A stretch of 50,423 bases of DNA, taken from the NCBI GenBank assembly GCA_964394985.1, contig CAYMZK010000002.1, positions 88,349 to 138,771 on the forward strand, given 5' to 3'. Of this stretch, positions 1 to 50,423 are shown piece by piece. Source of the stretch: an uncultured Candidatus Saccharibacteria bacterium (lineage in GTDB: Bacteria > Patescibacteriota > Minisyncoccia > Minisyncoccales > GWA2-38-27). The position numbers and the translations under genes are program-made. Below the pieces are notes generated by a model. It worked only from the letters and a program-made list of their open reading frames with translations. It made no database searches and had not been told where the DNA came from. Position 1 is the stretch's first letter. The number at the start of each line of letters is the position of its first letter.

Positions 1-20
1 AAAACATAAACATACCACAT
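1..20 (-). CDS. Start of a probable GIY-YIG nuclease ORF, cut by the window edge
   Basis: ATG TGG TAT GTT TAT GTT TT = MWYVYV(L/F), resembling the N-terminal strand of small GIY-YIG proteins. Only 6 full codons are visible. Confidence 0.4.
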
Positions 21-24
21 TATA

Positions 25-81
25 TAAAAGTCAGTTGCTCCCTGCCTGCCGGCAGGCAGGTTCCAATTGAGCTATAGGGGC
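25..81 (-). tRNA. 5' half of a tRNA (probably Lys-UUU), with a 20-nt palindrome in the D-loop and interrupted after the anticodon
   Basis: Minus strand reads GCCCCTA TA GCTC AATTGGAA [CCTGCCTGCCGGCAGGCAGG] GAGC A ACTGA CT TTT A. The expected ATCAGT does not follow; non-tRNA sequence does. The 3' half is not in the window. Confidence 0.7.
41..60. repeat. 20-bp GC-rich palindromic element
   Basis: CCTGCCTGCCGGCAGGCAGG is a perfect palindrome; a 19/20 copy lies at 35754-35773. Confidence 0.9.
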
Positions 82-116
82 AATATGATATCTTGGCCTA
101 TTTTAGATTTTTAATT

Positions 117-1025
117 TTAATTATTGGGCAAACATTGAGGATCGCCAAGGGGGATAGTTATTATTCCCGATTTAGGGGCAGGAATATATTTACAATTTCC
201 TAAGCTTTTACAAATAGATTCCGTGCATTCTTTACCTAAAACTGTGCACTTGCTACATTCCCCAGGAGAAGCACAATATCCTTGTTTTGATAGGAGGGGG
301 TCTTTAATAAGAAAGGTGCAACCGCTTCCAATGGCATTACATTCTGATACATCGCATTTTTGATCAATAGTTCCACACAAGCTACACTCATTCTCTTTAG
401 CACAATATCCTTTCGATCCAACAGAAACAAAATTGCAACCTTCAGTTATTTTACTACAAACAGAAGGGTCGCAGTCACCAGTAGAGTTTCCTGGACACAG
501 ACTACAAACAGATATAACTGGCTCGGGAGGGATCGGCTTTGGTTCTTCTTTTTTGATCTTTTCTTCTATTCCCCCGGTATTATTACTAGAACCTTGTCCA
601 GTACATTTTATTTTCCACCAACCATCTTGAAATCCCTCCCATTCTGTAGCTCCAATAGTAGTTAAAAAGGTATTAACTATCGCCCAAGCTCCATATATAA
701 TCACTAAACCAATCGCTACTGAGACAAAAACACTTTTGGCCTTAGAAACCATACCCGGATCTCCTCTACTTAAAATATAATAAGCTCCTCCAATTACTAT
801 TAATAAGGCGGCTAGTGGGGGAACAACCATTATAAAGAGAAAATCTAAAATCCGATCCACCATAACAAATAAATGGCACAATTCACAAGGTACCGTTTGA
901 TCTCCATCTTGACTCGGATCATCTTGAGAAAGACCGCAAGGAACTAGTCCCGCTGAAGCAAAAGTGGGGATAATTAAAAAAGAAAGTAATATTAAAAAAA
1001 TAAAAAGTAAAAGTATTTTCTTCAT
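117..1025 (-). CDS. T4SS-pilin (TrbC/VirB2-like) domain protein with Cys-rich C-terminal repeats
   Basis: Start MKKILLL at 1025 (signal peptide), LVPCG..CELCHLF, two hydrophobic helices around SRGDPGMVSKAK, three CSxC-type modules. Confidence 0.7.
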   Translation of the reverse strand: MKKILLLFIFLILLSFLIIPTFASAGLVPCGLSQDDPSQDGDQTVPCELCHLFVMVDRILDFLFIMVVPPLAALLIVIGGAYYILSRGDPGMVSKAKSVFVSVAIGLVIIYGAWAIVNTFLTTIGATEWEGFQDGWWKIKCTGQGSSNNTGGIEEKIKKEEPKPIPPEPVISVCSLCPGNSTGDCDPSVCSKITEGCNFVSVGSKGYCAKENECSLCGTIDQKCDVSECNAIGSGCTFLIKDPLLSKQGYCASPGECSKCTVLGKECTESICKSLGNCKYIPAPKSGIITIPLGDPQCLPNN

Positions 1026-1026
1026 A

Positions 1027-2067
1027 TTATTTTGCAAATGGGTTTCTGGCTCCATGAACAGCAAAGTGAACATGACAACCAGTAGATATTCCCGCCCCTT
1101 TAGTTCCTGGCTTTCCACCGATTAAAGCAATTTGTTCTCCTTGAGAAACTTTTTGGCCAACAACGACAGTAGCTTTTTGAATATGCCCATAAGAAGTAAC
1201 CACTCCGTTAGGATGCAACACCCTAATAGTGTTTCCGGCTCCAAAGTTATACCCATAATCTATCTTTTGAACCGTTCCGGCCGCAGCCGCAAATATCGGA
1301 GAGCCACAACTTTCTCCAAAATCAATAGCATTATACCAATGCAATCCTTGAGTAATGTGAACCTTGGCCACGGGAGGAATAAAATAACTTGACCCAACCG
1401 GAATACTGCCGGCGTAATTAGTTGATTTAACAACTGGCATTTCGCCATTTGGAATAATTAAAATATCTCCAATAAAAATATCTCCCGCACTAGACAAACC
1501 ATTTTCCTCTATAATCTCTGACGTCTTTCCTTTGTATGTTTTAGCAATTTCACTTAAAGTATCTCCACTTTTAACATGATGAATAACACCGGTAACCGGA
1601 AGGATAACTAATTTTTGTCCCGGCCTAATTACCGATCCAACCGTTAGGTCATTAGTTAAAAGTATGGTGTTTAGAGAAATATCAAACTTTCCGGCAATTG
1701 AATAAAGAGAATCTCCTTCTTCAACAACATATTCAATAATTCCATCTCTTTGATCGCTTTCTACTCCGCCAAGAACGCTTCCTAAAACATCAACATCTAA
1801 AACAGCAGTTGGTGAAACTGCTACTAAACTATTATCTTGAACAAAACTCATGCCTGGAGATTCCCTGAAAAGATTATTGGAAGATTGAGCAAATAAAGGG
1901 GAGCCTGATTCGGCTGCTGACGCTAAAAAGTTAATATTCTCTAAAGATTTTAAAACCGATCCGGAAGTAAAAGAAATTACTCCAAATAAAATGACTATTG
2001 TAATAACAGCCAAACTTAAAAAAGGTTTTTTTCTACATTTGCCTAAATTCTCCTTGATCGCAAACAA
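1027..2067 (-). CDS. LysM x2 + M23 peptidase
   Basis: YVVEEGDSLYSIA and HVKSGDTLSEIA LysM repeats; AIDFG, TSYGH, STGCHVHF M23 motifs. Start uncertain. Confidence 0.9.
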   Translation of the reverse strand: MFAIKENLGKCRKKPFLSLAVITIVILFGVISFTSGSVLKSLENINFLASAAESGSPLFAQSSNNLFRESPGMSFVQDNSLVAVSPTAVLDVDVLGSVLGGVESDQRDGIIEYVVEEGDSLYSIAGKFDISLNTILLTNDLTVGSVIRPGQKLVILPVTGVIHHVKSGDTLSEIAKTYKGKTSEIIEENGLSSAGDIFIGDILIIPNGEMPVVKSTNYAGSIPVGSSYFIPPVAKVHITQGLHWYNAIDFGESCGSPIFAAAAGTVQKIDYGYNFGAGNTIRVLHPNGVVTSYGHIQKATVVVGQKVSQGEQIALIGGKPGTKGAGISTGCHVHFAVHGARNPFAK

Positions 2068-2167
2068 AAATTGTAGTGGTTTTCTATGAATAATTAGGTC
2101 TCCTCTATTATTAGATTATTTAATTATCTTAGCTTTTTGAAGGGTTGAAGTCAAGCCCCCTTTTCCC

Positions 2168-2204
2168 CCTGCCCGCAATGCTTCGCGTAGCGATGCAGGC
2201 GAGG
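2168..2204. repeat. GC-rich imperfect palindrome (REP-like) in divergent intergenic region
   Basis: CCTGCCCGCAATGCTTCGCGTAGCGATGCAGGCGAGG folds as an imperfect hairpin in an AT-rich context. Confidence 0.5.
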
Positions 2205-2227
2205 CCTATCTATGCTATTATTATATA

Positions 2228-2953
2228 ATGATTAAGGCTATTAAAAAATTAGGCCAAAACTTCATAACCAATCAGGGCATTATTACTAAAATTGTTAACA
2301 ATGCTAACCTTAATAAAAATGATGTTGTTTTAGAGATCGGCCCAGGAAAAGGCAACTTAACCAAAGAAATAGCCCAAAGAGTTAAAAAAGTTATCGCTGT
2401 TGAAAAAGATCAGCGTCTTATCTATTTTTTACAAGAAGAATTAAAAGATTACAAAAATATTGAAATCGTTCATGAAGACATTATGAACTTTCAATTTCCA
2501 AGTACTAATTACAAAATAGTAGCCAACATTCCTTTTTATTTAACCAACCACCTTATCAGAAAACTATTAGAAGCAGATAATCAACCAGAGCAAATTACTT
2601 TAATTGTTCAAAAAGAAGTCGCCAAAAGAATTGTTGCCAAACCACCCAAAACCAATATCTTGGCTATTTCGGTAAACTTCTATGCGGACGCCAAATATCT
2701 TTTTACCATTCCAAAAAAGTACTTCCATCCAAAGCCCAAAATAGACAGCGCTCTTATCCAGATAACGCCAAAAAGGAAATACAGTGTTAATTCAGAAAAA
2801 TTTTTCAAGCTAGTAAAGGCTGGCTACTCTCATCCTAGAAAGCAATTACAGAATAATTTAAAGAGCATCATGGAGCTTCCGCCAGAATTTAAAAAAGCTA
2901 GAGCCGAGAATTTATCCACAGAGGATTGGATTAAATTATTAGAAATGTTATAA
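2228..2953 (+). CDS. rsmA: 16S rRNA adenine dimethyltransferase RsmA/KsgA
   Basis: KKLGQNF, VLEIGPGKG, VANIPFY, FHPKPKIDSA motifs. Confidence 0.95.
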   Translation: MIKAIKKLGQNFITNQGIITKIVNNANLNKNDVVLEIGPGKGNLTKEIAQRVKKVIAVEKDQRLIYFLQEELKDYKNIEIVHEDIMNFQFPSTNYKIVANIPFYLTNHLIRKLLEADNQPEQITLIVQKEVAKRIVAKPPKTNILAISVNFYADAKYLFTIPKKYFHPKPKIDSALIQITPKRKYSVNSEKFFKLVKAGYSHPRKQLQNNLKSIMELPPEFKKARAENLSTEDWIKLLEML

Positions 2954-2960
2954 TATTTTA

Positions 2961-5063
2961 ATGTCAGCAAAAATCAAAAACTTCCTATTAAAAAAGAAAA
3001 GTATTTTAATGATTTTTCTTTTTGCTTTAGTTGGGGGACTAACTCCTAAAGCAGCTCATGCTAGTTTTTGGGCTAAAGGAGTTCAAGTTATTCTCTTTTT
3101 CTTTTTAAATGTTGTTGTAACAGGACAATTATTTCTTACTAAATTCGTTGCTAGGTTGTTGAACTGGGTAATGAGCACTAATTTTATTAGTCTAGATTAC
3201 ACTAATCCAGCTGGAAACCCAATCATTGAAGTCGGCCTAAAAGTAACTCAAGGACTTGTCAATATGATTCTTGTTTTAGTCTTGGTCTATATTGCTTTAG
3301 TCACTATTTTAAATTTAGAAAGATACCAAACAAGAAAGCTTTTAATTACTTTTGTAGTAATAGCTCTTTTAGTAAACTTTGCCCCCGTTATTTGTGGAGT
3401 AGTAGTAGATATTTCTAATGTAGTAATGAACTTTTTTACTTCTGAATTAAACGCTGAAGGATTTGGAAATGCCATTGGGTCAAAAGTTGATACTATTAGG
3501 GGAGAGATTAAAAACGCCGAAGGTACTACTTGGGAACAAGCTTCTGGCACTGTCGGGCAAATGCTAGTTTTAATTCCTTTCTTATTTATTTTAAGTATAA
3601 TGTTATTAATTTTTGCCTTCTTATTTATTTTCAGATATATAATGATTTGGCTTTTGGTCATTTTGGCTCCATTAGCCTTTGCCGCTTATATTTTACCAGA
3701 AACTAAAAAATATTTTGAATTGTGGTGGAAACAATTAATTGGCTGGTCTTTTATCGGAGCCACTGCGGGGTTTTTTATCTACTTATCCTTATTATTAGTT
3801 TCTCTTGTTCCAAATAACATATCTTCGCCTCAAACAGAAGAGACCACTGTTTTTGATGCTGTAATTCCCTACTTTGTTTCGGTGGCTTTTCTCGGAATCG
3901 GTTTTGTCTTAGCTTCTAAAACCTCTGCAATGGGCGCAAACACTGTTATTGGAATTGCTAAAAAGAGACATGCGGCTGCCTATAATCGCGGAAAGCAGGT
4001 TGGAAAATGGGCTCTAAGAAAAACGGGTAGAACGGTTAGAGATAGAATGGCTGAATCTGAAACAATGCAAAGAACCGCTCAAAGACTGGCTACTTCAAGG
4101 CGTCGGGGAGAGGGCCAATCAGGAGTTCTGGGCGCTTTAACAAGAACCCTTGATACTCCTTTCTATTATGCAAAAAGATTAGCTGGTAAAATGGCTGGTG
4201 CTAATTTTATTGACCAACAAAAAGACGAGATTAAAAAACAACAGGGAGAGCTTAAGGATAAAGATAAAACTGTTCAACTTAGAGAATTCCGCAGCGCCGG
4301 AACAGCCGGCAACAAAGCTAAGCGCATTGCTGCTCTAAATGCTATTATTGAAGACGGAAACCTTGATGATTTAATGGATACTGAAAAATATGGCAAGGGT
4401 GCTATTACTCAAGAAGATATTAAAAAAATGTACGATTCAGCTAAGAAAATTGATTCGGGTAAGTTTATTGAAAAGGCGGCCCCCCATATTGTTCACAGGG
4501 ACAATCCTGAAAAAATTAAAGAAGTGGTTGCTAAACTTAAGCCAAAAGACTATGAAAACCTATCTGCTAGTATATTTAAAGATATTGATAGTGATGATGG
4601 AGAAAAAGCCGAAGCTGCAATTAAGGCCGTTGACGCAATGGTAGAAAATGCTATGGGCTCACATATCAGCAAAGCTATTGATAAACATGGACGAGTAGCT
4701 ACCGACGCAATTGAGAAACAAATTAATAGCCGCGGAAATAACAAAACAGAAAGAGAAACTTGGCTTTCAAATAACAATCCTAAATTATTAAAATATATAA
4801 ATAGTCAATCTGGTCAGGGAATGCTTTCAATAGCAGAAGGAAAAACCGAAACCCACCAAGAACAACAAGAAAGAATAGCTGAAGAAAAAGAGGCTCTTTT
4901 AAGAATAGGAAAAAAAGCGAGAGAAGAAAGAACAATATATTCTACCCCGGAAGAGAAAGAGAAAGCTAAAAAAGATGCTTTAAGATCAAAACAAAGAAAA
5001 GAAAAGAAAGTGCCAAAAACAGGAAGAGAAGGAAGAAAAGATAAAAACATCCCTAACTCATAA
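2961..5063 (+). CDS. Polytopic membrane protein, VirB6/TrbL-like, with large charged C-terminal tail
   Basis: Many TM helices; ALLVNFAP..CGVVVDISN and RYIMIWLLVILAPLAFAAYILPETKKYFELWWK typical of CPR VirB6-like proteins. Confidence 0.6.
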   Translation: MSAKIKNFLLKKKSILMIFLFALVGGLTPKAAHASFWAKGVQVILFFFLNVVVTGQLFLTKFVARLLNWVMSTNFISLDYTNPAGNPIIEVGLKVTQGLVNMILVLVLVYIALVTILNLERYQTRKLLITFVVIALLVNFAPVICGVVVDISNVVMNFFTSELNAEGFGNAIGSKVDTIRGEIKNAEGTTWEQASGTVGQMLVLIPFLFILSIMLLIFAFLFIFRYIMIWLLVILAPLAFAAYILPETKKYFELWWKQLIGWSFIGATAGFFIYLSLLLVSLVPNNISSPQTEETTVFDAVIPYFVSVAFLGIGFVLASKTSAMGANTVIGIAKKRHAAAYNRGKQVGKWALRKTGRTVRDRMAESETMQRTAQRLATSRRRGEGQSGVLGALTRTLDTPFYYAKRLAGKMAGANFIDQQKDEIKKQQGELKDKDKTVQLREFRSAGTAGNKAKRIAALNAIIEDGNLDDLMDTEKYGKGAITQEDIKKMYDSAKKIDSGKFIEKAAPHIVHRDNPEKIKEVVAKLKPKDYENLSASIFKDIDSDDGEKAEAAIKAVDAMVENAMGSHISKAIDKHGRVATDAIEKQINSRGNNKTERETWLSNNNPKLLKYINSQSGQGMLSIAEGKTETHQEQQERIAEEKEALLRIGKKAREERTIYSTPEEKEKAKKDALRSKQRKEKKVPKTGREGRKDKNIPNS

Positions 5064-5065
5064 AA

Positions 5066-5090
5066 AAAGCCACTCGTTCCGAGTGGCTTT
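5066..5090. terminator. Bidirectional intrinsic terminator
   Basis: AAAGCCACTC-GTTCC-GAGTGGCTTT between convergent genes. Confidence 0.8.
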
Positions 5091-5100
5091 AAATCATTTA

Positions 5101-6162
5101 TTATTCTTCCCTCCTTTCTTTGTTATTACCAACCAATCGATTGGCTAAATCGGTTAAATAGGCAGAAGCCGTACTCCCTATAGCGCTAGCGCCATCGGAG
5201 GTTCTTATGTCTTTTATTATACCAAATTTAGCCCCCAACTGGTAAGTCACGACTTGTACAGCGGTTTCTCTAGCTTTTTCTTTATCACAACCGCTCTTGA
5301 TTAATCGTTCCATCACGATTTCAATCAATTGTCCCAGCTCCATTGCTCGTTGCTTTACTTCGTGCTCAGCAGCCAGAACACTCAATTCGGCTAACCGAAT
5401 TGACCTCTCTTCCTCAAAAATCTTTTGTCTGGTTTTAACGACCTCCTCATCCCAATTGAAGTCGCTTATCGTCAACCTTTTGACGACAAAACCGTAACTC
5501 TTAACGGTATCCTCCAACCGAACAAACCTACTCTTAACAGCATCCCACCAAGAATCTTTATCGCTTTCATGAGTTGCTGAAAGAACCCCCTCAACAGTAA
5601 GATTGTTGAGGCAAGTTTTTAAAGCGTCTTCAAACGCTTCCTGGATAGCTATGATCCAGTCATCAATCGCGTAAGCGATCTTGAGGATGCTTTCCTCTTC
5701 ATCACCCTGCGTTCCCGCTCCTTCCACTTGTACCCAAACCCTTGGCTCCACTAGTTCTGTTTTGCCGCCACCTTTAAGGTCGATGTGGATACCGTTAGGG
5801 TATCTCCTTTCAGGGAAGAGGAGCAACGACTGCTCAGAAGTAATCACGAGCAGTCTCTTATGCATTAATCTTGGGCAAACCCAGCGCAAGCCAGGCCTTA
5901 AAATACGATAAGCTCTTCCTAAAAACTCAACTACCACCCTTTCTTCTGGCTAAATAACTATAAGGCCAGACAAAATAATAAAAAAAGATAAAATGAAAGG
6001 AGCACAAAAAATACTCCCCACAATCCAATTTTTATTAAACAGAAAAAAAGCGCCGACTATAGTAGTACAAACCACTACTATCAAAACAGCTATTATGATT
6101 GTGTTCACCATAATAGCTGTCTCTCTCATCTCTTTTTTAATTTCATTTATTAATTCACTCAT
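5101..6162 (-). pseudogene. SPFH/band-7 family membrane protein split by one in-frame TAG (5952-5950)
   Basis: ORFs 5950-6162 and 5101-5937 share a frame: SGLIVI*PEERVVVEFLGRAYRILRPGLRW, an SPFH-type N-terminus after TM helices. Confidence 0.7.
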
Positions 6163-6231
6163 AATTCGCTCCTTTTAAAATTGTGAAAGATCTATTTTTT
6201 TTCCAAGAAAACTATTTTCTTGAACAGCTCA

Positions 6232-6260
6232 ATTCTAGTATATATTATTATTTATGTCAA
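6232..6260 (-). promoter_or_regulatory. sigma70 promoter of the SPFH gene
   Basis: TTGACA-17 nt-TAGAAT; AAGGAG Shine-Dalgarno before ATG 6162. Confidence 0.7.
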
Positions 6261-6382
6261 GTAAAACTGCGGTTAAATTAGTAGCCAAATCAATAATTGT
6301 TAATCTTAAAAACTTCCAGTTAACACATATGTATTAAATAAACGTAAATTTAAGTGTATAAAAATGGGGGGGCACGAAAAAA

Positions 6383-7012
6383 TCAAGAAACCGTGTACTC
6401 TTCGACCTTATTTTTAATTTCTTTTTTAACATCCTCCCACTTAGTCTCTTTGATTATTTTAGGTATTGGTTCTTTTTCTGCGTCTTCAAAATATATTAAA
6501 CTTTTTAAAAGATGCATATGATTATATTTTATCCCCTTATATTTTCTTTCAAACAACCTCATTAGAGTTTCAAGATCATTTTCTTTAAAAAGAAAATATA
6601 AATCTATAAAGTCTTTTTTACTTCCCCTGGAAGAAATAGCGCTGATTTTCATACAAGCAATATCTCTAGGGTCAGCTAATTTAATTCCCCGATAATCAAT
6701 AAAAGGGAAAAGATTTTTATGTTTGTACTCAAAAAAACTCAATTTAACATTATTTAAAATACAATTTAAAGTTAACCTGTCGCCCTCTTCCTCTGTGACT
6801 ATTTCTAATTTTCCAATCTTTTCTAATTGATTTTTAATTTTTCTAATAGAAAAATTCTTTTCTGTAAACCAGTCTAGATCAATTGACTTTCTGTGACCGA
6901 ACTGAAGAGCCAGGGCAGTGCCACCAGCCAAATAAAAATCTTTTAGAAAGCTTAATTTTTTTATCTGATCCAAAAGAAGTTTTGTTTTTTTGTCGAGAAT
7001 TTCTTCGTACAT
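6383..7012 (-). CDS. AbiEii-family nucleotidyltransferase toxin (type IV TA)
   Basis: FYLAGGTALALQFGHRKSIDLDWF; MKISAISSRGSKKDFIDLY. Confidence 0.9.
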   Translation of the reverse strand: MYEEILDKKTKLLLDQIKKLSFLKDFYLAGGTALALQFGHRKSIDLDWFTEKNFSIRKIKNQLEKIGKLEIVTEEEGDRLTLNCILNNVKLSFFEYKHKNLFPFIDYRGIKLADPRDIACMKISAISSRGSKKDFIDLYFLFKENDLETLMRLFERKYKGIKYNHMHLLKSLIYFEDAEKEPIPKIIKETKWEDVKKEIKNKVEEYTVS

Positions 7013-7263
7013 TTAAATGACTTTAAGGGAATATTAAATATAACACTCCAAAAGTTTATATTCCTTTTAGATATATAATTTGCTTTTAGAGCAACGTTTT
7101 TGATTTTCTCTAGCCCGTAAATCTCTTTTAATATTTCGTAATCTTTCTTATCTCCATAATTTAGCACTCTTTCTATAATAAAATGACTATGTTTTTGATA
7201 GTCTAAACTCTTAACATCGACATCCCAAAAAAGATTTTTACTCAAAGAAAGATTCTTTTTCAT
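6961..7263 (-). CDS. DUF6922-like putative antitoxin partner
   Basis: LFWDVD..FIIERVLNYGD motif; overlaps the AbiEii gene start. Confidence 0.75.
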   Translation of the reverse strand: MKKNLSLSKNLFWDVDVKSLDYQKHSHFIIERVLNYGDKKDYEILKEIYGLEKIKNVALKANYISKRNINFWSVIFNIPLKSFKCTKKFSTKKQNFFWIR

Positions 7264-7300
7264 ATTGTTATTATACCATACTTTACTTTAAAAATCCATT

Positions 7301-7327
7301 AAAAAACAGGAGTGCTCCTCCTGCTTT
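7301..7327 (-). terminator. Intrinsic terminator after dnaN
   Basis: CAGGAG-TGCTC-CTCCTG stem with a U-tract on the minus strand. Confidence 0.55.
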
Positions 7328-7350
7328 AATGCTTAAATGGTTAAATACTC

Positions 7351-8481
7351 TTATGATGATTTAATCGGCATTATTACATACAAGAAACTATCATCTCCAA
7401 CCGGTTGTAATACCCCTGGACCAGAATCGCTGTTTAATTTTAAAATAACCTCTGAGGTTTTAATATTAGACAAGCCATCCATCAAAAATCGGTGATTAAA
7501 AGAAACTTCAACTGGATCTCCTTTAACTTTTCCCTTGATAAAAGACTCATGATCTCCTAATTCTAAACTTTGACTTGAAACTCCGATCTTATTACCCTTA
7601 GGATCAACCTTTACTTTAATTTCATTTACTTTGCCACTAAATAAACTAGCTGTTTTAATTTGATTAAGAAAATCGTTTTTATCTAAAACAACTTCAGTGG
7701 TGTATTTTTTGGGAATAATTTCTTGATAATTAGGATAATCTCCTTCTATTAATCGAGAAACTAACTGAATTTGAGGGTGATTGGTTTCTTCCATTAGAGA
7801 TTCAAACATAATTTGATTGGGAGAAAAATGAATATTTATTTCTCCATTTTTTTCTCCAAAAATATTAATAATCTCTTTAACTGTTTTTTGAGGAATAATT
7901 AAAGCGTATTCTTTATTTAAAGAAATGTTATTTTTGAGAAATATCTTTTTTTCTCCTAAGCGAAAGCTATCAGTGGCCACAATAGTAATCATGTTTTTTT
8001 GAAAAATAAAGTAAATTCCAGAAATCTCTGGCCTAGTGGTAGAGGGAATTGGGATATCAGCGACCTGATTTAGGTCCTTACAAAAAATAGAACTATTAAT
8101 AGAAATTGAATCGCCATCGGTTATAGTAGGAATAATAGGGAACTCTTCAGCGTCTAATCCCTTTATCTCGGTATTATAGTTTTTACATTTAACTGATAGA
8201 TTATTTTTTTTAACACTTAATTCTATAACTTCTTTAGGGAGTAAGGAAATAAAACTAGATAATAGTCTTGAAGGAATGGTAACTTTTCCTTGCTTTTCCA
8301 CCCTACTTAAAACCCACCATTTAATTCCTATTTCTAGGTCGGTTGCTGAAAGATTTAAAAAATTCTTTTCTGTTGAGATTAAGATATTATTTAAAATAGG
8401 TAAAGTTAAAGATTTAGAAGAAATTCTTTCCGTAATATTTAGTCCTTGTTTAATTTTTTCTTGAGGGATTGATAGTTTCAT
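7351..8481 (-). CDS. dnaN: DNA polymerase III beta clamp
   Basis: LPILNNILI, ATDLEI, VATDSFRL, RLIEGDYPNY, YVIMPI; follows dnaA. Confidence 0.98.
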   Translation of the reverse strand: MKLSIPQEKIKQGLNITERISSKSLTLPILNNILISTEKNFLNLSATDLEIGIKWWVLSRVEKQGKVTIPSRLLSSFISLLPKEVIELSVKKNNLSVKCKNYNTEIKGLDAEEFPIIPTITDGDSISINSSIFCKDLNQVADIPIPSTTRPEISGIYFIFQKNMITIVATDSFRLGEKKIFLKNNISLNKEYALIIPQKTVKEIINIFGEKNGEINIHFSPNQIMFESLMEETNHPQIQLVSRLIEGDYPNYQEIIPKKYTTEVVLDKNDFLNQIKTASLFSGKVNEIKVKVDPKGNKIGVSSQSLELGDHESFIKGKVKGDPVEVSFNHRFLMDGLSNIKTSEVILKLNSDSGPGVLQPVGDDSFLYVIMPIKSS

Positions 8482-8689
8482 AATAATATATTTAATAATA
8501 TTTATATATTTATTGTTATTATTAGTTATGTGGAAAAGATTATTTTTAAACTTATTTTAAGTGGGGATAATTTGTCTAAAAATACTTTAAATAACTAGGT
8601 GAAAAGTTGTTAATTGTTTTTTACTATTTTTTATACCCATTATTTTAATATTTTTTCAAAAGATAATTCACAGAGTTATTAACAGTTTA
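8482..8689. promoter_or_regulatory. oriC subregion: AT-rich unwinding element plus DnaA-box-like 9-mers
   Basis: AT-only tract with TAA/TAT triplet runs (8481-8528) next to TGTGGAAAA (8529-8537); TGGGGATAA 8562-8570, TTATACCCA 8631-8639, TAATTCACA 8664-8672, TTATTAACA 8676-8684. Confidence 0.8.
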
Positions 8690-10039
8690 TTAACTTGTGT
8701 GAATTCTCTCTTTTATTAAATCTAATTCTTCTTCTAATTTTTTATCATCCTCTAATTCTTTGCAAATCTTCTTGTAAGAATGAATGGCAGTTGTGTGATC
8801 TTTTCCATTAAACTTTCTTCCAATAGCTGGAAAAGATGTCTTTAATTCTTCTCTTAAAAAATACATAGCTATTTGTCTTGGTCTAACAATCTCTTTTTTA
8901 CGAGAAGAAGTTAAAAGGTCTCTTTCTTTTAAATCGTAAAAATCCACCACTGACTTAATAATCTTTTTACTGGTAACTATTTTATTTGGGTTTTTAAGTA
9001 GACTTTTAAATAAATTTTTAGTTAAATCAATGTCTATATTTTGATTATTAACCTTTTGATGAATAATTAAACGATTAAGTGCTCCTTCTAACTCTCTAAT
9101 ATTTCTTGGAATAGAGTATGCGATATAATCATAAACTTCATCAGGGAAGTCTATTTTTTTCTCTTGAGCTTTGGTTTTTAAAATAGCAATTCTAGTTTCT
9201 ATATCAGGAGAACTAACATCAGCAATCATTCCTCCCTCAAAACGAGACCTTAGGCGATCCGCTAAAGAGTGGATTGCTTTAGGGGGGCGATCGGAAGAAA
9301 GAATAATTTGCTTGTTGTTTTCATATAATACATTAAAAATATGGAAAAATTCTTCTTGGGTTTTTTCTTTGCCGGCTATAAACTGAATATCATCAATAAT
9401 TAAAACATCAACATCTCTATATTTCTCTTTGAAATTTTCCATTGTTCGGTTTTTTATCGCCTGAACAACTTCACTAGTAAATTTTTCTGAAGGAACATAT
9501 TGGACCTTTTTCTTTTTAAAATTATCAGAAATTTCGTTACCAAGCGCTTGAATTAAATGGGTTTTGCCCAGGCCAGTTCCTCCATAAATAAAAAACGGAT
9601 TATAAATCAGCCCGGGTTTTTTAGAAACAGCAATAGCGGCAGCGTGAGGCATTTCATTAAAGGGGCCGACCACAAAGCTATCAAAAGTATATTTAGGATT
9701 AAGGTTGGTTTTTTTATTAACTTTAAAGGTTTGAAACTCTAGCTGTTCAGTATCTTCGGTAATTTCAGAAACTTCTTTAGTGGTTTTTAATTTTGATTTT
9801 CCAATATTATAATTTACTTCTTTTATATTACTATCTATATCATGAAGAATTTTTAAAATATTCTTATTGTATTTATTCTCTAGCCATTCTTTAACAAAAG
9901 AGTTGGGAACTACAACAGTAACTTTATTATCTTTATAAGAAGCAATTTCGGTGTTTTTAAACCAAGTAGAAAAATTAGCTTGGGATATATTTAATTGTAT
10001 TTGAGCAAGCACTGCTTGCCATAATTCTTCATTAGTCAT
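8690..10039 (-). CDS. dnaA: Chromosomal replication initiator DnaA
   Basis: YNPFFIYGGTGLGKTHL, IDDIQF, RLRSRF, KDHTTAIHS; likely start MTNEELW at 10039. Confidence 0.98.
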   Translation of the reverse strand: MTNEELWQAVLAQIQLNISQANFSTWFKNTEIASYKDNKVTVVVPNSFVKEWLENKYNKNILKILHDIDSNIKEVNYNIGKSKLKTTKEVSEITEDTEQLEFQTFKVNKKTNLNPKYTFDSFVVGPFNEMPHAAAIAVSKKPGLIYNPFFIYGGTGLGKTHLIQALGNEISDNFKKKKVQYVPSEKFTSEVVQAIKNRTMENFKEKYRDVDVLIIDDIQFIAGKEKTQEEFFHIFNVLYENNKQIILSSDRPPKAIHSLADRLRSRFEGGMIADVSSPDIETRIAILKTKAQEKKIDFPDEVYDYIAYSIPRNIRELEGALNRLIIHQKVNNQNIDIDLTKNLFKSLLKNPNKIVTSKKIIKSVVDFYDLKERDLLTSSRKKEIVRPRQIAMYFLREELKTSFPAIGRKFNGKDHTTAIHSYKKICKELEDDKKLEEELDLIKERIHTS

Positions 10040-10121
10040 AGGGGTTGGTGCCAATCATTGATTGCATACATTATTTTATCATAGCAGAAGTAAAAGCAAA
10101 GCACAATTTTTGTTAACAATG

Positions 10122-10130
10122 TGTGGATAA
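10122..10130. promoter_or_regulatory. Consensus DnaA box in the dnaA-rpmH intergenic region
   Basis: TGTGGATAA, a perfect match. Confidence 0.85.
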
Positions 10131-10212
10131 CCTGTTTAAAAAACAACAAACCTCTTTTAAATAATATAAATATGTGTTATTATATCAATGTGCTTAAATA
10201 TTAAACAAATTT

Positions 10213-10347
10213 ATGAGTATTACATATAAACCTAAAAAGAAAAAAAGAAAAAAGACCCATGGCTTTAAAGCTCGCAAGCAAACCGTCGGCGGGAGAAAAG
10301 TTTTAAAGCGAAGAAGAGTTAAGGGGAGAAAAAAACTCACTGTATAG
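10213..10347 (+). CDS. rpmH: 50S ribosomal protein L34 (absent from the ORF track)
   Basis: [44 protein letters not shown]; canonical position. Confidence 0.97.
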
Positions 10348-10353
10348 TCCTTT

Positions 10354-10671
10354 ATGTTGAAAAAAGAAAACAGACTTAAAAAACAAAAAGATTTTGAGAA
10401 TGTTTTTCAGAACGGTAAAAGCTTTAAAGAAGGAGGGTTATATTTTAAAATAAAAGAAAACAATCTTGGTTTTCCTCGTTTTGGTTTTGTTGTTAGCAAA
10501 AAAAACTTTCCCAAAGCAATAGAAAGAAATAAAATTAAAAGGATCCTAAGAGAAGCAATTAAAAAAGAAGAGCTTAAAAAAAATATAGATGTTATAATAG
10601 TAGTAAACCCAGAAAGAGATATAGATAATTTAAAAAATGATTTAAAAAAGTTTTTAGAGAAAAATAAATGA
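10354..10671 (+). CDS. rnpA: RNase P protein component
   Basis: RLKKQKDF, RFGFVVSKK, AIERNKIKR; synteny. Confidence 0.95.
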   Translation: MLKKENRLKKQKDFENVFQNGKSFKEGGLYFKIKENNLGFPRFGFVVSKKNFPKAIERNKIKRILREAIKKEELKKNIDVIIVVNPERDIDNLKNDLKKFLEKNK

Positions 10672-10874
10672 AGCCTTTTTTATTAAAACTAATTAAAATT
10701 TATCAAAAAGCCATTTCCCCTTTACTGGGAGATCGTTGTCGTTTTTACCCTAGTTGTTCTCAATATTGTTATCTTTCAATTAAAAAACATGGAAGCATTA
10801 AAGGTTCATTAAAAGGATTAAAAAGATTATTAAAATGTCATCCTTTTAGCGAGGGGGGCGTAGATAAACCATAA
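10668..10874 (+). CDS. yidD: Membrane protein insertion efficiency factor YidD
   Basis: YQKAISP, CRFYPSCSQY, CHPFSEGGVD. Confidence 0.95.
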   Translation: MKPFLLKLIKIYQKAISPLLGDRCRFYPSCSQYCYLSIKKHGSIKGSLKGLKRLLKCHPFSEGGVDKP

Positions 10875-10877
10875 AAT

Positions 10878-11594
10878 ATGTCTAAATTATTTACCACTAT
10901 ACTCTATCAGCCACTGTTTAATATTTTAATTTTATTATACCTTTATTTACCTGGACAAGATCTTGGAGTGGCTATTATAGCTTTAACCGTTTTAATCAAA
11001 CTTATTCTTTATCCTTTAGGATCAAAGGCAATTAAGTCTCAAAAAGAGCTTTCCACTTTGCAACCAAAAATAAAGGAGATTCAAGAAAAATACAAAGACG
11101 ATAAAGAAAAACAAACAAAAGAAATGATGGAGTTATATAAAAGAGAGAAAATTAATCCCTTTTCCGGTTGTTTACCCCTATTAATCCAATTACCAGTTTT
11201 AATTGCTCTTTATCGCTTGTTTTGGGCTGGAGTGGACTCGGACCAAATGAGCCTTCTATATAGCTTTGTCTCCAACCCAGGGGTCGTTAGCGCTAGTTTT
11301 TTAGGGATTATTAACCTAGCTAACCCTAATATTATTTTAGCCGTTATCGCCGGAATACTTCAGTTTATTCAAATTAAGTTTAGCACAACACCGGTTAAGA
11401 TAAAAAAAAGCTCTGGGATTTCAGATCACATGCAAAAACAAATGCAATATGTAATGCCGGTTTTTATGACTTTAATTCTTTTTGGCCTGCCCTCGGCCAT
11501 TGGTCTTTATTGGGTAACTACAACTATATTTACAATAGCTCAACAGTATGTTATTATGAGAGGCAATGATAGAGCAAAACTTCCAACAAACTAA
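10878..11594 (+). CDS. yidC: YidC/Oxa1 membrane insertase
   Basis: LQPKIKEIQEKYK, INPFSGCLPLLIQLP, LPSAIGLYW. Confidence 0.95.
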   Translation: MSKLFTTILYQPLFNILILLYLYLPGQDLGVAIIALTVLIKLILYPLGSKAIKSQKELSTLQPKIKEIQEKYKDDKEKQTKEMMELYKREKINPFSGCLPLLIQLPVLIALYRLFWAGVDSDQMSLLYSFVSNPGVVSASFLGIINLANPNIILAVIAGILQFIQIKFSTTPVKIKKSSGISDHMQKQMQYVMPVFMTLILFGLPSAIGLYWVTTTIFTIAQQYVIMRGNDRAKLPTN

Positions 11595-12024
11595 AGAAGC
11601 GATTAAAGACTTTTTTGAAAAAGCGGGTTTTGCTGTAGAGGTTGATATTACCTCCGGAGAAGAGAAAACTATTTTTGTTGGAATAACAACCGAGAATCCA
11701 AAAGTTTTGATAGGACAAAACGGACAAACCTTAGCAGATATTCAACATCTTTTAAAGATATTAGCTAGCAGAAAAACCGACGATCAGTTATATATTGACC
11801 TAGATATTAATAATTACAAAAAAAAGAAAATGGCCTACATTAGAGAGAGTGTTAGAGAGTGGGCCAACGATGTTGCTTTAAATGGAACCTCAAAAGAACT
11901 TCCACCAATGCCTTCTTTTGAAAGAAGGGTGGTTCACATGGAGCTGGCTGGAAGAAGCGATGTTATAACCGAGAGTGCCGGCCAAGGAAATGACCGGCAT
12001 GTGATTATAAAACCTTCTCAATAA
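11566..12024 (+). CDS. jag: Jag/EloR-like KH + R3H RNA-binding protein (short form)
   Basis: LIGQNGQTL KH motif, PMPSFERRVVH R3H motif; follows yidC. Confidence 0.85.
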   Translation: MIEQNFQQTKEAIKDFFEKAGFAVEVDITSGEEKTIFVGITTENPKVLIGQNGQTLADIQHLLKILASRKTDDQLYIDLDINNYKKKKMAYIRESVREWANDVALNGTSKELPPMPSFERRVVHMELAGRSDVITESAGQGNDRHVIIKPSQ

Positions 12025-13214
12025 ATACTACCGCTGAAAATAGTAGCTTTGCTAGTATCTGGAATAAGAAACTCAGAGAACGCCTCCGTATTATCGTATT
12101 CTATTTTACAAAGATTGCGATAAGATTTCAAGTTGTTATAATCACTGTTTCCAGAAAAGGTTTCTGCTTTACCACTGTCTGTTTCTAATATAACAACAAC
12201 TTTCCCTTCAACTCTCATTGATAATGGTATAAATGGAAGCTTGTTGGTTTTACACCACCAAAAGGGATTATTAGAAGAAGATGCTCCACAACTGTTATTG
12301 TTTGACAAATAATATTCTACTGCTGCATTTTTCTCAGTTTTCAAGTCTTTTTTATCATATAGAGCTATTTTCCAATTAGGATCAGGATCATAATTAAGAG
12401 AAAAAACCTTAATAGAAGATGGTTTTGAGCTCACGACATCACCATAAACTGTAACAAGTCCATTTTCACTTTTTAAATGATTTAATAAAACTTTAGTTGC
12501 TCCGTTATAGTTGCTATTCTCGTAGGTTATTGCCCCGTATTCAATCGAAGTCCAATCATCAACATCCAATCCTTCAGTTATTTTAGGAATAAAATAAATA
12601 TATTTAACTTTATTATCAAAATCTCCTCTAATATTTCCCGAAGTATTAACGGTATAACATTTTTTTGGGATTTCTTCTAAGATGGGTTTCATTGCTTCTA
12701 TAATCTCTTTTTCTCTGGGGATTGACTGTTCGCTTTCTGGCAAAAACTTAAACTCTTCTTGAAGATTCCAAGCCCTTTTTATTTCTACAAATTCATTACA
12801 TAATAAAACTCCAGAGGGGAGTTCGGTTAAAATGGGCCTCAATCTTGGAACTTTAAACCTTAAAAGGTTGGGGTTAACTTCATTTAAGATTAAAAAAGAT
12901 CCAAATAAGATAACGAGACCTATAAAGGCGGCCGTTATTCTTTCTCTAGCGTCATTTATTTTCTCCGGATTGCCGGCTGAAGTAAACCATTGAATTCCAG
13001 CATAAACAATAACCCCAAAAGCTAAAAGACCGCTAATCCCCAATAAAAGATAATAAATATATTTAGCAAAATCTTCAATATTAGTCTCTACTTCAGTTGG
13101 CGTGTCTGTCCCCCGAATGTCTGGGTAACTTATTTCAAGCTCTCTTGCCTGAACGGGGAAAGAAATGAAAGTAAACATTATTATGGTTAAAATAAAGATC
13201 GTTATTTTTCTCAT
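12018..13214 (-). CDS. T4SS-pilin-domain protein with large extracellular C-terminus
   Basis: Signal peptide + ELEISYP; YAGIQWFTSAGNPEKINDARERI..ILNEVNPNL. Confidence 0.7.
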   Translation of the reverse strand: MRKITIFILTIIMFTFISFPVQARELEISYPDIRGTDTPTEVETNIEDFAKYIYYLLLGISGLLAFGVIVYAGIQWFTSAGNPEKINDARERITAAFIGLVILFGSFLILNEVNPNLLRFKVPRLRPILTELPSGVLLCNEFVEIKRAWNLQEEFKFLPESEQSIPREKEIIEAMKPILEEIPKKCYTVNTSGNIRGDFDNKVKYIYFIPKITEGLDVDDWTSIEYGAITYENSNYNGATKVLLNHLKSENGLVTVYGDVVSSKPSSIKVFSLNYDPDPNWKIALYDKKDLKTEKNAAVEYYLSNNNSCGASSSNNPFWWCKTNKLPFIPLSMRVEGKVVVILETDSGKAETFSGNSDYNNLKSYRNLCKIEYDNTEAFSEFLIPDTSKATIFSGSIY

Positions 13215-14266
13215 ATTGTAATAGTTTTAAATTTAATAATTTCTTCTACTTTTTGTAAGATACGATTAGAATTTTCTTTAATTGGTTGTTTTAATCCTTT
13301 TGCTTTGCCGGCATTTTCATTAATCGCTTCAGTTGGGCAAGGATTGCCACCACCACAAGCGCTTGGTTGGCATCCGGTATGAGTGTCAAAGCAATCCCCG
13401 GAGCATTTAGCACTACAAGCAGTTTCAATGTTGCTTAAGCATTGGTTGGGCAACTTACCCAATTCTTGACCGGGAATTTCTATTTGTTCAACTATTTGGC
13501 TAAAAGAAAGTAGCTCGGTTGAAAGTTCGTTTAATAATTTAATTTCTTCGTTTAATTCAGAAATTTCTTTATCGTAATATTTAATAACCTCTGGGCTTTT
13601 TTCCTCCTTTTTTAATTCTTGGTAATAATTTATTTCGTTAGAAATATCTTTAACTCGAGCTGTTAAATCCCCTCTTTCCTTTAACGCTCTATTTTTATAG
13701 TAAACAAGTTCGTTTTTCCAGGCAACTATGTTCATTTGACTGTTTTTAATTTCGGCGCTATCCGGACAAGGTTCTTTAAGACTGCTAGCATAACATTTAA
13801 CCGGCTTGCAACTAGAGTTTTCTCTTTGACCCTCGCAAGCACACAAAGACTGGACCTTATCACAAGAACAATTGCTTACCGCTGAAGTTAGGCGATCAGC
13901 CAAAGAGTCTATTTTATTAATAGCAACAACAGAATCGTTAGCAATTTCTTTTATTCTGATTAAAATGTTAGGGCTTTTAGTTGTTTTGCCCTGAGAATAA
14001 GCTGGGATATCTGGAGTTTCTAGTTTTGGCAAGCTAATCTTAGTTAATTCCGGATTAATAGTGTTTAAGATTAAATAGGTGGCCAAGAGTATTATAATTC
14101 CAATAAAAGCAGCTAAGATTCTTTTTTTAGCTTCATTTATTTTTTTAGGATCCCCGGCAGAAGTTAAATGCATTATCCCGGCTAAAACCAAAACCAAAAA
14201 AGCTATTATTCCAGTTGCAATAAGAATAGAATGATATATTAAATTAAAGTATTGTTCTACGTTCAT
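13211..14266 (-). CDS. T4SS-pilin-domain protein, Cys-rich/coiled-coil
   Basis: AGIMHLTSAGDPKKINEAKKRI..ILNTINPEL; two Cys clusters separated by a coiled coil. Confidence 0.7.
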   Translation of the reverse strand: MNVEQYFNLIYHSILIATGIIAFLVLVLAGIMHLTSAGDPKKINEAKKRILAAFIGIIILLATYLILNTINPELTKISLPKLETPDIPAYSQGKTTKSPNILIRIKEIANDSVVAINKIDSLADRLTSAVSNCSCDKVQSLCACEGQRENSSCKPVKCYASSLKEPCPDSAEIKNSQMNIVAWKNELVYYKNRALKERGDLTARVKDISNEINYYQELKKEEKSPEVIKYYDKEISELNEEIKLLNELSTELLSFSQIVEQIEIPGQELGKLPNQCLSNIETACSAKCSGDCFDTHTGCQPSACGGGNPCPTEAINENAGKAKGLKQPIKENSNRILQKVEEIIKFKTITI

Positions 14267-16128
14267 TTTTTTGTTTCACAATAATAAAAAGATAATTCAT
14301 TATAACAATCAGACAACTTTGGGTTTTTGTTTGTGCAGTTATTAATACATTGATCATGTTTTAATTGATCAGCACACTGTTCAAAACAATCTCCATAATC
14401 AGTTTGCCTGCCTTTTTCGTCATAGATTTGACAAACTTTTCTAATAACGTTTCCGTTGCGATCTTTGGCTGTTTCTTTTGAGTCTTTTGCGCTAATCATT
14501 ATTTTATCTTGAGTAAGCCAATCGGTGCTATAATATCCTTCATTAGACATTAAAAGTCTAATATTATTATTTAAATAAGCACCTATGTTATGTAACAAAT
14601 TAATATTATTTTCTATCTCTTCTTTTGTTTTTTTAATATTTTTATACGCTTCGTTAATTTCTTTTTTCTTTTCTTCTATTTTTGTTTTAGGGCAAGGTCC
14701 TTCATTAGGGTCTTTAGGGAAAGAGCTAGGAAATGGTTCGATACAACAAGGAACAGTTCCGCACATTGCACAAACGCATTTAGGAAAACAGTTTTTAGAG
14801 CTACACTTGCTAACTAAGACTTGAAGATCATCAACAAGAGAAATGAGATTATCTGTTTGATTAATCAATTTTTCTATTTTTTGGTTTAGTAATTCGGCTG
14901 ATCTTTCAGTTCTGTCAACAATAGAGCCAACCTTAACTTCTTTGGTGCAATGAATATATTCATCTCCAATTAGTGCTTTCATTTCTTCTTCGGTAATATC
15001 CTCTTTAATGTCGGCAGAAATATTTATACCAGGAAAGGGGTTGGGCGCATCAATAGTTCCTCCTATTTGGCAATAAAAAGTAACATCATCTGTTCTTGAA
15101 ATAATTCCCGCTCCTCCTGGGATTTTTTCATAATAGTCAATATCAATATCACTCCAATATTTTAACTCTCTTAGGTGCCAGTTTTCTTTTTCTGAAAAGG
15201 TATCTTTTTTGAGTAAAAAATTATTTCGGCTCGTAAGAGCATTTCCAGGGCAACCATTTATTAAGGTTTTAGCTCTAGTTAGTCTATTAATCTGCTCTCT
15301 TAATAGTCTAACTTCTTCTTCTAGTTTTACTTGTTCTGCATTTAAGTTGTTTATTTCTTTGGGGTTTTCTGATTCTAGGACATCTTGGATATTAGATCTG
15401 GTTGGTTCGCAAGGATCACCGGTGCTTTCTGGAGGAGGGCATAAAAAACAGCCAGGATGAGTACATCTGGGATCGGGAAAAGTGTAGAGTTGGCATGAGC
15501 AGGGTTGAATGAGTCCTTCCAGCTCGTTGCTTTGTTCGGAAAGATTTTGAGAAGCAGTATCTATATTATTAACAGCGTCTTGTATTCTTTTAGTCCGATC
15601 ATTGTTATATTCTCTGCCGACGATACTATCTATAATTCTTCCTAGGGGAATTTCAACATCTATTGAGGTAGAGGCAGTTTCTAGCTCTGGCGGTTGAGCT
15701 GCCGGCGGCTTGATTTCTTTTAAGTCTTTTAGTTTTTCAATTTTAATATTAGCAAAATTTGGGTTGATGGTATTTAAAATTAAGGCAACAGAAAATAATA
15801 TTAAAAGCCCAACAAGAGCATTAGTCAAAGCTCTTTTAGCATTAATAAATCCTTCTGGGTTACCGGTAGAAAGGAGGTATTTAATTCCACCATAAACTAT
15901 GGTCCCAAGGGCTAGTATTCCTCCGATCCAAAGAGAGAGATTAAAAAAATAATCAATGTAGAGAGCTAGTATTTTTTCTTGAGGAGTGGAGTTAACAAAA
16001 TCTTGGGGCGGAATTGCTCCGGGAACTCTAGGATAATTTATTTCTAAGGCCAAAACAAAATTAGTCGAAAGCAAAAAAACTAATATTAAGAAAAATAATA
16101 TCTTTATCCGATAATTCTTAAAAACCAT
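14263..16128 (-). CDS. T4SS-pilin-domain protein, Cys-rich/coiled-coil
   Basis: ALEINYP; YGGIKYLLSTGNPEGFINAKRAL..ILNTINPNF; several Cys clusters. Confidence 0.7.
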   Translation of the reverse strand: MVFKNYRIKILFFLILVFLLSTNFVLALEINYPRVPGAIPPQDFVNSTPQEKILALYIDYFFNLSLWIGGILALGTIVYGGIKYLLSTGNPEGFINAKRALTNALVGLLILFSVALILNTINPNFANIKIEKLKDLKEIKPPAAQPPELETASTSIDVEIPLGRIIDSIVGREYNNDRTKRIQDAVNNIDTASQNLSEQSNELEGLIQPCSCQLYTFPDPRCTHPGCFLCPPPESTGDPCEPTRSNIQDVLESENPKEINNLNAEQVKLEEEVRLLREQINRLTRAKTLINGCPGNALTSRNNFLLKKDTFSEKENWHLRELKYWSDIDIDYYEKIPGGAGIISRTDDVTFYCQIGGTIDAPNPFPGINISADIKEDITEEEMKALIGDEYIHCTKEVKVGSIVDRTERSAELLNQKIEKLINQTDNLISLVDDLQVLVSKCSSKNCFPKCVCAMCGTVPCCIEPFPSSFPKDPNEGPCPKTKIEEKKKEINEAYKNIKKTKEEIENNINLLHNIGAYLNNNIRLLMSNEGYYSTDWLTQDKIMISAKDSKETAKDRNGNVIRKVCQIYDEKGRQTDYGDCFEQCADQLKHDQCINNCTNKNPKLSDCYNELSFYYCETKK

Positions 16129-16433
16129 GTTGGTAAAATATCATTTAAAATTGGTATTCTTTCTATAACAAAAGGGATAATCATTGATTTCCAAGAAAGA
16201 TCAGGAACTAGCGAAAAAAGCAATATAATAAGAAGGATTTCTAGGGGCAACTCCCATATTTGGTCAATTACTGGAATTGGAATTAAATCCATAACTTCAA
16301 TAATTAAAGCCAAAAAAGCTAGAATTATTCCTCCTGGCGAAAGAAGGATATCAGTAGGTATTTTTTGAAACCAACTAGGCTTTTTCTTTGTGGGAGCCGT
16401 AGTTGGTTTTGCAGGAGCTTTTGCTTCAGCCAT
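16104..16433 (-). CDS. Small membrane protein
   Basis: Hydrophobic; IERIPILNDILPTW; in operon with virB4. Confidence 0.65.
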   Translation of the reverse strand: MAEAKAPAKPTTAPTKKKPSWFQKIPTDILLSPGGIILAFLALIIEVMDLIPIPVIDQIWELPLEILLIILLFSLVPDLSWKSMIIPFVIERIPILNDILPTWFLRIIG

Positions 16434-18213
16434 TTTGCTTTCTTTGTTTAATTTCTGCTACTTGTTCTGGGGCGGTAGTAATAATTTGTTCTTCAGCATA
16501 AGAAGCATATATCTTTATAAGCACATGTTTAGTTCCGGCAAAAAAGATTCCTTCTCCAACCGGAGATTCTAATAATAGCATTTTTTCTTCGTCAGTTAAG
16601 TTAAAGGTTTCTTGGACTACTTTAATTGTGGCTGGACTTTGTTTCATTAATAGAGCTAAAGATGAGTTGGTAATGATTGGTTTGCCATAATCAGATTTCA
16701 TAAAGTCATTAACATCTTGAGTAATAGTGGTTACTCCTAGCCAGTATTTTCTTGCTCTTTTAACCGTTCCAAACAAGAAAGAAGCTCCGTCTTCTTTTTT
16801 CATCAAAAGCCAGGCCTCATCAATAATAAGCATTCTTTTCTTTAAAGAAGAAGTGACTGTTTTCCAAATATATCTTAAAACAATAAAGAGAGCCATTGGT
16901 CTTAATTCGTCTTCCATGTCTCTAATTCCAAAAACGACCAATCTGTTTTTCATATCAACATTAGACTGTTGATTAAAGAAGTTAGCATAAACTCCTTTAG
17001 TAAATCTTTGTAATCTTCTGACTAAACTTTCAGCACCCTCCATAGTTAAAAGAACATCTTCTAAATCACTCATTATTGGAAAAGGAAGATCTTCGCCCCA
17101 TTTATCAGGATCGCTATCTGGCGTTATGTCTTTGGCGGCATAGGCTTCTGTAATCGCCCTATCCATGATACCGTCCTCTTCGGCGCTAAGCCCACCAAGC
17201 ATCACTCTCATTAGGCCAACCAAATTAATGATATTGCTTCTTAAAACATCTTCTGGTTTTTCGTCTTCTCTTGGCTCTGGTAGGTCAAAAGGATTGATAT
17301 GATGGTCAGAAGCTAAAGAGATATTAAAGAAGGATCCGCCAACCGCGTCAGCTAAAAACTTATACTCATTTTCTGGATCTAAAATAATGCAATCTACTCC
17401 AAGCATTAAGTATCTTAAAATCTCTAATTTAACTGAAAAAGATTTTCCGGCTCCGGAAGTGGCAAAGATAACTTCGTTGGCGTTGGCTAAAGTAAAGCGG
17501 TCAAAAAGAACCAAGGAATTGTTATGTTTATTAATCCCATAAAGAATTCCCTCATTGGAGCTAAGGTCAAAAGAAATAAAGGGAAAAGTGCTAGATAGCG
17601 GGGAAGTGTTCATTAAAGTAGTTACCATTAGTTCGTCAATATTATATGGAGATGTGCAGGTAAAACCTTCTTTTTGTTGATGAAGCGCTGGCTTGATATA
17701 AATTAATCTTGACTCTAAAACTGATCTTAAATTGGTTTCTACCTCTCTTAGTTCTTTTTCCGAATCGCCGTAAACTGTTAAATACAAACTAAAACGAAAC
17801 ATTTTTTCTTGAGCTGTTTGTAGTTTGTCTCTTAATTCTTCAATATCTTGATAAGCTGTTTCTAGGCTCGGGTCTCTAATTAACCCTTTTTCTTCGTTCT
17901 CGGCAATTTGAGCTTGAATTTCGGTAACCTTTTTTCTTAGCTTTTTTAATATCCCCTCACTGGCAACTGGATGCAAGAAAAAGGAAATATCCATTGGAAC
18001 ATTAAGATTAATAATTGGAGAAAGCCAGCCGGTGCTTAAATATCTAGGATAGGAAAAGATAAAATAGCTTTTAGCTGTTCTTTCGCCTATTTTAATTTCT
18101 GAAGCTTTGACTTCAATAGAAGAAGGAGCAATAATGTCAGCCACTGTTAAGGGCGTGACATCAAAAATCTCATCTTCTAATTCGTCTTTTTTCTTTAAAA
18201 AAGGTATTTTCAT
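16426..18213 (-). CDS. virB4: VirB4/TraC-like conjugative ATPase
   Basis: ATSGAGKS Walker A, ILDPENEY, INPFDL, IIDEAW, RARKY, TITQD. Confidence 0.9.
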   Translation of the reverse strand: MKIPFLKKKDELEDEIFDVTPLTVADIIAPSSIEVKASEIKIGERTAKSYFIFSYPRYLSTGWLSPIINLNVPMDISFFLHPVASEGILKKLRKKVTEIQAQIAENEEKGLIRDPSLETAYQDIEELRDKLQTAQEKMFRFSLYLTVYGDSEKELREVETNLRSVLESRLIYIKPALHQQKEGFTCTSPYNIDELMVTTLMNTSPLSSTFPFISFDLSSNEGILYGINKHNNSLVLFDRFTLANANEVIFATSGAGKSFSVKLEILRYLMLGVDCIILDPENEYKFLADAVGGSFFNISLASDHHINPFDLPEPREDEKPEDVLRSNIINLVGLMRVMLGGLSAEEDGIMDRAITEAYAAKDITPDSDPDKWGEDLPFPIMSDLEDVLLTMEGAESLVRRLQRFTKGVYANFFNQQSNVDMKNRLVVFGIRDMEDELRPMALFIVLRYIWKTVTSSLKKRMLIIDEAWLLMKKEDGASFLFGTVKRARKYWLGVTTITQDVNDFMKSDYGKPIITNSSLALLMKQSPATIKVVQETFNLTDEEKMLLLESPVGEGIFFAGTKHVLIKIYASYAEEQIITTAPEQVAEIKQRKQNG

Positions 18214-18220
18214 AATTAGT

Positions 18221-18838
18221 TTATTGGATTAATTCACTTGGTATTTCAGGATAATATCCCTTTTCGGCTTCGGCCGGATGATGTAAGCTCCAAAACAATT
18301 CCGCGATTTCTAAATTATTTAATGGAACGGCATCTAGGCCAGACCCCCTTAATCCTAAAATTACAAACTCAACTCTTTGTAACAATTGATCTTTTCCTCT
18401 TTGAAAAGCTTCTTCGGTTAATTGAGGAATTTTAGGGAGTTTGGCTCCCTGGGTTTCTTCAGAAAGAGAAAAAGGAACAACAACATAAAAACTTTTTTGC
18501 ATAATAGAGCCACCTTTGACTATTTTATCAACAAAGTTCCGGTATTCTTCTATTTGAATCTGCATTAACTCATTGGTTTCTTTTTCCTCTATTTTTTTAA
18601 GCTTATCTAAATAGCCGGTCATATTTAGTCTTCTGGATTGAACTATAATTTGAGCGGAAAAATCTAATGAGTTAAGAAAACTTTGAAATTGGTATAAGAT
18701 GGCGTTTTGTTCTTCGGTAGACTTTAAAGCGAAATTAATTGACGAGACCATTAAAATCATTCGAAGACTCTTATCTTTCATGATAAGAACGCCGTCCTTT
18801 ATTTGGTCAAATTTTAAGAAATCTTGACTGCTTGGCAT
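18221..18838 (-). CDS. Conserved T4SS-associated protein (VirB4 N-terminal/TraC-like)
   Basis: VSSINFALKSTEEQNAI..FLNSLDF; located between prgI and virB4. Confidence 0.65.
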   Translation of the reverse strand: MPSSQDFLKFDQIKDGVLIMKDKSLRMILMVSSINFALKSTEEQNAILYQFQSFLNSLDFSAQIIVQSRRLNMTGYLDKLKKIEEKETNELMQIQIEEYRNFVDKIVKGGSIMQKSFYVVVPFSLSEETQGAKLPKIPQLTEEAFQRGKDQLLQRVEFVILGLRGSGLDAVPLNNLEIAELFWSLHHPAEAEKGYYPEIPSELIQ

Positions 18839-18839
18839 G

Positions 18840-19253
18840 TTATTTAGTTTCTAGTTTAGTAAATAAATCATCTAGACGACTTCCGCTAGATACTTTTAAT
18901 TTAGATTCTCCTGGTTTTTCTTCGGTTAGCTCTTTGACCATCTTTTTTTCTTGCTTGAGAAATCTTGGCGTCCCGGTTTTTTTCTTCCAAATATATATTT
19001 TTGGCCTAAATTGATAGATGATAAAATTGGCAATGTATTTTGGCAGGGTAGTTTTTTTAATTTTGACAAAAGATAGGGCAAAAGCTATTCCCATTAAGAT
19101 TACAATTAAAATAATCGAAAGTGAAAATGGAAGAGTTAAATAAAAAAAAGCAGAAATAGTCCCAGCAATTCCAACAAAAATAAATTGCTTAAAAGTAAAA
19201 GGTCCGACTATTTTAGCTTCTTTCTCTATAAATTGTGGTACAGTAAATTCCAT
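18840..19253 (-). CDS. prgI: PrgI family (VirB3-like) protein
   Basis: VPQFIEKEAKIVGPFTFKQF, two TM helices, PKIYIWKK. Confidence 0.85.
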   Translation of the reverse strand: MEFTVPQFIEKEAKIVGPFTFKQFIFVGIAGTISAFFYLTLPFSLSIILIVILMGIAFALSFVKIKKTTLPKYIANFIIYQFRPKIYIWKKKTGTPRFLKQEKKMVKELTEEKPGESKLKVSSGSRLDDLFTKLETK

Positions 19254-19669
19254 TATTCTACAGACTCTCTATATTTATCTATTTTTTTAACTTCGTTATT
19301 TTTAGTTTTAGTCACCGTTATATTTTTAGGCACCTTCATTTTTATTTGATAAAGTGGCTCCAGGTGTTTTTTAAGAGGGACAAAAATAATATTAATAATA
19401 TCTGCGGACAATTCGTCGGCTTTCTTTTCAGGCAGACTTAAGTCTTTTTGAAGCATTTGAGAGTAGCTGTCAGGAGAAAGTAATCCTAAAAAAACATAAC
19501 CTACGCTTTTAATTATACTTAAAATGGTTTTTTCTTCTGTTATTTTATGATTTTGGCAAATCTCTCTGATATTTTTACCTATTTCTTCAGAAAAAACGGC
19601 CCTTTGTAATTCCTTAGGGATTTCTTGGTATAAGCTCCAAAGCTCTTCTTTTGAATAATTAAGAAGCAT
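19253..19669 (-). CDS. Hypothetical protein, first gene of the T4SS-like operon
   Basis: 138-aa ORF with a stop overlapping the prgI start; TGATATAAT 6 nt before ATG. Confidence 0.7.
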   Translation of the reverse strand: MLLNYSKEELWSLYQEIPKELQRAVFSEEIGKNIREICQNHKITEEKTILSIIKSVGYVFLGLLSPDSYSQMLQKDLSLPEKKADELSADIINIIFVPLKKHLEPLYQIKMKVPKNITVTKTKNNEVKKIDKYRESVE

Positions 19670-19710
19670 TGGCCTATTATATCATAAACCAAAATAACAA
19701 CCTAGTGGAA

Positions 19711-19747
19711 AATTAAAAACCGGTCCTTTTTAGACCGGTTTTTAATT
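19711..19747. terminator. Strong intrinsic terminator
   Basis: AATTAAAAACCGGTC-7 nt-GACCGGTTTTTAATT, a perfect 15-bp inverted repeat. Confidence 0.85.
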
Positions 19748-19753
19748 GGCTAG

Positions 19754-21211
19754 TTACTTTAATAAAGATCTTGCTTCTTTTAGAATTTTAGCTATTTCTT
19801 CTGAAATAGACTTTAGTTTACTTTCAAAGTTTCGAGCTGGTGTTTTTTCTGGGTTACATTTACCGTCAGAACATCCATTTTCACATCTTCTAAACTTGCT
19901 TAACTTTATGTCCCTTTTAGTACAGTAATATTCTCTAACCCAATTTTTATTAACACAAGCATCGGTATATGTCTTTTCTTTGCCGTTAACAAGTCGAATA
20001 ACTGTTCCTTTCTCAAATAAATTAATTCCACCATCCGAATCTTCACATGTTCTTTGGGGTTTAATTATGGTAAAGTAGTCATCACTTTCGTCGTAGATTA
20101 CTTCGCCATTTGAGGAAGCACTAATTTTAATCTTATATTTATCGCCGGACTTAAAAGAATCGTCAATTGTCCAAGAGTATAAAATTTCTGTAGATTGATT
20201 ATAAGCGAGGTGATATTCAACTGGATATGAAGCATCGCTATAATCGACTAAAGATATAACCTCTATTTTATCATTTCCTATCGATTCCCAGTCAATAACA
20301 TAAGTTTCTCCTATTTCTAATTCTTCTGCTCCGTTTGGAAAGCCAACTCTGATAGATCTTTCAATAGGGATAGCATCTATGATGTTAAAGTAGCCATTAC
20401 TTATATCAGATCCATATTGAGATCCGACATTGGCGCAACCTACATTTGTAAAATTATTAGGACAAACGCTTATTTTTATCTTATATTTTCCGCTTGGGAT
20501 TGTCTCTGGGACACTCCACTCATAGCTTCCATCATTTGCGATTACAGCATCTATACCGTCAGAAGCTGCTATGCCATCTGATCCTATAGTATCAATAGTA
20601 ATTCGGGAATATTCTGATCCCCCTTTCCATTTTATCGTATAAACCTTTCCTTTTTCTAATTCTTCTCCTCCATTTGGAAAGCCAACTCTGATAGATCTTT
20701 CAATAGGGATAGCATCTATGATGTTAAAGTAGCCATTACTTATATCAGATCCATATTGAGATCCGACATTGGCGCAACCTACATTTGTAAAATTATTAGG
20801 ACAAACGCTTATTTTTATCTTATATTTTCCGCTTGGGATTGTCTCTGGGACACTCCACTCATAGCTTCCATCATTTGCGATTACAGCATCTATACCGTCA
20901 GAAGCTGCTATGCCATCTGATCCTATAGTATCAATAGTAATTCGGGAATATTCTGATCCCCCTTTCCATTTTATCGTATAAACCTTTCCTTTTTCTAATT
21001 CTTCTCCTCCATCTGGAGACACTACTTTAATGGCTTTTGAAGCAGAAGTGTTATTATTAAAATTATTTAATTGACTTTGAAATTGGTTAATTTGTTGAAA
21101 TAAATTGTTTATTTGATTTTGAATGCTTTCAAAAGTAATCGCTTTAGCGGGAGAAATACTTGCTCCCAAAAAGACAAATACTGTTAAAAATAAAATAAGA
21201 TATCTTTTCAT
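19754..21211 (-). CDS. Secreted/surface protein with three Ig-like (PxGGEE..Y.I.W) domains
   Basis: Signal peptide, short coiled coil, repeated P(N/D)G(G/A)EELE..W domains, C-terminal CEDSDGG..EYYC module. Confidence 0.75.
   Translation of the reverse strand: MKRYLILFLTVFVFLGASISPAKAITFESIQNQINNLFQQINQFQSQLNNFNNNTSASKAIKVVSPDGGEELEKGKVYTIKWKGGSEYSRITIDTIGSDGIAASDGIDAVIANDGSYEWSVPETIPSGKYKIKISVCPNNFTNVGCANVGSQYGSDISNGYFNIIDAIPIERSIRVGFPNGGEELEKGKVYTIKWKGGSEYSRITIDTIGSDGIAASDGIDAVIANDGSYEWSVPETIPSGKYKIKISVCPNNFTNVGCANVGSQYGSDISNGYFNIIDAIPIERSIRVGFPNGAEELEIGETYVIDWESIGNDKIEVISLVDYSDASYPVEYHLAYNQSTEILYSWTIDDSFKSGDKYKIKISASSNGEVIYDESDDYFTIIKPQRTCEDSDGGINLFEKGTVIRLVNGKEKTYTDACVNKNWVREYYCTKRDIKLSKFRRCENGCSDGKCNPEKTPARNFESKLKSISEEIAKILKEARSLLK
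20334..21011. repeat. Tandem duplication, 2 x 339 bp (113 codons)
   Basis: 20334-20672 and 20673-21011 read identical by eye. Confidence 0.92.
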
Positions 21212-21322
21212 TTTTTTTCTTAGTTTAATTATTAATATTATTAATTAATAATAACATATTTAAGATTAATATCTGCGGATAGCTGTGGAAAACTTTTATT
21301 AATTTTGTTATAATAAAAATAA

Positions 21323-23284
21323 TTAATCTTCTTCAGTGAGTGTTTTGGGAGGAGTGAAGTTTTCTTTGGGGAATTTCTCTAAAGCTTTAGTCATATATTC
21401 TCTCCAAATAGGACCAGCTAAAGTTATTGATGGCTTATGAGACATAGCAGTATTATCATTGTTTCCAACCCAAACACCAACAGCAATATTTGGACTATAG
21501 CCAATAGTCCAAGCGTCTCGATAATCATTAGTGGTTCCGGTCTTTGCTGCTACATCATAATTAGCAAAATAAAGTTGATTGTTATAGCCAAACATTGGAG
21601 CGCGCGCATCATTATCTGATAAAATGTCATTTAATATTCTAGTAGCTTCGGTGTCTAAAACTTTTCTTGGGCTATAATTATTCTCCTCAACGATATTACC
21701 TTTACTATCCTCAATCTTTAAAATTGAAATAACCGGATATTTAATTCCTTCTGTGGCGAAAACTCCGTAAGCCGAAACCATATCTAATAATTTTACTTCA
21801 CCTCCTCCTAAAACTATCGCTGGGCCATAAAAAGAAGACGACTCTTTTAGGGTTTCTAATCCTAACTTTCTAGCGGTATTTAAGGTTTCTTGAAGACCGG
21901 CTAGGTCTAATAAGACTTTTACTGCGGGAATATTTAAAGATTGAGCTAGGGCGCTTCTTAGACTAATTTCTCCTCGGTAAAGGCCGTCATAATTTTGAGG
22001 CGTGTAGCTTTTTCCTCCCCAAACACCAAAATTAGTTGGTTCATCTATAACCGTTTCTTCAGAGGTGTGGCTGTTTTGAAAAGCGGTAACATAAGCGAAG
22101 GGCTTAAAAGAAGATCCTGGCTGTCTTCCAATGCGATAAGTGGCAACATTTAATTTTGGGTCAAACATACAGTCTTTTCCAGAAACACACTCTTCCGGGT
22201 AAGAGTCGTCAAACCAATCAGCCGAACCAACCATAGAAAGTATTTGGCCACTTTTTGGATCAATAGCGACTAAAGCAGCATTTCTTGCCCTATATCCTTT
22301 ATTCCTTTCTGCTCCAACTTCAACAGCAGCCTCAGCTGTTTGTTGTAGATCCCAATCTATTGTGGTGTACACTTTGTATCCCTTTTCTTCTAAAAAGTTT
22401 CTTCCGTAATGGTCAATTAAGTATTGTTGAACATACAAAACAAAATGAGGTGCTTTAATTGATCGAGAAACCTTAGCAAGCTCTATTTCTTCATTTTTAG
22501 CAGATTCTCCCTCTTCTTTACTGATATATCCCTCGTCAACCATTCTATTAATAACATAATTTTTTCTATTCATCAGTTCATCAATATGGCTACCAAAGGG
22601 AGAATAATAACTTGGTGCTTTAATAGAAGCGGCCAAAATAGCCGATTCGGCAATAGTTAAATCTTTAGAAGGTTTATTAAAATAAGTTTGAGAAGCGGCT
22701 TCTGCTCCATAAATATTTATTCCCATTGGAACTTGGTTTAAATACCATTCTAAAATTTGATCTTTAGAATATCTTCTTTCAAGCTCCATTGTTAAAATAA
22801 CTTCTTTAGCTTTTCTAGCGATGCTTTTCTCTAAAGTTAAAAAAGTGGATCTGATTAATTGTTGAGAAAGAGTCGATCCTCCATAAGTAGCCGATCCTTT
22901 ATTTATATTTATCTTTACGGCCCTGGCTATGCCGATAAAATCTAGTCCATGATGCTTATAAAATCGAGAATCCTCGGTAGCAATAACCGCATTTCTAACA
23001 TGTTCAGACATTTCTAAAAGAGGGACTATTTCTCTTTTGGTTTCCCCGTAAAGTTCATAAAGAAGGGTTTCTCCGGTGCGATCATATATTTTAGTTGATT
23101 CAATAAAGTCCCTTTCAGTAAATTTTTCTGGTCGAGGCAAGTCTTTGGCATAGTAAATAAAAACCGCTAATCCGGAAAGAAAAGTTATAGCAAAAAGAAT
23201 GAAAATTATTGACAAGACACGGAAAAAAAACTTTTTCTTTTTACTTTTTTCAACTATATTTCTGTAAAATTTTCTGATGGCCAT
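21323..23284 (-). CDS. Class A penicillin-binding protein (transglycosylase/transpeptidase)
   Basis: EDSRFYKH, GGSTLSQQL, RKAKE, RQPGSSFKP, SLN, KTGT. Confidence 0.95.
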   Translation of the reverse strand: MAIRKFYRNIVEKSKKKKFFFRVLSIIFILFAITFLSGLAVFIYYAKDLPRPEKFTERDFIESTKIYDRTGETLLYELYGETKREIVPLLEMSEHVRNAVIATEDSRFYKHHGLDFIGIARAVKININKGSATYGGSTLSQQLIRSTFLTLEKSIARKAKEVILTMELERRYSKDQILEWYLNQVPMGINIYGAEAASQTYFNKPSKDLTIAESAILAASIKAPSYYSPFGSHIDELMNRKNYVINRMVDEGYISKEEGESAKNEEIELAKVSRSIKAPHFVLYVQQYLIDHYGRNFLEEKGYKVYTTIDWDLQQTAEAAVEVGAERNKGYRARNAALVAIDPKSGQILSMVGSADWFDDSYPEECVSGKDCMFDPKLNVATYRIGRQPGSSFKPFAYVTAFQNSHTSEETVIDEPTNFGVWGGKSYTPQNYDGLYRGEISLRSALAQSLNIPAVKVLLDLAGLQETLNTARKLGLETLKESSSFYGPAIVLGGGEVKLLDMVSAYGVFATEGIKYPVISILKIEDSKGNIVEENNYSPRKVLDTEATRILNDILSDNDARAPMFGYNNQLYFANYDVAAKTGTTNDYRDAWTIGYSPNIAVGVWVGNNDNTAMSHKPSITLAGPIWREYMTKALEKFPKENFTPPKTLTEED

Positions 23285-23320
23285 TGAGTTTATTGGTTAT
23301 TTATTCTATTATATACTAAT

Positions 23321-24463
23321 ATGTTAGAAATTGAAAAAGTATTATCTCGAGCAGTTCATGAAATACTGCCCAACAAAGAGGATTTAAAGAAGTTAATGCA
23401 GAAAAGAAAAATTCGTCTTTATTTGGGTATTGATCCGACAGCTAAAAGATTACATTTAGGACATACCATTAATTTAAGAAAACTTCAAGAGTTTTCCGAT
23501 TTGGGCCACGAGGCAATTTTAGTTATTGGAACTGGGACTGTTTTAGTTGGTGACCCTTCTTTAAGAGAAGAAGCTCGAAAACAAATTACCCAAGAAGAGA
23601 TTAAGAAAAATATTAAGAGCTGGAAAAAACAAGCGAGTAGCGTGGTTGATTTTTCTAAAGTTAAATTAAAGTATAATGGCGACTGGTTGCTTAAATTAAA
23701 ATACGAAGATATTAATAAGATATCCTCAAATATTTCTTCTATTAAGCTCTATCAAAGAGATTCTTTTCAGAGAAGACTAAAGAAAGGAGATACAGTTTGG
23801 ACTAACGAAACTCTATACCCCTTGTTTCAGGGATATGATTCAGTTCACCTAGATGTTGATTTAGAGATTGGTGGCACCGATCAGATATTTAATATGTTGG
23901 TTGGTAGAGATTTACAAAAAAAGATGAATAATAAAGAAAAGTTTGTTTTAACTTCTCCAATGATTGTTGGTATAGACGGAAAACAAATGAGCAAAACTTC
24001 CGGAAACTGTATTTGGATAGATGACAGTCCAAAAGAAAAATACGGAAAAATAATGTCTATTCCAGACATTTTAATAGATAGCTATTTTGAATTATTAACC
24101 AATAAAGAGAGATTAACCGCTAATCCAAGAGACGCTAAGGTAGAATTAGCCAAAGAAATTGTTAGAATGTATCATGGCCAAAAGGAAGCCGATAAAGCTG
24201 AAAAAGAATTTGAGAAGATGTTCAAGAAAAAAGAAATTCCTTCAGATATCCCAGAAATTTCTATTAAAGAAAAGAAACTTAATATTTTAGACTTGTTAGT
24301 CAAAACAAAATTAGTTTTTTCTAAAGCTGAGGCCAGGAGAATGGTTGAACAGAAGGCGGTGAAATTAAATGGAAAAATAGAAGACGATTGGAAAAGAGAA
24401 ATAGAGATTAAGAAAGAACTAATTCTTCAAGTCGGCAAAAGAAGATTTATTAAAATTAACTAG
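23321..24463 (+). CDS. tyrS: Tyrosine-tRNA ligase
   Basis: GIDPTA..LHLGH, QGYD, GGTDQ, QMSKT, C-terminal S4 domain. Confidence 0.97.
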   Translation: MLEIEKVLSRAVHEILPNKEDLKKLMQKRKIRLYLGIDPTAKRLHLGHTINLRKLQEFSDLGHEAILVIGTGTVLVGDPSLREEARKQITQEEIKKNIKSWKKQASSVVDFSKVKLKYNGDWLLKLKYEDINKISSNISSIKLYQRDSFQRRLKKGDTVWTNETLYPLFQGYDSVHLDVDLEIGGTDQIFNMLVGRDLQKKMNNKEKFVLTSPMIVGIDGKQMSKTSGNCIWIDDSPKEKYGKIMSIPDILIDSYFELLTNKERLTANPRDAKVELAKEIVRMYHGQKEADKAEKEFEKMFKKKEIPSDIPEISIKEKKLNILDLLVKTKLVFSKAEARRMVEQKAVKLNGKIEDDWKREIEIKKELILQVGKRRFIKIN

Positions 24464-24956
24464 TTTGAATGTTGGAAGTGTCTAGAGCGTAGCACATGGC
24501 AATTCCTAGGGCGTCGGTGGCATCATCGCGCCTTTTGTCTTTGTCTTTGGGTTTTTCTTCTAAATTAAGTTGAGCTTTAATCATTCTTTGAACTTGTTTT
24601 TTTTCTGCTTTCCCGTAACCGGCAATAGCCATTTTCATTTGAAGGGGAGTGTATTCATAAACTGGCAATTTCTTTTTGGCGGCGGTTAATAGAATAACTC
24701 CCTTAGCTTGGCTTACTGGCATGGCGGTTTTTAAGTTTTTACAAAAGAAAAGCCGTTCTACGGCTAGAACTTTTGGGTTATGAATTTTAATTAATCTATT
24801 TAATTCGTTATTTATTAATCTTAATCTTTCTCCATCGGTTAAATCTGGTGTAGTATTGATACAGCCATAATCTATCACTTCGAGACTATCTTTATTCTTT
24901 TTAATAATTCCGAAACCGGTTGTTGCCGTTCCCGGATCAATGCCTAAAATTATCAT
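24456..24956 (-). CDS. ruvC: Holliday junction resolvase RuvC
   Basis: ILGIDPGTATTGFG, EYTP, DDATDAL. Confidence 0.96.
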   Translation of the reverse strand: MIILGIDPGTATTGFGIIKKNKDSLEVIDYGCINTTPDLTDGERLRLINNELNRLIKIHNPKVLAVERLFFCKNLKTAMPVSQAKGVILLTAAKKKLPVYEYTPLQMKMAIAGYGKAEKKQVQRMIKAQLNLEEKPKDKDKRRDDATDALGIAMCYALDTSNIQTS

Positions 24957-25666
24957 TTTAAGTTTGAATAAATATTTTGGACATCGTCATTTTCGTCTAA
25001 AGCTTCAAATAATTTTTCTATAGAGTCTTTTTTCTCTGATTTTACCAAATCTTTGGCTACCCATTCTAGTCTGGAAGAATCTATTCCAAAATCTTCTTCT
25101 AATTCTTTCTTAATATTTTCTAGATCTTCTACCTTGGTATAAACAAAAAGAGTATTCTCATCCCAATCTATATCTTCGGCTCCAGCTTCAATGACCTTTA
25201 ACTCCACCTCTTCTTTGTTCGTTGTTTTTTGTTCATTGTCTAATACTATTACTCCTTTTCTTTCAAACATCCATCTTACTGCTCCTTCATTAGCTATTTT
25301 ACCATTATGCTTGCTTAGGATGTTTTTAATTTCTCCGTAAGTTCTATTTTTATTATCGGTAATTCCTTCAATAATTATGGCTATTCCATCTGGGCCGTAA
25401 GCTTCAAAGATTACTTCTTCTAGTTTTTCTCCAACCAATTCCCCGGTTCCCTTTTTAATCGCTCTTTCAATGTTATCTTTGGGCATATTAACCTTTTTAG
25501 CTTGATCAATAGCCAACCTCAAGGCTGGATTGGTTTCTGGATCACCACCCTTTTCTTTGGCAGCAACGGTGATGACGCGAGCCATTTTAGAAAAAGCTTT
25601 TCCGCGCTTAGCATCTGCTGCTCCTTTCTTGTGTTTAATTGTTGCCCAATGAGAATGTCCTGACAT
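24953..25666 (-). CDS. yebC: YebC/PmpR family protein
   Basis: MSGHSHWATIKHKKG, MPKDNIERAI, DDVQNIYSN. Confidence 0.96.
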   Translation of the reverse strand: MSGHSHWATIKHKKGAADAKRGKAFSKMARVITVAAKEKGGDPETNPALRLAIDQAKKVNMPKDNIERAIKKGTGELVGEKLEEVIFEAYGPDGIAIIIEGITDNKNRTYGEIKNILSKHNGKIANEGAVRWMFERKGVIVLDNEQKTTNKEEVELKVIEAGAEDIDWDENTLFVYTKVEDLENIKKELEEDFGIDSSRLEWVAKDLVKSEKKDSIEKLFEALDENDDVQNIYSNLK

Positions 25667-25678
25667 AATATCTTAATT

Positions 25679-26545
25679 TTAACCTAAAAACATATTTTTG
25701 TCTATCTTTGTTTTAGTTGCTAAAAAGACAATCGCTGAGCTAAGGGCAATGACTATGGCGATTAAAAATGTAGAAAAAAAGCTTTTTTCTTCTTTTAAGT
25801 TTTCTTTAATTAAGCTTTCTTCAGCTTTTCTTGGTTTAATTTCTTGGTTATTAGTGTCTTTTTTAATGTCAGTTGCCTCTTTTTCTAATAGACCCCATTG
25901 CCAGGTAGAATTTATTTTAAGATATGGTTTTCCGGTAACAGTTTTATTAAAAGAAACTGAATCAATTATTTCTTTGTTAGGGTTTAATAATTCTAGACCG
26001 TCTCCTGAATTATTTAAAGTGATTTTACTCTCCGGCCTTCTAACGATTATTGTTTGAAGCGGTTCCATCTCTTGATTTAAAATATATTCTTTTATTGAAC
26101 CAACTTTGTCCCTGATTATCCAGCCAGCTAAATCTACTTTAAAATTATTATTATTTTTTAATTTAATATATTCATTTTCTAAGTCTGATCCTTCCGGAGA
26201 GGGCATTATTTCTATAAACTCAATGTTTTCAGCGTAAATCTTTAAGTTTTCTGGTTTGGACTCTTTTAAGATTTGCGGGGAGTTGGTCTTTGTTAATCCT
26301 TCTACATTTATATAGGCTAATCCTTGTTCTTTAATTTTCTCTAAAGTTTTTTCTCCAATCCCTTTTACTTTGGTTAAATCATCAAGAGAAGAAAAAGGTC
26401 TATTATCTATTATTCTTTGAGCATAAATCGGCCCAATCCCGATTAGTTCTTGTAATTTTTCTAGAGCAGCAGTGTTAATTTCTACTTTATTATTAGCAAT
26501 TACTAAAAAAGGAAAAAGTAGAAGGATTAGAATAAATTTTTTCAT
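25679..26545 (-). CDS. comEA: ComEA-type helix-hairpin-helix protein fused to a lamin-tail domain, C-terminal TM anchor
   Basis: INTA..GIGP..VKGIGEK; EIMPSPEGSD..EYIKL..DLAGW..LNNSGD; start MKKFIL at 26545. Confidence 0.75.
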   Translation of the reverse strand: MKKFILILLLFPFLVIANNKVEINTAALEKLQELIGIGPIYAQRIIDNRPFSSLDDLTKVKGIGEKTLEKIKEQGLAYINVEGLTKTNSPQILKESKPENLKIYAENIEFIEIMPSPEGSDLENEYIKLKNNNNFKVDLAGWIIRDKVGSIKEYILNQEMEPLQTIIVRRPESKITLNNSGDGLELLNPNKEIIDSVSFNKTVTGKPYLKINSTWQWGLLEKEATDIKKDTNNQEIKPRKAEESLIKENLKEEKSFFSTFLIAIVIALSSAIVFLATKTKIDKNMFLG

Positions 26546-26564
26546 TATTTTATTATAGCATAAT

Positions 26565-26599
26565 AAAAAAGCCATCTCCCTCCTTGGAGAGATGGCTTT
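26565..26599 (-). terminator. Intrinsic terminator
   Basis: AAGCCATCTC-10 nt-GAGATGGCTT with a U-tract on the minus strand. Confidence 0.75.
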
Positions 26600-26798
26600 A
26601 GTTGATTGAATCAAGCCCGATTACGGATTTGATTCCAAAATCCCTTAACTCTCTTTTGATTCGCCTTTTAAATTTACGAATCCCCTCTTTTTCTTGTTTT
26701 TTGAGAGTGAAAATGGGATTTCTAAGAAATTCCGCGCTTTCATCATGACTTACAACAAAATATTTCTCTCCCATTCTAATAACCGACACACGATTCAT
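26598..26798 (-). CDS. Small basic hypothetical protein (66 aa) with own promoter and terminator
   Basis: AGGAGG before ATG 26798; TTGACT-17-TACACT upstream; terminator downstream. Confidence 0.6.
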   Translation of the reverse strand: MNRVSVIRMGEKYFVVSHDESAEFLRNPIFTLKKQEKEGIRKFKRRIKRELRDFGIKSVIGLDSIN

Positions 26799-26887
26799 GA
26801 TATTACCTCCTTTTACTTTTGTTAAAAGAGCCAAAAAAAGAACCTGATTGAACAGTGTATAACAAAAAACAAAAAAAGTCAACAGTT

Positions 26888-27901
26888 CTAGATTAGAGAG
26901 TTTGGTTCTTTGTATTCTATGTTTAGGTGTTTAAAGGCAGATCTTGTGGCTACTCTTCCTTTTGGGGTTCTTTCAATAAAGCCTAATTGCATTAAGTATG
27001 GCTCATAAACATCTAAGATGGCATCTTTTTCTTCAGAGGTGGCCGCGGCCAGGGTTTGCAGGCCAACAGGACCCCCTTGAAATTTATTAATAATAGTTGA
27101 AAGAATTTTTCTGTCTCCGGGCTCTAGCCCTAGTTCATCAATATCTAAAAACCTTAAAGCTTCGTTGGCAATTTCTGGAGTAATTATTCCTTTTCCTTTT
27201 ACTTGGGCGTAGTCTCTAATTCTTTTAATTAAGCGATTGGCTACTCTTGGAGTTTTTCTAGAACAACGAGCGATTGTTTTTAGCGCTTCTGTTTCTATCT
27301 CAACATTTAAAAGCTTGGCTGATCTTTGAATAATCTCTTCCATTTCTTCATCGCTATAATACCCAACTTGAAAAGTAGCGCCAAATCTATTTCTTAGAGG
27401 AGCCGATAATAGGGCTAGGCGGGTAGTGGCACCAATTAAAGTAAAGCGAGGGAGTTTTAGGTCCATAGTTCTAGCCATTGGCCCCTTTCCTAAAATTAAG
27501 TGAAGTTTAAAATCTTCCATAGCCGGATAAAGAAACTCTTCAATTAATTTGTTAATTCGATGACATTCGTCTATAAAAAGAACATCGCCCTCGCTTAAAT
27601 TAGTTAAAATAGCGGCTAAATCTCCCACTCTTTCAATTGTTGGTCCGGCAATTACCCGAATATTTGAATTTAGTTCATTGGCGATAATATGAGAAATAGT
27701 GGTTTTTCCTAATCCGCTACCTCCATAGAAAAGAAGATGTTCTACGGTGTCGCTTCTTTGTTTAGCGGCTTCAATGATGATTTTTACATTTTCTTTGACT
27801 TTATTTTGGCCAACATAACCCTCCCAGCTTTTAGGCCTTAAGGTTGAGTCTAAACTTTCATCTTCTTTGTTTTCCGCTTGGGGTCTTGACAAATTTTCCA
27901 T
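26888..27901 (-). CDS. ruvB: Holliday junction helicase RuvB
   Basis: LRPK, GGSGLGKTT, FIDECHR, YPAMEDF, GATTR, RTPKGR. Confidence 0.97.
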   Translation of the reverse strand: MENLSRPQAENKEDESLDSTLRPKSWEGYVGQNKVKENVKIIIEAAKQRSDTVEHLLFYGGSGLGKTTISHIIANELNSNIRVIAGPTIERVGDLAAILTNLSEGDVLFIDECHRINKLIEEFLYPAMEDFKLHLILGKGPMARTMDLKLPRFTLIGATTRLALLSAPLRNRFGATFQVGYYSDEEMEEIIQRSAKLLNVEIETEALKTIARCSRKTPRVANRLIKRIRDYAQVKGKGIITPEIANEALRFLDIDELGLEPGDRKILSTIINKFQGGPVGLQTLAAATSEEKDAILDVYEPYLMQLGFIERTPKGRVATRSAFKHLNIEYKEPNSLI

Positions 27902-27914
27902 AATATATTAAAAT
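27886..27914 (+). promoter_or_regulatory. Consensus sigma70 promoter pointing into the structured intergenic element
   Basis: TTGACA (27886-27891)-17 nt-TAAAAT (27909-27914). Confidence 0.7.
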
Positions 27915-27920
27915 GAAGCA

Positions 27921-28061
27921 GTAAAAAATAGGTCTCGTGCTGGGGGCCCAGGGAAATTCTGCAGATGGATGGTTTGGCTTTGGCGAAACCACACCTCGGG
28001 AAATTCCTACACTTTTGTTCCTAAGCTAAAGTCCTCCCCCAGCGCCAGGCCTATTTTTTTT
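27921..28061 (+). ncRNA. Structured ~140-nt ncRNA, 6S-RNA-like rod with asymmetric bulge (family not established)
   Basis: AAAAAATAGGTCT.GTGCTGGGGG pairs with CCCCCAGCGC.AGGCCTATTTTTT; inner stems GGGAA/TTCCT and TGGTTT/AAACCA; upstream promoter, terminal U-tract. Confidence 0.6.
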
Positions 28062-29328
28062 CGGTCACTCGATTAACTTCTTCAATAGTGGTAATTCCAT
28101 TAGTTGCTTTGATAAATCCGTCCTGGCGCATAGTAACCATTCCTTTTTTAATAGCTATTTCTCTTAGAGCCGATATTGAAGGTGAGGTTAAAATAAATCT
28201 TTCTATTTCTTCATCTATTTCTATGGCTTCAAAGATACTAGTTCTGCCAGTATATCCAGTATTATTGCAACTTTTACAACCCTTTGTTCTTGCTATCTTT
28301 ATTTCTTTAGGATAAAGATCTTCTGAAACGTTTTTTAATTCACTTTTGATTAATTTTAACTCTTCTGATGAGGGCTTTTCAAATTTAGCACACTTTTGAC
28401 AAACTTTTCTGACCAATCTTTGAGCAACAGCTAAATTAACTGCTGGTGAAATATTAATTGGCTTTTCTCCTAAGGCTTGTAGTCTAGCAATGGTTCCAGC
28501 AGAGTCATTGGTATGTAAGGTGGTAAAGACCAAATGTCCCGTTAAGGCAGCTTGCAGGGCAGTAGAAGCAGTTTCTAGGTCTCTAATTTCTCCAACCAAA
28601 ACTACATCAGGATCTTGTCTCATTATTGACCTTAATCCGCTAGCAAAATCATAACCCTTTTTTGAATCAACTTGAGTTTGAGAAATTCCTTCTAAATGAT
28701 ACTCAATAGGATCTTCTAAAGTAATAATCTTTATCTCCGGCTGATTTATCTTTTTTAAAAAAGCATAAAGAGTAGTAGTTTTACCTGATCCGGTTGGTCC
28801 GGTAACAATAATCATTCCGTTAGGTTTGCTAATTTCTTTTTTAAACAATATTTCTAAATCTTTTCTTAAGCCTAAATCTTCTAGACTAATTAAACTTTTC
28901 GGGTTTAAAATTCTTAAAACAATTGATTCGCCATATTCAGCCGGAAGAATAGAAGTTCTAATTTCTATTTCTTCTTTTCCTAAATTAATGGAAAAACGAC
29001 CGTCTTGAGGGCGATCACTAACATTAAGTTTTAATTTGGATAATAGTTTAATTCGAGACAAAAGAGATTGATAGACTTTTTTATCTAACTCTAAGACATC
29101 TTGTAAAATTCCATCAATTCTTACTCGGAGTTGATTTTTTTCTTCTTCAGGTTCAAGATGGATGTCTGAAGCATTGAGGTTAATAGCGCCGGCTAAAACA
29201 ATGCCTAAAAGCTCTGTTGTGTTTTTATCTAAAGAAGATTCAATAATTTCTTTAAAACCGGGGAGGTTTTCTACCTTAATTTCTTTAGATATCTCTATTT
29301 CACCTGTAATACTTTTTGCTCTTTGCAT
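28051..29328 (-). CDS. GspE/PilB family type IV pilus assembly ATPase (short N-terminus)
   Basis: ASDIHLEP, RPQDGR, GPTGSGKTTT, EDPIEY, RQDPD, tetra-Cys. Confidence 0.93.
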   Translation of the reverse strand: MQRAKSITGEIEISKEIKVENLPGFKEIIESSLDKNTTELLGIVLAGAINLNASDIHLEPEEEKNQLRVRIDGILQDVLELDKKVYQSLLSRIKLLSKLKLNVSDRPQDGRFSINLGKEEIEIRTSILPAEYGESIVLRILNPKSLISLEDLGLRKDLEILFKKEISKPNGMIIVTGPTGSGKTTTLYAFLKKINQPEIKIITLEDPIEYHLEGISQTQVDSKKGYDFASGLRSIMRQDPDVVLVGEIRDLETASTALQAALTGHLVFTTLHTNDSAGTIARLQALGEKPINISPAVNLAVAQRLVRKVCQKCAKFEKPSSEELKLIKSELKNVSEDLYPKEIKIARTKGCKSCNNTGYTGRTSIFEAIEIDEEIERFILTSPSISALREIAIKKGMVTMRQDGFIKATNGITTIEEVNRVTEKK

Positions 29329-29372
29329 TAGATATTGCTATGATGTAATATATTATTTCAATTTATCCTATT

Positions 29373-29813
29373 ATGGCCGATAAGTCAATTAAAGTTATTA
29401 CCAATAGCGCTAAAGAAACTCAAGATTTAGCTAAAAAATTAGCTAAAGATTTTTTAGCTAAAAAAAGGCCAATTGTTTTGGCTTTGGAAGGAGAATTGGG
29501 AGGAGGAAAAACAACTTTTCTTCAAGGTTTTGCTAAAGGACTAGGAGTCAAAGAAAAGATTTTGAGCCCAACCTTTAATATTTTTAAAAAGTTTAAAATA
29601 AAAGACAAGTATTTTTATCATTTTGATTGTTATCGAATAGAAGACCCAAAAGAAATATTAAATTTAGGTTTTAAAGAAATAATCTCTAATTCTAATAATA
29701 TTATTGCCATAGAATGGGCTAGTAAAATTAAAAAGATTTTACCAAAAAACACCATTCATCTTAAATTTAAGTTCACAGATGAAAACACTCGCTCTATTGA
29801 CATAGCTTTGTAG
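29373..29813 (+). CDS. tsaE: t6A biosynthesis ATPase TsaE
   Basis: GELGGGKTT, SPTF, HFDCYR, IEWA. Confidence 0.95.
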   Translation: MADKSIKVITNSAKETQDLAKKLAKDFLAKKRPIVLALEGELGGGKTTFLQGFAKGLGVKEKILSPTFNIFKKFKIKDKYFYHFDCYRIEDPKEILNLGFKEIISNSNNIIAIEWASKIKKILPKNTIHLKFKFTDENTRSIDIAL

Positions 29814-29837
29814 CTCTGCATTTCGCGGGGCTTTTTT
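29812..29837 (+). terminator. Intrinsic terminator after tsaE
   Basis: AGCTCTGC-ATTTC-GCGGGGCT followed by a T-run. Confidence 0.65.
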
Positions 29838-29855
29838 ATATGCTATGATAAGTAA

Positions 29856-30761
29856 ATGGAAAGCAAGAAATTAATTATTATTGATGGGAATGCTGTTGTT
29901 CATCGAGCTTATCATGCTCTCCCTCCCTTGAGAACCAAGAAAGGAGAATTGGTTAATGCTGTTTATGGGTTTTTACTAGCTTTATTTAGCGCCATTGATG
30001 AGTTTAAGCCAGACTATATTGCCGCAACTTTTGATTTACCCGGTCCAACCTTTAGGCATAAAAAATTTAAACTATATAAAGCTAATAGAGAAAAAGCTCC
30101 TGACGATTTGTACGAGCAAATTCCTAAAATTAAAGATTTGCTTAGCTCTTTTGGGATTAAGATTTTTGAAAAACAGGGTTATGAAGCCGATGATATTATT
30201 GGTACTATTTCTAAATTAGCACCTAGAAAAAGAATTCATCCGCCGATTGAAACAATCATTGTTACTGGCGATTTAGATGTTTTGCAATTAGTAAACAAAA
30301 ACACTAAAGTTAATGCCCTAAGAAGAGGGGTTAAAGATACTGTTTTATACAATGAAGAAAAAGTAAAAGAAAGATATGATGGCTTAGTGCCAGAACAATT
30401 AGTAGATTATAAAGCGCTGAGAGGAGATCCTTCAGATAATATTCCCGGAGTAGGTGGTATTGGCGAGAAAACGGCCATTTCTTTGATTAAAGAGTTTAAG
30501 ACTTTAGATAATTTGTATAGTAATTTAAATCAGGTTCCAGAAAAAACTAGAGAAAAATTAGAATTAGGAAAAGATCAGGCCTATGTTTCTAAAATGTTAG
30601 CTGAGATAAATCAAGGAGTAGACATTAAATTTGATTTGGAGAAATGCGTTTTTAAGGGGTATAATAATAGAATAGCCAAAGGTTTAGATAAATATGAATT
30701 TGAGAGCTTAAAAAAGAGATTGTTTAAAAAACCAGAGAAGAAAAATTTAAAATTATTGTAA
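29856..30761 (+). CDS. Stand-alone 5'-3' exonuclease (PolA N-terminal domain)
   Basis: IDGNAVVHRAYHA, YKANR, EADDIIGT, GDPSDNIPGVGGIGEKTA. Confidence 0.92.
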   Translation: MESKKLIIIDGNAVVHRAYHALPPLRTKKGELVNAVYGFLLALFSAIDEFKPDYIAATFDLPGPTFRHKKFKLYKANREKAPDDLYEQIPKIKDLLSSFGIKIFEKQGYEADDIIGTISKLAPRKRIHPPIETIIVTGDLDVLQLVNKNTKVNALRRGVKDTVLYNEEKVKERYDGLVPEQLVDYKALRGDPSDNIPGVGGIGEKTAISLIKEFKTLDNLYSNLNQVPEKTREKLELGKDQAYVSKMLAEINQGVDIKFDLEKCVFKGYNNRIAKGLDKYEFESLKKRLFKKPEKKNLKLL

Positions 30762-31852
30762 TGTTTTTTAAAAAAGAAAAACCAAAATTAATTAATGGTG
30801 ATCAAGATATCACCATTAGCAATTATCTTACTGACGCCCTTTTGGTTTTTGATAGTCAATCTAGGGTTGTTTTGGCCAACCCTAAAGCCGAAGTGATGTT
30901 TGAGGTTTCTGAGAAAAAATTATTGGGTAAAAATATTATGGAGCTAGGACATTATGATAGACTTAATTCAATTATTTCTTTTCTAGGAGCAGCTATTAAG
31001 CCAATTAAAAAACAAGAAATTCAGATTAGTGATAATTTAATTGTAGAGGTAACCAGCGTTCCAATTTCTGAACAAGGAGAAAGAGCAAACACTTTAGTTA
31101 TTATCCATGATATTACGCGAGAGAAATTATCAGATAAAATGAAAAGCGAATTTGTTACTTTAGCAGCTCATCAATTAAGAACACCCACTTCAGCCATTAA
31201 GTGGTCTTTGCAAGGGTTGCTTCAAGGGGATTACGGCGAATTAAACGAAGATCAGAAAAGTCTCTTGCAAGAAGCTTACTCTACTAATGACAAGGTAATT
31301 GAATTAGTCAGAGATCTATTAGATGTAGCTCAAATAGAGGAAGGGAAATATTTAAATCGGATGGCCTTAAAAGATATTGAAGAAGTGATAAAATCATTGA
31401 TTAATTCTAGAAAGCAGGAAATTTTAAATAAAAAAATTCATTTAAAATTTGAAAATTCTGAAGTGCCTAAAATAATGCTTGATACTGAAAAGATAAAGAT
31501 TGCCATTTCAAATATTTTAGATAATGCTCTAAGATATACTCAAGAGGGCGGAGAGATTCTTATTAAATTGAATAAAGTAGAAAAAGAAATTGAAATTAAA
31601 GTAATAGATAATGGAATTGGTATTCCAGAAAACGAGCAAGCAAGAGTTTTTACTAAGTTTTATCGAGGATCTAATGCTATTAAAAGAGAAACGGAAGGAA
31701 CGGGCTTGGGATTATATATTGTTAAAAATATTATTGAGGCTCATGGAGGAAGAGTTTGGTTTAAATCTAAAGAAAATAAAGGAACAACTTTTTGTATTAT
31801 TCTTCCAATTAAAGAAAGATTTGGAGAATTTTTAACCGGAGACTTTTATTAA
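30761..31852 (+). CDS. Cytoplasmic PAS histidine kinase
   Basis: PAS domain; AAHQLRTP H-box; N, G1, F, G2 boxes; no TM segment. Confidence 0.92.
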   Translation: MFFKKEKPKLINGDQDITISNYLTDALLVFDSQSRVVLANPKAEVMFEVSEKKLLGKNIMELGHYDRLNSIISFLGAAIKPIKKQEIQISDNLIVEVTSVPISEQGERANTLVIIHDITREKLSDKMKSEFVTLAAHQLRTPTSAIKWSLQGLLQGDYGELNEDQKSLLQEAYSTNDKVIELVRDLLDVAQIEEGKYLNRMALKDIEEVIKSLINSRKQEILNKKIHLKFENSEVPKIMLDTEKIKIAISNILDNALRYTQEGGEILIKLNKVEKEIEIKVIDNGIGIPENEQARVFTKFYRGSNAIKRETEGTGLGLYIVKNIIEAHGGRVWFKSKENKGTTFCIILPIKERFGEFLTGDFY

Positions 31853-31869
31853 TTAAAATAAATGAATTT

Positions 31870-32241
31870 ATGAAAAAAGTTTTAGTAATTGAAGATGATA
31901 AATTTTTAAGAAAAGTTATTAAAAAAAAGCTTTCTGATGAAGGTTATGATGTTGTTGAAGCCATTGACGGAGAGAAGGGGGTTAAAATGGCGAAGGAAAA
32001 AAAGCCAGATATAATTTTATTAGATTTAGTTTTGCCAGAAATGACTGGCTTTGAAGTTTTAAAAAAGTTAAAAGAAAAAGAGCCGATCTCTAAAATACCT
32101 ATTATAATATTATCTAATCTTAGCAACGCCGAAGAGGTTCGAAAAGGAATGAGCATGGGGGCAGCTAGTTATTTAGTTAAGTCAAATTTTCATCCTAGCG
32201 AAATTATTAAAAAAATGGAGGAAGTTTTTAAAAAACAATGA
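31870..32241 (+). CDS. Single-domain response regulator
   Basis: IEDD, LLDLVLP, LSN, YLVK. Confidence 0.93.
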   Translation: MKKVLVIEDDKFLRKVIKKKLSDEGYDVVEAIDGEKGVKMAKEKKPDIILLDLVLPEMTGFEVLKKLKEKEPISKIPIIILSNLSNAEEVRKGMSMGAASYLVKSNFHPSEIIKKMEEVFKKQ

Positions 32242-32831
32242 TTACCAAAGCTCAGATTGAAAAAATGAAAAAATTGAAAGGAGAAGCCCGAGGAATGAAT
32301 TTAAAAAGCATGTTTGATTATATTTATAGAAAACACGGAGAAGCCGGAGTAAAAAAAGTAGAAAAAAAGATGGCCGAGCTAGGATATCCAGTTAAACGCT
32401 CTGAAGTAGAGCCAATGAGTTACCACTCAATGACCAAAAACGCCCTTTTTGTTTTAGCGGTTAAGGAGTGTTTCAATATGACAGCAAAAGATTTTAAAGA
32501 TATGGGAGGGGTGATGTTTCAATTTAATTTATTTACTAAACTATTTATGAAATACTTTATTTCTCTTGATATGATTTTTAAACAGCTACAAAAGATATTT
32601 CGAAAACATTATACAGTGGGAACAATTGAAATGGTAGAATATAGTTTAAAGAAAAAATATGCTATCTTGCGAGAAAGAGGATTTAAAATTGATAAGAATC
32701 ATTTGAATATCCACCTAGGTTATTATACGAAAGCTAGCGAAATGATATTAAAAAAACCAATAATTTCTAAAGTAACCAAAAGTGTATATGGTGGCGATCC
32801 TTATAATGAATACATATTTAGATGGAAATAA
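32238..32831 (+). CDS. V4R/H-NOX-like putative ligand-binding protein, paralog 1
   Basis: Paralog of the next gene; C-terminal KSVYGGDPYNEYIFRW. Confidence 0.55.
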   Translation: MITKAQIEKMKKLKGEARGMNLKSMFDYIYRKHGEAGVKKVEKKMAELGYPVKRSEVEPMSYHSMTKNALFVLAVKECFNMTAKDFKDMGGVMFQFNLFTKLFMKYFISLDMIFKQLQKIFRKHYTVGTIEMVEYSLKKKYAILRERGFKIDKNHLNIHLGYYTKASEMILKKPIISKVTKSVYGGDPYNEYIFRWK

Positions 32832-32832
32832 A

Positions 32833-33417
32833 ATGACTAAAGAAGAATTCCAAAAAATAATGAAAATAAAGGGGAGTGCGAGAGGAACTAATATGAAAAT
32901 TATTTTTGATTATATCAAAAAAGAAAAAGGAGCAGCGGGAGTAAAAAAAGTGGAAAATAAAATGGCAGAACTAGGTTTTCCTGTAAAACATAAAAAACTG
33001 AAAATAATGGATTTTTATCCATTGAATGTCAATACTCTTTTTGTAGTAGTAGTGAAAGAGGCTTTCAATTTTAATGATGAAGAAATTACGAGGATAGGTT
33101 ATGAGAGTTTTAATTTTAATATATTTATGAAGTTATTTATGAAATATTTTAGTTCTTTGGAAATGGTTTCTAAACAAGTATCCAGAGTATTTCGCAGACA
33201 CTATACGGTAGGAGAGTTTTCCATGCCTAGTTTTAGTGAGAAAGAGAAGTTTATTATTTTAAGAGAAAAGTTTAATGTACATCCTATTTATTGCCCCATT
33301 CATAAAGGTTTTTATATTAAGACTGCAGAATTGACAGTAAAATCTAAAGTAAAAGCTAAAGAAGTTAAATGCATGTTTCGGGGAGACCCATATTGCGAAT
33401 TTTTACTTACATGGTAG
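32833..33417 (+). CDS. V4R/H-NOX-like putative ligand-binding protein, paralog 2
   Basis: YCPIHKGF..EVKCMFRGDPYCEFLLTW V4R motif; start MTKEEF at 32833. Confidence 0.6.
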   Translation: MTKEEFQKIMKIKGSARGTNMKIIFDYIKKEKGAAGVKKVENKMAELGFPVKHKKLKIMDFYPLNVNTLFVVVVKEAFNFNDEEITRIGYESFNFNIFMKLFMKYFSSLEMVSKQVSRVFRRHYTVGEFSMPSFSEKEKFIILREKFNVHPIYCPIHKGFYIKTAELTVKSKVKAKEVKCMFRGDPYCEFLLTW

Positions 33418-34892
33418 AAAAAGATTTAAATCAAAAGGAAAATGAAACAAAAATAGCCACCCTTCTAGAGGATTTAAATTTTCTAGAAGCTTATGTCAGT
33501 GATATTTTTAATTTTATGCCGGCACCGTTGGCTTTTGTTAGTGTTTTGGGGGTTGTTTTGGAAATTAACCCAGCTTTTACAAAAATATCTAAGTATAATC
33601 CGGAAGAAATTATTGGCGAAGAAGTAGAAAAGCTTTTTAATCAAAAGAATATTCAAAAGCTAATTCAAAAAACATTGAAAGAAGGCTCTATTGAAGGAGA
33701 AAAAGCAAAGTTTTTCCCTAAAAGAAATAAAAAAGGCATCCCGGTTCAAGTTTTTGCTAAAGTAAGATACGATCAGGATAAAAATAAGCTAGGCGTTTAT
33801 TTAAGCCTATTTGATCTTACTGAAATAGAAAAAGCTTTAGTTAGTCTTAAGCAGGCTAAAAATGATGCAGAAGAAGAAAAAAATAAAACCCTAGCTATTA
33901 TTCAAAACTTTGTAGATGGTCTGTTGGTTTTTGATGAAAATGAAATTCTTGTTTCAGCTAACTCGCGAGTAGAAGATTTTTTAAATATTAATACCAAGAG
34001 TTTAATTGGAAAATCCTTAAAAGAGCTAACTAAAATAAAGAATTTAAAAAAGGCAATAAATATTTTTAATCAAGAGCAGGTTTTTAGAGAAGAATTAAAA
34101 TTAAATAATTTAGTTTTAGAGGTGACAGCTATCCCAATAACCGGCGGATCAAAAAACCAAGGAACTTTAGTTATTTTGCATGACATTACCAGGGAAAGCT
34201 TAATTGAAGAAATGAAAAGCGAATTTGTTTCTTTAGCTGCCCATCAATTAAGAACGCCGTTATCGGCGATTAAATGGATTACTAAAATGCTTTTAGATGA
34301 AGAGCTTGGAGAATTAAACGAAGAGCAGAAAGAATTTTTAGAAGATAGTTATGAATCAAATGATAGAATGATTTCTTTAATAAATGATTTATTGAATGTT
34401 ACTAAAATTGAAGAAGGAAGATATTTATATAAGCTTTCTGTTGGCGATGTTACAGAAATTATTAAATTTGTTATTAATTCTCATAAGGACGCCGCTAGAA
34501 AAAAGAACTTAAAAGTAATATTTAACAAACCAAAAAGAAAGATACCTCCATTTAAAATGGATGTTGAGAAAATAAAAATAGTCATAGAAAACCTTTTAGA
34601 CAATGCTATTAAGTACACTGATAAGGGAAAAATCACTATCGAGCTTAAAAAAATAGGCAATCAGGTCCAAATTTCTGTTTCAGATAGCGGAGTGGGAATT
34701 CAAAAGAAGCATTATCCTAGAATGTTTGAAAAATTCTTTAGAAGTCCGGAAGTGGTTAAAATGGAAACAGAAGGAAGTGGTCTAGGCTTATTTATAACAA
34801 AAAACATTATTGAAGCTCATGGGGGTAAGATTTGGTTTGAATCTCAGCTTAATAAGGGGACAACTTTCTATTTTACAATTCCTATTAAATAA
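33411..34892 (+). CDS. Cytoplasmic PAS-PAS histidine kinase
   Basis: Two PAS domains, AAHQLRTP, NLLDNAIKY, GSGLGL; start MVEKD at 33411. Confidence 0.92.
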   Translation: MVEKDLNQKENETKIATLLEDLNFLEAYVSDIFNFMPAPLAFVSVLGVVLEINPAFTKISKYNPEEIIGEEVEKLFNQKNIQKLIQKTLKEGSIEGEKAKFFPKRNKKGIPVQVFAKVRYDQDKNKLGVYLSLFDLTEIEKALVSLKQAKNDAEEEKNKTLAIIQNFVDGLLVFDENEILVSANSRVEDFLNINTKSLIGKSLKELTKIKNLKKAINIFNQEQVFREELKLNNLVLEVTAIPITGGSKNQGTLVILHDITRESLIEEMKSEFVSLAAHQLRTPLSAIKWITKMLLDEELGELNEEQKEFLEDSYESNDRMISLINDLLNVTKIEEGRYLYKLSVGDVTEIIKFVINSHKDAARKKNLKVIFNKPKRKIPPFKMDVEKIKIVIENLLDNAIKYTDKGKITIELKKIGNQVQISVSDSGVGIQKKHYPRMFEKFFRSPEVVKMETEGSGLGLFITKNIIEAHGGKIWFESQLNKGTTFYFTIPIK

Positions 34893-34924
34893 GATAAAAT
34901 AAAAAAAAGTAACAATATAAATAT

Positions 34925-35290
34925 ATGAAGAAAATATTAGTAATAGAAGACGATAAATTTTTAAGAGAGTTAATTTCTCAAAAATTAGCTAGTGAAGGCT
35001 ATGATGTTGCTGAAGCAGTTGATGGAGATAAAGGAATAGAAAGCGTTAAATTAGAAAAGCCAGATTTAGTTTTGCTAGATTTAATTATTCCGGGCATAGA
35101 TGGCTTTGAGGTTTTAGCTAAAATGAAAGCAGACCCAGAGCTAGCTAAGATACCAATTATCATTCTTTCAAATTTAGGACAAAAAGATGATATTGAAAAA
35201 GGTCTGGAAATGGGAGCCAATGATTACTTAATTAAAGCTCACTTTACTCCAGGAGAAATTGTTGAAAAAATCGAATCAATAATAAAATAA
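34925..35290 (+). CDS. Single-domain response regulator
   Basis: IEDD, LLDLIIP, LSN, YLIK. Confidence 0.93.
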   Translation: MKKILVIEDDKFLRELISQKLASEGYDVAEAVDGDKGIESVKLEKPDLVLLDLIIPGIDGFEVLAKMKADPELAKIPIIILSNLGQKDDIEKGLEMGANDYLIKAHFTPGEIVEKIESIIK

Positions 35291-36132
35291 TGCCTGAATT
35301 ACCAGAAGTTGAAACAACAGTTAATGGTTTACAGAAGGTCCTTAATCGGACCTTCGTTGATGTTTGGACTGATAACGCTAAAACGATCAAAAAACCCTCT
35401 TCTTTCAAGAGATTCAAAGAGATTATTGAGGGTAAAAAGATTAAAAAGATTTATCGAAGAGGTAAAAATATTATTTTTAATCTTTCTGACAGCTATTCTC
35501 TTTTAGTTCATTTAAAGATGACTGGTCATTTTCTCTATGATGATTGGAACAAAGAAGATAGTTTTAATAAATACATTCATCTTAAATTTGTCTTAGATAA
35601 TAATAAGATTTTAGCTCTTTCTGATTTAAGGAAATTTGCTAAAGTGATATTGGCTTCCAACCAAGAGATTTTAAAAGAAATAGAACTTCTGGGGCCAGAA
35701 CCATTAGAAAAAGATTTTACTTTTAATAAATTTAAGAAAGTCTTAAAAAGAGGCCTGCCTGCCGGTAGGCAGGGGGTGATTAAAAAAGTTTTACATAATC
35801 AAAATGTAATTGTTGGTATTGGTAATATTTATTCTGACGAGATATTGTGGCGAGCTAAGGTTAATCCCTTTAGGAGAGTGGAGACTTTAACAGAAAAAGA
35901 GCTTAAAGATATTTATAAAGAAATAAAAAAGGTTTTAAAAGAAGCGATTAAATTAAAAGGAACAAGTACTTCTGATTATCGAAATATTAAAGGAGAAAGA
36001 GGTTCTTACGGGAAAGTTTTAAGAGTTTATCAGAGAGAAGGTGGAAAATGTTTCCGTTGTGGTAGTATAATAGAAAGAAAAAAGATAAATAATAGAAGCA
36101 CTCGTTTTTGTCCTAAGTGCCAAAAACTATGA
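35290..36132 (+). CDS. mutM: Formamidopyrimidine-DNA glycosylase
   Basis: MPELPEVET, RRGK, HLKMTG, GIGNIYSDE, C-terminal Zn finger. Confidence 0.97.
   Translation: MPELPEVETTVNGLQKVLNRTFVDVWTDNAKTIKKPSSFKRFKEIIEGKKIKKIYRRGKNIIFNLSDSYSLLVHLKMTGHFLYDDWNKEDSFNKYIHLKFVLDNNKILALSDLRKFAKVILASNQEILKEIELLGPEPLEKDFTFNKFKKVLKRGLPAGRQGVIKKVLHNQNVIVGIGNIYSDEILWRAKVNPFRRVETLTEKELKDIYKEIKKVLKEAIKLKGTSTSDYRNIKGERGSYGKVLRVYQREGGKCFRCGSIIERKKINNRSTRFCPKCQKL
35754..35773. repeat. Copy of the 20-bp palindrome inside mutM
   Basis: CCTGCCTGCCGGTAGGCAGG, translated in frame as LPAGRQ. Confidence 0.9.
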
Positions 36133-37052
36133 TTATATTCTTATATGGAGAAGATACATATAGAATGAAGGAAAAGTTGAAAGAGATTGTTGAGGGTTAT
36201 CAAAAAGTTCGAACTAGCGGACTTAATTTAAAGTATTTTAGTGGAGATTCTTTTGGGGACTTTAAAAATGAGATTAAGCAAGCTTCAATGTTTCAAGAAA
36301 GGAAATTGGCTATTGTTTTAAATCCCTTTGATTCTTTAGAATTTAAAGAAAGCTTTTTAAAAGAAGGAGAAAATTTTGTTGACTCTTCTGATGTCGTCGT
36401 GGTTTATCAAGAAGGCAAGGTTGCTAAAAATAATACTCTACTTAATTTTTTAATTAAAAAAGCTAAAAGTCAAAAATTTAAATTATTAACTGGAGTTAAG
36501 TTAAGAAACTGGGCTCTAAAAGAGTTTTCTAAATATGGGGTTAGAATTGATGGCCAAGCCTTAACTGCTTTTTTAAATTTTATTGGCAGTGATCTTTGGC
36601 GAATGTCCAATGAGATTAAAAAGCTAGCTAGTTACAAGAAATATTTAGAAGCAAAAGATATCCAATTAATGGTTCGCTCTGGCATTAATACCGATATCTT
36701 TAGAACTATTGAGGCAATTAGTCAAAAGAATAAAAAGGAAGCTTTAGCTCTTTTATACAAACATATTGAAAATGGAGATTCTCCTATTTATCTTCTTTCA
36801 ATGATTAATTATCAGTTTAGAAACCTATTAATAATTAAGGATTTAATTAACAGGGCTACCCCCTACTACGCTATTGTTAAAAAAAGCAAACTGCATCCTT
36901 TTGTAATTAAAAAGAGCTATTATTCGGCTCAAAGGTTTGATTTTCAAGAATTGAAAAATATTTATAATAAAATATTTAAACTAGATATGAAAATAAAAAC
37001 CGGCAAAGTAGAGCCGGCAACTGCCTTAGATTTATTGGTAGCAGAAATTTAG
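36129..37052 (+). CDS. holA: DNA polymerase III delta subunit
   Basis: MIIFLYGED, NEIKKL, HPFVIKK, DMKIKTG; convergent with rpsT. Confidence 0.9.
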   Translation: MIIFLYGEDTYRMKEKLKEIVEGYQKVRTSGLNLKYFSGDSFGDFKNEIKQASMFQERKLAIVLNPFDSLEFKESFLKEGENFVDSSDVVVVYQEGKVAKNNTLLNFLIKKAKSQKFKLLTGVKLRNWALKEFSKYGVRIDGQALTAFLNFIGSDLWRMSNEIKKLASYKKYLEAKDIQLMVRSGINTDIFRTIEAISQKNKKEALALLYKHIENGDSPIYLLSMINYQFRNLLIIKDLINRATPYYAIVKKSKLHPFVIKKSYYSAQRFDFQELKNIYNKIFKLDMKIKTGKVEPATALDLLVAEI

Positions 37053-37312
37053 TCTTTCTTTTCAACTAACTTGGTCAAACGAGATTTTTTTCTAGAAGCA
37101 TTATTTTTTTTGATTACTCCAACTTTAGCAGTCTTATCTAAAGACTTATACACTTTAGGAAGAAGTTTTTTAGCTTCTTCTTTCTTCCCCTCAGAAACCA
37201 AAGACCTCACTTTTTTAACCAGTGATCTCATTTCTTTTTTGTATACTGTATTGTGAGCTCTCTCTTTTTCGTTTTGACGAAGAGCTTTTTGGGCTGATTT
37301 TGTAATTGCCAT
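37049..37312 (-). CDS. rpsT: 30S ribosomal protein S20
   Basis: KSAQKALRQ, LDKTAKVGVIKKNNASRKKSRL. Confidence 0.96.
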   Translation of the reverse strand: MAITKSAQKALRQNEKERAHNTVYKKEMRSLVKKVRSLVSEGKKEEAKKLLPKVYKSLDKTAKVGVIKKNNASRKKSRLTKLVEKKD

Positions 37313-37481
37313 AATAACTGTATCTTAACAAAAAGCAATAAAAAAATCAAGAGTTTGGGCTAAGCTTGGTCTTAAATTGTATGGTGGTTCCTTGCTTTTC
37401 TGCTTGAAAAAAAGTATAGTATAGCATAAAGCACATTAAGCACATTAACAAAACAATAAAGAAAAGATAGGAGAATAGACG

Positions 37482-38984
37482 ATGAATTTGTTTAGAATGA
37501 TAATACCTGTTTTTCCGGAAGTAAATGTTTTTTCTCATCAAGCTAAAAGAACCACTGCTCTTGGTCCTCTTATGATTGCTACGGCTATCAATAAGATGCC
37601 AGAGTGGAAAGTGGAAGTGATCGATGAAAATAATTATGAAGGAGGATTGCCGAATCACCGAATATTGCAAGAAGATCGTCCAGCAACAGTAGTTGGTTTT
37701 TACTGCGGGCTGACCAGTACAATCAGGAGGGTTTGGGAGTTAGCTGAATTTTATCAAAATAATGAAGTTCTTACTATCGCTGGTGGATGGCATGCTCATT
37801 ATTGTCCTGAGGAAACTTTGGATCACAATATAGATGTTGTCGCTCATGGCGACGGAGAAGAGACAATCAGAGAATTGCTGAATGCTTTTCCGGACTTTGG
37901 GTTAATGAGTAAAGTTCCTGGGATATCTTTTCGTAGCCAGAAGAGCGGTGAAAATGTTCAACGCAATGGTCTAAAACTGAGATTAGTAGCAGACTTAAAT
38001 ACTCTGCCTAGTCCTGATTTTGGTCTTTTGAGAAAAGCGAATATTAAAGTTTATCCAATTGGTCGTATCAGGGGTTGTAGTCAGGGTTGTGAGTTTTGCA
38101 GTGTTAAGGGAAGGCCTCGTTGGGCTAGTCCGGAGCATTTATTTAATACAGTTACTTATTTAGTTGAAACACGAAAAGCAAAACGTTTTTTTATTGTTGA
38201 TGATCGCCTTGAAGGAGACCGCGAAGGAACAAAAAGATTTTTTGAATTGATAGCTAAGAAGTATGGCAACCGGCTTCGCTTTACGGTTCAGGCTCGATTA
38301 GAATTGGCAGAAGATGTAGAGCTTATGGAAGCGATGAGTAGCGCCGGAGTTCATGTTGTTTGCATTGGCGTTGAATCGCCAATTGATGATGATCTGAGGG
38401 CAATGAAAAAGGGATATACTTCGGAAAAAATGCTTGACTGGATAAAAACTATTAGGCGGTATTTTCGAACCCATTGCATGTTTATTGCGGGATATCCTCA
38501 AAAGATATCTGGAAGGCAAGTAAGCCCAGATCAAATAGTAAGATCATTTAGGGGTTTTGCTCGTCGCTCCAAAACAGACACGATTCAAGTAATGCTTCCG
38601 GGACCTGGAGTAGGAACGGGGTTGCGTAGGCGACTTGAAAAAGAAGGCAGACTCTTCCCCTTGGATGTTGTTTCTTGGGATAAGTATGATGGAGGATATG
38701 TTTGTTTTCAGCCAAAAGATATGAGTGTTGAGGAGCTTCAAAAAATACCGTTAAGAATTATGGGTAGATTTTACAGTCCGGTGATTTTTATGAGAGTTAT
38801 TTTTCGAATTTTAATGTTTCCAAGTCATTGTTTTTTAAAAGGATGGAAGCATTGGCTTAGAATGTGGAGTCGGGATTTAACATGTGCTGGAGGACACATT
38901 CTTCTTCGCCGAAGAAAAGGACGAGAAAATGCCGACGATCATGTAAGAAGAATAAAAACCTATCAACAACAGCGTCGAGAATAA
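37482..38984 (+). CDS. B12-binding-domain radical SAM protein
   Basis: IAGGWHA, GDGEE, RGCSQGCEFC, IGVES; AGGAG SD. Confidence 0.88.
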   Translation: MNLFRMIIPVFPEVNVFSHQAKRTTALGPLMIATAINKMPEWKVEVIDENNYEGGLPNHRILQEDRPATVVGFYCGLTSTIRRVWELAEFYQNNEVLTIAGGWHAHYCPEETLDHNIDVVAHGDGEETIRELLNAFPDFGLMSKVPGISFRSQKSGENVQRNGLKLRLVADLNTLPSPDFGLLRKANIKVYPIGRIRGCSQGCEFCSVKGRPRWASPEHLFNTVTYLVETRKAKRFFIVDDRLEGDREGTKRFFELIAKKYGNRLRFTVQARLELAEDVELMEAMSSAGVHVVCIGVESPIDDDLRAMKKGYTSEKMLDWIKTIRRYFRTHCMFIAGYPQKISGRQVSPDQIVRSFRGFARRSKTDTIQVMLPGPGVGTGLRRRLEKEGRLFPLDVVSWDKYDGGYVCFQPKDMSVEELQKIPLRIMGRFYSPVIFMRVIFRILMFPSHCFLKGWKHWLRMWSRDLTCAGGHILLRRRKGRENADDHVRRIKTYQQQRRE

Positions 38985-39041
38985 TCTTGACGCTTTTTTA
39001 ATGTCTAGGTTTAGATATATAATACGTCTAATTTGAAATAA

Positions 39042-39136
39042 TATGAAGGTTGAACCTTCATATATTTGTGCTCCACCAGGTGGAGCACAAGGTGGAGCAC
39101 AAATAACTGTTTCAATGGTCTTTTGGTGTATCATTT
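39042..39136. repeat. Left boundary repeat: palindrome + second palindrome + 29-bp repeat
   Basis: TATGAAGGTT-G-AACCTTCATA; TTGTGCTCCACC-A-GGTGGAGCACAA; TGTTTCAATGGTCTTTTGGTGTATCATTT (39108-39136). Confidence 0.85.
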
Positions 39137-39270
39137 AATCAAAGTGTTGCACTTCAATGTTGAATGTACCGTACAAAAAGTTGACAAAAATTTCATAATA
39201 TGCTAAAAATTGATTCATAGAAAAAACTGCTTTTTCAAAACAGAATAATAGCAAAAGGAAAGGAGTTATC

Positions 39271-39963
39271 ATGAGCAAAAACCTGGTAACCGAATTAGTG
39301 GCCCTGTTTCAGGGTCAGAAACTGGAAACCGTTCAACAGGCGGTCAAAGAAGCCACGAAGCAGGTCTGGCCTGAACTCGTGACTGGCCCGCTCAGCGAGC
39401 TGTTCGACACGCAGATGGAAACCCTGAAGGCGCGTGGTTGCCCGAAGAGCGTCATCGACGTGCTCACCAGCAAGAAGAGCGAAGTCATCGCCAAAGCAAC
39501 GGAAATCGAAACGGCCGACGGCCACATCCCGTTCGTCCCGGTAGTTCCGAGAACGGCAGTCGATCTCGGCGATCTGATGAGGATGGTTCGCAATCGTGAT
39601 CGTGAGGGGTTTAGCTATCTCTATCAGTCCGATGTAAGCAACGTCGTTGACGTGCCCAAAGAACCCTACTTCATCTACGACGTCGAGGACGGCAAAGACA
39701 TGCTCGGCAAGTCACCCGAGAAAGCGGAAGCTCTCATCAAGAAGCAGGATCGAACCTGTCTCACGGCTGATGAAGGCATCGCCCTCTGTGTTCACACCAA
39801 CGTGCTCTCCGAGCATTACGTGGACTGCACAGGTTCCCGCTGCAGGCACGCCGTCAGGGTGCCGCGTGTCTGCCTCGGCGGCGACGGGCCGAAGCTCGTC
39901 TGGGACCGTGCTGACGGCTCGGTTGACGGGTGGGGTTCCGCTTCCTGCCGTAGTCGGGCTTAG
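39271..39963 (+). CDS. Putative DGR target (variable) protein, DUF5701-like, with 3' variable region
   Basis: Visibly high GC; C-terminus GSR..VP.V.L....PKL.W......WGSASC; variable-looking positions use NNC/NNT codons; TTGACA promoter element and AAGGAG SD upstream. Confidence 0.7.
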   Translation: MSKNLVTELVALFQGQKLETVQQAVKEATKQVWPELVTGPLSELFDTQMETLKARGCPKSVIDVLTSKKSEVIAKATEIETADGHIPFVPVVPRTAVDLGDLMRMVRNRDREGFSYLYQSDVSNVVDVPKEPYFIYDVEDGKDMLGKSPEKAEALIKKQDRTCLTADEGIALCVHTNVLSEHYVDCTGSRCRHAVRVPRVCLGGDGPKLVWDRADGSVDGWGSASCRSRA

Positions 39964-40005
39964 GTCCTCGGCACTTCGGACCTTTCGGTTTCTTGTTCTT
40001 TGTTT

Positions 40006-40018
40006 CCGCCGAAGGCGG
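40006..40018 (+). promoter_or_regulatory. GC hairpin with GAA loop downstream of the VR (DGR cis-acting stem-loop candidate)
   Basis: CCGCC-GAA-GGCGG, 42 nt after the target stop codon. Confidence 0.6.
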
Positions 40019-40028
40019 TCGCTACAAA

Positions 40029-40068
40029 AAAGAGCAGATGATTAATCCTGTCTGCTCTTTCTTTTTTT
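40029..40068. terminator. Bidirectional terminator
   Basis: AAAGAGCAGA-12 nt-TCTGCTCTTT flanked by A and T tracts. Confidence 0.75.
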
Positions 40069-40246
40069 ATACTTCTCGATCATTTATCCACTCCCAGATT
40101 TTATGCCTTATTTCCTGCTCAAGCTTATTACTATCAGCATGGCTTAAAACTCCGAGATAAGAATTAAAGGATTGCATTAAAGTAAACTCATCAATTTTTC
40201 CTTTCTTGTATTCTTTTACTCTCTGCTTTAATTTTCTAAAAATCCT
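40067..40246 (-). pseudogene. C-terminal remnant of a DGR-type reverse transcriptase (absent from the ORF track)
   Basis: Manual translation: RIFRKLKQRVKEYKKGKIDEFTLMQSFNSYLGVLSHADSNKLEQEIRHKIWEWINDREV*; SYLGxLxHA thumb motif; no start codon, cut at the right boundary repeat. Confidence 0.75.
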
Positions 40247-40250
40247 TTAG

Positions 40251-40305
40251 TATGAAGGTTCAACCTTCATATATTGTGTTTCAATGGTCTTTTGGTGTAT
40301 CATTT
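40251..40305. repeat. Right boundary repeat (direct copy of the left one)
   Basis: TATGAAGGTT-C-AACCTTCATATAT plus the identical 29-mer at 40277-40305. Confidence 0.85.
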
Positions 40306-40375
40306 TGGTGTATCATATCATATGGACCAGTACATTTTATTGATTTTTAATGTAAAATTTCATATACTTAAAGTA

Positions 40376-40942
40376 ATGATCTCGTATTTAAATGGAAAAT
40401 TAATAGTAAAGACAGGTAAGTTTGTTATCGTCGATGTTAATGGAATTGGTTACAAGGTTTTTTTATCTAAAAAAACCATTAATCAAGTACCAGTTTTAGG
40501 AGAAAACATTAAATTTTTTTGTCATTTAAATGTTAAAGAAAATATAATGGATCTTTATGGGTTTTTAGACTATAAGCAATTAGAGTTTTTTGAGATAGTA
40601 GAAAGCATTAGAGGGGTTGGTCCTAAGATAGCCCTAGAAATATCTTCGCTAGGATCTTTGGATAGTTTAAAGTCTAGATTACTAGCTAAGGATGAAACAG
40701 TTTTTGAAGATATCCCTGGCATTGGGAAAAAGAAAGCCATGACTATTATTTTAGAGCTAACCGGAAAAATTAAAGATGTTAATAGGTCTTCTAAAAAGGG
40801 ATCGTTAGATGAAGCTGAAGATGCTCTTGTTAATTTGGGCTTTTCTAAGAGTCAAGCCAAAGAAGCTTTAAAGGAGATTTCAAAAGACATTTCTTCTGAA
40901 GAAAGAGTCCAAGAAGCCTTAAAAATACTAGGACGTAACTAA
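40376..40942 (+). CDS. ruvA: Holliday junction DNA-binding protein RuvA
   Basis: MISYLNG, VNGIGY, LYGF, GVGPKIA, IPGIGKKKA, ALVNLGF; start at 40376. Confidence 0.95.
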   Translation: MISYLNGKLIVKTGKFVIVDVNGIGYKVFLSKKTINQVPVLGENIKFFCHLNVKENIMDLYGFLDYKQLEFFEIVESIRGVGPKIALEISSLGSLDSLKSRLLAKDETVFEDIPGIGKKKAMTIILELTGKIKDVNRSSKKGSLDEAEDALVNLGFSKSQAKEALKEISKDISSEERVQEALKILGRN

Positions 40943-40948
40943 TAAAAA

Positions 40949-42115
40949 ATGAAGGCATTAATTAAAAAACTTACTCCGGGAGTTATTTTGGGCAGTTATC
41001 ATTTTACATTATCTTTGTTGGGTGCTTTTATTTATGGATTTCCTTCTAGAAAGCTAAAAGTTATTGGCGTGACTGGAACTAGTGGAAAATCAACCGTTGT
41101 TGAACTAACAAGCTTAATTTTAAAAGAAGCCGGTCTTAAAACCGCTTCCATATCTTCTATTAGATTTACTTTAAATGAAAAAACCTGCGAGAATAGGTTA
41201 AAAATGACTATGCCTGGCAGAATGAAGATTCAGAGTTTTTTGAAAAGAGCGCTAAAAGAAGGGTGTGAATATGTGGTTATGGAAGTTACTTCAGAAGGAA
41301 TAAAGCAACATCGCCACCGCTTTATTAGCTTCAATGCGGCTGTTTTTACGAATCTAAGCCTTGAACATATTGAGTCTCACAAGGGTTTTGAAAATTACAA
41401 AAAAGCCAAATTAAAGTTATTCAAACATTGTCAAAATATTCATATTATTAATTCGGACAGTCATTATGCTAAAGACTTTTTAGAGGTGCCAGCCAAAAAG
41501 AAGATTTTGTTTGGCATAAAAGATGTTAGTTTAGTTCCTCAAGATTTTAATTTAGTTGGAAAGTTTAATTTGTATAATGCTATTTGTGCTATTAAAATAG
41601 TTACCACTCAAGGAGTGTCTTTGGATACTTGTCAGAAAGCCCTAAGAAAAGTTGAGGCTATGCCCGGTAGAATGGAAGTGGTTTCTAGAAATCCTTTAGT
41701 AATTGTTGATTATGCTCATACGCCAACCCAATTAAAAAAAGTCTATCAATCAATTGAGGGAGAAAAGGTTTGTGTTTTAGGTTCTTGTGGCGGAGGAAGA
41801 GATAAATGGAAAAGAAAAGTTATGGGAGAAATAGCTCAAAAGCATTGCAAAAAAGTAATTATTACTAATGAAGATCCTTATGACGAAGACCCATTAGAAA
41901 TTATTGATCAAGTGGCTGGTAATACCTCTGCTGAAAAGATCTTGGATAGAAAGGAGGCCATTAAAAAAGCGGTTAGTTTAGCTAAAGATGAGGCGGTAAT
42001 TATTACTGGCAAAGGATCAGAGCCTTGGATGTGCGCTAAAGATGGAAAGAAGGTTCCTTGGGATGATCGTCAAATAGCCAGAGAAGCTCTTGAAAATAAT
42101 TCAAATTTAAGCTAG
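40949..42115 (+). CDS. murE: Mur ligase, MurE-type
   Basis: GVTGTSGKST, MEVTSEG, PGRME, VDYAHTP, GGGRDKWKR, GKGSE. Confidence 0.85.
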   Translation: MKALIKKLTPGVILGSYHFTLSLLGAFIYGFPSRKLKVIGVTGTSGKSTVVELTSLILKEAGLKTASISSIRFTLNEKTCENRLKMTMPGRMKIQSFLKRALKEGCEYVVMEVTSEGIKQHRHRFISFNAAVFTNLSLEHIESHKGFENYKKAKLKLFKHCQNIHIINSDSHYAKDFLEVPAKKKILFGIKDVSLVPQDFNLVGKFNLYNAICAIKIVTTQGVSLDTCQKALRKVEAMPGRMEVVSRNPLVIVDYAHTPTQLKKVYQSIEGEKVCVLGSCGGGRDKWKRKVMGEIAQKHCKKVIITNEDPYDEDPLEIIDQVAGNTSAEKILDRKEAIKKAVSLAKDEAVIITGKGSEPWMCAKDGKKVPWDDRQIAREALENNSNLS

Positions 42116-42151
42116 TCTAAAAATAAATAAACCACATCAAGAATTTAAAAA

Positions 42152-43105
42152 ATGATTATCAAAGAAATATACGATTTAGCTATAGAGATGGGAATTAAGT
42201 CTGACTTTCGAGGAGAACAAGGAGTCAGAAAGTTTTTAGATATTAAAAAGAAGAAGTATGAGAAGATGAACGAAAAAGAAAAAGAAGAATTTAACCGAGA
42301 CGCTTTAGATAATCCCTATCTTGATTCTGCAATTCACAATATCTCTGAAGATAAAGAGATAAAAAAGATAATGGTTGGAGTGGATATAGACACCGCTGAA
42401 GTTCTTTTAGCTAAACAATTAGGTGATATCGATTTAGTTATTGGCCATCATCCGATTGGCAAAAGCTTAGCTTATCTCTCTGATGTTATGAGTCTTCAAT
42501 GCGATGTTTTAAATTATTATGGAGTACCCATTAATGTAGCCGAAGGGCTAATGAGAGAAAGAATTGGAGAGGTTTCCCGAGGGACCAATAGCCCCAATCA
42601 CCAAAAAACAATTGATGCCGCTAAATTATTAGGAGTGAATTTGATGAATGTTCATACTCCTTGTGATAATTTAGCCGCTAGGTTTCTAAAAATATTTATT
42701 GACAGCAAAAAACCAGAAACGGTTGGGGATTTAGTAGATATTTTAAAAAGATTGCCAGAGTATCGAGAAGCAATGAAGTTAGGAGTTGGTCCTAAAATAT
42801 TTGTTGGTTCTTCAGAAAATAGATGTGGCAAAATAGCTTTAACCGAGATTACCGGTGGAACAGAAGGATCTCCTAAGCTTTTTGAAAAGATGGCTAACGC
42901 TGGGATTGGAACAGTTGTTGGGATGCATATTTCTGAAGAAGGAAAAAAGCAAGCCGAAGAAGCTCATCTAAATGTAGTTATTGCTGGTCATATGTCTTCT
43001 GACTCTTTGGGAATTAATCTCTTTTTAGATGCTTTAGAGAAGAAAGGCGTTCAGATAGTTCCTTGTTCAGGATTTACTCGTTTTTCTCGTGTTTTTGAAC
43101 AATGA
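42152..43105 (+). CDS. NIF3-like (NGG1p-interacting factor) dinuclear metal protein
   Basis: NPYLDS, VGVD, GHHP, HTPCDN, AGHMSSDSLG. Confidence 0.8.
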   Translation: MIIKEIYDLAIEMGIKSDFRGEQGVRKFLDIKKKKYEKMNEKEKEEFNRDALDNPYLDSAIHNISEDKEIKKIMVGVDIDTAEVLLAKQLGDIDLVIGHHPIGKSLAYLSDVMSLQCDVLNYYGVPINVAEGLMRERIGEVSRGTNSPNHQKTIDAAKLLGVNLMNVHTPCDNLAARFLKIFIDSKKPETVGDLVDILKRLPEYREAMKLGVGPKIFVGSSENRCGKIALTEITGGTEGSPKLFEKMANAGIGTVVGMHISEEGKKQAEEAHLNVVIAGHMSSDSLGINLFLDALEKKGVQIVPCSGFTRFSRVFEQ

Positions 43106-43121
43106 TTATTCAGCCGAATTT

Positions 43122-44642
43122 TTAAACCAACTTCTTAATCATATAGGTGTTGTTTAATCTATATCCTAGTTTTCGATAGTAGCCCCTTACTCCAATTCCA
43201 GAAATAACAGATATTTTATCCAATCCCTCTTTTTTAACTATTTTTTCTGCTTCTTTCATTAGCTTTTTTCCTAGCCCTTTATGTTGAGCGGCTTTTCCTT
43301 TTTCTGAAACCGGGATCATTTGTCCGTAAGTATGAAGCTCTCTGACCATTCCCTTGTCTTCTAAAATGCGAAGACGAAGTAAGCTATAAAGGTGACTCCT
43401 GTCTTTATTCTCAAAACTTAAAAAGATTTCTTTTTTACCAGAAGCTAGATAGTCTTGCCTAAAAAGTTTAATCTTTTCTTTAGTATGCGCTTCTTTTATT
43501 TCACGACAACGAATACATTTGCAGTCTTTAAATTCTGACTGGACTATTTCTCTAAGATTAGAAAATTTAACTCCTCCTTCAACGATATATTCAGCTGGGA
43601 TATCTCTTATTACTCTTTCAATTCTAACATAGTAAGGGATTTGTTTTTTAATCTCAATTAAAAGTTTTACTAATTGTTCTTTGCTGTATGGCTTGAACTT
43701 TTTCTTCTTATAGATTTTGTATAAAGGGGCTTCTTTAACTAATCCTAAAGGATATATTTTTAATAAGTCTGGTTTAAAATTAGGATTGGTAAAAAGCTCT
43801 TTAAACATTTCTATATCTTTTTTAAAGCTACTGCCCAACAAATTAGGCATTATTTGATAAGAAACCTTAAAGCCATAATCTTTCAAAAGTTTTGTTGCCT
43901 TTATGACATCAGAAATATTATTTCCTCTTTTGTTTAATTCTAGAACATCATTATAAATACTTTGAACTCCGACTTCAACCCTAGTTACTCCTAATTCCCT
44001 CAATCTTTTTATTTCCTTTTCGTTGATGTAGTCCGGCCTGGTTTCAATAGTGATGCCAATGATTTTACTTTTAGCTTTTTCGTTTAATTTTTGAGCTTTC
44101 TTTAGAGAGGTCAACTTTTTATTATTGCAAGCGTTAAAGCATTGAAGAATAAATTTTCTTTGATATTTCTTGGGATAATAACTCCAAGTTCCTCCAATTA
44201 TCCTTAGCTCTATTTTGTCGGTAGGGTGACCGGTAATATCTAAAGATTTAAGTCTTGTTTTTACTTGCCTGTAAGGACTAAAATTGGTTAAAATCGCTCT
44301 TTGAACAGCCGGCTCTTTTTTAAGATAGCTTTTGGGAATGTTTTTTTGAGAAGGGCAATAAAGACATTTGCCAGGACAATCATAAGGTTTAGTTAAAACC
44401 GAAACATTGACAATGCCCGAGAGAGACCTGGTTCTTCTTTTAATCAATAGAATTTCTAAATTTCTGTCTTTTTTAATCCTTTTATTATTAACTAAACTAT
44501 GGTATGCTTTTAGTAAATCGACATTGGATGGAGTGGTTATGTGATATTTTTTAGAAACGTCCCTTTTTACTTTATCCAAACTAGCCAAATCTTTAACTTT
44601 GGCTTTAATGATTTCTAAAATTGCTAATTGATAAACATTCAT
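43122..44642 (-). CDS. elp3: Elp3 family tRNA U34 carboxymethylation enzyme (radical SAM + KAT)
   Basis: CPGKCLYCP, GGTW, IETRPD, RVIRDIP, CIRCRE, RELHTYG, QHKGLGKKLM, ISGIGVRGYYRKLGY. Confidence 0.93.
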   Translation of the reverse strand: MNVYQLAILEIIKAKVKDLASLDKVKRDVSKKYHITTPSNVDLLKAYHSLVNNKRIKKDRNLEILLIKRRTRSLSGIVNVSVLTKPYDCPGKCLYCPSQKNIPKSYLKKEPAVQRAILTNFSPYRQVKTRLKSLDITGHPTDKIELRIIGGTWSYYPKKYQRKFILQCFNACNNKKLTSLKKAQKLNEKAKSKIIGITIETRPDYINEKEIKRLRELGVTRVEVGVQSIYNDVLELNKRGNNISDVIKATKLLKDYGFKVSYQIMPNLLGSSFKKDIEMFKELFTNPNFKPDLLKIYPLGLVKEAPLYKIYKKKKFKPYSKEQLVKLLIEIKKQIPYYVRIERVIRDIPAEYIVEGGVKFSNLREIVQSEFKDCKCIRCREIKEAHTKEKIKLFRQDYLASGKKEIFLSFENKDRSHLYSLLRLRILEDKGMVRELHTYGQMIPVSEKGKAAQHKGLGKKLMKEAEKIVKKEGLDKISVISGIGVRGYYRKLGYRLNNTYMIKKLV

Positions 44643-45318
44643 GGATAAAGAATACGCAAAACAATTAATTGATAAGACTAAGAATGATTATAACCTAATT
44701 GCCGAGGACTTTTCAAGGACTAGATCAAGAATTTGGCCAGAAGTTGCTTTTTTATTTGATGATTTAAAGCCAAATGAAAAGGTTTTAGATTTGGGTTGTG
44801 GCAACGGAAGATACCATAATCTTATCAAAGAAAAAGGATCAGAATATATTGGAGTAGATAATTCTGAAAAATTAGTTGAAATTGCTAGAAAGAAATATCC
44901 GGAAACAAGTTTCTTAAAAATAGATAGCTTAAATTTACCTTTTGATAAAAATTCTTTTGATAAAATCTATAGCATAGCTGTTTTGCACCACATTCCCTCT
45001 AAGGAGTTTCGTTCGATCTTTTTAAAAGAAGCTAGAAGAATTTTAAAACCTAATGGCCAGATTATTGTTACTGTTTGGAAGTTGCAAAACGGCTTATCCT
45101 CAATCTTTAAATATGCTTTTTTAAAACTAGTCGGTAAATCAAAATTAGATTTTGGTGATGTTTTTGAACCTTGGAGCGATAAAACAGAAAGATATTATCA
45201 TTTGTTTTCTAAAAGAGAGCTAATCAGATTGTTTAAAAAATCTGGTTTTAAGATTAAAGAAGTGGGCGTTATAGAAAAAAGGAAGAGAAAAAACATTTAT
45301 CTAATTGCTCAAAAATAG
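44641..45318 (+). CDS. Class I SAM methyltransferase, Trm9/ALKBH8-like
   Basis: YNLIAEDFSRTR..W, DLGCGNGRY, SIAVLHH, DVFEPW, RYYHLF. Confidence 0.8.
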   Translation: MDKEYAKQLIDKTKNDYNLIAEDFSRTRSRIWPEVAFLFDDLKPNEKVLDLGCGNGRYHNLIKEKGSEYIGVDNSEKLVEIARKKYPETSFLKIDSLNLPFDKNSFDKIYSIAVLHHIPSKEFRSIFLKEARRILKPNGQIIVTVWKLQNGLSSIFKYAFLKLVGKSKLDFGDVFEPWSDKTERYYHLFSKRELIRLFKKSGFKIKEVGVIEKRKRKNIYLIAQK

Positions 45319-45406
45319 GGAGGTGTGCGAGAGTGGTTGAATCGGGCAGTTTCGAAAACTGCTATACCGAAAGGTATCGAAGGTTCGAATCCTTCCACCT
45401 CCGCCA
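45319..45406 (+). tRNA. tRNA-Ser(CGA)
   Basis: GGAGGTG/CACCTCC acceptor, GCAGT-TTCGAAA-ACTGC anticodon arm, long variable arm, encoded CCA. Confidence 0.95.
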
Positions 45407-45457
45407 TATCATTCTAGTTTTCTTGAAGGAAAAGAGAATATAGGATAAAATAAGAGA

Positions 45458-45715
45458 ATGAGAAAGAAATTCTTTTTATTTTTACTTTTATTTATTGGAG
45501 TTTTTTGGTTTGTTTTTATTAAATGGTGGAGGCATGGACGCAATCCAAAGATAAAAAAAACTGTTATTGCTTATTATGGAGGTAGAAATATGTCGACATC
45601 TTCCTTTGGCGAGATCGGGTCTAGTTTTTCTGCTTTTGCCAATTCTCTTTCTAGCACTTTTCAATCTTCTCCTGGAAGTTCTTCTGGTAGTGGTGGCGCT
45701 GGAGGAGCTGGTTAA
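45458..45715 (+). pseudogene. Miniature or internally deleted DUF2207-like membrane protein
   Basis: Signal/TM, WWRHGRNPKIKKTVIAYY and a Ser/Gly-rich tail, joined in only 85 aa. Confidence 0.5.
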
Positions 45716-45733
45716 TTAATTAATTTAAAAAGT

Positions 45734-46078
45734 ATGAAACTATTTAAGAAAAAAGAAGAAGACTCGAAAGATTTAGAAGAAATCTTAAAAGAATTTAGGG
45801 AGTTAAAAAAAGAAGTTCAAGAGCTTTCTAGAAAAACAAAAACAGCCATTCAAAAAGTTGGTATTGTTCGGTATAATCCTTTTTCCAATACAGGAAGTGA
45901 TTTAAGTTTTTCTATCGCCTTGCTTGATAATAATAATAATGGTATAGTGATCACCAGTTTATACACTACTGAAGAAAACAGGGTTTATGGAAAACCAGTC
46001 TTAAAAGGAAGTTCAAGTTACTCATTATCAAAAGAAGAAGAAAAAGCAATAAAAGAAGCAATTAATAATGGAGAATAA
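45734..46078 (+). CDS. DUF4446 family protein
   Basis: QKVGIVRYNPF..GSDLSFSIALLD, RVYGKP, LSKEE. Confidence 0.85.
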   Translation: MKLFKKKEEDSKDLEEILKEFRELKKEVQELSRKTKTAIQKVGIVRYNPFSNTGSDLSFSIALLDNNNNGIVITSLYTTEENRVYGKPVLKGSSSYSLSKEEEKAIKEAINNGE

Positions 46079-47558
46079 TAAAAACAATTTAATAACTAGG
46101 CCGCCGGTGGTAACAATACTTGGTCATGTTGATCATGGGAAATCTTCTATACTAGAAGCTATTAAGAATTTAAAAATCACAGCCAAAGAATCAGGTGGCA
46201 TTACTCAACATATTGCTGCCTATGAAATTGAACATGAGAGCAAAAAGATTACTTTTGTTGACACTCCTGGCCATGAAGCTTTTTCAGCCATGCGTTCTCG
46301 TGGAGCAAAGCTAGCTGATATTGCTGTTTTGGTAATTGCTGCAGAAGAAGGAATTAAACCTCAAACTAAAGAAGCCATTAAGCATATTAAAGAAAGAGGA
46401 ATCCCGATGATTGTGGCTTTAAACAAAGCAGATAAGCCAGAAGCTAATCCTGAAAGAGTTAAAAGAGAGTTAATGTCTGAAGAAATTGTGGTTGAGTCTT
46501 TTGGCGGAAAAGTTCCTTCAGTTAACGTTTCGGCTACTACTGGCAAAGGAATTCCAGAGTTATTAGAGTTAATTTTACTGTTAGCCGAAGTTGAAGAATA
46601 TCAAGCCGATCTTTCATTAAGAGCAACTGGTTATATTGTTGAATCTCATTTAGATCCTAATAGAGGCGCTACGGCTACCATGATTATAAAGAATGGGACA
46701 TTGAATAAAGGAGATGTTATCGGTACTTCTTCAGCGGTAGGAAAAGTAAAAAATATGGAAGATTTTCAAGGAAACTCTTTAGAAGAGGCCATTCCATCTA
46801 TGCCGGTTATTATTCTGGGTTTTGAAAGCGTTCCAAATGTTGGCGAGGGGGTCAAAGTCTTTTCAGATACAGAAGAAGCCAAAGAGCAATCTTCAAAATC
46901 ATTGGGAATATTTCAAGAAGAGAGCTTGGCTACCGACAAAGAAGAAGTTTTAAAGTTAATTATTAAGGCCGATGTGCGAGGTTCTCTAGAAGCAATTAAA
47001 GAAGTTTTAAAAACTATTCCTCAAGAAAAAGCAAGAATTCAAGTTTTGAGAGCAGAAGTTGGAGAGATTAATGAATCTGATGTTAAGTTGGCCGAAACAT
47101 CAGAGGCAATGATTGTTGGGTTTAGAGTAAAAGCTAATTCTATTGCTAAAAAATTAGCCCTAAGAGATAAGATTAGGCTAGTTACTTTTGATGTTATTTA
47201 TCATTTAGGAGAAGCGGTTAGAACGGCTTTGGAAAAAAAGGTATCTCATGAATTAGTTAGGAAGAACCAAGGGAAGTTTAAGGTTTTGACTATTTTTAAA
47301 GCAGACAAAAATGGTCAAATTCTTGGAGGGAAAGTTCTAAGTGGTGAAATTAAAAAATCAGCCTTATTGGATATTTATCGAGATGAAGAAAAGGTTGGCA
47401 AGGGAAAAATCATTAAACTTCAAAGAGAGAAAAAAGAAGTAGGAGAAGTGGTCAAAGGATACGAGTGTGGAATGTTATATAGAGGAGAGGTTGAAGTTCA
47501 AGAAGACGATATTTTAGAAGCCTATACTGAAGAAACATATAGACCGGGATTGGATTGA
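46068..47558 (+). CDS. infB: Translation initiation factor IF-2 (no N-terminal extension)
   Basis: [43 protein letters not shown]. Confidence 0.97.
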
Positions 47559-47591
47559 AGAAAGAATTAAAATGTGATATAAATTTAATGT

Positions 47592-47663
<72 letters not shown>

Positions 47664-47682
47664 CATAAAACTGAATATACTT

Positions 47683-47766
47683 GCCACGGTGTCGTAATTG
47701 GTAACCGAGATTGACTTAAAATCAATTGGGAGCAATCCCGTGTGGGTTCGAGTCCCACCCGTGGCA
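47683..47766 (+). tRNA. tRNA-Leu(UAA)
   Basis: GCCACGG/CCGTGGC acceptor, ATTGA-CTTAAAA-TCAAT, variable arm GGGA-GCAA-TCCC. Confidence 0.93.
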
Positions 47767-47771
47767 CATTT

Positions 47772-48509
47772 ATGGTAGCATTACCAATAAATGATAAATT
47801 TTTTTCTTCTTGGAGCTCTGAAATGAGTTATGTCTTGGGTTTTATAGTTGCTGATGGGTGTGTTGGGGTTAGAAGAATTAGAAAGAAAGATAAGGTTGAA
47901 AACTATTATTTTAATATTACCAGTAAAGATAAAAGCATCTTAGAAAATATCAAAAAAGCAATGAATTCTTATCATAAAATTCATTCAAAGAAAAACGGCA
48001 GAAACGATGGTCGAAAATATTACTTTATCCAAGCTGGATGTCAGGAAATTTGCAAAGATTTAATTAACTTGGGAGTTCGCCCTAGAAAAACCTATAATTT
48101 AAAATCTTTAAATGTTCCTGACAGATATTTTTCTGATTTTGTTAGAGGTTTCTTTGATGGAGATGGAAGTGTTTACATATATAATGTTAATGGAGTTCTT
48201 CAAATTAAGTCAGCATTTGTTAGCACTAGCTTTGAGTTTATCGATAATTTTAATAACCAGCTTTGTAAACAATTAAATATTATAAAGAAAAATATTCATA
48301 AAGATCTTCCGAAAAGAGAAGATCAACTTCTTAATAAATACTATATTGATTTTTATATTGATGATTCCATAAAATTATCAAATTTTATGTATGGGAATAA
48401 CCCAAAACTGTATTTGTCTAGGAAAAGGGATGTCTTTGAAAAATGGAAGTCTGTAAAAAGAAGACGCTATGTAAAAAAGAGCTATCCATCCAAAATCAAA
48501 GTAATATAA
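47772..48509 (+). CDS. Double-motif LAGLIDADG homing endonuclease-like protein
   Basis: YVLGFIVADG and FVRGFFDGDGS; ATG 5 nt after tRNA-Leu. Confidence 0.88.
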   Translation: MVALPINDKFFSSWSSEMSYVLGFIVADGCVGVRRIRKKDKVENYYFNITSKDKSILENIKKAMNSYHKIHSKKNGRNDGRKYYFIQAGCQEICKDLINLGVRPRKTYNLKSLNVPDRYFSDFVRGFFDGDGSVYIYNVNGVLQIKSAFVSTSFEFIDNFNNQLCKQLNIIKKNIHKDLPKREDQLLNKYYIDFYIDDSIKLSNFMYGNNPKLYLSRKRDVFEKWKSVKRRRYVKKSYPSKIKVI

Positions 48510-48539
48510 TTAATAATTTAAAGTTATTTAAGGTTAATT

Positions 48540-50084
48540 CTACGCGGGTTCGAATCCCGCCTCGGGCACCAGAATTTGACTTTCGAAAAATTGACCGATG
48601 TTTTCGTGGGCGGCACGCAGTGCCGCCCATTGATTTTGTGGCTCGCCGCGCACGGCGCGGCTCGCCAAACGCAGGTTCGAGCCAAAGATTTCTTTGGCAG
48701 CAACCTTTTTCTCCAAAAGGTTGCTATCCCTTGCGATTTTGACGAGGTTTGAAGCGACTTTTATCCATTCTCTCATCGGTTCGAGCCAATCATTCTGCTT
48801 TTGTTCAATCCGTGCCATTTTCTCCTCCAGCGACTTCTTTTCGGACAATAAAATTGCTTTCTGTTCTCGGTAGTCCTCGCGTTCAATATCTTGCTCTAAA
48901 TACCCTTCCAGAAGTCGCTGGAGCTTCGTTTGTATGGCGTGGATTTTGTTTTGGCTTTCAAGAACAAAAGCAGAAACGGATTGGGCGGACTTGTTTTTGT
49001 CAGCTTCTGCCATAGTTAGTAATTTTTCCGCCCAATCCGCGCGCAAAGAAAATTTTTGAAGCAGAGAGGAAATTTGTTTGTCCAGTTCCTCTTGGCGAAT
49101 ACAGGGTTCGGGACATTTGATTGATTTGTTCTTTTTCGTGCAGTGGTAATAAATATAATCGTGAGTATTGCCGTTCTTTTGCTTTTTAACCCTGTATTCG
49201 CCAGTTATGGACATTCCGCAAGTGCCACACTTTAGCAGTCCGCAATAATCTTGCGGCTCATACTTGGTTTTGTGATGTGGCCTTCCTCTCTGCTTCAAGA
49301 TTTCCTGCACTTTATCAAAAATTTTCTTTGCGACGATTGGCTCGTATTTTCCTTCGTGAAGCTCACCGCCATATTTGAATAATCCAATGTAGAACGGATT
49401 GGAAAGGATAAAAGTCGCCCTCGTCTTGTGGATTTTCTTTCCGCCGCGGGATAAAATCCCGCGTTGCGCCAAAAAGTCCGAGACATCTTCAAGTCGAGCG
49501 TTGCCAGTGGAGTAAAACTCAAAAACGGATTTGATAACTTTCCCCTTTTTTCTATCAACAATTATGGATTTATTTCGAACATCGTTTATATGGCCGATGG
49601 GCGCAACGCTCGGATATTCGCCTCGTCTAACTTTTTGGCGCAAACCACGCTTCGTGTTTTCGGAAAGAGAATCCACATAGTATTTGCTTTGCCCAAACGC
49701 TATATTGAGCATGAACTTTCCTTGTGGTGTTGGCTCAAACCACAGCGTTGGAAACTTCAAGCTCGCAAGTTTTTCAGTATCCAAAAGGTAGATGATACGC
49801 CTGCCGTCCACGGAATTGCGCGCCAATCTGTCGGCGTGCCAAGCCAAAATTCCGTTGGCCTCGCCATCCTCAATTTTTTTCAACATCTCGCCAAATATCG
49901 GACGGCCCGGAATTTTGGCTGATTGCTTTTCAATAAATATTTCAACAATGTTTAGATTTTCTTGTTTCGCAAAGGCGCGCAACTCTGCGATCTGGTCTTC
50001 AATCGAGCGCACTTGTTTATCCTCAACATCAGTAGATTTGCGGGCATATAGAAAGAATTTTTGCAAAGTAATAAGATTGTTCAT
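48540..50084 (-). CDS. Large serine recombinase (resolvase + recombinase + Zn-ribbon + coiled coil)
   Basis: YARKST catalytic Ser, DRLARN, CGTCG..YYHC..C; ends VPEAGFEPA in the antisense of the tRNA half. Confidence 0.95.
   Translation of the reverse strand: MNNLITLQKFFLYARKSTDVEDKQVRSIEDQIAELRAFAKQENLNIVEIFIEKQSAKIPGRPIFGEMLKKIEDGEANGILAWHADRLARNSVDGRRIIYLLDTEKLASLKFPTLWFEPTPQGKFMLNIAFGQSKYYVDSLSENTKRGLRQKVRRGEYPSVAPIGHINDVRNKSIIVDRKKGKVIKSVFEFYSTGNARLEDVSDFLAQRGILSRGGKKIHKTRATFILSNPFYIGLFKYGGELHEGKYEPIVAKKIFDKVQEILKQRGRPHHKTKYEPQDYCGLLKCGTCGMSITGEYRVKKQKNGNTHDYIYYHCTKKNKSIKCPEPCIRQEELDKQISSLLQKFSLRADWAEKLLTMAEADKNKSAQSVSAFVLESQNKIHAIQTKLQRLLEGYLEQDIEREDYREQKAILLSEKKSLEEKMARIEQKQNDWLEPMREWIKVASNLVKIARDSNLLEKKVAAKEIFGSNLRLASRAVRGEPQNQWAALRAAHENIGQFFESQILVPEAGFEPA
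48544..48571 (+). pseudogene. Orphan tRNA 3' half (T-arm + acceptor strand + CCA), att-like
   Basis: GCGGG-TTCGAAT-CCCGC-CTCGGGC-A-CCA; no matching GCCCGAG 5' half upstream. Confidence 0.8.
48571..48680. repeat. Left arm of a 110-bp perfect inverted repeat
   Basis: Its reverse complement equals 50260-50369. Confidence 0.92.
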
Positions 50085-50109
50085 AGCTTTGGAAATTTAT
50101 TAAAACTTA

Positions 50110-50233
50110 AATGACCGCCCCGGTGCGACAAACCAAGGAAAAACCTTGATTGGTTCCGAGACGGCCATTAAAAAAGGCTTTTCCACTTCAGTTTGTCGCA
50201 AATTCATTATAGCAAAAATTTTTTTTTGGGCAA
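50110..50233 (-). promoter_or_regulatory. Recombinase promoter and structured 5' leader
   Basis: TTGCCC-16 nt-TATAAT with extended TG; leader stems AATGGCCGTCTCGG/CCGGGGCGGTCATT and TGCGACAAAC/GTTTGTCGCA. Confidence 0.6.
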
Positions 50234-50259
50234 AGCAAATACAAAAATCGCAAGAGATT

Positions 50260-50418
50260 TCGAACCTGCGTTTGGCGAGCCGCGCCGTGCGCGGCGAGCC
50301 ACAAAATCAATGGGCGGCACTGCGTGCCGCCCACGAAAACATCGGTCAATTTTTCGAAAGTCAAATTCTTGTGCGTTTATTCAACCAAGTTCGAACTTAT
50401 TTTACCAGGAATTTTTGA
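50260..50418 (+). repeat. Right arm of the 110-bp inverted repeat plus alternative recombinase C-terminus
   Basis: 50260-50369 encodes SNLRLASRAVRGEPQNQWAALRAAHENIGQFFESQIL, then VRLFNQVRTYFTRNF*. Confidence 0.85.
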
Positions 50419-50423
50419 AAAAT

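What the first reader, a model, noticed from the sequence alone, without database searches (positions are those of the whole stretch)
39271..40246. Cryptic diversity-generating retroelement: target gene, hairpin and hidden RT remnant
Seen: a high-GC gene whose last ~44 codons alternate scaffold residues with NNC/NNT codons (TGC, CAC, GTC, CGT, GGC, GGC, GAC, GTC, GAC, CGT, GAC, GGC, GTT, GAC); a CCGCC-GAA-GGCGG hairpin after the stop; and convergently an unannotated 59-aa fragment with SFNSYLGVLSHA. Known: DGR variable regions derive from AAC/AAT template codons, lie at the target 3' end, and are followed by GC hairpins (GNA loops in CPR); DGR RT thumbs carry SYxGxxxHA. No template repeat, avd or RT catalytic core was seen in the window. 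Inferred: a DGR that lost RT/TR/Avd and froze one variant, or a remote target diversified in trans.
Basis: partly seen in the sequence, partly recalled or inferred. Interest (0 to 1): 0.75.

Follow-up and report, generated by a model that had tools for sequence, protein, structure and literature searches.

The report
Decayed diversity-generating retroelement with frozen target
A small candidate-phyla-radiation bacterium carries the leftovers of a targeted-hypermutation machine: the diversified lectin-like gene is intact, but only the last 59 codons of its reverse transcriptase survive, so one variant is probably frozen.

Summary
ORF 39271-39963 (+) is a DUF5701 protein (Pfam E 2.4e-17) whose residues ~75-230 model as a C-type-lectin fold. 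Its last 124 nt (39832-39955) are a true DGR variable region. In relatives, an inverted template repeat lies about 1.6-2 kb downstream, and within the repeat it differs from the variable region only at template adenines. The window's VR differs from the L005 template at 27 positions, 23 of them template adenines. The 59-codon frame 40070-40246 (-) is 80% identical to the C-terminus (aa 306-361 of 362) of the convergent DGR reverse transcriptase of those relatives. Homology stops at 40248, where a genome-wide REP-like mosaic repeat begins. The 709-kb assembly holds no RT core, no avd and no template repeat. The GC hairpin 40006-40018 is conserved with compensatory stem changes. A same-genus genome has the empty site (radical-SAM gene next to ruvA). 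RT loss recurs in this family: 20 of 32 loci with enough flank lack an RT and 2 hold stumps. DGRs of this phylum are known, so this is a new, decayed member. Unexplained: target ORFs are GC-rich islands next to AT-rich RT/avd genes. A second orphan target of another family sits on contig C7.

The parts
39039..39136 (.). Left REP-like mosaic repeat: palindrome DRa 39039-39066, palindrome 'pal' 39063-39105, unit DRb 39108-39136
   Evidence: Repeat table. Copies of each unit lie on contigs C1-C5, C7 and C10 of the genome.
39181..39210 (+). Promoter-like site TTGACA-18-AAAAAT upstream of the target gene; AGGAG-type ribosome-binding site just before the ATG
   Evidence: Consensus scan, 10 of 12 matches; sequence. 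Inferred, not shown to be active.
39271..39963 (+). DGR target gene: DUF5701 protein, 230 aa, N-terminal helices plus a C-terminal C-type-lectin-like domain
   Evidence: Pfam PF18959 at 63.8 bits against a cut-off of 27.4. 112 homologues. AF2 model with pLDDT 94.4. All 50 listed structural matches read, by title, as C-type-lectin-type or FGE/EgtB-type folds, including TvpA and Mtd.
39832..39955 (+). Variable region (VR), 124 nt, the last 41 codons before RA-stop
   Evidence: Aligns to relatives' TRs. Against the L005 TR there are 27 substitutions plus one end gap, and 23 substitutions lie at TR adenines. Column entropy is high only at template-adenine codons.
39964..40005 (+). A-poor spacer (4% A) with TYGG repeated every 8-9 nt, between the stop codon and the hairpin
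   Evidence: Present in most relatives, including distant ones with 3-6 repeats at 7-9 nt spacing. Role unknown.
40006..40018 (+). GC hairpin CCGCC-GAA-GGCGG followed by TCGCTACAAA
   Evidence: A perfect hairpin lies at the same distance (39-43 nt after the stop) in 10 of the 11 closest loci, with four stem versions: CCGCC/GGCGG, TCGCC/GGCGA, CCCCGAC/GTCGGGG and CACCACC/GGTGGTG. The 11th, L002, has one mismatch.
40029..40060 (.). Terminator-like hairpin with an A run before it and a T run after it, between the convergent target gene and the RT stump
   Evidence: Terminator scan; inverted repeat I17.
40070..40248 (-). Stump of the DGR reverse transcriptase: its last 59 codons (stop codon 40067-40069), with no start codon and no catalytic domain
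   Evidence: tblastn with the L005 RT matches aa 306-361 at 80% identity, E 1e-23. DNA homology to relatives' RT genes ends at 40248. Contigs of runs X2 and X3 match 40088/40083-40248 with 0 and 1 differences and continue into RT sequence. The RVT_1 domain of the intact RT (aa 71-279 of 349) lies wholly upstream of the stump.
40248..40321 (.). Right REP-like mosaic repeat: DRa 40248-40275, DRb 40277-40305, partial DRb 40303-40321. It abuts the RT breakpoint.
   Evidence: A Logan contig of the source run bridges the junction without differences (record 7, 39929-40400).

Best explanation
This is a decayed diversity-generating retroelement (DGR) of the lineage found in Patescibacteria/CPR. In intact relatives the cassette reads: target gene (DUF5701, C-type-lectin fold) with a C-terminal VR, an A-poor spacer and a GC hairpin; then a convergent RT gene; then avd, placed back to back with the RT; then the TR on the RT strand. 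There the RT copies the TR RNA with errors at adenines, and the cDNA replaces the VR. In the window's genome the cassette sits between a radical-SAM gene and ruvA, which are adjacent in a same-genus genome. Here the RT is cut to its last 59 codons exactly where a genome-wide REP-like mosaic repeat begins, and avd and TR are gone. The target gene keeps an intact frame, a promoter-like site, a ribosome-binding site, the VR scaffold and the hairpin, so it probably still makes one fixed ligand-binding variant. Shown: VR identity, RT stump, absence of RT/avd/TR from the assembly, the empty site in a relative, hairpin conservation. Inferred: that the protein is expressed and binds a ligand, that diversification has stopped, and that the loss involved the REP-like repeats. 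Whether the loss was a deletion in place or the arrival of an already truncated piece is open.
For: DUF5701 match. Hypervariable C-terminus on a fixed scaffold. Seven of 34 genome loci and further metagenome loci hold an inverted VR copy about 1.6-2 kb downstream. Within the repeat, every TR/VR mismatch I see in the printed alignments is at a TR adenine; the tallies (21-34 of 33-43) also count 12 unrelated flank bases on each side. The window VR against the L005 TR has 27 substitutions, 23 at TR adenines. The L005 RT matches RVT_1 at 97.5 bits and its Avd matches NF033474 at 94.6 bits against a cut-off of 80; the IGNLASQ and YADD motifs are visible. The stump is 80% identical to RT aa 306-361. 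Homology ends at 40248. The genome has 0 RVT_1 matches, no avd and no TR. In the source run, depth over 40073-40225 equals that of the single bridging contig, so no second RT copy at 85% likeness or more was seen. The site is empty in G002 and G007. The fold is C-type-lectin-like, with TvpA at Z 6.2 and Mtd at Z 5.6. RT decay recurs: of 32 loci with at least 2.6 kb downstream, 10 have a near-full RT, 2 a stump and 20 none. Ten of 18 other DUF5701-bearing genomes of the class have no RVT_1 match.
Against: The genome is a metagenome-assembled genome in 16 contigs. A short RT/avd/TR contig could have been lost at assembly or binning, since VR/TR repeats break assemblies. Marker completeness of 100% does not speak to that. 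Only contigs were available, not raw reads, so VR heterogeneity within the population could not be measured. The source run holds a second allele of 39718-39958 (depth 4.5 against 9.9). It also differs outside the VR, so I read it as another strain, but this is not proven. The target's promoter, hairpin and scaffold are undamaged, which fits a very recent loss equally well as continued use. Expression and ligand binding are untested.
Confidence: 0.85

Rival explanations
1. The gene is a remote target that is still diversified in trans by a DGR (RT, Avd, TR) of the same cell that is missing from the assembly or sits on a mobile element.
For: The target, the hairpin and the region next to the VR are intact. 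Remote targets are acknowledged in the literature, and DGR surveys anchored on the RT miss them (passages of PMC8144416). The genome has a second orphan target of another family. Three of the 5 relatives' genomes checked have an RT away from the P0113-family target locus I examined.
Against: The locus's own RT is visibly truncated at the canonical position. No RVT_1, avd or TR-like copy is present in 709 kb. No other contig of the source run covers the RT 3' end at 85% likeness or more. A trans system would need a TR matching this VR, and none was found.
Confidence: 0.09
2. The truncated RT junction, or the GC-rich gene itself, is an assembly or binning artefact, that is, a chimera at a repeat.
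For: The junction lies at a dispersed repeat. Logan contigs of the source run break at 39046-39071, 39718-39744 and 39929-39958.
Against: An independent assembly of the source run bridges 40248 without differences (record 7, 39929-40400). The AT-rich RT stump and the flanks match CPR cassettes elsewhere. GC-rich targets inside AT-rich CPR contigs are the rule in relatives.
Confidence: 0.03
3. The C-terminal variability is ordinary fast evolution of a surface loop in a horizontally acquired DUF5701 gene, unrelated to any retroelement.
For: None beyond the absence of TR and RT in this genome.
Against: TR/VR pairs with adenine-only mismatches within the repeat, next to RT and Avd, in at least 11 related loci. 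Variable columns coincide with template-adenine codons.
Confidence: 0.01

Closest known systems
Cellular DGRs of Patescibacteria/CPR ('DGR clade 2' of Roux et al. 2021, PMC8144416, passages read; Paul et al. 2017, cited there, not held and not read)
   Same: CPR host. A small target without a recognisable transmembrane segment or other domain. A C-terminal VR on a lectin-type fold. RT plus Avd plus TR in relatives. Patchy distribution.
   Different: In the window the RT is a 59-codon stump and avd and TR are absent. The Pfam name DUF5701 appears in no paper of the searchable library (0 papers). The surveys read here start from the RT and so do not list orphan targets.
Bordetella phage BPP-1 DGR (Mtd; target-site rules of Guo et al. 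2011, PMC3240598, abstract read)
   Same: Adenine-specific TR-to-VR changes. A VR at the 3' end of a C-type-lectin-fold gene. A GC hairpin downstream whose stem structure, not sequence, is conserved. Mtd matches the model at Z 5.6.
   Different: In BPP-1 the required element lies within the 24 bp immediately after the VR. Here the hairpin lies 42 nt after the stop, behind an A-poor TYGG-repeat spacer. In this family the RT is convergent to the target and avd is antisense between TR and RT. The loop has 3 nt (GAA) in most loci.
Treponema denticola TvpA (PDB 2y3c)
   Same: A DGR variable protein with a C-type-lectin/FGE-type fold: Z 6.2, 128 residues aligned, model residues 72-229.
   Different: 12% identity. 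TvpA is a lipoprotein (recalled). The window protein has no visible signal peptide.
Bdellovibrio bacteriovorus Bd2740 C-terminal domain (PDB 8oks)
   Same: The best structural match: Z 8.4, rmsd 3.0, 107 residues; Foldseek E 0.016.
   Different: 8-10% identity. Not known to me as a DGR target. A shared fold shows no shared function.
REP/BIME-type mosaic repeats with RayT transposases
   Same: The repeats that bracket the cassette and abut the RT breakpoint are short palindromes dispersed in intergenic DNA of this genome.
   Different: I did not test their link to a RayT gene here. Their role in the RT loss is inferred from position alone.

Membership tests
Diversity-generating retroelement (functional cassette) | Reverse transcriptase of the DGR type with a catalytic core | tested here: not met
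   Only the last 59 codons remain. There are 0 RVT_1 matches in the genome. The feature is met in relatives: L005 RT matches RVT_1 at 97.5 bits.
Diversity-generating retroelement (functional cassette) | Template repeat matching the VR except at adenines | tested here: not met
   The genome holds no second copy. The VR still carries the signature against relatives' TRs, with 23 of 27 substitutions at L005 TR adenines. Relatives: adenine-only mismatches within the repeat.
Diversity-generating retroelement (functional cassette) | Accessory protein Avd | tested here: not met
   tblastn with the L005 Avd finds nothing better than E 0.82 in the genome. Relatives: NF033474 at 94.6 bits against a cut-off of 80.
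Diversity-generating retroelement (target side) | VR at the C-terminus of a C-type-lectin-fold protein, hypervariable only at template-adenine codons | tested here: met
Diversity-generating retroelement (target side) | Conserved hairpin/cruciform downstream of the VR | tested here: met
   A perfect hairpin at the same place in 10 of the 11 closest loci, with four stem versions. Its function was not tested.
Pfam DUF5701 (PF18959) | HMM score above the gathering threshold | tested here: met
   63.8 bits against 27.4; residues 74-229 on profile positions 31-203 of 206.
C-type lectin fold | Structural similarity of the domain to solved C-type-lectin-fold proteins | tested here: met
   By my reading of the 50 titles listed by VIA-align wide, all are C-type-lectin-type or FGE/EgtB-type folds, with Z from 8.4 to 5.2. 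Single Z values are middling by the tool's own note, so the weight lies in the uniformity of the list.
   The intact relative's RT scores 177.5 bits against a cut-off of 300. It is flanked by Avd and TR.

The most novel reading that the evidence does not exclude
In AT-rich CPR genomes the whole target ORF of a DGR, not only its VR, is held as a GC-rich island, while the RT and avd genes of the same cassette track the host's AT-rich composition. Target body GC3 is 54-72% against RT/avd at 30-36% GC in most complete loci. The pattern holds in 9 of 10 complete loci examined, from two unrelated target families. This could reflect a DGR-linked process such as biased repair or gene conversion around the homing site, or selection for A/T-poor target DNA or RNA. 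If so, the GC offset would mark orphan targets and would fade after RT loss, as in L012, which has no offset. It could then serve as a clock for DGR death.
Probability: 0.2. Interest if true: 0.65.

Novelty: new member of a known kind. Interest (0 to 1): 0.42.

Why it matters
It ties the Pfam family of unknown function DUF5701 to a concrete role in these CPR bacteria: a C-type-lectin-fold protein diversified by a DGR. It also shows that the targets often outlive their reverse transcriptase. Surveys that start from the RT therefore undercount the hypervariable ligand-binding proteins of these ultra-small, probably symbiotic bacteria. The exact breakpoint, the empty site in a sister genome and intact near-identical RT sequence in other samples make this a clean case of how such a system dies. 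The GC-island pattern, if general, would be a new handle on DGR biology.

Tried and rejected
I first read the flanking direct repeats (39039-39136 and 40248-40321) as a cassette-specific target-site duplication or att site. I rejected that because each unit has many copies across the genome.

I considered read-through of the TAG stop into the open in-frame 25 codons (39964-40041). I dropped it because the region is open in all frames simply for lack of A, its repeat period is 7-9 nt rather than 3, and aragorn finds 42 tRNAs with no suppressor anticodon.

I considered adenine mutagenesis spreading over the whole gene as the cause of the high GC. It does not fit: in the gene body T (18.4%) is more depleted than A (26.4%).

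The joint 39090->40307 in run X1 (side 22, with 32 foreign letters between) most likely comes from another copy of the dispersed repeats, so I do not count it as an empty-site allele.

Laying contigs could not measure VR heterogeneity in the population.

Pfam and NCBIfam found nothing for the 59-aa fragment alone. Its identity came from tblastn against relatives' RTs.

Paul et al. 2017 is not held, so statements about it rest on Roux et al.'s citation and on recall.

'GC content' occurs 0 times in the texts of PMC8144416 and PMC11661182 and 0 times in PMC6602519 and PMC8632793 by the search listing. Wu et al. (PMC5758913, passages) discuss only the GC deviation of whole DGRs as a sign of transfer.

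Full report
**What is at the site.** The window comes from a 709-kb, 34% GC genome in 16 contigs, typical of Patescibacteria/CPR. Between a B12-binding radical-SAM gene (37482-38984) and ruvA (from 40379) lies a 1.4-kb insert. It contains the ORF 39271-39963 (+), 230 aa, which is 55-65% GC and ranks 2nd of 612 ORFs in the genome by GC3 (0.709 against a median of 0.243). The ORF has a promoter-like site (TTGACA-18-AAAAAT, 39181-39210) and an AGGAG-type ribosome-binding site. After the stop come four features:
- an A-poor spacer (39964-40005);
- the hairpin CCGCC-GAA-GGCGG (40006-40018);
- a terminator-like hairpin flanked by an A run and a T run (40029-40060);
- on the opposite strand, a 59-codon frame without a start codon (40070-40246).

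**The gene is a DGR target.** The protein matches Pfam DUF5701 (63.8 bits against a cut-off of 27.4) and has 112 homologues at E <= 0.001. Those that carry a source name are called Patescibacteria group, Candidatus Spechtbacteria, Parcubacteria group or simply 'bacterium'. Alignments of 30 and 86 of them show a conserved body and a C-terminus of the form CTGSR..VP.V.L....P.L.W.....S...WGSASCRSRA. The positions between the fixed residues differ even among sequences that are 88% identical overall. In seven of 34 loci from species-representative genomes (L005, L006, L007, L015, L024, L026, L035), a 120-125-nt inverted copy of this region lies about 1.6-2 kb downstream. Within the repeat, every mismatch I see in the printed alignments is at an adenine of that copy. 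The script's tallies (21-34 of 33-43) also count 12 unrelated flank bases on each side. That copy is therefore a template repeat (TR). Its variable codons are AAC, AAT and also AAG, which explains the W, K, E and R seen at some positions. Across the 86 homologues, VR codons with A at position 1 or 2 of the L005 TR have a mean entropy of 2.56 bits (n=21). Other VR codons have 0.61 (n=20) and the gene body 1.39. Among the 12 closest sequences the values are 1.87, 0.18 and 0.38. The window's VR (39832-39955) differs from the L005 TR by 27 substitutions plus one end gap, and 23 substitutions are at TR adenines: 18 to G, 3 to T, 2 to C.

**The fragment is the tail of the DGR reverse transcriptase.** In L005 the cassette is arranged as follows:
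- target gene on the + strand;
- RT, 362 aa as listed, on the - strand and convergent to the target;
- avd on the + strand, starting back to back with the RT;
- TR on the RT strand, beyond avd.

The RT matches RVT_1 (97.5 bits) and shows IGNLASQ and YADD motifs; that these mark DGR RTs is my recall. The Avd passes NCBIfam's curated cut-off for 'diversity-generating retroelement protein Avd' (94.6 against 80). The RT stays below the group II intron cut-off (177.5 against 300). The window's 59 aa are 80% identical to RT residues 306-361 (E about 1e-23), entirely behind the RVT_1 domain. DNA homology to relatives' RT genes ends at 40248. Contigs of two other public runs match 40088-40248 (X2) and 40083-40248 (X3) with 0 and 1 differences and then continue with sequence that I translated by hand as ...AIILRTKTKQ, the RT residues that precede the stump. 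The window instead has a stop codon at 40247-40249, followed by a repeat.

**Nothing else of the DGR is in the genome.** There are 0 RVT_1 matches. tblastn with an intact relative's RT and Avd finds only the stump. BLASTN with the VR or with a relative's TR finds only the VR itself. In the likely source run, depth over 40073-40225 equals that of the single contig that also bridges the junction, so no second RT copy at 85% likeness or more was seen. The caveats are that this is a metagenome-assembled genome, and that only contigs could be laid, not raw reads. The source run also holds a second allele of 39718-39958 at lower depth. It differs outside the VR too, and in the listed differences it resembles the variant in run X2, so I read it as another strain.

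**History.** In a same-genus genome (G002) and a same-family genome (G007), the radical-SAM gene and ruvA are separated by only about 75-80 nt holding a terminator and a promoter. None of the 2 same-genus genomes and only 4 of 60 relatives carry the gene. The cassette was therefore gained in this lineage. The closest fetched relative (L042: 84% aa, 91% nt over 39277-40028) sits between miaB/miaA and gatB and has no RT at all. Its homology stops right after the hairpin. The insert is bracketed by mosaic repeats (39039-39136 and 40248-40321). They are therefore not a cassette-specific duplication. Because the RT breakpoint coincides with the edge of one of them, I infer that the RT, avd and TR were lost through these repeats. 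Whether that was a deletion in place or the arrival of an already truncated piece is open.

**Fold and likely function.** AlphaFold2 with 86 sequences gives pLDDT 94.4 and pTM 0.87, with long N-terminal helices (residues 2-78) followed by an alpha/beta domain. By my reading of their titles, all 50 rows of the search that does not rely on Foldseek are C-type-lectin-type or FGE/EgtB-type folds. They include Bd2740 (Z 8.4) and the DGR variable proteins TvpA (Z 6.2, 128 residues aligned) and Mtd (Z 5.6). The Foldseek hits are weak (best E 0.016), and many of the listed ones are C-type lectin domains. I see no signal peptide or membrane segment in the sequence. This agrees with what Roux et al. state for CPR targets (PMC8144416, passages). 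I infer a ligand-binding protein whose binding face is the VR. The ligand is unknown.

**The hairpin.** A perfect GC hairpin lies 39-43 nt after the stop in 10 of the 11 closest loci. There are four stem versions: CCGCC/GGCGG, TCGCC/GGCGA in three loci, CCCCGAC/GTCGGGG and CACCACC/GGTGGTG. Each is followed by (C)GCTACAA. The eleventh locus, L002, has one mismatch. This is the pattern described for BPP-1, where stem structure matters but stem sequence does not (abstract of PMC3240598). Here, however, the hairpin lies farther from the VR.

**Decay is common.** Of 32 fetched loci with at least 2.6 kb downstream of the target (L013 and L052 are the same contig), 10 have a near-full RT, 2 have a stump (L014 aa 84-362, L044 aa 290-362) and 20 have none within the locus. 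L003 and L049 also keep only aa 188-360. DUF5701 was found in 19 of 201 genomes of the class, and 10 of the 18 genomes other than G000 show no RVT_1 match. Assembly loss of RT contigs may inflate these figures.

**What remains odd.**
- **GC islands.** In 8 of 9 complete DUF5701 loci the target body is 36-53% GC (GC3 35-66%), while RT and avd are 20-36% GC and the flanks 27-36%. L024 is the exception. The same holds in the one complete DGR examined from an unrelated target family. The window has the largest offset apart from L042, and L012 has none.
- **Spacer.** The A-poor spacer with TYGG every 7-9 nt is conserved even in distant relatives.
- **A second orphan target.** Contig C7 holds a second GC-rich gene (302 aa, no Pfam match, 1433 homologues at E <= 0.001). 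It has a hypervariable C-terminus, an A-poor 3' end and no TR in the genome. One of the 7 relatives' loci examined (L070) has TR, avd and RT beside it, with 18 of 18 mismatches at TR adenines.

**Verdict.** DGRs of this phylum and their small lectin-fold targets are already described, so this is a new, decayed member of a known kind. The added value is the DUF5701 link (0 papers hold the name), a precisely mapped breakpoint and the compositional puzzle.

Noticed in passing
L065:1826-2734 (- strand; G000 contig C7, outside the window): A second GC-rich gene (60% GC, GC3 0.768, top of 612 ORFs), 302 aa, no Pfam match, with 1433 homologues at E <= 0.001. Its C-terminus (...GDEF.....G.F..AP.F.F....V.FG...V..P....GS.SGF..Q) is hypervariable on a fixed scaffold. 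Its last 150 nt are 9% A. The genome has no TR for it and no RT nearby. In relative L070 the same family sits next to TR, avd and RT, with 18 of 18 TR/VR mismatches at adenines. A 'pal' repeat copy lies beside it.
   Followed up: partly
window 39271-39831; L005, L006, L007, L015, L026, L043, L045, L048, L070: Target gene bodies outside the VR are 8-24 GC points richer than the RT, avd and flanks of the same cassette (for example L006: 51.8 against 30.7, 31.1 and 36.3). This holds in 9 of 10 complete loci, with L024 the exception. The orphan L012 shows no offset. The cause is unknown.
   Followed up: partly
window 39964-40005 and the same place in relatives: A spacer between the stop codon and the hairpin with 2-6% A and TYGG repeated every 7-9 nt (3-6 units). 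It is conserved in relatives down to about 35-45% protein identity. The stop codon is TAG in 26 of 29 loci. Its role is unknown.
   Followed up: partly
L005:6995-8575 (also L006, L007, L015, L026, L043): Cassette architecture: RT and avd start back to back on opposite strands with no intergenic gap, and the TR lies beyond avd on the RT strand. A TR-RT transcript would therefore carry antisense avd. In L070 the same TR-antisense avd-RT module is co-directional with its target.
   Followed up: no
window 39039-39136 and 40248-40321; many sites on G000 contigs C1-C5, C7, C10: Three short units co-occur in varying order in intergenic DNA: the palindrome ATATGAAGGTTSAACCTTCATAT, the palindrome TGTGCTCCACCAGGTGGAGCACA and the unit TGTTTCAATGGTCTTTTGGTGTATCAT. 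Together they form a REP/BIME-like mosaic family.
   Followed up: partly
window 38995-39022 and 40344-40371: A 28-nt stretch just after the radical-SAM stop is 71% identical to the stretch just upstream of ruvA (repeat D4). It may be a leftover of the original ruvA promoter region split by the insertion, or it may be chance.
   Followed up: no
L026:7007-8087: The RT of this otherwise complete DGR gives two overlapping tblastn pieces (aa 1-205 and 185-360). This suggests a frameshift or a small duplication. G213 and G111 also show split or half RTs next to DUF5701 genes.
   Followed up: no
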